A stretch of 64,000 nt of DNA, taken from assembly GCA_030390025.1 (NCBI GenBank), contig CM059430.1, positions 112,716,001 to 112,780,000 of the forward strand. Reading direction: 5' to 3'. The notes below the pieces were generated by a model. That model worked only from the letters and a program-made list of their open reading frames with translations, was not told the DNA's origin and did no database searches. Below, in pieces: positions 1 through 64,000 of this stretch (its first letter is position 1; every line of letters begins with the position of its first letter). The DNA is from Squalus acanthias (taxonomy: Eukaryota). A program made the translations under genes and the position numbers.

Positions 1-3000
1 GCCTACCCCTTATCCTGAGACTATGCCCCCTAGTTCTAGACACTCCAGCCAGGGGAAACAACCTCTCAGCATTTACCGTCAATCCCCTTCAGAATCTTGT
101 ATGTTTCAATGAGATCACCTCTCATTCTTCTAAACTAGAGTATAGGCCCATTCTACACAATTTCTCATCATATGACAGCCCTCTCATCCCAGGAATCAAT
201 CTAGGTGAACCTTCATTGCACCGCCTCCAAGGCAAGTATATCCTTCCTTAGATAAGGAGACCAAAACTATGCACAGTACTCCAGGTGTCGTCTCAACAAG
301 GCCCCGTACAATTGTAGCAAGACTTCCTTATTCTTATACTCCAATCCCCTTGCAATAAAGGCCAACATGCCATTTACCTTCCTTATTGCTTGCTGTACCT
401 GCATGTTAGCTTTCTGTGTTTCTTGCACGAGGACACCCAAATCTCTCTGAACACCAACATTTGAAAGTTTCTCACCATTTAAAAAATATTGTTTTTCTAT
501 TCTTCCTACTAAAGTGAATAACCTCACATTTCCCTACATTATACTCCATCTGCCACCTTACTGCCCACTCACTTAGTCTATCTATATCCCTTTGCAGACT
601 CTTTGGCCGCGATTTTATCGATTGATGCGGCTTGGGAGCGGGTCAGATGGCTTCCGGGTTCCAGTCCCGCCCCCAACTACATCCGGCCCACAGACGTGAT
701 TTTACGTCAATTGGCCTTGTTAAGCCCGCCCTGTGGGCTTGCCGGCCAATTAAGACGAAGCCGGTCAGATGACGTCATTTGATGATGTGTCATCTGCCGG
801 TTTTCTTAAAAGGGACCACGCACAATTTTTCTTTGACAGCTCATTTCTCAGTGTTTGACAGCATTGAGGTGCTGCAAACACGGACAATGACTGTTCACAG
901 GTGAGTTCTTGCACACAGGCTCTCCAGTGACTCCCTCCTTAGGCTAGAACAGATGGCAGCTGCAGGTGAGGATACAGAAGCGATCTGTCACTGCTAAGAG
1001 AGGTTCTCCCAATGAGGTGGGACTAGACATACAATTCAAAACTTGTGACCTGTAGAAAAGTCTAAATGCATTAAAAATGAATTTCCCAACATTTTCTTAG
1101 CTCAAACTCACCAGTGCACCATTGGATCCTTCACACCACTTCTGCAGCCGTCATCAATGCAGAAACATTACAGCAGACTCACAACACGCCACACTTACCT
1201 GGCGTGGTGTCCGGACGTCGGGAAGCCCGAAGTCGAAGTGTCAAAATTGAAAAAGAGCCTGTTAACTGCCTGTTAACCTCTAACAGGCAGTTAAGTGGCT
1301 ATAATCCTCTTCCCGCTGCTAGGTGTCGGGTCCATGCGCAAATCGGGAACCAGACACTTGGGAAGATTGATTGGAGGCGGGTTGACGGCAAGTTTCCTGC
1401 CTGGTCAATCTTTGCGATTTTGCAGGATGTCCCGCCTCCAAACCCGCCCCCTGAGCGCCGGCAAAATTCCGGCCGGTGTGTTCTCCTCACAGCTTACTGT
1501 CCCACCTAGCTTTGCATCATCAGCAAACTTGGATACATTACACTCGGTCCCTTTCTTCTGGGTCATTAATATAGATTGTAAATAGCGGAGACCCCAACAC
1601 TGATCCTTGCGGCACCCCACTAGTTACAGCCTGCCAACCTGGAAAAAGATCCATTTATCCCTACTCTCTGTTTTCTGTCTGTTAACCAATCCTCTATCCA
1701 TGCTACTATATTACCCCCAACCCCATGAGCCCTAATCTTGTGTAATAACCTTTTATGTGGCACCTTATCGAATGCCTTTTGGAAATCCAAATATACTACA
1801 ACCACTGGTTCCCCTTTATCTACCCTGCTAGTTACATCCTCAAAAACTCTAATAAATTTGTCAAACGCGATTTCCCTTTCATAAAACCATGTTGACTCTG
1901 CCTAATCATGTTATGATTTTCTAAGTGACTTGATATCACTTCCTTAACAATGGATTCCAGCATTTTCCCCACGACTGATGTCAGGCTAACTGGCCTGTAG
2001 TTCCCTGTTTTTTCTCTCCCTCCTTTCTTGAATAGCGGTGTTACATTTGCAACCTTCCAATCCGCTGGGACCATTCCAGAAGCAAGGGAATTTTGGAAGA
2101 TCAAAACCAATGCATCCACTATCTCTTCAGCCACCTCTTTTAGAACCCTAGGATGTAGGCCGTCAGGTCCAGGGGATTTGTTGGCTTTTAGTCCCATTCG
2201 TTTCTCTCGTGCTTTTTCTCTACTTATATTAATTACGTTAAGTTCTTCATTAGACCCTTGGTTCCCCATCATTTTTGGTATGCTTTTTGTGTCTTCTACT
2301 GTGAAGACAGATACAAAATATTTGTTTAACGTTTCTGCCATTTCCTTATTCCCCATAATAATTTCTCCTGTCTCAGCCTCTAAGGCACCAACGTTTACTT
2401 TTGCTACTTTTTTCATACTTGTAGAAACTCTTACAATCTGCTTATATATTTCTTGCTAGTTTTCTCTCATTTCTATTTTTTCCCCTCATCAATTTTTTGG
2501 TCAACCTTTGCTGATTTCTGAAACTCTCCCAATCCTCAGGCTTACTGATTATTCTTTGCAACATTATAAGCTTCTTTTTTCAATCTAATGCTATCCTTAA
2601 CTTCTTTAGTTAGCCACGGTTGGATCACGTTTCCCATGGAGTTTGTTTCTCAATGGAATGTATTTTTGTTGAGAATTATGAAATATTTCTTTAAATGCTA
2701 GCCACTGCTTATCTACCGCCATACCTTTTAATCTATTTTTCCAATCTGCCTTAGCCAACTCGCTCCTCATACCTATGTAATTGGCTTTATTTAAGTTTAA
2801 GACTCTAGTTTCGGACTTAGGCAAGTCACTCTCAAAATTAATGTGAAATTCTATCATATTATGATCACTCTTCCCCAGAGGATCCTTTACTATGAGATTG
2901 CTAATTAACCCTGTCTCATTACACAATACAAGATCTAAAATAGCCTGCTGCCTGGTTGGATCCACGCCATATTGTTCTAGGAAACTGTCCCGTATACATT

Positions 3001-4048
3001 CCATGAACTCGTCCTCCAGACTACCTTTGCCAATTTGATTTGTCCAGTCTATATGAAGATTAAAGTCGCCCAAGATTATTGCATTACCTTTGTTGCAAGC
3101 TCCTACTATTTCTTGATTAATATTCTGTCCAACGGTATAGCTACTGTTAGGGGGCCTATATACTACTCCTACCAGTGTTTTCTATCCCTTATTATTCCTC
3201 ATCTCCACCCATACTGATTCTACTTCCTGATCTTCCGAGCCGAGATCCTTTCTCGCTACTGTCCTAATGTCATCCTTTATTATCAGGGATACTCCCCCTC
3301 CTTTTCCATTCTGCCTATCTTTTTGAAACGTCAAGTCCCTGGAACATTTAGTTCCCAACCTTGGCCACCTTGCAACCATGTCTCTGTAATGGCTATTAGA
3401 TCAAACCCATTTATCTCTATTTGTGCCACTAGTTCGTCTATCTTGTTACGAATGCTTCGTGCATTCAGATAAAGAGCCTTTAATTTAAATGTTTTACCAT
3501 TATTCCCTGCTTTGACCTTATTCTCTGCTACCATTAAACTCTCTGTCCCTTCCTGTCACGCTCTGCTTAGTTTTACCCAAATCGCTACACTGTTCTATTG
3601 CCTTGACCTTTTTCTTTAGATTTCTAAATTTCCCCTCACCTGACCCCTCCCCCCCTTTTTTAGTTTAAAGCCCTATCTACAGCCCTAGTTATTTGTTTCG
3701 CCAGGATGCTGGTCCCGGGCCAGTTTAAGTGGAGCCCGTCCCGACGGAACAGCTCCCTCTTTCCCCAGTACTGGTGCCAGTGCCCCATGAATTGAAACCC
3801 CTTTTTCCCACACCACTCTTTGAGCCACGCATTTAACACTCTGATCTGCTTGACCCTATGCCAATTTGCGCATGGCTCAGGTAGTAATCCAGAGATTATT
3901 ACCCTTGTGGTTCTGCTTATTAATTTCGACCCTAGCTCCTCAACAGAACCTCATTCTTAGTTCTACTTATGTCGTTGGTTCCTACATGGACCACGACAAC
4001 TGGATCCTCCCCCTCCCACTCCAAGTTCTTCTCCAGCCATGAGGAGAT
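1..4048 (-). mobile_element. CR1 LINE, 5'-truncated in ORF1, frameshifted ORF2; interrupted by MITE at 605-1474
   Basis: Minus-strand ORF fragments give APE motifs (LNARSIRNK, ITETW, MGDFN, SDH) and RT motifs (KSPGPDG, NYRPVSL, LDFQKAFDKV, FADD). ORF1 esterase remnant at ~3660-4048. Element runs off the left edge of the window. Confidence 0.95.
605..1474. mobile_element. PIF/Harbinger-like MITE inserted in CR1 RT region
   Basis: TIRs GGCCGCGATTTT / AAAATTCCGGCC; the CR1 sequence (GACTCTTT...GTGTTCTCCTCAC) rejoins across it; TSD degraded. Confidence 0.75.
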
Positions 4049-4138
4049 ACAATTGTATTACCCCTTTACTCGTACTTGTATGTTCCGGTTTATAAAACCC
4101 AAAATGGCCTTTTTCATACCCTTACCTACCAGCATTCA

Positions 4139-4266
4139 CAGGTCGATGAACGACCTGAAACATTAACGCTGTTTCTCTCTCCACAGATGCTGCCTGGTTG
4201 AAGTGTTTTCCAGCATTTTCTGTTTTTATTTCAGATTTCCAGCATCCGCAGTATTTTGCTTTTGTT
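4139..4266 (+). mobile_element. Probable Penelope-like 3' terminal fragment with partial hammerhead (helix II + GAAAC)
   Basis: AGGTCG-ATGAA-CGACCT hairpin then GAAAC, followed by internally repeated TTCCAGCAT tail. Family assignment is from my recall of a common shark repeat. Confidence 0.45.
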
Positions 4267-4438
4267 TTAATTAAAGCATCCTGTTCGCCAGCTTTTTATA
4301 CACTACTTTTAAGCCCTTTACTGTCTGACTTCACGGTTTTATGAAAAGCAATTAAAAAACAGCCTATGGTATGTAGGCTAAACACCAATGTATTTGAAAC
4401 ACTACTGTTCAAATTTCAATTTCTAATCCGATTTTCCT

Positions 4439-4890
4439 GAGTCAGCCATGGCTCAGTTAGTAGCACCCTCACCTCAGAGTCAGAAAGTTGTGGGTTCAAA
4501 TCCCACTGCAAAGACTTGAGCACAAAAATCTGAGCCGACACTCCAGTGCAGTATTGAGGGAGTGCTGCACTGTCGGAGGTGCTGTCTTTCGGTTGAGACA
4601 TTAAACCGAGGCCCCGTCTGTCTCTCAGGTGGATGTAAAAGATCCTATGGCACTATTTCAAAGAGGAGCAGGGAAGTTATCCCCGGTGTCCTGGACAATA
4701 TTTATCCCTCAATCAACATTACTAAAAACTGATTATCTGGTCATTATCACATTGCTGTTTGTGGGAGCTTGCTGCGCTCAAATTGGCTGCCGCATTTCCT
4801 ACACTTCAAAAGTACTTCATTGGCTGTAAAGCGCTTTGGGACGTCTGGTGAACGTGAAAGTATATAAATACAAGTCTTTTTTTTCTTTTC
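4439..4890 (+). mobile_element. tRNA-derived Deu-core SINE (SacSINE1-like), near full length
   Basis: A box TGGCTCAGTTAG, B box GTTCAAATCC, Deu core (GATGTAAAAGATCCTATGGCACTATTTC), L2-like tail GTAAAGCGCTTTGGGAC...TATAAATACAAGTC(T)n. Confidence 0.85.
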
Positions 4891-5938
4891 TTCTTCCTGA
4901 AATAAATTGTTTGCATTGGATCAGAACTTCAGGGAATCATAAATGTGAAAACTGATTAGGAGCACATGGATTCAGAATAATAAAATGTGAGAGATATTTT
5001 CATTTCAGACAGGCAGTTTTCCAAAATGTTGTGAAGCAACCAACATACACATTATGTGTTCTCTGCTGGAAAATATACTTTATAAAATAATGATTTTGTC
5101 TAACAGCTGTAAATGAATACAGCTCATCTCTGGCAAGAAAAAAAATCTTGTTCAAAGGCACCATCAATGAAGTAGTCAGCACAAAATTTCAAAAGTACTT
5201 ATTCCTTTTGGATCAAAATCAAAATTGTAACCAAGCCCCTACAAGTAAAGATCATTTATTTCCATTATAAATCATGAATGGTAGGCAATCCATTGCCAAT
5301 ATGCAGCAGAGCAAAAGGATATGGGTTCACTTCTACAATATCCCAATATTTGCTAAATTGTTTGAGGGGGGAGAAAAAGAACAGGGGAGAAAGAGACAAG
5401 AGAGAGCGAGAAAGAAAGATCGAAAGACAGAAAGAAGGAATGACAGTCAATGGACAAGTTACACCAGGCTGCTCTCAAGCATGCCTTAAGGGATGCTTAC
5501 ACAGCAGTAATAGCAGATACCGGAGATGGGAGACTGAAAGAGGGAGGAAGAGAAAGGGAAGGTGGGAAAAATATTGTGGGACAAATAATTTCGTTTTTAT
5601 AAAAATGGATGGTTAGGTTTGTGCCATACTTGCAAGAACGCAGTATCGAAACTAGTTATCTAAACTGTAAGCTTCTATTTATGCAAAAATGTTTTGAATT
5701 CAGCCTTATTTTCAGTATCAGCAAATAGACACCTCTTCTGTTTAATAGGGTACCCCAAGTTAGAACATTTGAAGAAACAGCATCCCAAACTTTCCCCATT
5801 CTAATCAAACAATTGCGCAGAGGATACAGTTTACTCTAAAAGTGATGGATTCTGTTTAATTTTGAGCACTTTTAGTTTAAAAAAAATGAAGTGACTTTCA
5901 GCAGACCAACCAGATCATTACTTCCCCAAAAAAATATC

Positions 5939-6263
5939 CATCTTTCAGATGAGACGTTAAACCGAGGCCCCGTCGAATCTCTCAGGTGGACGTAAAAGAT
6001 CCCATGGTACTATTTCGAAGAAGAGCAGGGGAGTTATCCTTGGTGTCCTGGACAATATTTATTCCTCAATCAACATTACTAAAAACAGATTATCTGGTCA
6101 TTATCACATTGCTGTTTGTGGGAGCTTGCTGTGCAAATTGGCTGCCACGTTTCCTACATTACAACAGTGACTACAGTTCAAAAAGTACTTCATTGGCTGT
6201 AAAGCGCTTTGGGACGTCCGGTGAACGTGAAAGGCGCTATATAAATGCAAGTCTTTTTTTTCT
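5939..6263 (+). mobile_element. Deu-core SINE, 5'-truncated
   Basis: High similarity to 4585-4890. Confidence 0.85.
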
Positions 6264-6384
6264 TTTAAAAGTTAACTCCGTAATCCCTTTCCATATCCAA
6301 TCCCCTTGCCCTAGTTCGTAGAGACACTGTACTTCATCCAATTCCCCACTCTTTCATAGAGACATTCTCCCCACCTCCAACATT

Positions 6385-6695
6385 CCCAATTCTTGCTGGC
6401 ACTCTTCTCCCTCTTTTGTTCAATTCAAGCAGGCACATTTCTCACCTCTCCTCCAACCCAATACAAGCTGGCACTCTTCTTCTCGTTTTACAACCTCCCT
6501 CCACCTTCAAATTGGCACCCCTCTTTCCCCTCAATTTATGTTGGCACTCTTTCTCCACCCTCAGTTCACGCTGGTAACTCCCACCGCATCCCCCACCCCG
6601 TTCAAGCTGGCACTCATTTCTCCCCTCTTCAGTTCATGCTTGCACTCTTCTTCTTGTCCTCTTTCCTCAGTTAATGTCGGGACTTTCTTCTTCCA
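6385..6695 (+). repeat. Degenerate ~35-bp minisatellite with core TTCAnGCTGGCACT
   Basis: About 9 recurrences of GCTGGCACTC-like motif separated by pyrimidine-rich tracts. Confidence 0.55.
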
Positions 6696-7099
6696 CACTC
6701 CAATGTACGACTTCCAGCTTTCTTCCCCACTTCTCCCCTCTCTTTCTCCCTCTCTTCCACTCCCCGCCCCCCGCATCACTCTCAGTTTTCTCACCCTTTC
6801 ATTGCCATCTATTCCACCCCCGCCACACTCTCTCCCCTCAGCACTGCTCCTAGCTAAATGCTGCTGCTAACAGAAAAGATACCAGCTACGAGATACTGTA
6901 GGCGTGAACTCCCATTATCTTGAGAATTCCCTGTCTGCAGTATGCATCACCCGGAATTACTTCCATTAGCAGCAGGAGGCTTGTGGGAGGAGTGTTGATG
7001 GGTGAATCCACACTGATTTTTGTCAGCAAACACCAACAAAGATATCAGGCCGCCAAAACACTGCCCATCAGTATATAATGCTGCTGGTTGGCAAGCACA

Positions 7100-7900
7100 G
7101 AGATCAGAGACAGCAGAGAAAAGATAATTCATCTTTGATGTTATCGACCTCCTGGACAGGAAAGAGGATAAAAAGGGAAAGTTTTTTGCAGACCAGGACG
7201 GTCTATAAAAAGAGGCCAGAATATTAATCATGAAGGATTTTAACTAACTTGATATTGATTGGGGAAAAAAAAAGGAAAAATCAAAGAGAAGTGGACATTT
7301 CTAAAAGGGTACATGATTAATTCCTTATTCAATCTGTCCAACAGCCAACATGGTGAGCCGCTATTGTAGATCGAATCTTCAGCAATATGCATAAGGTAGA
7401 AGTAGGACAGCATCTGGATCCATGGATCATATTAGAAATGAAACATTCATTAGCTCAAAGACAACAGGGACACAAAAATACTGCACTTTAAGAGAGATAT
7501 CGAGGGAATACAAACGTGTTTAAAATGTTAATTGCTGAGAGATCTACAACAAAATAGTAGGGAGAGAGAAAATACTGGTACAGGTAAAATCAAAATTCAC
7601 TCAAGCCAAATCAAAACAGATAAAAGGCACCAGACACTAATGTGATTGAACAAGGATATAAATAGTATTAGGGAATAGCAGGTGGCATTAAAAGTGTGCA
7701 GGAAGCTTGGATAAATTATAAAAGATAAGCAAAAGCGAATAAAGGAATGAGAAACCAAAACAGCACTGAATGCTAGATTGTGATGAACAGGAGTTTTTCA
7801 AATATATAAAGTAAATGGGTGAAAAGTAACTGTCTTCTTAAAAATGATAGTGGGAAGATGGGATCCAGGGGCAATTTAAGTTATGAAATATAGTAGAACC
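7100..7900 (+). mobile_element. Ancient CR1 ORF2 relic (APE region)
   Basis: GGATTTTAACTAACTTGATATTGATTGG resembles GDFNxPDIDW; GGTCTATAAAAAG resembles the VYRPP region; heavily decayed. Confidence 0.55.
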
Positions 7901-8344
7901 TATTATTATGGCAGGTAATCAAGATGATTTGATTAACTACTAAATTTCAGAGTCTCCAAACTTGGGCAAGGAAACATCAGTCAGAAGCTGAAGCACGAGC
8001 TTGTTTATTTATTAATTGAGTCTGTTTAAGATGCTTGCTCTATTTACATAATAGCTTTTCCATTACTTTGAGTTCCACGTTAACATTCATGCCTCTGGCT
8101 GCTGGTGAAAAGAGCTGGCGGTTCCTTTTATTTAATTGGAACCAAATGACATACCATGGATTTTCAGAGATAATTTTAACAATGTAATTTTTTTAAATTT
8201 AATGTTGACTTTTAAGACTATTATAAGCTACCTTTCTCTTTGCCCTTCAGTGAAAATTGAAAGTCCTTTCATCTGGTTTGAATTTTTATATTCACAGGAA
8301 TGTCTGAGCCAATGCAGTTTTATTTAGCAGTAAGTCACAGAGCT

Positions 8345-8599
8345 AGTATGAATAATGCTTTGTGACAGGATTTTTTTCTTTAAAGTACATGTACAAATTT
8401 AACCAATAATTGTGAACAAATAGAATCCTTTATTGCTTCAATTGATACAGTAGACAATTCTGATGCAATTTTATTGCAACAAAGCATGGAATTATCAAAA
8501 ATATTTTCACACTGGAATGCTAGATTTTTAAATGCCCATTTTGTAAACAAAAATAAAAATCAAGTACCCAAATGGTTAATGTTGAGTCAAGAGGAAAAA
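8345..8599 (+). repeat. Left copy of ~255-bp direct repeat (long TSD of RTE)
   Basis: Nearly identical to 11074-11329 (about 5 differences seen). Confidence 0.9.
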
Positions 8600-11073
8600 C
8601 AGACCACCTCTGTCATCTCCATCAATGTAGCCCCAAAACAGCTGCAGCAACAGAAACAATGCCGCAGGAAAATTAACACTGGAGCACTCAAAGACCTCGC
8701 TAAGAAAGCCCTATTCAGCCTGCGCCTCACAAACAACCTGACGACTCCCAGTGATGCAGAGACACAGAGTGTCCACAGCGCCGGTCTGCACTCAAGACCT
8801 CATAATCAGCACCTGTGAAGAGATGCTCGGTCACTCGACCAGGAAACACCAAGACTGGTTCGACGAGAACAACCAGGAGATCCAGGAGCTAATAAGCCGC
8901 AAGCGCAAGGCATTCCTGATCTGGAAACAGCAACAGAACTCGAGCGCAAGAAAGCAGCTCTACAGACGCCTGAAGGCCGAGGTCTAACAAAAAACTCGCG
9001 ACCTAAAGAACAGATGGTGGGTGGAGAAAGCGCAGGAGATCCAGCAGCTAGCCGACAACCACGACGTGCGTGGATTCTTTAGCGCAGTCAAGACCATCTA
9101 CGGCCCAAGCACCCAAGGCCCTACCCCACTGCGGGCCAAGAACGGAGGTGTACTCATCAAGGACAGATAGGGAGTCAGTGCCCACTGGAAGGAGCACTTC
9201 GAGGATCTCCTTAACCGAGACTCTGTCTTCGACGCAAGTGTCCTCAACTCCATCCCGCAGCATGCTACCCGCCACCATCTCAGCACAACCCCAGCCAGCA
9301 TGAGGTTGAAAAGGCCATCCGACAACTGAAGAACAACAAGGCCTCAGGAGCAGATGGAATCCCCGCCGAGGCACTACAGCATGGCGGAGAAGCACTACTG
9401 GCGCGAATTCATGAACTCATTTCTCTTATCTGGAAGGAGGAGAGAATGCTAGGGGATCTCAGAGATGCCGTAATTGTGACCATCTTCAAGAAAGGTGATA
9501 AGTCCGATTGCGGTAATTACAGAGGAGTTTCCCTGCTGTCTGCCACAGGGAAAGTCATCGCAAGAATCCTCCTCAATCGCCTTCTCCCAGTGGCCGAAGA
9601 GCTCCTCCCAGAGTCGCAACGCGGATGCCGCCCACGAAGGGGCACAATGGACATGATCTTCACCGCACGTCAATTACAAGAGAAATGCAGGGAACAGCAC
9701 CAACCGCTGTACATGGCCTTCTTTGATCTCACAAAGGCCTTCGACACTGTCAACCGTGAGGGATTATGGAATGTCCTCCTCAAATTCGGCTGCCCTCAAA
9801 AGTTTGTCACCATCCTCCGCCTGCTTCACGACGACATGCAAGCCGTGATCCCAACCAACGGTTCCACCACAGACCCAATTCACGTACGAACCGGGGTCAA
9901 GCAAGGCTGTGTCATCGCACCAACGCTCTTCCCGATCATCCTTGCTGCAATGCTCCATCTCACCCTCAGTAAACTCCCTGCTGGAGTGGAGCTAATCTAC
10001 AGAACAAACGGGAAACTGTTCAACCTCCGTCGCCTCCAGTCCAGATCCAAGGTCGTCCCATCCTCTGTCGTCGAATTACAGTATGCAGACGACGCTTGCG
10101 TCTGCGCTCACTCGGAGGTCGAACTCCAAACCATCGTCAACACCTTCACCGAAGCGTACGAGAGCATGGGCCTTACACTAAACATCCGTAAGACCTAGGT
10201 CCTCTACCAACCTGCCCCCGCCACACAGTACTGCCCCCCGATTATCAAAATCCACGACAAGGCCTTGGACAACGTGGACCACTTTCCATACCTCGGGAGC
10301 CTACTGTCAACAAGGGCAGACGTCGACGGCGAAGTCCAACACCGCCTTCAGTGTGCCAGTGCAGCCTTCGGTCGCCTGAGGAAGAGAGTGTTTGAAGACC
10401 AGGACCTCAAACCCAGCACTAACCTCATAGTCTACAGAGCAGCAGTGATACCCGCCCTGCTGTATGCCTCAGAGACATGGACCATGTACAGCAGGCATCT
10501 CAAAGCACTGGAGAGGTACCACCAACGCTGTCTCCGCAAGATCCTGCCAATCCATTGGCAGGATAGGCGCACCAACGTCAGTGTTCTTGCTCAGGCCAAC
10601 ATCCCCAGCATCGAAGCTTTGACCACGCTCGATCAGCTCTGATGGACAGGTCACATTGTCCGCATGCTCGATACGAGACTCCCAAAACAAGCGCTCTACT
10701 CGGAGCTCCGGCACGGCAAGAGAGCCTCAAGTGGGCAGAGGAAACGCTTCAAGGACACACTCAAAGCCTCCTTGAAAAAGTGTAACATCCCCACCGACAC
10801 CTGGGAATCCCTGGCCCAAGACCACACAAAGTGGAGGAGAAGCATCCGGGAAGGCGCCGAACACCTCGAATCTCTTCGCCGGGAGCAAGCGGAAGCCAAG
10901 CGCAGGCAGCGCAAGTCAACCCAAGCACCCCACCCACCCGCCCCTTCAACCACCGTCTGCCCCACCTGTGACAGAGACTGTAGGTCCCGCATTGGACTCA
11001 TCAGTCACCTGCGAACTCATTTTTAATGTGGAAGCAAGTCATCCTCAGTTCCGAGGGACTGCCGAAGAAGAAG
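8600..11073 (+). mobile_element. RTE-clade (BovB-like) LINE, 5'-truncated, ORF disrupted
   Basis: KKGDKSDCGNYRGVSLL, FFDLTKAFDTV, GVKQGCVIAP, LQYADD, FPYLGS; C-terminal C2H2 finger CPTC...HLRTH; (GAA)n tail; several premature stops. Confidence 0.95.
9446..11026 (+). pseudogene. RTE reverse transcriptase and C-terminal zinc finger, broken by in-frame stops
   Basis: ORFs 9446-10198, 10265-10642 and 10664-11026 are collinear in one frame, separated by TAG/TGA. Confidence 0.9.
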
Positions 11074-11329
11074 AGTATGAATAATGCTTTGTGACAGGGC
11101 TTTTTTCTTTAAAGTACATGTACAAATTTAACCAATAATTGTAAACAAATAGAATCCTTTATTGCTTCAATTGATACAGTAGACAATTCTGATGCAATTT
11201 TATTGCAACAAAGCATGGAATTATCAAAAATATTTTCACACTGGAATGCTAGATTTTTAAATGCCCATTTTGTAAACAAAAATAAAAATCAAGTACCCAA
11301 ATGGTTAATGTTGTGTCAAGAGGGAAAAA
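11074..11329 (+). repeat. Right copy of ~255-bp direct repeat (long TSD of RTE)
   Basis: Begins immediately after the GAAGAAGAAG tail and matches 8345-8599. Confidence 0.9.
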
Positions 11330-11689
11330 AATTATGTTCCTTACATTTTATTACAGCACTGCTTTTACAAAATCAGATGAAAATAGCATGTACTTTGATC
11401 ACCCAGTGGACAAATGAAACAGGCCTCCTCATCTCCCTATCTGAAATCCTGACTGCTACTCCTCTCCTAACCTAAACCCATAACTCCTGATACTCATTAC
11501 AGCTGACCCAAGCCGAGCCAAACAGGTTCAAGATACATGCCTCGAATGTATATACCATTAAATTGACTATTAGGGGTATTAAGGAATGCCTTTAAAACCA
11601 ATCCTTAAATTTTTGCCATATGGATGTTGGTGCCATGCTCTTAAGTGTGACCTTTGAAAGGTGCAATACAACTGATGCATGCTAAAATC

Positions 11690-12000
11690 AAAACTTCAAT
11701 AGATTAATGACCAGGATAAGAGTGCAATACAAAACAAAATTGTAGATATCAAAACTGGAAGCACATAATGAACAATGCATCCAAATTGAGGACGATTTAG
11801 ATCTTTTAGATAACTGGGTTAATGGGTGGGAGAGGCAATTCACTAAGTATAAAATAATTAGTATGTAAGCAAGGAACCAAAAGAGGCACAATGTGTTAAA
11901 TGAAAGTGGTGAGGAAATACATCTGAGACATATAACAAATAAATTGGTGAAATCGGTAGCACAGTGCTGAGCTACAGCACAAAAGGCAAATAAAAGGTAG
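11690..12000 (+). mobile_element. Ancient CR1 RT relic
   Basis: GAGGACGATTTAGATCTTTTAGATAACTGG resembles QxDLDxLxxW; later decayed KKAN-like segment. Confidence 0.45.
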
Positions 12001-12026
12001 TATACAAGCCTTCTTGCAATACTGTA

Positions 12027-13176
12027 TTTTTTTTAAATTCATTCATGGGATGTGGGCGTCGCTGGCAATGCCAGCATTTATTCCCCATCCATAACTGCTC
12101 TAAAAAGGTGGTGGTGAGCCGCCTTCTTGAACCACTGCAGCCTGTGAGGTGAAGGTACTCCCAACAGTGCTGTTAGGGAGGGAATTCCAAGATTTTGACC
12201 CAACGGCGATATATATCCAAGTCAGGATGGTGTGTGACTTGGAGGGGAACTTGGAGGTGGTGGCGTTCCCACGCGCCTGTTGACCTTGTCTTTCTAGGTG
12301 GTAGAGGACACGGGTTTGGGAGGTGCTGTTGAAGAAGCCTTAGCGAGTTGCTGCAATGCATCTAGTAGATGGTACACACTGCCAATGTTCCTCCTAATTT
12401 TTTTTTGGGTGCGCGGTCACTTTAAGGGACTGCGCAGTCCATTCAATATATCGCGCATGCACAAAATATCCCATCGAAAAGCCGGTGATCGGCCTGCGCG
12501 GGACCGCCCGACAGCTGCGTGGTTACACAGCTTAACTGGAACATTGCACACTGCAGCTACTGTGAGTTGGTGGAGGAGGGAGTGTTTAAGTTGGTAGATG
12601 GGGTGCCAATCAAGCGGGCTGCTTTGTCTTGAATGGTGGAGCTTCTTGAGTGTTGTTGGAGCTGCACTCATCCAAGCAAGTGGAGAGTATTCCATCACAC
12701 TTCTGACTTGTGCCTTGTAGACAGTGGAAAGGTTTAGGGGAGTCAGGGAGGTGAGACACTCGCTGCAGAATACCCAGCCTCTGACCTATTGTAGCCACAG
12801 TATTTACGTGGCTGGTCCAGTTAAGTTTTCCCACTTCTGACCTTATGAGGAGGGAAGGTGATTGATGAAGGAGCTGAAGATGGTTGGGCCCAAGACACTG
12901 CCCTGTGGAACTCCTGCAGCGATGTCCTGGAGCAGAGATGATTGACCTCCAACAACCACCTTCCTTTGAGCTAGGTATGACTGCAGCCAGTGGACAGCTT
13001 TCTCCCCCGATTCCCATCGACTTCAGTTTTACTAGAGCTCCTTGATGTCACACTCGGTCAAATGCTGCCTTGATGTCAAGAGCAGTCACGCTCACCTCAA
13101 CTCTGGAATTCAGCTCTTTTGTCCATGTTTGGACTAAGGCTGTAATGAGGTCTGGAGCCGAGTGGTCCTGGCAGAA
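12027..13176 (-). mobile_element. Zenon/Jockey-like CR1-group LINE (family B), 3' part
   Basis: [40 protein letters not shown]; 3' end GACGCCCACATCCCATGAA(A)n. Confidence 0.85.
12383..12546. mobile_element. hAT-type MITE (164 bp)
   Basis: TIR CAATGTTCC/GGAACATTG; perfect 8-bp TSD CACACTGC at 12375-12382 and 12547-12554. Confidence 0.9.
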
Positions 13177-13689
13177 TAAATAAAGCATTGTTAAAATTCT
13201 ATCTAGTATACTGTGTGCAGATCCCAACAGCTAATCATAGAAATGGTATTACTGCTCTCGAGATGGTACAGATGTGAGTAATAAACATGATTTCCTTGGG
13301 AAACCTTTATTAAAAATCCAAAGCCCTGAAACCTGACCTTGAATGTAATTCAGGAGGGAGGGAGGGTTTTGTTCATCAGCAGTGGGAAAACCCAATTAAA
13401 TTAAGTACTTAGCAGTTATTTTAAATAATACTGATATCCCCAGTCACTTTAAAAAAAATCCTCCTCCCATCAGGGAGGGGGAAGGGACAGCAGTGGCATC
13501 TGGTGGGGTGTGGGGGGGAGCAGGAATTATTTAACAGGGTATCCACAGTAGTCACCTGGGAAAATCTGTATTATTTAACACACTCAGCTGTGGTTTCTCC
13601 AATTAAAAAACTTCCTTAAGTTTGGCTGGTAGAATTGAGGGTGCGGGAATCATCAAGTCCTGTGCCTTCGCTGTGTATGTAGGAATTCT

Positions 13690-13958
13690 CAATGTAAAAG
13701 ATCCACAGCACTATTCAAAGAAGAGCAGGGGAGTTCTCCCGGTGTTTTGGGCCAACATTTATACCTCAACCAACACCTGAAACAGATGATCTCGCCATTC
13801 ATTTTATTGCTGTTTGTGGGAGCTTGCTGTGCGCAAATTGGTTGCCATGTTACCTATATTACAACAGTGGCTGCACTTCAAAAGTACTTAATTGGCTGTA
13901 AAACACTTTGGGACGTCATGCAGTCATGAAAGGCGCTATACAAATTTCTTTCTTTCTT
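13690..13958 (+). mobile_element. Deu-core SINE, 5'-truncated
   Basis: Matches 3' half of 4439-4890. Confidence 0.8.
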
Positions 13959-15284
13959 TGGGAAACACTCAAGAAACACTGCCTCCTGATAGGATCAGAT
14001 CTCCACCTGACCTGAGCATCAACACCTTCCCTCTTTCCCACTGCCTCCTGCCACCTCTCAACACTCCCATCTCTTCCACACCGAGCATTTATGTTTTTCC
14101 ATCCACTATTAACCCACATCAGTGGTATCCCAGAACCCGCTCCCAGTACTCCAACCCCATGCTCCCATATCTCACCTCTGCCATCCTATGTGCTGGCATA
14201 CTATGTTTGACCTCACATCGCTACCACACCCTAGGATTCACCCCCATAGTGCTACCAACACCTCTCTTCCATTCCCATCAGATTAGGGTACCTCCTTCTC
14301 AAAGCTCCTAAACATCATAATTTTAAAACACCTCCCAGTGCCCTTGAATCCTGAAAACCCCTTTTGGGTTCTCCTTTGCAAGTCCACCACTACTGCTCCC
14401 ATACTCCATGACCCTGATCCCCAAACCTCAGGAGCAGTATCCCAACACCCAAAACCTCGCCCCTATAGCCCTCTACAGCTGTATCCAGTTCAGAAAAGCT
14501 ATCTCTCATCAACGTGCAACTTGGTACATCTTCTCTACCATCTTCTTCTGTATCCTGGGTTTTCTAAAAAAAAAGTAGTGATAAAACTTTACTTACTTAA
14601 CGCTGTGCAAAGTCACTGATTTACAGTTTCCCTGTAAATATTCACAAACTTAGAATTCAAGCCTGAAAATAACTAAATTTCCAAAACAGTAATAAAAACA
14701 ATTTGCCCTATTTATGCACATATCAGTGTCCCTGATAATACATTCTGCATTAGATAACACAAAACATATTTCAACTCATCACAAGCAATGCTGTGGGAGA
14801 TCTGTTACCATGTAAAATATGCGCCACATTGATACATTTCTGTTAATCAGTATTACAATGCACTTCATAATCTATAGATCAACAATTTAAAATATGCACC
14901 TCTGATCACTGCAGTAGAGGGTAAAAATTAATCTCAATACTTTAGCACTTTTAATAAAAACCAACATACACCAGCATTTAAACATGCACTGCAGCCAAGT
15001 GTTATTTACCATCAATCTGCATGCAGTCTTTGCATTATGTACAGGTACAAAGTATCTGCAGCTATTCCAACTACAATTAAGTACCCCGATGACCAAGACA
15101 ATAAAATTAATGTGCAGAAGTGAAAAAGCTATCTTGAAGCCTTTACGCAGGAAATTACTTCACAGATAACTTTTTATATTCTGTCATACAAAAGTTCCGA
15201 ACTGTGTCCTTTTCCAAGATTGCACAAAATATCTAATTTTATAAAAACGCTTTCATAATATATTCACAATAATTTGATCACATC

Positions 15285-17517
15285 TACATTAGATTTACTG
15301 GGAAAATAACTGAGTTGAATGTGCACGCCATTATGAGTATGTAAATCATCCAGCAATTTGTGGCGACAAAGATACCCTGCACCCCAGACAGCAAAGACTA
15401 CGGGCCCCGACGACATCCCGGCTGCAGTGCTGAAGACCTGTGCTCCAGAACTATCTGCACCTTTAGCCAAGCTCGTCCAGTAAAGCTACAACACTGGCAT
15501 CTACCATATAAAGTGGAACATTGCCCAGGTATGTCCTGTCCACAAAAAGCAGAATAAATTCAATCCAGCCAATGAATGAATACCCAATCAGGCTACTCTC
15601 AAATCATCAACAAAGTTATGGAATGTGGCGTCAACAGTACTATCAAGCGGCACTTACGCACCAATACCCTGCTCAGTTTGGGTTCCACCAAGATCACTCA
15701 GCTCCAGACCTCATTAAAGCCTTGGTCTAAACATGGACAAAAGAGCTCAGTGCCAGAGGGAAGGTGAGAATGACTGCCCTAGTCATCAAGGCAGCACTTG
15801 ACCAAATGTGGCACCAAAGAGTCAATGAGGATCAGCGGGTAAACTGTCCACTGGCTGGAGTCATGCCTAGCACAAAGGAAGATAGTTGTGGTTGTTGGAG
15901 GCCAATCATCACAGCCCCAGGACATCACTGCAGGAGTTCCTCAGGGCAGTGTCCTCGGCCCAACCATCTTCAGCTGCTTCATCAATGACTTTCCCCTCCA
16001 GCATAAAAGGCAGAAGTGGGGACGGTCACTGATGATTACAGTGTTCAGATCCATTCACAATTCCTCAGATAATGAAGCAGTCCGTGCCCACAAGTGGCAA
16101 GACCTGGACAACATCCATGCTTGGGCTGATATAAGAGGCAAGTAACATTCACGCCACACAAGTGCCAGGCAATGACCATCTCCAACAAGAAAGTCTAACT
16201 ACTGCCCCTTGACATTCAATGGAATTACCATCGTCCACTACCCCACCATCAACATCCTGGGGGGTCACCATTGACCAGAAACTTAAATGGACTAACCACA
16301 TAAATACTGTAGCTACAAGAGCAGGTCAGAGGCTGGGTATTCTGCAGTGAGTGGCTCCACAAAGCCTTTCCACCACCTACAAGGCACAAGTCAGGAGTGT
16401 GATGGAATACTCTCCACTTGCCTGGATGAGTGCAGCTCCAACAACACTCAAGAAGCTCGACACCATCTAGGACAAAGCAGCCCGCTTGATTGGCACCCCA
16501 TCCACCACCTTAAACATTCACTCCCTCCACCACCGGTGTACCGTGGCTGCAGTGTCTACCATCTACAAGATCCACTGCAGCAATTCCCCAAGGCTTCTTC
16601 GACAGCACCTCTCAAACCCACGACCTCTACCACCTAGAAGGACATGGGCAGTAGGTGTATGGGAACACCACCACCTCTAAGTCACACACCATCCTGACTT
16701 GGACATATATCATCATTCCTTCATTGTCGCTGGGTCAAAATCCTGGAACTCCCTACTTAACAGCACTGTGGGAGTACATTCACCACACTGACTGCAGCGG
16801 TTAAAGATGATGGCTCACCACCACCTTCGCAAGGGCAACAAGGGATGGGCAACAAATGCTGGCTTTGCCAGCAACGCCCACATCCCATGAATTAATAAAA
16901 TATTTTTTAAAGTTGCAAATCACCACAAATTGCTGGACGATTTGTGCCGCTCGCCATGGCGACAATGGCAGTTCACCATTCAAACGCCCCGTGAGTTACA
17001 AAAAAATTGTTGCATTTCTCATTAATTACCAATTAAACTAATCGCAGAAAGTTAGGGCTGGTTCTCAACAGCAAAGGACCCTATTAATGATGAAATTTAT
17101 GTTCCTGCAATACCACGCAACCTCTCCGGCCCAGAAAGGGAACAGTTGAAATTGTGGAGTCTCATTTCTGCAAGTAGTAAATTGTTCTTAGAGATTTAAA
17201 ACTTTAAATTTTTTTCCTTTGTCTCTTTTTCGCTCTCTCAATCCATTTCTCTTTCTGTACCCGATTTGACCCAATTCACCTTATTTCCTTCTCCGTTGTT
17301 CCGGTTTCTTTCTCGATCCTTAAATTTAATTGGTGAAGGAGAGAGACTGTTGATCCCATCGTTCACCAAGGTCCCAGATACCCCACTGACCTCACCACAT
17401 TATCAGTTTGCACTTCCACCAATTTGAGGCGCAAAAAAAATTGAGCTAAAGGGCGAGGGACAAGGTCTAACTAATGGAGCATGCCACGAGATGCCCCGCT
17501 CCAGCAAATTCTGGGCC
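15285..17517. mobile_element. Harbinger-like MITE split by LINE insertion (parts ~15285-15386 and ~16905-17517)
   Basis: Right TIR CAGCAAATTCTGGGCC; left part (AAAATAACTGAG...GTAAATCA) and internal segments resemble the 30775-31502 MITE. Confidence 0.55.
15387..16900 (+). mobile_element. Family B Zenon-like LINE, 5'-truncated
   Basis: GPDDIP...[43 protein letters not shown]; same 3' terminus as 12027. Confidence 0.85.
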
Positions 17518-17784
17518 ATAATATTTATCTACTGCTATGCATTGCTTTGTTTTGTTGGTATATTTGGAGAAGGCTAATGTACAACCTAGAAAAAAATAGA
17601 ACCCAAACCCCAGCACTCTCAGCTCACTAAACATTTATAATCCAAGTACTTCATTAAAGGGCAGTTGCTGCAAGCAACTCATAAATAATTCAGATTAACA
17701 GCTGGCAGAAGAAAGCTCTGAAGCTTAGCATTAAACTTCAACATTAAGATTCAACAGTAACCTATTCCACCTGCAGTCACATGC

Positions 17785-18080
17785 AGATATGCATACATTA
17801 ACTTTAAAACCTTTAGTTGTTTGAAGGCATTTGCTCATCTACATGACGTATTACGATATTTGAGAAACTGCTGCTCCATTCAGGTTAGCAATTAAACATA
17901 AAAAAGGTATTTTCGAAATATGCGCAATTTGCTTTAGAACAAATGCACCAGTGTAGTGTTACGGAAAACAATGGTAGCAATAGAAGGTGGAAAAACCATT
18001 GTGGCCTTGATTATAGAAGGTTAAGCAAGAGATCCAATTGTTTTCAAAAGGAGGCAGAACTGTAAAAAAAACCCTATCCA
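17785..18080 (+). repeat. Copy 1 of ~300-bp diverged direct repeat
   Basis: Collinear with 19257-19550 (CAGATATGCATACATTAA...GAAGGCATTTGCT...TGCTGCTCCATTCAG). Confidence 0.8.
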
Positions 18081-19256
18081 CTGTCAATTTAACTCATGGC
18101 AAAATGTAGAGCAGCACAAACTTTAGACCCCCAATTATTAGGCATCAAATACCTAATGAGAAAATGAGTATATTGAGAGATAAATTCTTTAATACATAAT
18201 AAAGACATGGCATCAATTTTTTAAAAATTGCAACTCACAAAGCTACTTTACCATTTATGTTCTCAAAATCATCAATCAACTATCAAATATTTTAATATAC
18301 TGGCATAGTAGTTTAATGACTGGTCGTCCAATATGCAGTAATCCGCGCTATGAGATGTGCATGCTCCATGTGGTTCTGACCTTTCATCAGAAGGCAGTGC
18401 CAAGTACAAGAATGCTACTTTCCAGGGTAGAGAAAGGGGGCAGATGGGGTGAGGAATTTTAGAGAGCGCATAACAGGCCACTTTCACTCATTTCCGAGCA
18501 GACGCGTTAAAAATCAGTATTAAGAGCGATCTGGGAGTATGAACGTTTTCTTGGCCTGGGAAGGATACATAATCCAGAGGGACCACGAAAGGGAATACGA
18601 AGACTTTTCCAAGACGACACAAAAAATGATTATGCAGAAAATGTTACCAATAATTTACTTAGCAACTCAAGTTAACTCCTGCCACCATTTTGACGTCCTT
18701 ATGCATTGCTTGACTTCCATTTTCCTCATAATTCCAATATATCTCCTTGGTCCTCATGTTACAATTTTATACTTTTGTCCTTGTTCAAAGTAAATGTCTT
18801 GCTTCTATCCTTTGCGACACCTCTTCATTATTTCTTTGTCCAAATCCTACAAAATGCAGCATCAAAATTTATCAGAAGCTTGTGTCACGGAATAAATTGA
18901 TTCATGCCCCAAGGAATTACAATTCATTAAGATTTCATCAGACCTCAACTTTTAAGCAGCTCCAACAACCATCCATCCTGTACATGGTTCACAAACTGCC
19001 AGTGTCAAATTTATTTTAACTACGTACATACTGTGAGTCAATTTTAACCATAAAAATTGATGTTTAGAAACTTGCATATCGTTAATAACATTTTATCCGA
19101 ATAGCAGAAAAATGCTGCTTTAGGTGCTTTTTAAAAGAAAAAGCAAAACTGAATCAACAGATCCTACCTCTGAACTACATATAGTCTTTTAGTTACTGCA
19201 CTACAGTCCATACCTTGTAAAAAAAATTCATGACATGAGCAGTGACATGCCAAAAA

Positions 19257-19550
19257 TCAGATATGCATACATTAATTTTAAAACCTCTAGTTTTTTGAAG
19301 GCATTTGCTAATCTACATGGAGTATTACAATATTTATGAGAAATTGCTGCTCCATTCAGTTAGCAAATTGAACATAAAAAAGGCATTTTAGAAATGTCCA
19401 TAATTTGCATCAGAATAAATGCTCCAGTGCTATAATTGTGGGAGAAGGTAGGAAACCATCTTGCCTTGAGCAGAATAGGCTATGTATACACACTGGAATT
19501 TCAACTGTTTTCAACAGGAGACAATACTCCAATAAACCATATCCATCACC
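19257..19550 (+). repeat. Copy 2 of ~300-bp diverged direct repeat
   Basis: See 17785-18080. Confidence 0.8.
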
Positions 19551-19889
19551 AAGCCAGTTAGACAGAAGAAAGTGGTAAGAATCAGAATTCATCCATCAAC
19601 ACAAGGGATGTCAGTGCTGCGAATGAAACCTATTTCTACGCTTTCATACTGTATCACAACCAAGCAATCCCAAGTCAACTTTTGCAAGCACAAGAATAAA
19701 AACTTCACTGCTGTTCCAGCGATGTGTCTTATCCCTTCACCAGCTTAGTCTTGCTTACTATTTCTTAGTCTTCCCTTTTGTTTTGTTATCCAAATTGTGA
19801 GCAATAATAGCCATTAGAACTACTATGTAGCTAAACAACTTGCATACGAAAAAAAAAATCCCTGTTTTATCCTTTTTTATCAAAAGCTA

Positions 19890-20782
19890 GGTGGCAGTGT
19901 CAGATGTGAAAAGGCTTCAAGAGGATCTCGACAGGCTCAGTGAGTGGGCGAGAACATGGCAGATGGAATATAATGTGGATAAATGTGAAGTTATCCACTT
20001 TGGTAGAAAAAACAGAAAGGCAGAGTATTTCCTAAATGGTGAAAGATTGAGGAATGCAGATGCTCAAAGGGACCTGGGTGTCCTTGTACATGAGTCACTG
20101 AAAGTGAGTGTGCAGGTGCAGCAAGCCATTAGGAAGGCAAATGGTATGCTGGCCCTCATTACAAGAGGATTTGAGTACAGGAGTAAAGAAGTCCTACTCC
20201 AATTATATAGGGCCTTGGTGAGACCACACCTGGAGTACTGTGTACAATTTTGGTCTCCTTACCTAAGGAAGGATATACTTGCCATAGAGGGAGTGCAACG
20301 AAGGTTCATGAGATTGATTCCTGGGATGGCAGGACTGTCGTATGAGAAGAGATTGGGTAAACTAGGCCTGTATTCTCTTGAATTCAGAAGAATGAGAGGG
20401 GATCTCATTGAAGCATACAAAATTATTACAGGGCTTGATAGGGTGGATGCTGGGAGAATGTTTCCCTTGGCTGGGGAGTCTAGAACCAGGGGCCACAGCC
20501 TCAAGATAAAGGGTAGGCCATTCAGGACTGAGATGAGAAGAAATTTATTCACACAGAGGGTGGTGAATTTTTGGAATTCTCTACCCCAGAGGGCTGTGGA
20601 GGCTCAATCATTGGGTATATTCAAAACAGAAGTCGATAGATTTCTGACTAGTAAGGGCATCAAGGGATATGGCGATAGGGCCGGTGAATGGAGTTGAGGC
20701 AGAAGATCAGCAATGATCTCATTGAATGGCGGAGCAGGCCCGAGGGGCAGAATTGCCTACTCCTGCTCCTATTTCTTATGTT
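19890..20782 (+). mobile_element. CR1 LINE 3' fragment (open 268-aa ORF2 C-terminus plus 3' UTR)
   Basis: LQEDLDRL, QRDLGV, VRPHLEYC, RRMRGDLI, RTRGH; 3' UTR ending CCTATTTCTTATGTT. Confidence 0.95.
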
Positions 20783-21994
20783 ATCAGTCGAACTATTTTT
20801 GGTGCCGAAGTGCCAGCAGTTCTATCACTTATCAAGCTGCAAAAGAAAGTCTTTCAAATATCAAGCCATATCATGTTGTTCAAAAGATACTACAAAGCAA
20901 GTTGAAGTACTGCTTATGTGCATTATCTAGAGCCAATATACTTGCTTTTCATTCTTTTTCCTCTCTGCATTCTATTTTCACATAATTACCCAACTTCAGT
21001 CCATTGTTTGCACAGGACAGCACATCACATCTAAAAAGGTCATTAATAAAAGAGGTTTTTAGAACGAGCTTTTGCTAATACACAGGTGTTTTTACAACAG
21101 TTAGACTCTCAAAAACATAAATTTACTGCAACTGAAAGATCTGATTTTCATTCCCCATCAGTGAACAACTGTGTGTATCCAACTTATCGAGATCTGAACA
21201 CAGCTGTCATATCCCATCACCACTGATTCAGCAGAGCACCCAAGTCATGCTTTATATCAAAGCAGCCAGCACTTTTTCCTCCCTTTGGCATTTTCTTTTT
21301 CCTATTTTAAAACTACAGTCCAAATGAATACATTTCAGAGCTGTAAAATTTTTGAGTGCTAGAGCTGCTAGAGGCAAGGCTCAAGTCATTTACATTTTGT
21401 TTAAGTGTCAATGCTGACTGACAGCAAATAACCATCAAAAATGCAAAGGCTGTAAATGCAAGAGGCTTATCAATATAAAGTCAAGGCAATAATCATATTA
21501 ATTCAGCTCAGCAGTGTCTTTACTGTACTTGTCACTTATTTTGATGTGAATCAAGGTACATCATATTTTTAGTATGCCGATCTCCATATCCCCACTTCAA
21601 CTGCAGTGCAGCCATTTAGAGAAAAGTACTGAAAAATCAGGAATAGCTTGCGTTAATATCTAGGATTAAATGGATTTCCACATGATCACAGAAAAGGGGC
21701 AATGAATATAAAGGGGTGGTGGGGGAGGGATTTCCTGTGCTCTATATATGAAATCATAAATCTGTTTGCAAAGAATGAGTTCACAATTTTGTTGCATCTA
21801 GTACAAAGAGGATATTTTACTTTGATGAAAAAAATATAATCTTACTGAAATTTTAAAAAGCTCATGGCAGTACTTGAATTTATACTATGCAGATCACGTC
21901 AGGAAAGATAATTGAAAATCCTGCAAATAGTTCCAGGGTATTTAATAGATGTGAAAAATTTACCCTAGAAAACAACAGCAATTACACTTTAAAC

Positions 21995-22070
21995 ATAATT
22001 CAATGGTTGCGAAGTGCTTTGGGATATCCTAAGGACACGAAAGGCACTATATAAATGCAAGTTCTTTTTT
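21995..22070 (+). mobile_element. SINE/L2 3' tail fragment
   Basis: GAAGTGCTTTGGGATATCC...GAAAGGCACTATATAAATGCAAGTTC(T)n. Confidence 0.6.
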
Positions 22071-22969
22071 TAGCACCAAAAAAGTGCTTTTGGAAATAGC
22101 AGAAATCTGTAAAATGTCACTCATCACATGCAACGTAAGATAAACGTCAAACATCTGGTTTTCTAAATGGGGGAAAGACAGTGCCAACGCTTTCCATACT
22201 TTGCAGCTTGTGTCACTTGCCAATCATCTATACCACGAGTTAGGTGTATTACACAGCTGTGTGCTTCCTTAATGATGTACCTTAACCGAACTCTGGAAAT
22301 GCATGCTTTTATTCAATTGCAACTAGGCTACAAACTGAAAATATCTTCCAAGATACTCTGAGGCATATTATGCCATGTTTTTTGAGCCATTCAGCTTCTC
22401 GGTTTCTGGTACAATAAAACCATGACTTAATCGCATTATTACTGTATCGCTACCATCTTGTTTTTCTCCCCAAACAGTATTCTAATACCAGAAATTGATG
22501 CAAATGTTTCGATGTGAAGGATTACCCAAGGTTACCCACCACCCCCCCCACACCACCTCCTATTGCATGACTCTATTTTAGATATTTGTAATTTTGTTTG
22601 GATGGTATTCAGGTTGTTCTATAATTTATGCAGCTACCAATGCAATCATTTGGTTTAAAAACAAAGTGCATTATCCACAGAAAACAATAATTGTATTTTT
22701 TCATTAAAAATTTAATATTTCCCCACGTACTTACTCACTCAATATTTTATCCATGCAAAAAAAATGCCAGTAGCTTCAGGATCTGCAGTTTGTTGACTAT
22801 GAAAGTACTGCACTGGGGAAAAACTTCAGTACACTAGTTGCCTGAATTAATTATGCCTTTGTTATGCCAAACATTCCTGCAGCAGAGGTGGATACAAGCT
22901 TACTGAATTTGAAGCTCAGCTCAGGATAATACACCACCTTGGTACTGTCAGGTTCAATATGAATAAGCA

Positions 22970-24270
22970 TTTTTTTTTATTCGTTCCTGGGATGTGGGCA
23001 TCGCAGGCAAAGCCCAGCTTTAATTGCCCTCGAGAAGGTAGTGATGAGCCGCCTTCTTGAACCGCTGCAGACCCTGTGGTGAAGGTACTTCCATAGGGCT
23101 GTTAGGGAGGGAGTTCCAGGACTTTGACCCAGCGATGATGAAGGATCGGCGATATACTTCTAAGTCAGGATGGTGTGTGACTTGGAGGGGAACTTGGAGG
23201 TGATGGTCTTCCCATGAGTCAGCTGCCCTTGTCCTTCGAGGTGGTAGAGGTCGCGGGTTTGGGAGGTGCTGTCGAAGAAGCCTTTGGGAATTGCTGCACT
23301 GCATCTTGCCGTGGTGGAGGGAGTGAATGTTTAAGGTGGTGGATGGAGTGACAATCAAGCGGGCTGCTTTATCCTGGACGGTGTTGAGTGTTGTTGGAGC
23401 TGCACTCATCCAGGCAAGTGGAGAGTATTCCATCACACTCCTGACTTGTGCCTTGTAGATAGTGAAAAGGCTTTGGGGAGTCAGGAGGGGAGACACTCGC
23501 TGTAGAATACCCAGCCTCTGACCTGCTCTTGTAGCCACAGTATTTATGTAGCTGGTCCGGTTAAGTTTCTGGTCAATGATGACCCCCCCAGTATGTTGAT
23601 ATGGGGGGAGGGGGGGGGGGAAAGGGGAAGAGATTCGGCGATGGTAATGCCGTTGAATGTCAAGGGGCAGTGGTTAGACTCTCGCTTGTTGGAGATAGTC
23701 ATTGCCGTACAAGCCTGAATGGCGCGAATGTTACTTGCCACTTATCAGCCCAAGCCTGAATGTCGTCCAGGTCTTGCCACTTGCGGGCATGGAGTGCTTC
23801 GTTATCTGAGGAGCTGCGAATGGAACTAAACACTGTGCAATCATCAGTGAATATCCCCACTTCGGACCTTATGATGGAGAGAAAGTCAAAGATGAAGCAG
23901 CTGAAGATGGCTGAGCCTAGGACACTGCCCTGAGGAACTCCTGCAGCGATGTCCTGGGGTTGTGATGATTGGCCTCCAACAACCACAACCATCTTCCATT
24001 GCGCTAGGTATGACTCCAGCCAGACTTCAATTTTACTCGGGCTCCTTGATGCCACACTCGGTCAAATGCTACCTTGATGTCGAGGCCAGTCACTCTCACC
24101 TCAACTCTGGAATTCAGCTCTTGCGTCCATGTTTGGACTAAGGTTGTCATGAGGTCTGGAGCCGACTGGTCTTGGCGGAACCCAAGCTGAGCATCGGTGA
24201 GCAAGTTATTGGTAAGTGCCGCTTGATAGCACTGTCAATGACACCTTCCATCACTTTGCTGATGATTGAT
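22970..24270 (-). mobile_element. Family B Zenon-like LINE, 3' part
   Basis: ORFs 24004-24204, 23699-24055 and 23020-23538 carry [34 protein letters not shown]. Confidence 0.85.
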
Positions 24271-24847
24271 TACTGGCGCATCAGTCTACTCTCAATGTTT
24301 CCTCCAATTGTTTTTGTATTGAGCGGGCTACGAACTCCTTTGAGCGCCACCTTTTTGTCCGTGGGCAAATTTTACAACAACAACTTTTACAACAGCAACG
24401 ACTTAAAAGCATATATACAGTAATGCCATATTATCACCCCACTGTCTCAAATCATGAGACAATCAGACAAACTCTTAAACATCATGAAATCAGTTGCTCT
24501 TTTTTGATTTATAAACATTAGTGGCTTTATTTAACCTCGAACAGATCACAGCTCTTACAAAAACTATATTACACGTGTCTTGTGTTAGAATTTGCTTTGT
24601 GTTAGCCTGTCAGGTGTCCCATCAAAGTTAATCAGAACATCTCGGGGTCATTGTCCGATTAGGATATGCTAATATTGGAGATTAGTCGGGACAATGGGTG
24701 AGTAGGAAGAAGCCGGCTTCTGCCCATGAGGTATTAATAGCAGATTGACCAGAACAGTGGAAGCAATTATGCATTCTGGGCATCATGTGATATGACTCAC
24801 CTGAAAGTCGAACACCTACGAACGCCAAGCTTGATTACCTTGGGTCT

Positions 24848-25015
24848 ACCTCTCTCTTCTCCTTTAACCACCTCCTGAAAACCCACCTCTTTGACCAAGC
24901 CTTTGATCACCCAATCCTAATATCCCCTTCTTTGGCTCTGCGAACATTTGCACCTGCTCACTCCTCTGTGAGGTGCCTTGGGGAGTTTTTCCACGTTAAT
25001 GATGCGATACAAATA
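24848..25015 (+). mobile_element. L2 LINE 3' end
   Basis: CTCCTGAAAACCCACCTCTTTGACCAAGCCTTTG (LLKTHLF) plus L2-type tail. Confidence 0.7.
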
Positions 25016-25016
25016 T

Positions 25017-27960
25017 GAACATCAGAAATAGGAGCAGGAGTAGGCCATTTGTCCTTATCGCGCCTGCTCTACCATTCAATAAGATCATGGCTGATCTTCT
25101 ACCTCATCTCCACTATCCCCATATCCCTTGATTCACTTAATATTCATAAATCTATCGATCTCTGTCTTGAATATACTCAACTACAGAGCCTCCACAGCCC
25201 TCTGGGGTAGAGAATTCCAAAGATTCACCACCCTCTGAGTAAAGAAATTTCTCCTCATCTCAGTCCTAAATGGCTGACCCCTTATTCTGAGACTGTGAGC
25301 CCTGGTTCTAGACTCCCCAGCCAGAGGAAACATTCTCCCTGCAGCTACCCTGTCAAGCCCTCTAAGAATTTAGTATGTTTCAATTAGATCACCTCTCATT
25401 CTTCTAAACTCTAGAGAATATAGACCTAGTCTACTCAATCTCTCGCCATATGACAATCCCCCCCCCCCCATCCCAGGAACCAGTCTGGTGAATCTTCGTT
25501 GCACTCCCTCTATGGCAAGTATATCCTTCTTTAGGTAAGGAGACCAAAACTGTACACAATACTCCAGGTGTGGTCTCACCAGGGCCCTATATAATTGCAG
25601 TAAGACGTCTTTACTCTTATACTCAAATCCACTTGTAATAAAGGCCAACATACCATTTGCTTTCCCAACTGCTTGCTGTACCGGCATGTTAACTTTCAGT
25701 GATTCGTGTACAAGGACACCCAGGTCCCTCTGAAAAACAACATTTCCCAATCTCTCACCATTTAAAAAATACTCTGCTTTTCTATTTTTCCTACCTTCAC
25801 ATTTCGCCACATTATATTCCATTTGCCATGTTCTTGCCCACTCACTTAGCCTGTCTATATCCCCTTGAAGCCTCCTTGCATCCTCCTCACAACTTACATC
25901 CCCACCCAGCTTTGAATCATCAGCAAACTTGGATATATTACATTTGGTCCCCTCATCCAAATCATTGATGTGGATTGCGAATAGCTGAGGCCCAAGCACT
26001 GGTCCTTGCGGTAACCCCACTAGTTACAGCCTGCCAACCCGAAAATGACCCGTTTATTCCTACTCTGTTTTCTGTCCGTTAACCAATCCTCAATCCATGC
26101 GAGTACATTACCCCCAATCCCATGAGCCCTAATTTTTTTTTTTTTTAATAACCTCTTGTGTGGAACCTTATCGAATGCCTTCTGAAAATCCAAATAAACC
26201 ACATCCACTGGTTCCCCCTTATCTATTCTGCGCGTTACAACCTCAAAAAACTAACAGATTTGTCAAAAATGATTTCCCTTTCATAAATCAATGTTGACTC
26301 TGCCCAATCCTATTATTATTTTCTAAGTGCCCTGTTACCGCGTCCTTAATAATAGATTCTAGCATTTTCCCTACTACTGATGTCAGGCTAACTGGTCTGT
26401 AGTTCCCCGTTTTCTCTCTCCCTCCTTTAATAGTGGGGTTATATTTGCTACCTTCCTATCCGCGGAAACCGTTCTAGAATCTATGGAATTTTGGAAAATG
26501 ACAACCAATGCATCCACTATCTCTGTAGCCACCTCTTTCAGAACCCTAGGATGTAGGCCATCAGGTCCAGGGGATTTAACGGCTTTCAGTCCCATTAATT
26601 TCTCCAGTACTCCTTTTTCACAATACTAATTTCTTTCAGTTCCTCATTCTCGCTAGACCCTTGGTTCTCCACTATTTCTGGGAAGTTTTTTGCGTATTCT
26701 TCCGTGAAGCCAGACACAAAGTATTTGTTTAATTTCTCTGTCATTTCCTTATTCCCCATTATAATTTCTCCTGTCTCGGCCTATAAGGGACCCACATTTA
26801 CTTTCACTAATATTTTCCTTTTTACATACCTATAGAAGCTTTTACAGTCTGTTTTTATGCCTCTCGCTTGTTTACTCTCATTCTATTTTCCCTTTATCAA
26901 TTTCTTGGTCCTCCTTTGCTAAATTTTAAGTGGAGCCCATCCCAACGGAACAGCTCCCTCTTTCCCCAATACTGGTGCCAGTGCCACATGAACTGAAACC
27001 CCTTCCTCCCACACCACTCTTTGAGCCACGTATTTAAACCTCTAATCTGTTTGTCCCTATGCCAATTTGCACGCGGCTCAGGTAACAATCTAGAGATTAT
27101 TACCTTTGAGGTTCTGCTTTTTAATTTGGATCCTAGCTCCTCAAACTCCCTCAGCAGAACCTCATTCCGAGCTCTACCTATGTTGTTGGTTCCTACGTGG
27201 ACCAAGACAACTGGATCCTCCCTCTCCCACTCCAAGTTCTTCTCCAGCCGTGAGATGTCTTTAACCCTGGCACCGGGCAGGCAACACAACCTTCGGAACT
27301 ATCGGTCGCGGCTGCAGAGAACAGTATCTATCCCCCTGACTATACTGTCCCCTACCACAACTACATTCCCTTTCACTCCCCCCACTGGAATGGCCTCCTG
27401 CGCCATGGTCAGCCTGCTCATCCATCCTGCAGGCTTTTCCCTCATCCACACAGGCAGCAAGGACCTCATACCTGTTGGACAAGGGCAAAGGCTGAGGCTC
27501 CTCCAGCACTGCACCTGGGGTCCCCTTACCTGCCTGAATTGCAGTCACACCCTCCTGTCCCTGACCACTAACCAGACCTGTACCACTACCTAACCTAATG
27601 GGTGTGACTGCCTCCTGGATCAGTGTCCAGGTAACTCTCCCCATTCCTGATGCCCCGCAATGTCTGCACCGCAGAATCCAGCTCAAAAACTCTGAACTGA
27701 AGTTCCTCAAGATGCAGGCACTTATTGCAAACTCCCACATGCTGCAGTTGCTGCACACTGCCATCCCTATATGACCTTGATTTATTTAATTAGATTTAAT
27801 TACATTTGTAGTTAGGTCACTTAGTTTACAGTGTAGTTTCCTGACTACTTACTTACTTAAATGCAAGTTATTCTGAATAAACAGCAAGTCCGAACAGTTA
27901 TACGGTAAATAGCCCTTACCCTGCTGAATAAACCACATCTGCAAGCCTTACCCCTCACTC
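25017..27960 (-). mobile_element. CR1 LINE with 5' UTR, ORF1 and 3' end but internal deletion of the APE domain
   Basis: ORF1 CSNCSMWE zinc motif and GDSIVRG...VGTNN...DGLHL esterase joined at ~26925 directly to mid-ORF2; RT motifs and 3' UTR present. Confidence 0.9.
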
Positions 27961-28759
27961 ACTCATGCACACACAAACACAGATACACACTCACTCACAC
28001 ATAGACACACACACACACTTCTCACTCCTTGCCCTCGAGCTCTTGTGAACATTTTGCTACTTTTATAAGGTCCATTAAAGAGGAAGAAAGGACTGGGCAG
28101 AGGAGCATGTGAGAAAGTAACTTCCATTCCCAAGTATTCCCTTTAAACTTCGCCTCAGTTTGGGCCAAAGTTTCTTGCAGTGGGCAGTCGTTTCTTATAC
28201 AGAAAAAGCAAATCCCCACATTGCACTGCGTGGGAAGACTATAACGCTCATCGACTCGACAGGCACAATAAACGCTAGCCCCGCTTGCAACATCTGCTGC
28301 CAACTCCCATCGGAGCTAAGCTGAGAGCAGATAATCCCCAGATGAAGTAGCTGCCATTGAAACCATGCTGTGGTTGGTAGAACACAACAAGTGGCAGGGG
28401 GTAGAAGTGGTTCTGAGCCTGGCAGCCCAGTGCACTGAGGTACACAGCAGACAATGGGCAGTCAACGAAAGGCACTTCTAACTAGTGTCTCACCTGCCAG
28501 GTGCAAATCTGAAATCCCCTTTTACTGGGAAATACCGTTCAACACAAACATGCGAGAATGAAATTAAGTGAAACTCCTTGGAAAAAATTCAAAATTGTTC
28601 TTTGAAACACGATCGCAGATGGATTGCCAGATTGTGTCGCCACTATCCTGAGGAGGAGGGGGAACGGAATCTGCAAAATAACTCTAGTTAATTTGCTCTC
28701 CCATCACTCCGCGCTCATTTAAAAAAAAAGTTATAACAGCGCACGACGCCTGGACTCAC

Positions 28760-29390
28760 TGCTTTACGGAGCGATTTCTTGGGTCACCTCATCGCAGCAC
28801 ACTACTTCCATGCCTGGGGCCTGGAAGGCCCGAGGAAAGCAAGGCCGCTCTGGAGAGGAGTTTGGCGCAGGGGGGGGGGATAAGGATATGCACTTCAGAC
28901 AACAGATGATACAGTCCCAACTGCTTGCTGGCGTCAGGATGTACCATCTCATGAATGTCTTCAGACAGCCAGCAAAGCAAAAGTCACAACCACCACCCCT
29001 ACCCTCCCCCCTCCCAGTCAGTAATTTCTAGAGAGGATTCTCTATGTTTTGTGTTGCCACCACAAAGAACGCCTCTCACACCAGTTTGTGTTGTTTCAAA
29101 GTGCGGCCGCCGCTCAGTCCCCGGGAACGGACTACCCGCGTCCGCACAGAAAAAAGTACTGAGAATCCCGAGACAACGCTCACTGGGTTCCAGGGCTCCG
29201 TAATTTAGCAAATGCCGTTCCAATTGGGATCGGCTCTAACTCAGAGGTCACAGAAGATTCTCTGTGAAGATTCACCGGGCCATTGTGTATTGGGCCCCTC
29301 CTCCCAGCTCCAGCTCACTGTGCGCGGGCTTTGAATTGAACTGCGCGGGAGCTTACAGATCGGTGCACGCCCGCGCACCTTAGCGGGAAG
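28760..29390 (-). promoter_or_regulatory. Candidate CpG-enriched promoter and non-coding first exon
   Basis: Sequence not matching any repeat seen here; raised CpG; CCAAT at ~29220; minus-strand donor AAGCA|GTGAGT at 28760. Confidence 0.3.
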
Positions 29391-29391
29391 A

Positions 29392-30595
29392 GTGGCGGTA
29401 ATTCACCAGATTGGATTTGTCCTGCTTTTTGTGGACAGGACATACCTGAGCAGTTTTTCACATTGTCAGGTAGATGCCAGTGTTGTAGCTGTACTGGAAC
29501 AGCTTGGCTAGAGGTGCTGCTAGTTCTGGAGCACAAGTCTTCAGCACGATAGCCGGGATGTTGTCCCAGTGCTCTCAGCCATTTCTTGATACACATGGAG
29601 TGGATCGAATTGGCTGAAGACTGGCTTCTGTGATGGTGGGGACCTCAGGAGGAGGCCGAGATGGATCATCCACTCAGCACTTCTGGCTGAAGATAGTTGC
29701 AAACACTTCAGCCTTGTCTTTTGCACTCGCGTGTTGGGCTCCTCATGGAGCATCCTCCTCCTGATAGTTATTTAATTGACCACCACCATTCACGACTGGA
29801 TGTGGCAGGACTGCAGAGCTTTGATCTGATCCGTTGGTTGTGGAATTGGTTAGCTCTGTCTATTGCATGCTGCTTCTGCTATTTAGCATGCATGTAGTCC
29901 AGTGTCACAGCATCCCAGGTTGCCACCTCATTTTTAGGTACGCCTAGTGCTGCTCTTGTACACTCTTCATTGAACCAAGGTTGGTCCCCTGGCTTGATGG
30001 TAATGGTAGAGTGAGGGATATGCCGGGCCATGAGGTTACAGATTGTGGTGGAATACAATTCTGTTGCTGTTGCTGCCCCACAGTGCCTCATGGATGCCCA
30101 ATTTTGAGCTGCTAGATCTGTTCTGAATCTATCCCATTTAGCAGGGTGGTAATGCCACACAACACGATGGAGGGTGTATTCAGTGTGAAGACGGGGCTTC
30201 TTCTCCACAATGACTGTGCAGTGGTCACTGCTACCAATACTGTCATGAACAGCTGCATCTGCGACAGGTGGATTGGTGTGGACGAGGTCAAGTAGGTTTT
30301 TCCCCTCATGTTGGTTCTCTCACCACCTGCCGCTGGCCCAGTCTGGCAGCTATGTCCTTCAGGACTCGGCCAGCGCGGTCAGTAGTGGTGCTACCCTTGG
30401 TGATGGACATTGAAATCCCCCACCCAGAGTACATTCTGTGCCCTTGCTAACCTCAGTGCTTCTTCCAAGTGGTGTTCAACATGGAGGAGTATTGATTCAT
30501 CAGCTGAGGGAGGGCAGTAGATGGTATTCAGCAGGAGGTTTCCTTGCCCATGCTTGACCTGAAGCCATGAGACTTCGTGGGGGTCCAGAGTCAAT
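29392..30595 (-). mobile_element. Family B Zenon-like LINE, internal APE-to-linker fragment
   Basis: SWLQVKHGQGNLLL, LWVGDFNVHH, KPGDQPWFNEEC. Confidence 0.85.
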
Positions 30596-30774
30596 TTCTT
30601 CATTAGATCACCCTGCACCACTCCTGCTTCCAGACCAGGTGACATGCAGCGCGTGATATTAGCAGTTTGACCTACCCTCTGATTTTCCCACCATCCTGTT
30701 GGAGGAACACCTCATTCTGCTCTCTCTTTATATAAAGAATCCTATCTTAGCATAACAATACACCTAAACACTAT

Positions 30775-31502
30775 GGCCTGGATTTTGCGCTAAAAATAAC
30801 TGAGGCTATCAGCGCTCACCGTTAAGTGTAAATCAGACTGCAACTTCCAGTGACTGCACATGCACAGTTAAACGAGGAAATCAGAAAGTTGCTGTCCAAG
30901 TGCCCTACTCGTCCAGAAGCTTTGCTATACCAGTATCTCGCCGAGGAACTCAGTGTTCACCTGCATGGAAAGGTGTGAAGTTGCGGTACTTACGTGATAG
31001 ATAGCCACTAAACTCACCAGTAAAAATTAGGGTTTGTTCATTCCAGCGTAAGTACATTAACAGTGTGATAAGTCTTAATTACTGCCAAAAAAACCCTGAA
31101 AATTAATTTTACAAGTGTGGTGTCTCATTCCTGCAGATTTTTTTTTAAATTCAAGTAACTTTTCTTTCTCTTTGTCTCTTATCTCTCTCTCTTAATCCCA
31201 TCTTTCTTCCCCTCTCTTTATTTTGCTTTCTATACATGATTTGACATTGAATCAACTATTGTAACTTACACTTCCTGGTTCAGACTCTGTGCTGCTCAGT
31301 CACAACTCTTCAATCTGATTGGTTAAGGAGATACACAGTTGCTTGCCATGTTCACAGATTCCAGAACCCCTGTAGAGGGTGCTGCACCAAAATGGCTTTC
31401 TAATCACAGCAGGTTGCAGTGCAAAATCCCACAGAAAGTCTGCGGGTAAGTGTAATGAATGGCTGGCGCCATTCGTTCAATGCTGACCGCAAAATTTGGC
31501 CC
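30775..31502. mobile_element. Harbinger-like MITE
   Basis: TIRs GGCCTGGATTTTGCG / CGCAAAATTTGGCCC; 3-bp TSD TAT/CAT. Confidence 0.75.
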
Positions 31503-31566
31503 CATGAATTTACATGGCATCCTTCTCCAGGGGTTAAAATGTTTCTGCATTATTTAAATTAAAGGA

Positions 31567-31800
31567 CTTCAGCTGCCTCAGCCCTAAGCTCGGGAATTCC
31601 CTCCCTAAACCTCTCCTCCTCTCTTTCTTCCTTTAAGATGCTCCTTAAAACCTACCTCCTTGACCAAGCTTTTGGTCATCTACCCTAATTTCTCCTTATG
31701 TGGCTCGGTGCCAAATTTTTTTGTCTTATAACATTCCTGTGAAGCGCCTTGGGAAGTTTTACTACATTAAAAGGCGCTATATAAATACAAGTTGTTGTTG
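31567..31800 (+). mobile_element. L2 LINE 3' end
   Basis: WNSLP...LLKTYL-like segment; tail GGCGCTATATAAATACAAGTTGTTGTTG. Confidence 0.8.
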
Positions 31801-32737
31801 TAAACCAAAAATCTTTAAAAAAACAAAGGAAACTTATCAAATTAAATAAGAATTTTTCCACCCATGTTGACTACACACTCCAGTCCCCATTGGTCGCAGA
31901 AGGCCTCAAGTGTATCGGCGGACACCACGTGCTCCTTCTCTAGGGCTAGGTGTAACTTTCTAACACCTAGACAGACTAAGATTTTCCCTCATTTGCTTGA
32001 TTAACTTCAAAACAAAGCAAGCGGGTAAATAAGGTTGCAATTACAATTTTAGCAGTATGAAGAGTGAAACCAGCCTTCTGCAGCTGGTTTGATTCTAGAG
32101 AACCACTGGCTTAATGAAACGCACAGCCCCAAAAAGGGAGAAATCTATTTTATCCCCTAAAATTCGAGAGAGAGAATAAAAAAGACAAAATCAATTTTTG
32201 ACACTGTGCCCAGTGATTTTGAATTAGCCATTACATTTTGCACAGTATTTCAAGCCCTCGAAAGAAACTGGCATTGACAGACTGTGCAACTGTAGTGGTA
32301 CTTAGTTCTTTCTGACACAAAAGTATACTGTAAGGATGTAGGCAGAAAATTTAGAATCGTGCATATTGCTGACCACCCATCCCGACGCCTCTGGTAAGCA
32401 CATTTTTAAGGTGTTCCGGGGGCAGGGGGTGGGGCGGATGGGAAGGTACATTCTCCCCAGAATATTCTGAATTTTTACATTTTTAAACAAGCCATCACTT
32501 CAGTTGTACAGATTAGATTTTAAAAGTGATAATTAGTTTTATTCATACTCAATAGAACAACCTTCACTTTTCCAATAGCCACCTGAACAATCACTTAGAA
32601 ATACTCCCCTTCCCCACAGGCACACTCTTGCCGTAACCACCCTCACAGTCCACAGATACAGGGTTCGTATTACACAGTTCACAAAGGCATTCTGCACCCA
32701 ACCTCCGTTCGAGGAGATTAAATCTATCTATAATCAT

Positions 32738-32850
32738 TTAGGAACACAGGGACAGGAGTAAGCCATTCAGCCCCTCGAGCCTGTTCCGCAATTCAGTGAG
32801 ATCATGGCTGATCTGTACCTTAACACCATTCACCTGCCTTGGCTCCACAC
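32738..32850 (-). mobile_element. CR1 3' UTR fragment
   Basis: Reverse complement of GATCAGCCATGATC...CAGGCTCGAGGGGCTGAATGGCTTACTCCTG. Confidence 0.75.
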
Positions 32851-33467
32851 GTGAACTGACTAAGTCATTTGTGAACTCTGCTGAACTCATGTGGAAATAT
32901 GCATCAGATCATATTTCCTGCTGAAAAAGTAGCTTTTTGTTGTAATTTTCTTATTGCACACTGACAAGAACCAAGCACACAGTATCAGTAAAAGTAGGAG
33001 TGTCCAAACTGGTCATTTTTGTGAGCTGCTTAAATGCATACCGTGGAGCCTCATTGGCCGCAAATAATATTTTAAGTCAAAATTACCATTAATTTGCATA
33101 AATCTCAAGCTGCTGATAAATAACAATGCCAAGATCTGTTTGTTCGTAAGACTTATCTACCAACTGATGAGAACAGCCCCTTCCAAATCTCCAAGCCCAC
33201 CAAAATTAAACAGGACAAACTAACAAGCAAGAAGTGCAAATAAAACAGTTGTCTGGGATTCATTACCTGTATTACCAGGGCTTGTGAGCCGCATATGACC
33301 ACCTCAGAATTTTCCATCATCAGACATTTATATAGAACAAAATCGAGGCATTTTGAATTTCACCACTGATACTATTATAGTTACCAGTACTTATGTATTC
33401 CTCTTTCAGGCTTATAAGTAATGTGTGTGTTAACAGTGCCTGAATAAATGTATTGTGTCAGTCTTAC

Positions 33468-33507
33468 CTCTTGTACACTTTATGTTCATTCCTGCATTTT
33501 TCTAATG
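33468..33507 (-). other. Candidate 40-nt internal exon of unidentified host gene (xLEKCRNEHKVYKx)
   Basis: Acceptor AATTTTCGCAG and donor AG|GTAAGA; one open frame; no homology recognised. Confidence 0.3.
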
Positions 33508-33589
33508 CTGCGAAAATTGATATTACGGTAATTAGATTTGCCTTTTCTTAGTTGCATCATTCTGAGTTTACTAACATTTTTACAGCACA

Positions 33590-34112
33590 TCATAGAATCT
33601 CAGAATCATACAGCATAGAAAGAGGTCATTCGCCTCATCGTGCTTGTGCCGGCACTTTGAAAAAGCTATCCAATTAGTCCAACTACTCTATTCTTTTCCC
33701 ATAGCTCTGCAAATTTTTCACCTTCAAGTATTTATCCAAGTCCCTTTTGAAAGTTATTGTTGAATCTGCTCCCACCACCCTTTCAGACAGTGCATTCCAG
33801 ATCATAACTCGGTGTAAAAAAATGCTTCACGTCATCGCTGGTTCTTTTGTCAATTACCTTAAAATTTTTACCTCTGATTACCAGCCCTTCTGCCACTGGA
33901 AACAGTTTCTCCTTATTTACTCTATCAAAAGCCTTCATGATTTTGAACACCTCTACCAAATCTCCCCTTAACCTTCTCTGCTGTAAGGAAGACAACCCTC
34001 TAGTCTCTCCACATAATTGAAGTCCTCCATCCCTGGTACCATTCTAGTAAATCTCCTCTGCATCCTCTCTAAGGCCTTGACATCCTTCCTATAGTGTGAT
34101 GTCCAGAATTGG
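33590..34112 (-). mobile_element. CR1 3' fragment (GATTCTATG-tailed subfamily)
   Basis: RRLRGDLVEVFKIM...LFP; tail (GATTCTATG)-like. Confidence 0.85.
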
Positions 34113-34117
34113 CATAA

Positions 34118-34218
34118 AAAAGAGACTTGCATTTATATAGCGCCTTTCATGTCCACCGGACGTCTCAAAGCGCTTTACAGCCAATTAAGTACTTTTGAAG
34201 TGGAGTCACTGTTGTAAT
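34118..34218 (-). mobile_element. Deu SINE 3' tail
   Basis: Reverse complement of SINE tail. Confidence 0.75.
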
Positions 34219-35159
34219 CAGCATCATCGTCAATACAGACCACTCAGATTGCTTACATCACCATACCTGGAATGTTTTATTTTGCAAGCTGCTGAGTATT
34301 GAAGTTGAAAGACCAAGAAATATGAATGATGGATAGGAAGAAAGTGTTACACGAAGGCTTCTGACACAAAATGATGTACAACAAGAGCAGTCTTGCTAGA
34401 TAAAATCTCTGAACAACAAGCAGTGCTTTAAGTCCTGTCCTAGTGACAAATAGCTTTCTGCAGGGAGGCTTGTTGCCCTAACCTAGATCTAATAAAAAGC
34501 TTTTGTTAAGTGCAGTGCTTAACCCTTAAAAACACTATCCCAGTATTTAGAAAACATCCAAATTTCCTTAAAATAAAATGCACGTGCACTGTTACTTCTC
34601 TTGTGTCCTTTTTCCTTTCAATTTAATGTCTGTAAAGCAACAGGTATACTGCTGGCTGGGCTTATGCCAAGTCATTCAAAGTCAACATTAAATGTACATA
34701 AAAAATAGAAATTTCCACTTGCTGATCTTGGTATTTTCAGTTATCCTGTTTACGGCTTGTTTTAATTCTCATTTAAAAAACACGATTTTCAGGAATAGTA
34801 AGAACAAGATCACGAACAAACAGAATTCTCCTATCCCATTTTTGATGCTCGATTACATAATTCCACTATATGTTAAACAATATTGAAACCCAGCAAAGCA
34901 TACAGAATGGATCATCAATATTCCTACACCATGCCAAGATATACCCAGAAGAGGATACTGGAGTACACAAAGGTCACAGGATATGCTTCTGTTTAAAACT
35001 GCTCAATATGTTGCTTGTTACACTAGCTTCCTCAGCCATATGCTCCTAGTTCAAGCTCATATCCTCTGATCACTTCACCTGTTAAAATTACTGCAGCTTT
35101 ACAAATCATGTTACAATGTAATCATCATAAAATAGTGGTTATGTAAACAGACACAATGA

Positions 35160-36170
35160 ATATCAATTTATATAGTAATTTTAAGGTAAGAAAACACCCT
35201 AAGGCACTTCACAAATGGAAAGACAGGGAAACTGCTGCTGAGCCATGAAGGGAGAGATTAGGATCAGTCATTGAAAGCCTAGCTGAAAAGATGGGTTCCG
35301 AAAAGACTTTTCAGAAGGAGAGAGAAGTGGAGAAGAAAGGTGCTATATAAATGCAAGTCTTTCTTTCTTTCACGGTCAAGGGAATGAAGAGCTTGGTAGG
35401 AAATATATAGCTGAAGCAAGTACAGAGATAGGATGTGCCACGACCATGGAGGAAGTTGAACACAAGGATGAGGAGTTCCATTTTAATATATTGGGGAATA
35501 GTGAGGCAGTGTGGATCAATGAGGATGGAGGTGATGGATGAGCAGGAATTAGCACAGGACAGGATACAGGTGGCTGCCTTTTGGACAAGTTGAAGTTTGT
35601 GGAGGATGGGAGGCCAGAAAGAAAGGAATTGGAATAATCAAGTCAAAAGGGACAAAAACATGGATAAGAATTTCAGCTGTGGGGGGCAGAGCTGGACAAT
35701 TGTGTCCAGGTTCAGATCATTTGGTGATGGATAGAATGTGGTATTTAAAGCTCAGCTCAGGGTCAAACAGGACACCAAGGTTTCATACGATCTGGTTAAA
35801 ATGTTCAAGTAACTGGAGAAGGGAATTAAATCAGTGGCAAGGGAGTGAAGTTTACAGTGGGGGCCAAAAATGATGGCTTTGGTCTTCCCAATGTGAACCT
35901 GGAAAAAGTTGTGGCTCAATGACAGTCACATAAGCAGTCTGGCAACAAAACCACAGTCGTAGGATCAAGAGAACTGGTGGAGAGGTAGATCAGGGTGATA
36001 CCTGAAAATGTTACTAAGAGGCAGTATGTAGATGAGGAAGAGGTGGTGGTCAGGGATGGAACCTTGGGGGAATCTGGAGATGACTGTAGGAGCAGGAAGA
36101 GAAGCCATTTCTGGAGGACGTGCTGGCTGTATTCAGATACATAGGAGTAGAATCATACAAGGGCATCGAA
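35160..36170 (-). mobile_element. Decayed L2 LINE
   Basis: L2-type 3' end at ~35160; remnants of NLGVLFD and QLNI motifs; SINE tail inserted at ~35336-35372. Confidence 0.6.
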
Positions 36171-36489
36171 ATAAAGTGGTCAAGGCAACAACCAAATAAA
36201 TCTAATTTAGGTTTTAGAAGATATTCCTTCGCCTGCCACCCACCCCCTCCCCCTCAACTTCCATACCAGTAACCCACACAAGATAATTGTTCATGCTGGG
36301 ACTCCCGGCTGTGAATAAACCCACATACCTTTCAACTTGTGGACCCTCACTATAACATAACCTGATGTAACCTGCCATTTCCCTGGGCCTGGCAGTGAAG
36401 TACCTTTCAGGACATTGGGACATCATAAAAGATGTTCTCAAATCCCCTCTTTGAAGTCCTTCTCCTCCTGTTTTGTATCTGTCTTCATG

Positions 36490-37790
36490 GAAGAAAACAC
36501 AAAAGACATTCGGAAATAGCGGGGAACCAAGGGTCCAGTGAGAATGAGGTTCTTAAAGAAATTAGTATTAGTAAAGAAATAGTACTAAAAGTTGACAAAT
36601 CCCCTGGACCTAATGGCCTACATCCTAGGGTTTTAAAAGAAGCAGCAAAGAGATAGTGGATGCATTGGTTTTGATCTTCCAGAATTCCCTAGATTTTAGA
36701 ACTGTCCTCGCGGATTGGAAGGTAGCATATGTAACCCAGCTATTCAAGAAAGGAGGAGAGAGAGAAAACAGGGAACTACAGACCAGTTAACCTGACATCA
36801 GTAATAGGGAAAATGCTAGAATCTATTATTAGGGGCGTGGTAACCAGGCACTTAGAAAATCATAATATGATGGGCAGAGTCAACACAGATTAATGAAAGG
36901 GAAATCTAACAAAAGTTTTTTGATGTTGTAACCAATGTTCCCCCTAATTTTTTGGGGGGTGTGCAGTCCCATTAATGGGTTGCACATCCCATTCAAAATT
37001 TTGCGCATGCGCAAAATCTCACATTTTTTAAATGGAGAGAGATTGGGAAATGTTGGTATTCAGGAGGGACCTCGGTGTCCTTGTACACAAATCACTGAAT
37101 GTTAACATGCAGGTACAGCAAGCAATTAGGAAAGCAAATCGTATGTTAACCATTATTACAAAAGGATTGGAGTATAAGAGTAAAGAACTCTTACTGCAAT
37201 TATATAGGGCCCTGGTGAGACCTCACCTGGAGTACTGTGTACAGCTTTGGTCTCCTTACCAAAGGAAGGATATACTTGCCTTAGAGGGAGTGCAACAAAG
37301 GTTCACCAGTCTGATTCCTGGGATGGGGGGGGGATTGGCCCATGACTAGAGATTGAGGAGACTAGGCCTATATTCCCTAGAATTTAGAAGGAGGGGTGAT
37401 CTCATTGAAACATATAAAATTCTCACAGGGCTTGACAGGATAGATGCTGAGAGGATGTTTCTCCTGGTTGGGGAGTCTAGAACCAGGGGTCACAGTCTCA
37501 GAATAATGGGTCAGACATTTCGGACTGAGATGAGGAGAAATTTCTTCACTCAAAAGGGTTATGAATCTATGGAATTCTCTACCCTAGAGGGCTGTGGATG
37601 CTGAGTCGGTGAGTATATTCAAGACAGAGATCGATAGATTTTTGGATATTAAGGTAATCAAGCGAGATGGGTATAGTGCGGGAAGGTGGAGTTAAGGTAG
37701 GAGATCAGCCATGATCTTAATGAATGGCAGAACAGGCTCATAAAGGGCCGTATGGTCTACTCCTGCTCCTATTTCTTATGTTCTTATGTC
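36490..37790 (+). mobile_element. CR1 ORF2 fragments and 3' UTR with internal deletion
   Basis: KSPGPNG, NYRPV, RDLGV, VRPHLEYC; tail TTCTTATGTTCTTATG. Confidence 0.9.
36933..37024 (+). mobile_element. Left half of hAT MITE (family of 12383-12546)
   Basis: Starts CAATGTTCCCCCTAATTTTTT; similar body; right TIR absent. Confidence 0.7.
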
Positions 37791-38864
37791 CTGCTCCAGT
37801 TTCTTGTCCTACCCCAATTCCGGAAACCCTTAATCTTCTATAATAATCTCCTATGTGGTACCTCGACCAAGGAGGTACTGAAGTCAATGTATACTACATT
37901 CACTGTATTTCCCCATGCATTTCTGTATTTTTAAACTTAAACAGCTCGGCCATGAATTAGTCTCAAGTGCTGAGATTTGAAGCTATACCAAGAGAAAATT
38001 AGAAACATCAACATCAGGCAAGTAAAACAGAAGCATGTATTAGTCATCAAGCTGCTCCTGAATACTTGGCTATAATAAATTAACATGTTAAAAATGAAGC
38101 CACAATAACCTCATCATCCTCACAATTTGATTTAAGAAGAGCAGTTTACTCACTAGAAGCAGTACTGGCTCCAGCTCCACCTGAAGATAGGTGTCAGGAT
38201 GATATGGCTAATTGGTGCTGTCGATGGTTTGGTCCCGTCTTCTTTGCCCTAAATCAAGATAATAAATTTTGAGAAACACTTAATTTACAAAACTATTTAT
38301 AGTACAGAGTTGAGTTCAGTAGAAAAAGACAGGAAGGAGAAGTTACAATTAAGATGAGAAGTTAGTTTTTTTCCCTCACTAAAGCAGAAGTTAAAAGCTG
38401 GGCCCCACACATACCCCACCGCCCAAGCCCCAATCGCCTGAACCACAGTCTCCCCCTTCCCTCCGCCCAAGCCCCAATATCCCGACAAGCATTCCATGGT
38501 CTCGCTGTCTCCTCCCACTAGAGCCCTAATCTCCAACTCCCATTCATCTAGTCTACCTCGCCCGAGCTCCATCCCAACCCCCAATTCCCCGTCACCCTCT
38601 CTCTGACCCACAGGCCCGTCACCCTCTCCCTCCGCGAGCCCCAATCTCCTAAACGCCCTCCAGTACCCAGCCCCCTCCCCCCCCCCCCCACACCAAGTCC
38701 AAATGTCAGTCTCTTGCTCCCTCCGCCTCCCGTCCCCTCTCCTCAGTCCCAATCTCAGTCTCTTATTCCCACCAAGTCCCAATCTCTTGCCCCCTAGGCT
38801 CTGGTCACTCTCTTCTAGTCCAACCTCGCAAGCATGGGGGTGGGGCTGCTACAGCACAAAATCA

Positions 38865-39290
38865 TGTCAGCCGTGGCTCAGTGGGTAACACTCTCGCCTG
38901 AGTCAGAAGGTTGTGGATTCAAGTCCCGCTCCAGAGACTTGAGCACAAAAAAAAATCTAGACTGACCTTCTAGTGCAGTGCTGAGGGAGCGCTGCACTGT
39001 CGGAGGTGTCGCCTTTCGGATGAGACATAAAAGATCCCATGGCACTGTTTCAAAGAACAGCAGGGGCATTCTCTCCGGTGTCCTAGCCAATATTTATGCC
39101 TTGATCAACATCACTAAAAGAACAGATTATCTGGTCATTAACACATTGCTATTTGTGAGAGCTTGCTGTGCTCAAATTGGCTGCCCCGTTTCCTACATTA
39201 CAACAGTGACTACACTTCAAAAGTACTTCATTGACTGTAAAGCGCTTTGGGGCTGAAAGGCGCTATTTAAATGCAAGTCTTTCTTTCTTT
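38865..39290 (+). mobile_element. Deu-core tRNA SINE, near full length with internal deletion
   Basis: A box TGGCTCAGTGGG, B-box-like ATTCAAGTCC, Deu core and tail. Confidence 0.85.
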
Positions 39291-39459
39291 GAAATTTAAA
39301 AGGCACAAGAAGCAGCACCCAGGGGATTCATCTCCCATTCCAGGAGACTCTGCACAGGACACCGCAGGCTGGATATAACTGTTCCGCAGGCCAGATACAT
39401 TTGATTTCATCCCCCCACCCCCGATCTACATGCTGCTCCTTGGTAACAGGATATGCAGA

Positions 39460-39876
39460 CATGGCTTCCACATACACGCTGAGGACACCCAGCTCTACCC
39501 CCTACCATCTTTCTCTCTCTCTCTCTCTAGCCCTATGCTATCATGCCGATTCCAATCTTAGATGAGCCTTAAATTCCTCCAGTTAAACATTGGGAAGACC
39601 AAAGCCATCGCCTTCAGTCCCCACCACAAACGTCATACCCTCACTACCAATTCAGATTGGTAACCACGTCTTCAGGTGCTTAGGTTCCATCCTCTGGAAT
39701 TCCTTCCTTAAACCCCTCCATCTCTGCCCATCCCTCTTCTCCTTTAAGCTCCTCCTTAAAACCTACTTGTTTGGCCAAGCTCTTGGTCACCCCTTCTTTG
39801 ACATGTCTGTTTTCCTCACATCCTTTGGGATGTTTCTCTATACTAAAATGCACCACATAAATGGAAATTGTTGTTA
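39460..39876 (+). mobile_element. L2 fragment
   Basis: FHxxAEDTQLY, QLNIGKT, LWNS...LLKTYLF motifs. Confidence 0.7.
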
Positions 39877-39904
39877 ATGTCATAACTAAGAGCACTAAGG
39901 TTAG

Positions 39905-40400
39905 ATATCACTTGGTTACCTTCCTCTGCACCTTGTCCAGAGCCTTCACCGTATATGCAGACCAAAACGCAATATAATACTCCAAGTGCAGTCATAATAA
40001 AGCCTTCTTAACCTAAGTATATTGCTCTACATTTTATATTTGATAATCCTAGTAATACAACCATAAACGTCAGAGATTGCTTGTCCATTTTTGATCAACT
40101 ATTACCCCCAGATCTCTTCCTTGATCTGTTACTTTTGATGGGTAAACCTACATGATATAAACATGCCTGGAGTCCCAATACCAAAAGCATGACATTGCAC
40201 ATGTCCACATTAAGGTGACATCTGCCACACACTGGTCATTCTTCTCACTTGTCTAAATCAGCCTGCCACCTACTGATCTGAATTTCTAACCCCGCCCCCC
40301 AAACACACATTTTCATGGCTTCAGCAAATTTTAGAATGATTCCATTTAAGCTCTCCTCTAAATCATTAATGAAAATTAACAGCAACAATCCTCAAAGATC
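39905..40400 (-). mobile_element. Ancient CR1 relic
   Basis: Minus-strand remnants of FINDL, KFADD, RDLGV, HLEY. Confidence 0.5.
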
Positions 40401-40544
40401 TGTTTTGTTTGATACCAATATTCTGTTTGATATGGACGTTGCTTGAAATCTCCAAAGGGGTTTAAAATGTCCACAACATGCAAATTATGCAGCAAATGCA
40501 CAAAAATCCCCATTTATTTGACAATTCATCAGCGAGGCAGACTT

Positions 40545-41450
40545 TCCTGATCAATATCTCACGTCATCTCACTGCAGTGCATAGATTAGTGCCACCCTGA
40601 TCAAAGTCACCAATAATATTCCGCACAACTCCAACAGTGGTAAATTATCACTCCTCATCTTTCTCAACCTCCAGGGCCTTCAATATGATTCACCACTCCA
40701 TCCTTCTATTGCCTGTCTTTTGTGGTCCTCCTCTGTGGCATCGCTGTTTCATGGTTCCATTCCTACCTATCTCTGGATAGACTACAATGGATGTTCTTCC
40801 CGTCCCTGCAAGTCACCTTGGCATGCCCCAAGGCTCCATTCTTTTACCTAGTATTCTTCATAGAAGTGCTGCATTTTAGCAACATTATCTGTAAGCATGG
40901 GGTCAGATTCCATATGAATGCCAACAACTCCCAGCTTTACCTCATCACCCTCAACTCCACAACTGTTGCTGTGCTGTCTGTCTGTCCAATATCAAGTCTT
41001 GGATGAGCTAGAACTTCCTCCAGCTAAACACTGACGAGTCCCAAAGCCCCTCTTCATGATCTCCTGAGCTGCACTTTACACAAACACCAACTCAGAAATT
41101 TCTGCTACCTATAACCAATCCTGCAAAACATCCATTCACCTACGACACTCATCACCAGTGTCAACTGGCTTCCTATCTGCCAGCATATTGATTTGAAAAT
41201 CCTTGTCCTCATTTATAATTCCCTTTATGGCCAAGTTCAACCTCTGCAACCTCATACAGTTTTAGGTCCCAGCTCACAGTCCTTGCCCTGATTCTTGACA
41301 GCTTTGTGTCTGTCCCCACTCCTTCCATTCCACCATAGGTGATGGAGCCTTCAGCAATCATACCCCTCCACTCAAATTATCTTTGTACACCTCTGCCTTG
41401 CTACTTCTCTCACCTTCAACGGCTTCCTCAGAAACTTACTTCTTTGATCA
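40545..41450 (+). mobile_element. Decayed L2 LINE RT and 3' region
   Basis: ATLIKVTNNI, SWFHSYLS, FHMNANNSQLY (FHMYADDTQLY), WLPI...KIL. Confidence 0.7.
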
Positions 41451-42149
41451 AAGTTGACACGCTTCTCGCAGAAGCTTATTGCTTCTGAGGAAGCCTTTGA
41501 AGGCTATTTATCCGCTCCCTGCCTCAGAGGCAAATTGCTCAGCTCTTTGAAAACAGAAAATCTTAGGTCTGAACTCCCAAATGACAAAAGTTCAATGGCT
41601 TCGTCCATGCTTTTCAAGAGTAATAAAAATCTTGCTTCCTCAATTCTTCACAAAAGGCAGTTTATTCACATCACAAAAGTTCAATAGACTCAAGCAGGCA
41701 GAAACTGTTCAGAAGCTCAATTTTGTCTCTTTTATAAGCTCGCCCATCTTTTACACCAAAGAAAGAGCCTCCACTTTAGTATTCATAGATTTTTGACACA
41801 CCAAGTTTGTTGAGTTGCAGAATGGCCATAAAGTTCAGTAACTACAATACGGCTCACAGTAGATCAATGGCTATGCTATTTTATGACATTAATTGTACTG
41901 TACCACGCCCAATATATTATCTGGCATTAAAGTATAGCTGTGTGCAACTTGTAATGAGCAAGTCTTCTTTAGAAGCTAATTGTTCTTGGGCAGATCCTTA
42001 GATCAACTAGAGGTCAGACTGTCTTTCTTTATATACTTTTTAAGTGTAACTTCTGAAACTAGAATATATTGAGTGTTCATTGGGATGTTTCTCTGCAGAT
42101 TGGAACAGATAGGCTTTCTTTCTATTTATACTTTTAAGTGCGATACAGA

Positions 42150-43200
42150 AATTCCCTGGTCTTTTTCCATTTTATCAGTAGTGTGATTCTCAGTGCTCCA
42201 CTCAATTTTTATCTTGTGTTCCATTCTAATCCAGCAAGCTCTTCCTTATCCCTACATAATTGTGCTGCAATTCAGATTCATCACACGCATTCTTTTGACT
42301 GGCCTTAAAATTATGGCAATCTTTACCTCCATAAGTCTTTTCCTCATTCTAATAACCTTCAAATGAGATGCATATTTACTGTATAGAAACATACATTCCA
42401 AATGTTACAATAACTTCAAGCTGTGGAGTTTTGTGAACATTGTATTTTCTTATTTTAAGAGCAACAGATGCACCACAAGTCAACTGCACCATCCTGTGCT
42501 TGCAACTGTACAGACAAGTTTTGACCAGACTCGCCCCATTCTCTCACAATACTCAGTCACATCCACACCTTGATTTTTTTTCCCCCATACCATTCAATGA
42601 AGCAGTGAAACTCTTGCTTTTATTCAATTCTTCAAAAGATACAATTATTTTATATCTCAACTAAGTCTAAACAACAGCTACCGTCTCTTACATTTGATGG
42701 CTCCACCCCATGCCCTTCAACTAGACATTCTGGGCCTCACCATCTCCTCTGACCTCAAATGGAACGCTCTTAATTGTTCCTCAACAACATTTATTCTCTA
42801 CTAAATCCAAGTCTATCCAATACTTAAAGACCAACATATCTGTAGAGGCTCTTCTGGTATCTCTTGCACTCCTGGACAAGATACAAAACAAAGCTTGTCT
42901 TCTGATAAGCAATTCTTCACTTACAGTATCCAACCCCTTTCTATCTCTCTGTTGGAACCTTTCTGGGTCTTTTTCCACTTTATCAGTCGTATGATTCTCA
43001 GCACTCCTCTCAACTTTCATCTTGTGTTCCATTCTAATCCTGCATATCTGTGCTGCAATTAAGATTCATCACATGCATTCTTTTGACAGGCCTCAAAATT
43101 ATGACAATCTTTACCTCCACAAGTCTTTCCCTCATTCTATAACCTTCAGTTTTTTAAACCCCAAACTTGATATTACCTTACAAATACTAACTGATTCACT
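42150..43200 (+). mobile_element. Two old Zenon-like LINE 3' fragments (42150-42362 and ~42650-43200)
   Basis: LDILGLTISSDLKWN, LLDKIQNKAC; 42155-42360 is collinear with 42960-43148. Confidence 0.6.
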
Positions 43201-44473
43201 TAATTTTCTCCTCTTCTCCTTTGGTTGTATTCTGTTCAAATGGTCCTTGGTGTCTTAACCTGGTGATAGCTACTACTTAGACTTGCATGAGATGCAAATA
43301 AACCATCTTTGAAGTACTGAAAGAAACAAGATAATTCAAAAAGTTCTAAATAAAAGCCAGGTCCAACTTTGTTACTGTAATTTATTGGGTATTAGCAGGG
43401 TACAGTGGCACAGTGGTTATATTACTGGATTAGTAACCCAGAGGCCTGGACTAATAATGCGGAGATGCCAGTTCAAATCCCACCACGGCAGCTGGGGAAT
43501 TTAAATTCACTTAATTAGCTTTTTATTCCTGATTTATTTAGTGAAACTACCGTAAGAATCCATCTGGTTCACTAATGTACACTACGAAAAACAATAAGAA
43601 TAAATAAACCGGACGGATCATCCGGCATCTACCTAGGCACTGGATTCGGATACGACAACGGCCCAGTCGATCCGGCAAAGTCCTCCTCACTAACAGCTGT
43701 GCCTAAATTGGGAGGGCTGTCCCACAGACTAGCCAAGCAACAGCCTGGCATAGTCATATTCACAAAATCATACCTTTCAGCCAACGTCCCAGACTCTTCT
43801 GTCACCATCCCAGAGGTGGCGGCACAATGGTGTACAGTCAACATCGACTCATGGCATCAAGCATAGACAAGGAAACCTCCTGCTGATTACCTCCTACTGC
43901 CCTCCCTCAGCTGATGAATCAGTACTCCTTCATGTTGAACACCACTTGGAAGAAGCACTGAGGGTAGCAAGGGCACAGAATGTACTCTGGGTGGGGGACT
44001 TCAATGTTCATAACCAAGGGTGGCTCGGTAGCACCACTGCTGGCCAAGTCCTGAAGGACAAAGCTGCCAAACTGGGCCTGTGGCAGATGGTGAGAGAACC
44101 AACGAGGGAAAAACCTACTTGACCTCATCCTCACCAATCTACCTGTTGCAGATGTATCTGTCCATGACATTATTGGTAGCAGTGACCACAGCACAGTCAT
44201 TGTGGAGACAAAGTCCCGTCTTCGCACTGAGGTCACCCTCCATCGTGTTGTGTGGCACTACCACCGTGCTAAATAGGATAGATTCAGAACAGACCTAGCA
44301 GCTCAAAACTGGGCATCCATGAGGTGCTGTGGGCCATCAGCAGAAGAATTGTATTCCACCACAATCTGTAAACTAATGGCCTGGCATATCCTTCACTCCA
44401 CCATTATCACCAAGCCAGGCAACCAATTAGAGTAACTAATTCAGAAGTAGCCCGTGGTCAGGGACAGGAAGGT

Positions 44474-45172
44474 GTGACTACGAGTGAGGCAGGTACAGGG
44501 ATCCAGGAGGTAGTTTTGGAGGAGCCGCAGCCCTTGCTCTTGTCCAACAGGTTCGAGGCTCTTACTCCCTGTGTGGATAGGAGCGGGGACTGCAGGGAGG
44601 ATGAGCAACCTGGCCACAGCACCGTGGTAAGGGGGGCCATTCAAGTGGGGGGAGTAAAAAGAAATGTTGTAGTGGTAGGGGATAGTATCATTAGGGGGAT
44701 AGATAGGGTTCTTTGCAGCCAAGAGCGAGAGTCCCGAAGGCTGTGTTGCCTGCCCGGTGCCAGGGTTAAGGACATCTCCTCTGGGCTGGAGAGAAACTTG
44801 GAGTGGGAGGGGGAGGATCCAGTTGTCGTGGTCGATGTTGGTACCAATGACATAGATAGGACAAGGAAAGAGGTTCTGCTGAGGGAGTTTGAGCAGCTAG
44901 GGGCCAAATTAAAAAGCAGAACCTCGAGGGTAATAATCTCTGGATTACTACCTGAGCCACGAGCAAATTTGGCTAGGGTAAATAAAATCAGGGAGTTGAA
45001 TGCGTGGCTCAAAGACTGGTGTGGGAAAAATGGGTTTTGCTTCTTGGGACACTGGCACCAGTACTGGGGCAGGAGAGAGCTGTTCCGTTGGGACGGACTT
45101 CACTTGGCCGGTGCTGGGACTAGTGTCCTGGCGAATCGAATAACTAGGGCTGTGGAGAGGGCTTTAAACTAA
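44474..45172 (+). CDS. CR1 ORF1 C-terminal part, SGNH/GDSL esterase-like domain (N-terminus lost by truncation)
   Basis: GDSIIRG, LPGARV, VGTND, DGLHL blocks. Confidence 0.9.
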   Translation: MTTSEAGTGIQEVVLEEPQPLLLSNRFEALTPCVDRSGDCREDEQPGHSTVVRGAIQVGGVKRNVVVVGDSIIRGIDRVLCSQERESRRLCCLPGARVKDISSGLERNLEWEGEDPVVVVDVGTNDIDRTRKEVLLREFEQLGAKLKSRTSRVIISGLLPEPRANLARVNKIRELNAWLKDWCGKNGFCFLGHWHQYWGRRELFRWDGLHLAGAGTSVLANRITRAVERALN

Positions 45173-45175
45173 TTA

Positions 45176-48163
45176 GTGGGGGGGGAGGTTTCAAGAGAGC
45201 AAAAAATAAAAATGACAACAGAGAGGGTCATAGACATAGGTAGCAGTAGGGGAATCACAAATCAGAGCGTGGCAGGAAGGGACAGAGTGTGTGGAGTAAA
45301 AGGTAAAGTGGTAAAAAGTGAAAAAGCAGGAACTAAGTGCCACAAAGCATATTTGAAAGTTCTCTATCTGAATGCACGTAGCATTCGTAACAAAATAGAC
45401 GAGTTAATGGCACAAATAACTACATATGGTTATGATATTGTGGCCATTACAGAAACATGGCTGCAGGGTGACAATGCCTGGGAATTAAACATACCAGGTT
45501 ATTTAACGATCAGGAAGGACAGGCAGGAAGGAAGGGGAGGTGGGGTGGCTATGTTAATAAAGGAAGGAATCACTGTAATACAGAGTAATGATATTGGGTC
45601 AAAAAATCATGATAATGAAACAGTTTGGGTGGAGATAAGGAATAATAAGGGGAAAAAAACACTAGTGGGCGTAGTCTATAGGCCTCCGAACAGTTGCAAC
45701 TCTGTTGGACGGAGTATCAATCAGGAAATAGTTGAGGCATGTAATAAGGGAACATCTATAATTATGGGGGATTTTAACTATCATATTAATTGGACAAATC
45801 AAATGGGGCAGGGCTGCCTTGAGGATGAGTTCATTGAGTGTATTAGGGATGGGTTTCTTGAGCAGTATGTAACTGAACCGACCAGGGGGCAAGCAACCTT
45901 AGATCTGGTCCTGTGTAACGAGACAGGATTAATTAAAAATGTCCTAGTAAAGGATCCCCTTGGAATGAGTGACCATAACATGGTTGAATTCCATATTCAA
46001 TTAGAGGGTGAGAAGGTTGGATCTCAAACAAGCGTGCTAAGCTTGAATAAAGGAGACTATGAAGGTATGCGAGCGGAATTGAGTAGAGTGGATTGGGAAA
46101 ATAGATTAAAGGGTAAGACGACACATGAGCAGTGGTGTACATTCAAGGAGTTATTTTACAACTTCCAAAAAAAATATATTCCACTGAAAAGAAAAGGGTG
46201 TAAAAGAAAGGACAGTCATCCGTGGCTAAGTAAAGAAATTAAGGATAGTATTCGACTAAAAACAAGGGCATATAAGGTAGCGAAATCTAGTGGGAGGACA
46301 GAGGATTGGGAAAACTTTAAAAGGCAGCAAAAAATAACAAAAAGATTGATTAAGAAAGGGAAGATAGATTATGAAAGTAAATTAGCAAAAAATATAAAAA
46401 CAGATAGTAAGAGTTTTTATAGTTATATAAAAAGAAAAAGGGTGGCTAAAGTAAATGTTGGTCCCTTAGAGGATGAGACCGGGAAATTAATGGTGGGAAA
46501 TATGGAGATGGCAAAAACACTGAATGAATATTTTGTATCAGTCTTTACAGTAGAGGACACTAAGAATATCCCAACACTGGACAAACAGGGGGCTATAGGG
46601 GGAGAGGAGCTAAACACGATCAAAATCACTAAGGAAGTGGTACTCGGTAAAATAATGGGACTCAAGGCGGATAAATCACCTGGACCTGATGGCTTACATC
46701 CTAGAGTCTTGAAGGAAGTGGCGGTAGGGATTGTAGATGCATTGGTAATAATTTTTCAAAACTCCCTGGATTCCGCTGAGGTCCCGGCAGACTGGAAAAC
46801 TGCTAATGTAACACCCTTATTTAAAAAGGGCAGTAGACAGAAGGCTGGTAACTATAGACCGGTTAGCCTAACATCTGTGGTAGGTAAAATTTTGGAGTCC
46901 ATTATTAAGGAAACAGTAACAGGACATTTGGATAATCATAATTTAATAGGACAAAGTCAGCATGGTTTTACGAAGGGGAAGTCATGTTTGACAAATTTGC
47001 TGGAGTTCTTTGAGGAAGTAACATATAGAGTGGATAAAGGGGAACCAGTGGACGTAGTGTATTTAGACTTCCAAAAGGCATTTGACAAGGTGCCACACAA
47101 AAGATTATTGCTTAAGGTAAAAAATCACGGGATTGGGGGTAATATTCTGGCATGGATAGAGGATTGGCTATCCAACAGAAAGCAAAGAGTTGGGATAAAT
47201 GGTTCATTCTCAGACTGGCAATCAGTAACTAGTGGTGTTCCACAGGGGTCAGTGCTGGGTCCCCAACTCTTTACAATCTATATTAACGATTTGGAGGAAG
47301 GGACCAAGTGTAACATATCAAAATTTGCAGATGATACAAAGATGGGAGGGAAAGTAGTGAGTGAGGAGGACATAAAAAACCTGCAAGGGGACATAGACAG
47401 GCTAAGTAAGTGGGCAGAGATTTGGCAGATGGAATACAACACTGGAAAGTGTGAGGTGATGCACTTTGGCAGGAAAAATCCTAGAGCAATTTATTATCTT
47501 AATGGCAAGAAACTGGAGAGTACTGAAGTGCAAAGGGATCTGGGGGTCCTGGTGCACGAAACTCAAAAGGTTAGTATGCAGGTGCAGCAAGTGATTAAGA
47601 AGGCAAATGGAATGTTGGCTTTCATTGCTAGGGGGATAGAATATAAAAATAGGGAGGTATTGCTTCAGTTGTACAAGGTATTGGTGAGACCGCACCTGGA
47701 ATACTGCATACAGTTTTGGTGTCCTTACTTAAGGAAAGACATCCTTGCTCTCGAGGCAGTGCAAAAAAGGTTCACTCGGTTAATCCCGGGGATGAGGGGG
47801 TGGTCATATGAGGAGAGGTTGGGTAGATTGGGACTCTACTCATTGGAGTTCAGAAGAATGAGAGGCGATCTTATTGAAACATATAAGATTGTGAAGGGGT
47901 TGGATCGGGTGGATGCGGGGAGGATGTTCCCGATGACGGGTGAGACTAGAACTAGGGGACATAGTCTTAGAATAAGGGGCTGCTCTTTCAAAACTGAGAT
48001 GAGGAGGAACTACTTCACTCAGAGGGTGGTAGGTCCATGGAATATGCTGCCACAAAAAGCTGTAGAAGCTACAACATTAATTAAATTTAAAACAGAAATA
48101 GACAGTTTCCTAGAAGTAAAGGGCATTAAGGGTTACGGGGAGCGGGCAGGAATTTGGACATGA
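45176..48163 (+). CDS. CR1 ORF2: AP-like endonuclease plus reverse transcriptase (995 aa, uninterrupted)
   Basis: LNARS, ITETW, YRPP, GDFN, LDL, SDH; [40 protein letters not shown]. Confidence 0.95.
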   Translation: MGGEVSREQKIKMTTERVIDIGSSRGITNQSVAGRDRVCGVKGKVVKSEKAGTKCHKAYLKVLYLNARSIRNKIDELMAQITTYGYDIVAITETWLQGDNAWELNIPGYLTIRKDRQEGRGGGVAMLIKEGITVIQSNDIGSKNHDNETVWVEIRNNKGKKTLVGVVYRPPNSCNSVGRSINQEIVEACNKGTSIIMGDFNYHINWTNQMGQGCLEDEFIECIRDGFLEQYVTEPTRGQATLDLVLCNETGLIKNVLVKDPLGMSDHNMVEFHIQLEGEKVGSQTSVLSLNKGDYEGMRAELSRVDWENRLKGKTTHEQWCTFKELFYNFQKKYIPLKRKGCKRKDSHPWLSKEIKDSIRLKTRAYKVAKSSGRTEDWENFKRQQKITKRLIKKGKIDYESKLAKNIKTDSKSFYSYIKRKRVAKVNVGPLEDETGKLMVGNMEMAKTLNEYFVSVFTVEDTKNIPTLDKQGAIGGEELNTIKITKEVVLGKIMGLKADKSPGPDGLHPRVLKEVAVGIVDALVIIFQNSLDSAEVPADWKTANVTPLFKKGSRQKAGNYRPVSLTSVVGKILESIIKETVTGHLDNHNLIGQSQHGFTKGKSCLTNLLEFFEEVTYRVDKGEPVDVVYLDFQKAFDKVPHKRLLLKVKNHGIGGNILAWIEDWLSNRKQRVGINGSFSDWQSVTSGVPQGSVLGPQLFTIYINDLEEGTKCNISKFADDTKMGGKVVSEEDIKNLQGDIDRLSKWAEIWQMEYNTGKCEVMHFGRKNPRAIYYLNGKKLESTEVQRDLGVLVHETQKVSMQVQQVIKKANGMLAFIARGIEYKNREVLLQLYKVLVRPHLEYCIQFWCPYLRKDILALEAVQKRFTRLIPGMRGWSYEERLGRLGLYSLEFRRMRGDLIETYKIVKGLDRVDAGRMFPMTGETRTRGHSLRIRGCSFKTEMRRNYFTQRVVGPWNMLPQKAVEATTLIKFKTEIDSFLEVKGIKGYGERAGIWT

Positions 48164-49342
48164 GTCTAGGTTCGGATCGGTCATGGCCCTGTGGGTAGTG
48201 GAGCGGGCCCAGGGACCGTGTAGCCTGATTCTGCTCCTATTTCGTGTGTGCAATTGTTAGATGCAGGAGATGGTTCTGTGATAGATAGTAGATTGGCGGT
48301 TAGGATCAGATCAGCCATGATCTTATTGAATGGCGGAGCAGGCTCGAGGGGCCGATTGGCCTACTCCTGCTCCTATTTCTTATGTTCTTATCTTATGTTC
48401 TTATGGTTCAATGAGGAGTGTAGAAGAGCATGCCAGGAGCAATGTACCTAAAAATGAAGTGCCAACCTGGGGAAGTTGCAACACAGGACTACATGCATGT
48501 TAAACAGCGGAAGCAGCATGCTATAGACAGAGCTAAGCGATCCCACAACCAACGAATCAGATCAAAGCTCTGCAGTCCTGCCACATCCAGTCATGAATGT
48601 TGGTAGTCAATTAAATAACTAAGGGGAGAAGGAGACTCCATAATGACAGAGCCCAACACACAAGTGCAAAAGACAAGGTTGAAGCTTTTGTAACCACCTT
48701 CAGCCAGAAATGCCAAGTGGATGATCCATCTCGGCCTCCACCTGAGGTCCCCACCATCACAGAAGACAGTCTTCAGCCAATTCCATTCACTCCACGTGAT
48801 ATCAAGAAACGGCCGAGAGCACTGGATACATCCTGGCTGTCGTGCTAAAGACCTGTGCTCCAGAACTAGCCGTACCTCTAGCCAAGCTGTTCCAATACAG
48901 CTACAACATTGGCATCTACCAGACAATGTGGAAAACTGCCCAGGTATGTCCTGTCCGCAAAAAGCAGGACAAATCCAATCTGGCCAATTACCGCCCCATC
49001 AGTCTACTCTCATCACCAGCAAAGCAATGGAAGGTGTCGTCGACAGTGCTATCAAGCGGCACTTACTCACCAATGCCCAGTTTGGGTTCCGCCAAGACCA
49101 CTCGGCTCCAGACCTCATTACAGCCTTGGTCCAAACATGGACAATAGAGCAGAATTCCAGAGGTGAGAGTGACAGCCAAATGCTGCCTTGATGTCAATGG
49201 CAAAGTATGGCATCAAGGAGCCCAAGTAAAATTTAAGTCAATGGGAATCAGGGGGGAAAAAATCTCCATTGGCTGGAGTCATACCTAGCATAAAGGAAGA
49301 TGGTTGTGGTTGTTGGAGGCCGATCATCTCAGCCCAAGAACA

Positions 49343-50093
49343 TCGCTGCAGGAGTTCCTCAGGTGGTGGATGGGTTGCCAATAAAGCGGGCTGTTTTGTC
49401 CTGGATGGTGTCGAGCTTCTTGAGTGTTGTTGGAGCTGCTCTCATCCAGGCAAGTGGAGAGTATTCCATCACACTCCTGACTTATGCCTTGTAGATGGTG
49501 GAAAGGCATTGGGGAGTCAGGAGGAGAAACACTCGTCGCAGAATACCCAGCCTCTGACCTGCTCTTGTAGCCACAGTATTTATGTAGCTGGTCCAGTTAA
49601 GTTTATGGTCAATGGTGACCCCCAGGATGTTGATGGTGGGGGATTCGGCGATGGTAATGCCATTGAATGTCATGGGGAAGGTGGTCAGATTCTCGCTTAT
49701 TGGAGATAGAAGTGCCAGGCAATGACTGTGGCGCGAATGTTACTTGCCACTTATCAGCCCAAGCCTGAATGTCGTCCAGGTCTTGTTGCATGCAGGCAAG
49801 AACTGCTTCATTATCTGAGGAGTTGCAAATGGAACTGAACACTGTGCAATCATCAGCGAACATCCCCAATTCTGACCTTATGATGGAGGGATGGTCATTG
49901 ATGAAGCAGCTGAAGATGGTTGGGCCTAAGACACTGCCCTGAGGAACTCCTGCAGCGATGTCCTGGGGCTGAGATGATTGATCAACAACAACAACCACAA
50001 CCATCTTCCTTTGCGCTAAGTATGACTCCAGTGGAGAGTTTTCCCCTTGATTCCCATTGACTTCAATTTTCTTATGGCTCCTTGATGCCACAA
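49343..50093 (-). mobile_element. Family B LINE fragment in opposite orientation, fused to the preceding copy
   Basis: Minus-strand WHQG through [14 protein letters not shown] to IGNPSTT. Confidence 0.85.
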
Positions 50094-50094
50094 G

Positions 50095-50340
50095 GGACAC
50101 TATGCAGGTAAGGAAATGGAGAAGCCCACCAGCATTTTTGGACTCCAGAATGACAACGCGTGGGTGGGAAAAGGAGTCATTGCTGGAGATGCATTGGTAG
50201 GTAAAAATGGAACCATGCAAGAGTAGTCCCATAAAACTGAATGATGGAGGATGATCTGGACAACTGTATCGAAAGCTATGGAGAGGCAGAGGAGGAAAAG
50301 GAGAGATAACATACTACAGCCAAAGTCATAAAAGTAGTGG
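50095..50340 (-). mobile_element. L2 RT relic
   Basis: SLLFLLCLSIAFDTV resembles L2 LLLLDLSAAFDTV. Confidence 0.55.
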
Positions 50341-50614
50341 CTCTCATCCGGGGGTCCATGAGAAGGTTTTAAGGGGTCCGACAAAAATGACCAGATTCTA
50401 TACAACATCCCACCCCTCACACACTCAGATTGGTTGGAGGACCTGCTCGGTTCTGGGGTTCACCCCGGCTGGAAAGCGCAGTGCAAGCGTCAAGCATTGG
50501 GAACAACAGCAAGTGCTGGGAACTCCCAGGGAGCGTCTGTAAATGATGGAGAAATGGTGACTGGTCAGGGCCAGCTCCCCATACCTTCCAGAGTGCCGTT
50601 CCCAACATTGGTAT

Positions 50615-50745
50615 CCCCAACCCTAAAATCTTAACTGTAATCCCGATCCCTAACCCGCAACCATAAAATCCTAACCCAAAACACTAACGTAATCCCCAAC
50701 CTCTAACTGTACACATAGTCCTAACATCCATCACTAATCCCTAAA
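50615..50745 (+). repeat. Degenerate (CCCTAA)n-like hexamer tract
   Basis: CCCCAA, CCCTAA, TCCTAA, CACTAA variants at ~6-nt period. Confidence 0.5.
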
Positions 50746-50751
50746 GTTTAT

Positions 50752-51391
50752 GGCGGAGAAATTCAGTATTGCCCCTTTTGGGGCACTAACTTTTAAAAGT
50801 TTAAAAACATTAGCGCCAGGCGCTAATGTTTTTCAACTTTTTAAAAAAATGTGGTTTTGCACTCCAGGAAGCAAGTGGAGCACCAAATCAAGCGTGTTGG
50901 AAGGCTCCTGCCCTCCCTTAAAGGGAAGGGCACCACTGCAGGCTCTGCAAGGAAAAAAAACTTACCTGGTCCCGACGGCAGCCGCGATCCAGCCCGATGC
51001 ACTGCAGCAGCGTGCCGGGCTGATTGCCAGCAATCAAAGAGCATTTGAGAATATTTTCCACTTACCTCGGCCACCTCGCCTTTAAGTAGCGCCACCGAAG
51101 CGCCCGGCCTCCCGATGAACGCCTCATGCAGCTGTTTTCGCCCAGCGATGCTGCAGGGGGCGGAACCAAAGTTCGGGTCCGATGCGCTACCGGGGCGATA
51201 CGCATGGCGATGACGTCACGATCTCCGGACAAAGGAAATCGGGGTACAACGCCATACCGCCGCCGTAAACCTCCCGCCAAATATAGTGGGAGTCGATCTT
51301 CTCGCCGCGCCCGGTTGGTAAGTGATTAATGCCCCGTTATCGCCCTCCAGAGGCGATAACGGGAGGCACCAAGATGCCCAATTTCTAGCCC
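50752..51391. mobile_element. Harbinger-like MITE, CpG-rich
   Basis: TIRs GGCGGAGAAATT / AATTTCTAGCCC; perfect 3-bp TSD TAT. Confidence 0.8.
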
Positions 51392-51404
51392 TATATGCTT
51401 AATT

Positions 51405-51775
51405 GCATAAGTTTTCAAATCTCTCCATGGCCTCGCCCCTCCCCATCTCTAATCTCCTCCAGTCCTACAACCCTCCGAGATATCTGTGCTCCTTCAGTTC
51501 TGGCCTCCTGAGCATCCCTGATTTTAATCGCTCCACCACTGGCAGCCATGCCTTCAGCTACCAAGCTCTGGAATTCCCTCCCTAAACCTCTCCCCTTCTC
51601 TACCGCTCTTTCCTCCTTCAAGACACTCCTTAAAACCTACCTCTTTGACCAAACTTTTGGTCATCTGCCCTAATATCTCATGTGGCTTGGTGTCAAATTC
51701 TGTTTGATAATGCTCCTGTGAAGCTTCTTGGGACATCTGGCTATGTTAAAGGCACGATATAAATACAAGTTGTTT
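51405..51775 (+). mobile_element. L2 LINE 3' end
   Basis: AFS...WNSLP...FKTLLKTYLF and L2 tail. Confidence 0.85.
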
Positions 51776-52249
51776 TATGTTAAAGGGGGTCTGTGGAATT
51801 TTTATAATTCGGGACGGGGGCCTCAGAAGCAAAAAAGTTGAAAGTCTCTGATAAAATGTATCATTTGTTACTAGCTAGCGCCATTGTCATGCCATAAGAA
51901 CAGTTGGGAGGGGGGTGGGGGAAAAGAAGCCAGACTGGGCAGATTTGAACAGAGTTTTGGGAGTGATTGATTAGTAGTTGCATCGGACAGATAAGTCGAG
52001 GGTGGGTTTTTCCAGGAGGGAGATGATAGTGATGATGATTTTGAAAGGGACAGAGATGGTGCCTGGAGAAAGGGAACAGCAACCAAGGCGAGCACACGAG
52101 TGAGCACAGAGAAAACCTGAATGATATAAACACGGCAGGGATCTAGACGAGGCAGGGAGGTGGTTTTGGGATGAGGACAGACAGAGAAGATAATCATGTT
52201 GAAATCTGAGGGCCAGTAGGCAACAGTGAAATGACATCTGGTTGTAGGA

Positions 52250-52680
52250 GCCTTGGTATGGGGGTATCTGTAAAAAGGAGTTACGAAGATTAAAAGTTCG
52301 ATCGATGCAGAGATTAAAACTAAGCAAACTTAAATATGAAGGTATAAACTAAAATTAGGGCTAACAACACAAAAGAATATCCTGAGGAATATAGACAGCA
52401 TAGAGAAGTGAAAGAAGATTAGAAGATAACCCCCTTCTTCTCAGAATAGTCTTGCAATTAGAGAGATGAAGAGGGGAAAATCTAGTTAAGGAGGATGAAA
52501 GTGTGTTGAAATATTGAATAAATATTTTGTATCTGTTTTTACAAATGCTGCTGAAAATTAGAGTGTATGTGTATCTGATGAGGAGGTGGGACAATTGATT
52601 AGTCGTAACTGTAGAAAAGGAATTAATTCTAAATGAATTCAAGTTTGGCAAGTGTGATAATTGACAGGGGGGAATGATGT
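52250..52680 (+). mobile_element. Ancient CR1 ORF2 relic
   Basis: ANNTKEYP, EILNKYFVSVFT. Confidence 0.55.
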
Positions 52681-52698
52681 TAAGCGCATATCCAAGTA

Positions 52699-53346
52699 CA
52701 GGAAACTCTTGTTTAACCGGCACCTAAATATCCGGAATTCTCTCTTAACCGGCAAAAATCATACTCCGAAAACTCCTCTCAAATAACCGGCAATGTTGCC
52801 AAGTCCGAGTCCGAGTCTCCCGCGAACGCCGAGTACTCCAAAAACTCCTCTCAAATAACCGGCAATGTTGCCGAGTCAGAGTCTCCCGCGAACGCTGAGC
52901 ACTCCGAAAACTCCTCTCAAATAACCGGCAATGTTTCCGAGTCCGAGTCTCCCGCGAACGCCAAGTACTCCAAAAACTCCTCTCAAATAACCGGCAATGT
53001 TGCCGAGTCCGAGTCCGAGTCTCCCGCGAACGCTGAGTACTCCGAAAACTCCTCTCAAATAACCGGCAATGTTGCCGAGTCCGAGTCTCCCGCGAACGCT
53101 GAGTACTCCGAAAACTCCTCTCAAATAACCGGCAATGTTGCCGAGTCCGAGTCCGAGTCTCCCGCGAACGCCGAGTTAGTCAGTGGGGGTAGTTCTCCAA
53201 AGTGCCACTACTCGGCCTCCTGGCGCTGTCGGAAGTCCGAACACTGCAGTAACATTAAAAATAGCCTCGGTAGATATAACTCTCCGTTATCCGGAACTTT
53301 TGATCAACCGGCACCACGCCGGTCCCGGATACCAAAGAGTTTCCTG
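52699..53346. mobile_element. Tc1/mariner (Tigger/pogo-like) MITE with internal minisatellite
   Basis: TIR CAGGAAACTCTT / AAGAGTTTCCTG; TA duplicated at 52697-52698 and 53347-53348. Confidence 0.85.
52763..53176 (+). repeat. Tandem array of six 66/72-bp units
   Basis: Unit lengths 72,66,66,72,66,72; differ by one CCGAGT hexamer. Confidence 0.95.
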
Positions 53347-53907
53347 TACTTTTTAAATGTGATGAGGGTTTCTGCCTCTACAACCCTTTCAGGCAGTGAA
53401 TTCCAGACCCCCACCACTCTCTGGGTGAAAAAAGTTCTCCTCAACTCCCCTCTAATCCTTTTACCAATTGCTTTAAATCTATGCCCCCTGGTTATTGACC
53501 TCTCTACTAAGGGAAATAGGTGCTTCTTATTCACTCTATCTAGGCCCCTCATAATTTTATACACCGCAATACGTCTCTGCTCCAAAGAAAACAAGCCCAG
53601 CCTATCCAATCTTTCCTCATAGCTAAAATTCTTACTTTTCTGACCAGTCTACCATGTGGAACCTTGTCAAAAGCCTTGCTAAAATCCATGTAGACTACAT
53701 GAACGTGCTACCCTCATCGACCCTCCTTGTAACCTCCTCAAAAAATTCAATCAAGTTAGTCAGACACGACCTTCCCTTAACAAATCCATGCTGACTGTCC
53801 TTGATTAATCTGTGCTTTTCTGAATGACAATTAATACTGTCCCTCAGAATTTTTTCCAATAATTTGCCCACCATCAAGGTTAGGCTGACTGGCCTGTAAT
53901 TACTCAA

Positions 53908-55193
53908 ATGAGAAGTCGCACAACACCAGGTTATAGTCCAACAGTTTTATTTGAAATCACAAGCTTTCGGAGCTGTTGCTCCTTCGTCGGGTGAAGTAAA
54001 GAGATACAGAATTGCCAAAGCATATATAGATAGAGAACAATGCATGTGTACCTTACAATGGTCGACGACTAAATTTAATCATCCTGACTGCCTTATGTCA
54101 CACCTCGGCAGATAAACAATCAGGTCAGCCAGGAAGGTCCCACATCAAAGACATAGCAAGATACAACTGAGACAATGAGGTGGAGTTACAGGGGGTCTAA
54201 CGTATCAAAAGCTGCAGTCAGTATGTAAAACGATAAACTTTAACATTTTTACTTTTTTACTGGGAATCACATCTGTGAACAAGCCAACGACGACTCGAGT
54301 CTGGATCACGTCATGTATCGTGACATAAACCCAAGATCCCGGTTGAGACCGTCCTCATGGGTGCGGAACTTGGCTATCAGTTTCTGCTCGATGATTTTGC
54401 GTTGTCGTGTGTTTCTAAGGCCGCCTTGGAGAACGCTTACCCGCAGATCCGAGGCTGAACGTTGCAGGAAAGAATGCACCGCGGCATGGTACATCGGCGA
54501 GACCATGCAGACACTGAGACAACGTATGAACGGACACCGCGCAACAATCACCAGGCAGGAGTGTTCCCTCCCAGTCGGGGAACACTTCAGCAGTCAAGGA
54601 CATTCAGCCTCGGATCTGCGGGTAAGCGTTCTCCAAGGCGGCCTTAGAAACACACGACAACGCAAAATCATCGAGCAGAAACTGATAGCCAAGTTCCGCA
54701 CTCATGAGGACGGTCTCAACCGGGATCTTGGGTTTATGTCACGATACATGACGTGATCCAGACTCGAGTCGTCGTTGGCTTGTTCACAGATGTGATTCCC
54801 AGTAAAAAAGTAAAAATGTTAAAGTTTATCGTTTTACATACTGACTGCAGCTTTTGACACGTTAGACCCCCTGTAACTCCACCTCATTGTCTCAGTTGTA
54901 TCTTGCTATGTCTTTGATGTGGGACCTTCCTGGCTGACCTGATTGCCTTTTGTCACACCTCGGCAGATAAACAGTCAGGTTGATTAAATTTAGTCGTCTA
55001 CCATTGTAAGGTACACATGCATTGTTCTCTATCTATATATGCTTTGGCGATTCTGTATCTCTTTACTTCACCCGACGAAGGAGCAACAGCTCCGAAAGCT
55101 TGCGATTTCAAATAAAACTGTTGGACTATAACCTGGTGTTGTGCGACTTCTCATTTTTGTCCACCCCAGTCCAACACCGGCATCTCCGCATCA
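53908..55193 (+). mobile_element. Penelope-like element, 5'-truncated with inverted 5' arm; GIY-YIG C-terminus and hammerhead motifs
   Basis: 13-bp TSD TGTAATTACTCAA; arms ~53906-54459 and 54603-55155 are reverse complements; WYIGET...LRQRMNGH...EHF...EQKLI...GLN in 54460-54756. Confidence 0.93.
55068..55105 (+). ncRNA. Minimal type I hammerhead ribozyme motif, core variant (CCGACGA); mirrored on minus strand at 53957-53994
   Basis: TCAC-CCGACGA-A-GGAGC-AACA-GCTCC-GAAA-GCTT-GCGA. Confidence 0.65.
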
Positions 55194-57159
55194 TGTAATT
55201 ACTCAATTTATCCCTTTCTCCCTTTTTAAACAATGGTACAATGTTAGCAGTCCTCCGGCACCACACCTGTAGCCAGGGAGGATTCAAAACTGATGGTCAG
55301 AGCCTCAGCTATTTCCTCCCTTGCTTCTCTTAACAGCCTAGGATACATGTCATCCGAGCCTGGCGATTTATCTGATTTCAAAGATGCTAAATCCCTCAAT
55401 ATTTCCTCTCTCACTAGGGTTCTCTCATCTAATATTTCACACACCTCCTTATCTGCAATGCCTGCATCATCCCTCTCTTCTGCAAAAACAGACGCAAAGT
55501 ATTCATTACGAACCATGCCCGCATCTTCCGCCTCCACACACAGGTTACCTTTTTGGTCTCTCATAGGCCTTACTCTTTCTTTAGTTATCCTCTTGCTTTT
55601 TATGTATTTATAAAACATCTTTGGGTTTTCCTTGATTTTACTTGCCAATATTTTTTCATGCCCTCTCTTTGCTTTCCTAATTTCTTTTTTAATTTCACCC
55701 CAAGCACTTTCTTTACTCCTCTAGGCTTTCTGCAGTATTTAGCTCTCGGTATCTGACATAAGTTTGCCTTATCCTACTCTGTATGCTCCTTTATATCCAG
55801 GGGGCTCTCGATTTGGGAGTCCCACCCTTTTTCTTTGTGGGAACATATCTGCACTGAACCCTCACTATCTCCTCCTTGAATGCCACCAACTGCTCTGACA
55901 CTTATTTACCTTCAAGTAGCTGTTTCCAATCCACTTTTGCTAAATCACATCTCAGCTTAGTAAAATTGGCCTTTCTCCAATAGAGAACTTTTACTCATGG
56001 TCCATCTTTGTTCTTTTCCATAACTACGCTAAATCTAACTGAATTATGATCACTACCACCACCCTTCCACCTGCCCAGCTTCATTCCTTAAACTCAAGTC
56101 CAGAACCACCCCACCCCCCGCTCCATCTTGTTGGGCTTGCTACGTACTGGCTAAAAAAAGTTTTCCTGAATGCATTTTAAGAATTCTGCGCCCTCTATAC
56201 CTTTTACACTGATTCTATCCCAGTTAATATTAGGGTAGTTGAAATCCCCTATTACTGCCTTATTGTTTTTGCACTTCAGAAATTTGCCAACATATTTGCT
56301 CTTGTATCTCCCTCCGAATATTTGGGGGGGGGGGGGAGCTATAGTACACTCCCAGCAGTGTGACTGCCCCTTTATTGTTCTCCAGTTCAACCCATATGGC
56401 CTCATTTGATGGACCACGACCTCTGGCTGTTCACCCTCCCACCTCATTGTCCTGCAGCCGCTCAGTGACATCCTTGACCCTGGCACTAGGGAGGCAACAT
56501 ACCATCCTGGAGTCACGTCTACGGCCACAGAAACGCATCTGTTCCCCTAACTATTGAATCCCCTATCACTATTGCTTTTATGACCTTCCTTCTCTCCCTC
56601 CTCGCAACCCTGTACAGCTGAGCCACCCATGGTCCAGTGGACTTGGCTCTGGCTGTACACCCCAGAGGAACCATCGCCCAAACCAGTATTCACAATACCT
56701 GTTAGAGAGCGAGATGCACTCAGGGTACTCCTGCACTAGCTGCCTGGTCCTCCTTGTCTGTCTAGCAGTCACCCATTCCCTCTCTGCCTGCACACTCTTA
56801 AGCTGCAAGGTGACCACCTCCTGAAACGTGCTATCCACGTAGCTCTCAGCCTCGCAGATGCACTGCAGTGACACCAGCCGCTGCTCAAGCTCCAAAACAC
56901 GGAGCTCAAGCTCCTCCAGCTGATGACACTTCCTGCACGTGTGGTTGTCCAGGACACGAGAAGTATCCTGGACTTCCCACATGGCACAGGATGTCAGCAT
57001 ATCAGGAAATTTTATACAAACCTCTTTACAAAGGTTTTGCATAAAATCATATCTATTTGTTCATGCTTCTCGTAAACAGAGTTTCAATTTCAGAGTCCTG
57101 TTACTGCGTTCTAAGTTAGTTAAAGTTCGCATAACTTGAATCAACGCCTTACACTGGTT

Positions 57160-57248
57160 GTCAAATTTTTTGTCTTATAATATTCCTGTGAAGCACTTTG
57201 GGACTTTTTACTACGTTAAAGGCGCTATAAATACAAGTTGTTGCTGTT
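57160..57248 (+). mobile_element. L2 3' tail fragment
   Basis: Matches 31710-31800. Confidence 0.7.
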
Positions 57249-58174
57249 TAAACTTATGGCACCTAGTTTCATAGTCTCCAAATTCTGTCATCGACACCAA
57301 GTGCAGCCTGTAACTCTGGTCATGACTAAGAAATTGAAGATGTACAGAGTTCAAAACAACTATGCTAAGCTACCACAGTTGGTTTGGTAGAGCCAAGACT
57401 ATGAACTGCAGCCTAAAAGAATCCTACTTCCAGCCTAAGATCAGTAGTGGGTAAGCTACTAGTGGTCATAACACAGGACAAAATTCATAGAGAGAGTTAA
57501 TTAAGGTTAGTCAGCAGGGATTTGTAAAAGGGCATGGTGTGTCTGGAAAATGTAAGAGTTCCTTGAGGAACTGAGTGCACTGATAAAGGAAATACAGAGG
57601 ATGTCATGTATATGGATTTTCAAAAAGGTGTTTGATAAGGTATACGAGGCTGGATGATAAATTAAGGTTCATGGTATTAAAAAGAATATGGCGTATTGGA
57701 TAGGACGTTGGCTAAAGGATAGAAAACCCAATAGTGGTTAATTGGAGGGCTGGTATCCTCCAGTGGTCAGTGTTGGGACCAGTGTGTGAAAGAATAAAGA
57801 CAGAACTTATTTATATTAAACAAATATTTTTAAAAAGGCTAATTTGATAAGGGTTTTTTTTAAGAAGAGATGCTAGATTTTATACATATGCAGAGTAAAA
57901 ATCAAAGAGGCAATGCTAGACGTACACAAATTGTTTAGGCAGCAGTTAGAATAGTGTGTCCAGTCTAGATCCCTTAATTTATGAAAAATTCATGATGGGG
58001 TGCAGAAAAAACTGAAAGATAACACTGGAGATGAGATGCTTTAGTTAGAAGAAACTAGAGAAACTGTGGCTCTTCGCTAAGAGAAAAAGGTTAAAAGCAG
58101 TTCTGATAGAAGTTAAAAATTCTGAGGGTCTTTGGTGAGGAAAGTATGAAAAACTATTCCACTGGCCAATGAGT

Positions 58175-58351
58175 TTTATTTGAAATCACAAGCTTTCGGT
58201 GTGCTGCTCCTTCGTCAGGTGACTTCACCTGACGAAGGAGCAGTGCTCCGAAAGCTTGTAATTTCAAATAAAACTGTTGGACTATAACCTGGTGTTGTGC
58301 GACTTCTCACATTTGTCCACCCTAGTCCAACACCAGCATCTCCACATCATG
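58175..58351 (+). mobile_element. Mini Penelope-like insertion: fold-back of hammerhead region plus 3' terminus
   Basis: Same terminus as 55068-55193; ~51-bp inverted arms 58172-58222 and 58225-58275; imperfect 14-bp TSD ACTGG(C/A)CAATGA(G/A)T. Confidence 0.88.
58225..58261 (+). ncRNA. Minimal type I hammerhead ribozyme motif with intact core; second copy on minus strand 58186-58222
   Basis: TCAC-CTGACGA-A-GGAGC-AGT-GCTCC-GAAA-GCTT: CUGANGA and GAAA boxes, 5-bp helix II, palindromic AAGCTT helix III. Confidence 0.75.
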
Positions 58352-58448
58352 ACTGGACAATGAATCAGCAACTAAACATAAATTTAAGGTCACCACCAAA
58401 AGAATGAAGGGACAGGTTAGGAGAATTTCTTGTACATGGAGAGCTTTT

Positions 58449-59191
58449 GGGCCGAAAATTGATCGCGGGACGCGAGAGTACGCACTGCGTACTCTCGCGT
58501 ATTCCCACTCCAATTGCTGGTTTTCTGCATGCCCTGCGCATGCGCTGAAAACCGGCAATTGCTCTTCTGAAAAGGGGGCGGGTCCTCGGTGCATCGCGTG
58601 CGCGCTACAGGCTGCGCGCACGCTGTGCACTTCATGCTTTGGACGCGCAGGTAAGTAGGGAAGATTTTGGAAATGTAAAAAGGAGGAGTAAGACCCGCTT
58701 TTAAGAAGGTAAGTAGTGAATTAAGTATTTTTTTGAATTTTTTTTTACAGGTATATCTTTTTTAGAGACTTTAAAGACAGGTAAGTTTATTTTTATAACT
58801 TTTTAAAAGATTTTAAATTTTTTCAAAAATTTAATTTTTTATTTAAAATGGTTAATTTAATTAACTATACTTATTTTATTAATGTGATGGTTTTTTTTTT
58901 AATTTAATTGAGGTTTAGCTGTTATTTTGGGGGGGTGTAAGATTCATAGATTTCACAGCAGGTCTGTGAAACTTATGAATGGAAGATGGTGTGCTGCCAT
59001 TGGCTCTAACTGAGTCACGTGATCCCACAGCTCGCACGAATTCACTACGCCGCTGGGATACGCAAGCCCAGCACAGCTGATGTCTGGAACATCAAGTTCG
59101 TGCGAGCTGGATCTGAAAAAGCACAAGCGAGGTGAGACATCGCGGGGAAGGCTTACCCCCGCGGGAACAGAGCGAGATCAATTTCTGGGCC
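58449..59191. mobile_element. Harbinger-like MITE, CpG-rich ends
   Basis: TIRs GGGCCGAAAATTGATCGCG / CGAGATCAATTTCTGGGCC; TSD TTT/ATT; interrupts CR1. Confidence 0.8.
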
Positions 59192-59420
59192 ATTAAGACA
59201 GGGAAAACTCAACCAGAAACAGTGGTGGTAGCCATAACTTAAAAATGTGGAAAAAACGTTATTTTTAAAAAACGGCAGGGAAAAGGGACTAAGTTGATAG
59301 CTCTTACATAGAGCCAGCACAGATGCAATGGATTGAATGCCTCCTTACATGCTATCAAATTCTATGATTCTGCGCTGCCCAAACAATCCTGATGCATAGA
59401 TGTGTGGCTCAGAATATAAT

Positions 59421-60147
59421 GGGCCTGAAATTGTGGTCGGAGGCTTCCCCCGGGCGGATGCCTCGGACTTGCAAAAAAATCTATCAACCTACCTGATGGT
59501 CCCGGAGGTTCGGACACTTGCGCTCCTGGGCATCTATGCGTAGGCCTGCATAGAGGCCCACTTATCCCAGGCGTGGGCCGGCCCAACCAATGATAGAAGG
59601 GGGATCCCCATTCATACTTATGGAGATTCCGTATGTATGGAACCTCCATAGGTATAAATTGGAATACCCCCCAAAATTACATTTAAATAATTTTTTTTAA
59701 ATCACATTTAAAATTAATCAAAATTGCATTTAATTAACTATCTAAAAAAAATATTATTTTTTGAAAAATAAATTAACTTATTTTAAATGGTCTAAAAATA
59801 AACTTACATTATTTTCCATGTGTTATGATGTTTAAATGAATGAAAAAAATGTTTTTTGATATCCTTTACAAGTCTTACGCTGGTAAAAGCAGGTCTTACG
59901 CCTGCTTTTACCAGGTGTAAGAATTTCACAGGCATTCAGTGTGCAGAAGTTGGGCAAACAGCCCAATTATCCGCCCGTGGATGCCCTTTTCCCGGGGATG
60001 GCTACGATCTGTCAAGATGATTCTTGGCAGATCGCAAGTTCCGGGTGTTAGCGCATGCGCTTCGCATGCCTAAACCCGGAACTTGCGCAGCCCCTACAGG
60101 CGCATATGCACCTCGTACGCACCCGTAGGGGCCGCAAAATACGGCCC
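59421..60147. mobile_element. Harbinger-like MITE
   Basis: TIRs GGGCCTGAAATTGTGG / CCGCAAAATACGGCCC; perfect TSD AAT. Confidence 0.82.
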
Positions 60148-60307
60148 AATGTTTCCGCTCAGACCTACCTATTGGAATTTTTCTTAACAGCAAGGATTCC
60201 TTTGGAAAACAAACACAGGAAAGTTTCCAAGTAATATTAACTGTGAAGACAATTTCTATTTTGGTTTCACCCACACTCAGGTATGCAAATCCTCCACGAA
60301 AGGTCTC

Positions 60308-60707
60308 CTCTCCAGAGACTGGAGCACAAAAATCTAGGTTGACACTCCAGTGCAGTACTGAGGGAGTGCTGCACTGTCGGACGTGCCGCCTTTCGGATGG
60401 GACGTTAAACTGAGGCCCTCCTCAGGTGGACGTAAAAGATCCTATGGCACTATTTCAAAGAAGAGCAGGGGAGTTATCCCCGGTGTCTTGGCCTATATCT
60501 ATCCCCCAATCAACATCACAAACAGATTATCTGGTCATTATCACATTGCTGTTTGTGGGAGCTTGCTGTGCACAAATTGGCTGTTGCGTTTCCTACATTA
60601 CAACAGTGACTACACTTCAAAACGTACTTCATTGGCTGTAAAGTGCTTTGGGACGTCTGGTGGTCGTGAAAGGCACTATATAAATGCAAGTCTTTCTTTT
60701 CTTTTTC
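60308..60707 (+). mobile_element. Deu-core SINE lacking tRNA head
   Basis: Matches 4505-4890. Confidence 0.85.
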
Positions 60708-62213
60708 TCTACAAAAGGTTTCAAACAACCAATAAAACTACTGCCTGCTGCCACATCTGCTCCTGTGCACAGCCGTGTTGTGGTTAAGATGAGAGATATG
60801 CACGGTGAGGAACTAAAGGTGCAAATGCAAGTTCCACACCTTCCATGGGATACTATGTTGGAATATCAACTCTCCTTGTGGTCTCATTTTATTTCTCTCT
60901 TTCCCTTGTTTGTACTTATAATACTCCAGATTTTATTTTGTTCCTTTTTGTATTTAACTTCCCTTTCATTATTTCTCCAAATCAATTTGCACTTTTTTCC
61001 CCCCCTCTCATTTTAATTAAATGTAATCATTTTCTTGGTCATAATGTATTTTTTAAAAACAGAACACTAACTCACTTCTTTGATGAATGTTAATAAATTG
61101 TAAGCCATGGTTCCACAAAGTACTTTTAATAAAACAGTTATCAAATACATCAGTTTACTAATGACAACCAAGCACAAAAAAAGCAATAAAAATTTAAATG
61201 AGAAACAAGATTTACTAAGAAAATGAATCTGCTCATTTAGTTAATATATTTACAGTGCAAAGAGTGAAAACTAAAAAGCTAGGTTCCATTTAACGTAAAA
61301 TAGATCAACTGTGCAAATGCAATCAGCAATTAATCTTTTTTCACTTTTATAATTGGATTAGGTTCAGACCTAGCATGTTCTTTGTATTATGCAGTTTGAT
61401 GAAAGGTGTTGCAACTCACTGCAAATACTATAGTAAAATTCAGTCAAATAACCAGCTGAGAGAACGTCTACAATCTTTAATTGTTTTCTTTTTATACCTG
61501 TATTAATTGAGGTCTTAAGAGTGTAGCTGTGTTCCTGCAATATTTTAAATGCATTCTCTTTACAGAGGGAAGTAGCATTGAAGCACAAAGAGTCTCAAAT
61601 AGCTGGGATACAGAGTGACACTCAAACCAAAACCAATTATATAGGATTGCTTTTTGAGAAAAAAAGGCAAGGGAACAAAAAGCCAAGTCGATGCAGAGAT
61701 GACCACACATGACTGACAAGGTATGTTTTAAGAACCGCAGGGCACATTTCTGACAGTACTAAATTTCAAGGATCTTAGTGCACTTAAAATGTGACCTTTG
61801 TAAAATTTAACTGAAGTGAATGAGAGGCCATTATATCTTTCCCAACATCTACTCCAGCATTCTAGGTAAGTGACAGTGTGTTACAGCACTGACATTTTGA
61901 AAGCAAGATTTATTTATTTTTTTAAACTGAGACTCGGGAACTCCCAAACCCCGTTGCTTTTGATCTTTTTTATTTTGATTTCAACTTTTCCCTTTTGCAA
62001 AAATAATTATAAAATAATCTTAAAGCATACATACATTCAGGAACACCAGTTGTAACTTATTCTTAAATTTTGACTTTGCATCTATCATTGCTCACAACAT
62101 TCAACAGATTCCCTCTCTGCAAGAGAGGTTGGGAAGCATTATTAATTAGTGTCTGTAATTCAGATTTAATAGTCGTTCATACAATGCCCCAACAAGTTAC
62201 ACAATTAACCCAA

Positions 62214-62390
62214 GAGATAGGCTATATATGGAATACCAAACAGGAGGAGGGAATCAACAATAACCCCAAGAGAGATATAGATCCAGATGGAAGACCCAAC
62301 AGGAGGAGGAAATTAACAACCACCACCCCCCCTGAACAGAGATATAGAGCTACATGGAATACCCAACAGAAGGCAGCAAATAACAATTTG
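62214..62390 (+). repeat. Three imperfect ~60-bp tandem units
   Basis: Recurring GAGATA...TGGAAnACCnAACAGnAGG...AACAA. Confidence 0.6.
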
Positions 62391-62638
62391 CACTAATAAT
62401 GCACTTTAATGTTAAAAAATATCTACAGAAAGATGGGAGTTGCTAGGGTGCGAAGGAGATTGGAAAGGAGGGAAATGCAAAGTAGAGGCAGCTGCATAGG
62501 TGGTTTTGATCCTGCAGACAAAGAACTCCATCAGCTTGTTGCATTTGGTGTTTGCAGCACGGGTGGTGAGTTATGTTATATATTAAAAACATTGAGTGGT
62601 CTCAGAATTCCAGCAGTAAGTGACACTTTAAACAGAAT

Positions 62639-63423
62639 GGCCCAGAATTTGCTGTCAGCAGCGAAGCAACAACACTTGCCGCTGACTCGAAGAAAGCTGC
62701 CCACAAAAATCCAGCAATCTCTGTGGCGTGAATTTCAGCTCTCCCGACTTTAGATTGAATCTGGCACCAAATCAAGCGAATCTCCAGCGTCCAGCAACAG
62801 TGATGTCATCAAACAGGCTAAGCAGCCAATCACATTGAAGAATTCTCACAGGCAGCAAACCAGGAAGTAAAATGCACAGGTTATAATTTATTTTTTATAA
62901 ATTTTGACAGCGCAAAATAAAGATCAAGACATACACATAGATTAAGATAGAAGCTGAATATCAAACAACCTCATATATATATATATATATACATACATAC
63001 TTATATTAAAAGCCATGTATATCTTACCATATTAATGGAAAAATTTGACATTCCACAAATATAGAATTAATTTTTCAGGGCCAGAATGGTTGTTCAGCAG
63101 TCAATAAGCCGTTAAAAACCCAGTTACACCTTTTTCAACAAGGCTTAACTTTTTCAGGGGGCCGGGGGGGGGGGGGGGTTTAAAACAGCGATATTCCAGC
63201 ATAATAGGGGAAGTTTTCGTCAGGAACCGTGATGTGAATTGATTGCCGTCTCTGGGGGGTTCCACAGCGCAACAGTGGAAGAGCAGGGAACAACCAACAA
63301 CAACTTCTGGATTTCAGCGTTTATCTGCCGATGCGCTGACTCCAGCAGTTGCTGTCACTTTCAGAGGAGTAATGAGGCGAACGCTGACAGTTTCGCCATC
63401 ATTACTACCGCAAGATCCGGGCT
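62639..63423. mobile_element. Harbinger-like MITE related (inverted) to 30775-31502
   Basis: TIRs GGCCCAGAATTTGC / GCAAGATCCGGGCT; TSD AAT/ATT. Confidence 0.75.
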
Positions 63424-64000
63424 ATTGTAATGTGGCAAGTTGAAAGCAATGGGGCATGAATTCACGTTACCTGACCACCCCAATCACAACCCTAAATAAG
63501 CTTCATTAACTGCTTTCTTAAAACAAGAGAGGTTGTGGCCTCCCTGGAGCCATTAAATAGAGCAGAAAGTACTATAAATAAACATTTGCGCTCAGAAATC
63601 AGTTTATTAAAAAAATCCTAAAATATATGTCTCAAAGTATTTGGGAGAATTCCTTAATGCCTGCCACACACAGAGTATCAATTCAAAATGTGGTCTAACA
63701 ACCAGAAATTAAAACAGAGGACGTGCCAAACGCAATTGCACCCAAGGACCGAAAACCATCGGAAGCTTTGCAGCAGAGTACCTGTGTACAATCAAGCAGA
63801 ACTGAAAATGAGTGGTGAATGTACATCACCTGCTATTAAAAAAAACCACCCTTAACCACTAAGCAAGAAACAATGAACCTCAACCCCTCTCTAAGCAGGA
63901 ATTGCAGCTCTCCATCCCCCAAGGCAGAATTGGAACCCCTGCCCCACTGAGCAATAGCATCACGCACCCGACGAACAAGTTTCACCAAAATCTGCAATGC

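What the first reader, a model, noticed from the sequence alone, without database searches (positions are those of the whole stretch)
58161..58365. Ribozyme-only mobile unit: ~177-bp back-to-back double hammerhead with TSD
Seen: two hammerhead motifs on opposite strands, separated by 2 nt, then the Penelope 3' terminus, bounded by a 14-bp imperfect TSD. Both keep CUGACGA and GAAA. The plus copy has perfect helix II but a helix I mismatch; the minus copy has perfect helix I but damaged helix II. Known: PLE termini carry minimal hammerheads with palindromic helix III (here AAGCTT) thought to act as dimers, and non-coding hammerhead retroelements (retrozymes) exist. Inference: either an extreme 5' truncation folding back exactly at the ribozyme boundary, or a non-autonomous mini-element family that places a self-cleavage motif on whichever strand is transcribed.
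Basis: partly seen in the sequence, partly recalled or inferred. Interest (0 to 1): 0.7.

Follow-up and report, generated by a model that had tools for sequence, protein, structure and literature searches.

The report
Mirror-image Penelope run-off insertion stub
This 179-base hairpin is one of thousands of similar stubs of a common Penelope-type jumping gene in this genome, likely built afresh at each landing site from two short copies of the capped front end of the element's RNA, so it is likely a dead end rather than a mobile ribozyme, but its junctions give a testable clue to how these elements copy themselves.

Summary
In detail: two head-to-head minimal hammerheads, a one-sided tail and a TSD (12 bp, not 14). 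The junction is not unique: 415 exact copies, and 3,565 loci with back-to-back cores. It is not a master mini-family: junctions vary, and the same junction sits on several arm types. In 19 of 115 pairs the two arms carry different subfamily stems. Arms stop preferentially at one base, 30 nt after a TATA motif: 28 of 90 young copies, 27 of these preceded by a G that the parent lacks (1,725 G against 176 A genome-wide; 7 against 11 at the predicted cut site). Best reading: reverse transcription starts about 90 and 130 nt from the capped 5' end, on both nicked target strands, runs off at the cap, and the two cDNAs are joined. The stub lacks the promoter, and its hairpin is predicted to block both ribozymes. 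No RNA 5' end was mapped. The architecture is in print, and this scan met it earlier on other DNA. The cap-G and two-template evidence was not found in my searches.

The parts
58161..58172 (+). Left target-site duplication (12 bp)
   Evidence: 11 of 12 identical to 58352-58363; TSD mode 12-13 bp in 209 pairs
58173..58222 (-). Inverted, tail-less arm: element positions +4 to +53; shorter at its outer end than in most copies
58186..58222 (-). Minimal type I hammerhead motif, helix II damaged; predicted cut between 58190 and 58189
   Evidence: cut position inferred from HHR numbering
58221..58222 (+). Junction G-A: A58222 is the inferred transcript +1; G58221 is at the place of the inferred cap-derived base. 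In this one copy both bases also belong to the inverted arm, so the cap reading rests on the family statistics
58222..58351 (+). Forward arm: element positions +1 to +130, the complete inferred run-off copy
58225..58261 (+). Minimal type I hammerhead motif, helix II perfect, helix I mismatch at 58260, extra A between A9 and G10.1, palindromic AAGCUU; predicted cut between 58257 and 58258
   Evidence: PMC4209133
58312..58351 (+). About 40-nt one-sided tail, inferred to be the stretch between the two RT start sites
   Evidence: 208 of 209 pairs have exactly one tail, none has two; PMC11167929
58352..58363 (+). Right target-site duplication
53895..55206 (.). Longer sibling of a related subfamily in the same window: inverted tail-less arm, forward arm with an endonuclease-end fragment, TATA motif 55034-55041, inferred +1 at 55065, hammerhead, tail, 13-bp TSD (53895-53907 / 55194-55206)

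Best explanation
The stub is a single insertion of two short, oppositely oriented copies of the hammerhead-bearing end of an abundant Penelope-like element, flanked by one target-site duplication, and it was likely made afresh at this site when the element's enzyme primed cDNA on both nicked target strands and the cDNAs likely ran off the capped 5' end of the RNA and were joined. Inferred steps: (1) a TATA/initiator promoter in the pseudo-LTR starts the RNA 3 nt before hammerhead helix I; (2) RT initiates internally, at about +130 on one strand (tail) and about +92 on the other (no tail), as shown in vitro for an anole element; (3) RT reaches +1 and adds a C opposite the cap; (4) the two cDNA 3' ends are joined bluntly or through 1-4 nt of microhomology, often with trimming of one arm, and the commonest join uses the G-A seen here; (5) the product lacks the promoter and is predicted to fold as one long hairpin, so the ribozymes are likely passengers.
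For: Shown: 28 of 90 young copies end exactly at +1; chance of ending there 0.39 (28 of 71 still at risk) against 0.006 per nt over -6 to -300. A TATATA motif starts 30-32 nt before this A in most promoter-bearing types. 27 of those 28 have G before +1, against 9 of 26 deep truncations (Fisher p=1e-6); the parent has C or T there. Genome-wide 1,725 G against 176 A; control at the predicted cut site 7 G against 11 A among 18 true truncations in 30 loci (my reading by eye). Where both arms reach +1, 8 of 50 listed joins have C...G at both ends, 3 have the parent-type G...C, 30 have one C/G, 2 have no base, 7 are other (counted by eye). 208 of 209 pairs have one tail and none has two; TSD mode 12-13. 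Arms differ in subfamily stem II in 19 of 115 pairs, and all these types occur in promoter-bearing arms. The exact junction occurs on several arm types with the tail on either side. Hammerhead helix probability is 0 in stubs and 0.79-0.95 in the +1-to-tail RNA. Literature: both-strand nicking and extension, two internal RT starts and a predicted dimer (PMC11167929); extra G from the cap in L1 insertions (PMC11702581); TATA and Inr-like motif in a rotifer pLTR (PMC3846280).
Against: No RNA 5' end was mapped; only assembled contigs were on offer, and they cannot show starts. Much of the G excess in inverted copies could also come from the G-rich partner arm: by my reading only about 9 of 30 G loci have a G that neither partner nor target explains. 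Among single-arm copies the G lies inside the TSD in L200 and inside filler in others. The test in a subfamily with shifted TATA spacing is confounded by a self-complementary GTAC. Arms agree more often than random pairing predicts (17% discordant against 40%), and rare variants are mirrored on both arms (L027, L046), which also fits one template or fold-back for many copies. In the unbiased sample only 7 of 100 tail arms end exactly at TATA+30 and the rest spread downstream (rough ungapped mapping). The D. virilis promoter is described as TATA-less and internal (PMC2377424). The in vitro data come from the Poseidon clade, not this one.
Confidence: 0.75

Rival explanations
1. Self-priming fold-back: one cDNA (or an antisense template, as proposed for rotifer elements) folds on itself near the hammerhead's 5' edge and copies itself back.
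For: Near-perfect palindromic junctions; 96 of 115 pairs agree in stem II type; rare variants mirrored on both arms in L027 and L046; proposed in PMC3846280.
Against: 19 of 115 pairs have arms of different subfamily type, some with linked differences (L087, L137, L173, L279). The short arm ends at a fixed tail-less point. Some joins have an extra base on each arm. The hotspot and the G also appear in single-arm copies.
Confidence: 0.12
2. A non-autonomous mini-family: one or a few palindromic master stubs are transcribed and re-inserted whole by the parent's enzyme.
For: 415 exact copies of one 26-nt junction, 96-98% identical in the best 40, each examined copy with its own flanks.
Against: That junction is about 12% of 3,565 back-to-back loci, and many other junctions exist. 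In 69 loci with the junction, the variants confined to one arm and shared between loci are mostly CpG decay or subfamily markers that occur on either arm; the tail is on either side (59 against 8). No promoter in the stub. A hairpin RNA would be a poor template.
Confidence: 0.07
3. The ribozyme sets the boundary, either by cleavage or by stalling RT at its structure.
For: The hotspot is 3 nt from helix I; about 5 of 100 tail arms begin at +36 to +38, next to the predicted cut (by eye).
Against: The predicted cut is 36 nt downstream of the hotspot. Arms starting there after a purine number 306, of which about 60% are true truncations, against 1,901 at +1 in a narrower class. RT would meet a structure from its 3' side. 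Neither idea explains the G.
Confidence: 0.06

Closest known systems
Insertion unit of endonuclease-bearing Penelope-like elements (A. vaga Pen2a, PMC3846280; general scheme in PMC8557442)
   Same: Inverted 5'-truncated copy next to the 5' end, head-to-head junction palindrome, 30-40-nt tail on one side, TSD, TATA plus Inr-like motif in the pLTR, hammerhead in the pLTR.
   Different: Here both arms are often only 50-130 nt, thousands of times over, with a single-base hotspot, an extra G and mixed-subfamily arms; PMC3846280 explains the palindromes by self-priming on an antisense template.
Anolis PAc (Poseidon) in vitro mechanism, PMC11167929
   Same: Two internal RT start sites bounding the tail; both strands cut and extended; hammerhead close to the start sites; cleavage not needed for insertion.
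   Different: The parent here has a C-X4-C-X2-C linker (Neptune/Nematis type). In the parts read, that paper does not map the RNA 5' end or explain inverted units.
Minimal type I hammerheads of metazoan PLEs, PMC4209133
   Same: Short helix I, extra nucleotide between A9 and G10.1, palindromic 15.2-16.2; dual motifs on opposite strands about 100-700 bp apart were already noted in Schistosoma.
   Different: Here the two motifs are 2 nt apart and predicted to be mutually sequestered.
Non-LTR retrozymes (bioRxiv 10.64898/2026.07.22.740005)
   Same: Non-coding, pLTR-related, carry type I hammerheads.
   Different: Retrozymes are same-strand tandem repeats; this is an inverted pair with no sign of own propagation.
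L1 twin priming and cap-derived G (PMC11702581)
   Same: Two primings at a staggered break, end-joining of two cDNAs, extra G at full-length 5' junctions.
   Different: L1 primes one RNA at its poly(A) end and internally; here both arms copy the same 5' segment, sometimes from different source elements.

Membership tests
EN+ Penelope-like element insertion | End sequence continuous with an RT ORF in longer copies | tested here: met
   L195: RVT_1 E=2.6e-10 on the hammerhead strand, ORF end about 340 nt before the core
EN+ Penelope-like element insertion | C-terminal GIY-YIG endonuclease | tested here: inconclusive
   No Pfam match at E<=1 for two C-terminal pieces; a YLIRC...WYIGET...R motif is visible by eye
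EN+ Penelope-like element insertion | Inverted 5'-truncated copy, one-sided 30-40-nt tail, TSD | tested here: met
EN+ Penelope-like element insertion | Direct tandem pLTR-ORF-pLTR full-length copy | not tested
   Five long loci gave only partial, frameshifted ORFs
Neptune/Nematis clades | CX2-5CxxC linker between RT and EN (PMC8557442) | tested here: met
   C-X4-C-X2-C in L195 and L193
Neptune/Nematis clades | RT phylogeny | not tested
   no tree built; Neptune and Nematis not told apart
Minimal type I hammerhead | Core boxes, helices I and II, extra nucleotide after A9, palindromic helix III positions | tested here: met
   Met for intact family copies (L006); each window copy has one damaged helix
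Minimal type I hammerhead | Self-cleavage as a dimer | not testable with these tools
   Folding predicts no hammerhead in stub transcripts; no assay
Non-LTR retrozyme | Same-strand tandem units each with a hammerhead | tested here: not met
   Arms are inverted
Non-LTR retrozyme | Circular RNA | not testable with these tools
   Only contigs of related organisms
Self-propagating non-autonomous mini-element | Fixed junction and ends inherited from master copies | tested here: not met
   Many junction types; tail on either side; no clear one-arm lineage markers in 69 loci

The most novel reading that the evidence does not exclude
Penelope-like elements make a strong-stop cDNA, as LTR elements do: a dimeric enzyme loads two RNAs, primes both target strands about 90 and 130 nt from the cap, copies to the cap, and normally jumps to the 3' repeat to restore the promoter and build pseudo-LTRs. 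The mirror stubs are the pairs that were joined before either jumped, and they record the capped start site at single-base resolution in the genome.
Probability: 0.3. Interest if true: 0.8.

Novelty: new variant of a known kind. Interest (0 to 1): 0.48.

Why it matters
How Penelope-like elements form inverted ends, tails and pseudo-LTRs is an open question (PMC3846280, PMC11167929). If the reading holds, thousands of genomic stubs show that the template is the capped sense RNA, that both strands are primed, sometimes from two different RNAs, and that hammerhead cleavage does not define the usual template end. It also warns against filing such palindromes as ribozyme-only mobile elements or MITEs.

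Tried and rejected
Rfam scan of the window: no hammerhead at E<=1. RNA evidence: 24 runs listed, all contigs, none holding half of the words; laying 4 of them showed a depth step near +1 that mirrors genomic copy number and no cluster of molecule ends, so it is uninformative. Splice-acceptor explanation for +1 (an intron ends at helix I in D. virilis, PMC4209133): rejected, because the parent has no AG before +1 and single-arm copies share no upstream exon. Subfamily shift test: arm starts 7 nt before the core in 28 of 90 against 2 of 30, and 10 nt before in 0 of 90 against 5 of 30, but a self-complementary GTAC explains the second peak, so it is inconclusive. Whether there is a small excess of ends at the cut site over neighbouring positions was not measured. 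Whole-unit recopying, a lead from an earlier scan note: no clear sign in 69 loci. Assembly artefact: rejected, given individual TSDs, one-sided tails and arm differences. Pfam did not detect the endonuclease. The 2017 paper on dimer cleavage of PLE hammerheads was not held and is not relied on. A blast of the empty site against the window and fetched loci gave no relative, so the host repeat is not identified by a call.

Full report
1. Observation. The window holds two hammerhead cores on opposite strands at 58229-58256 (+) and 58191-58218 (-); no shuffle of 100 gives two. The insert is 58173-58351, with a 12-bp TSD with one mismatch. It folds as one hairpin (z -13.6). Rfam finds no hammerhead; the motif fits the minimal PLE hammerhead with an extra nucleotide after A9 and a palindromic helix III region (PMC4209133). 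A longer sibling with the same layout lies at 53895-55206.

2. Parent. Longer copies continue upstream into an ORF with an RVT_1 match, a C-X4-C-X2-C linker and a GIY-YIG-like motif seen by eye; Pfam does not detect the latter. The linker marks Neptune or Nematis (PMC8557442). A 32-nt piece of the tail occurs 32,808 times exactly.

3. How common is the stub? The exact 26-nt junction occurs 415 times. Back-to-back cores up to 30 nt apart occur at 3,565 loci, with many different junctions and in several subfamilies (first 50 loci listed). In the first 100 tail copies on contig C1, 42 are short-plus-short inverted pairs, 37 reach upstream of the promoter region and 21 are short without a short partner (two of the 100 look like a segmental duplicate and were not removed). 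Among 209 short pairs drawn from 375 fetched loci (a sample shaped by my queries, de-duplicated by flanks), 208 have exactly one tail, none has two, the tail-less arm mostly ends at +84 to +99, and the TSD mode is 12-13 bp.

4. Where arms stop. I took 90 of 664 copies that match positions +4 to +98 exactly; ends downstream of +4 are invisible in this set. 28 end exactly at the A that I call +1, and 60 end between -5 and +4. The chance of ending at +1 is 0.39, against 0.006 per nt further upstream. A TATATA motif begins 30-32 nt before this A in most promoter-bearing types, in spite of sequence change in between; that this spacing and the pyrimidine-A context are typical of Pol II starts is my own knowledge. 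In the unbiased sample the picture is softer: 7 of 100 tail arms end exactly there, and in 29 of 42 short pairs at least one arm ends within -5 to +7 of TATA+30 (ungapped and rough). So one arm tends to be complete and the other trimmed.

5. The extra G. The parent has C or T before +1. 27 of 28 arms ending at +1 have G, against 9 of 26 deep truncations. Genome-wide the count is 1,725 G against 176 A. At the predicted cut site the first 100 of 306 matches split 47 G to 53 A; of 30 inspected, 18 are true truncations by eye, 7 G and 11 A (the script's own label counted 23, including five small insertions in intact arms). Where both arms reach +1 (308 loci, 50 listed), 8 joins carry C and G at their two ends, which neither arm templates, against 3 of the parent type. 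An extra G from the cap is described for full-length L1 junctions (PMC11702581). Against this: the partner arm is G-rich, and many Gs can be read as partner-derived; about 9 of 30 cannot (by eye). A non-templated C added at any physical RNA end would look the same; either way the G marks the RNA's 5' end.

6. One template or two? After setting CpG decay aside, the arms differ in stem II type in 19 of 115 pairs (random pairing in this sample: 40%), in 6 of 13 in the unbiased subset, and at one or more markers in 34 of 192. One of the 19 (L343) may come from my normalisation. All the types occur in promoter-bearing arms. Copying one cDNA back on itself cannot give this; later gene conversion could. 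Most pairs agree, which fits two RNAs from the same active source, one RNA used twice, or fold-back.

7. Master family? In 69 loci with the exact 16-nt junction the tail is on the run-off arm in 59, on the other in 8 and absent in 2; the junction occurs on several arm types with markers mirrored on both arms, and one-arm variants shared between loci are mostly CpG decay (a few of these loci have complex junctions). I see no lineage of recopied stubs, but 69 of over 400 cannot exclude rare cases.

8. Ribozyme function. In stub transcripts of either strand the hammerhead helices have pairing probability 0, and forcing them costs 50-63 kcal/mol; in the +1-to-tail RNA they form at 0.79-0.95. On both strands the antisense arm comes first. 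The predicted cut site is not a hotspot comparable with +1. This agrees with PMC11167929, where cleavage was not needed for insertion and no reads ended at the cut.

9. Mechanism. Shown: anatomy, counts, hotspot, G excess, one-sided tail, mixed arms. Inferred: that +1 is the capped start, that both strands are primed at the two internal sites (shown in vitro only for a Poseidon element), and that end-joining makes the junction. The RNA could be the 5' end of full transcripts or transcripts of truncated copies that kept the promoter. Speculative: a strong-stop-like jump in normal transposition.

10. Literature and earlier notes. Read: PMC11167929 parts 1-2 of 4 (main text); PMC4209133 parts 1-2 of 4; PMC3846280 passages and Discussion; PMC8557442, PMC2377424 and PMC11702581 passages; bioRxiv 10.64898/2026.07.22.740005 parts 1-2 of 5. 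No supplements were read; those of PMC11167929 (junction and read-end figures) may bear on novelty. Inverted copies, tails, junction palindromes, TATA/Inr motifs and opposite-strand hammerhead pairs are in print. Searches for a strong-stop, cap or two-template account listed none, in an open-access library that lacks many older PLE papers. Earlier notes of this scan (seen after my reading was written) reach similar readings on other DNA; a word search for the cap signature among them found nothing. They are not independent support.

11. Verdict. Real, recurrent, a by-product of a known kind of element; not a ribozyme-only mobile unit. Its value is as a population-scale record of the insertion mechanism. 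Interest 0.48.

Noticed in passing
window 53895-55206: Longer head-to-head insertion of a related subfamily with a 13-bp TSD; it keeps the TATA motif and the inferred start in both arms, so it could fire outward in both directions.
   Followed up: partly
L130; L424; L110, L112, L149, L187: Subfamilies differ by short tandem duplications right at the inferred start site (3 nt in L130 and L424, 6 nt in others), as imprecise template jumps at +1 would leave.
   Followed up: no
listing, contigs C1-C3: Of 30 double run-off joins with a single central base, 25 show C and 5 show G on the + strand of the assembly; unexplained, perhaps chance or an assembly effect.
   Followed up: no
L038, L058, L365/L394: A different, palindromic-looking repeat has inserted at the same spot (about +55) of the arms in several stubs, suggesting a target preference.
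   Followed up: no
L092-L094, L096, L102, L106, L111 and others: An abundant subfamily has core CUGAGGA and a longer stem II loop containing a palindromic ATCGAT; others have CCGACGA or CUGAAGA cores.
   Followed up: no
L149, L350: A tail of one copy is followed directly by a second copy that starts at the TATA motif, a short direct tandem that would restore a promoter.
   Followed up: no
L140, L167, L170, L175, L176: About 5 of 100 tail arms begin within 1 nt of the predicted hammerhead cut; a minor cleavage-derived class is not excluded.
   Followed up: partly
window 52762-53153: Tandem array of about 66-72-nt units.
   Followed up: no
window 31490-31591 (-): Weak U6-like Rfam match, E=0.6, below the gathering score; probably chance or a decayed pseudogene.
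   Followed up: no
window 57400-58420: The stub sits in what looks like a decayed LINE 3' region (CR1-like by recollection; not confirmed by a call).
   Followed up: partly
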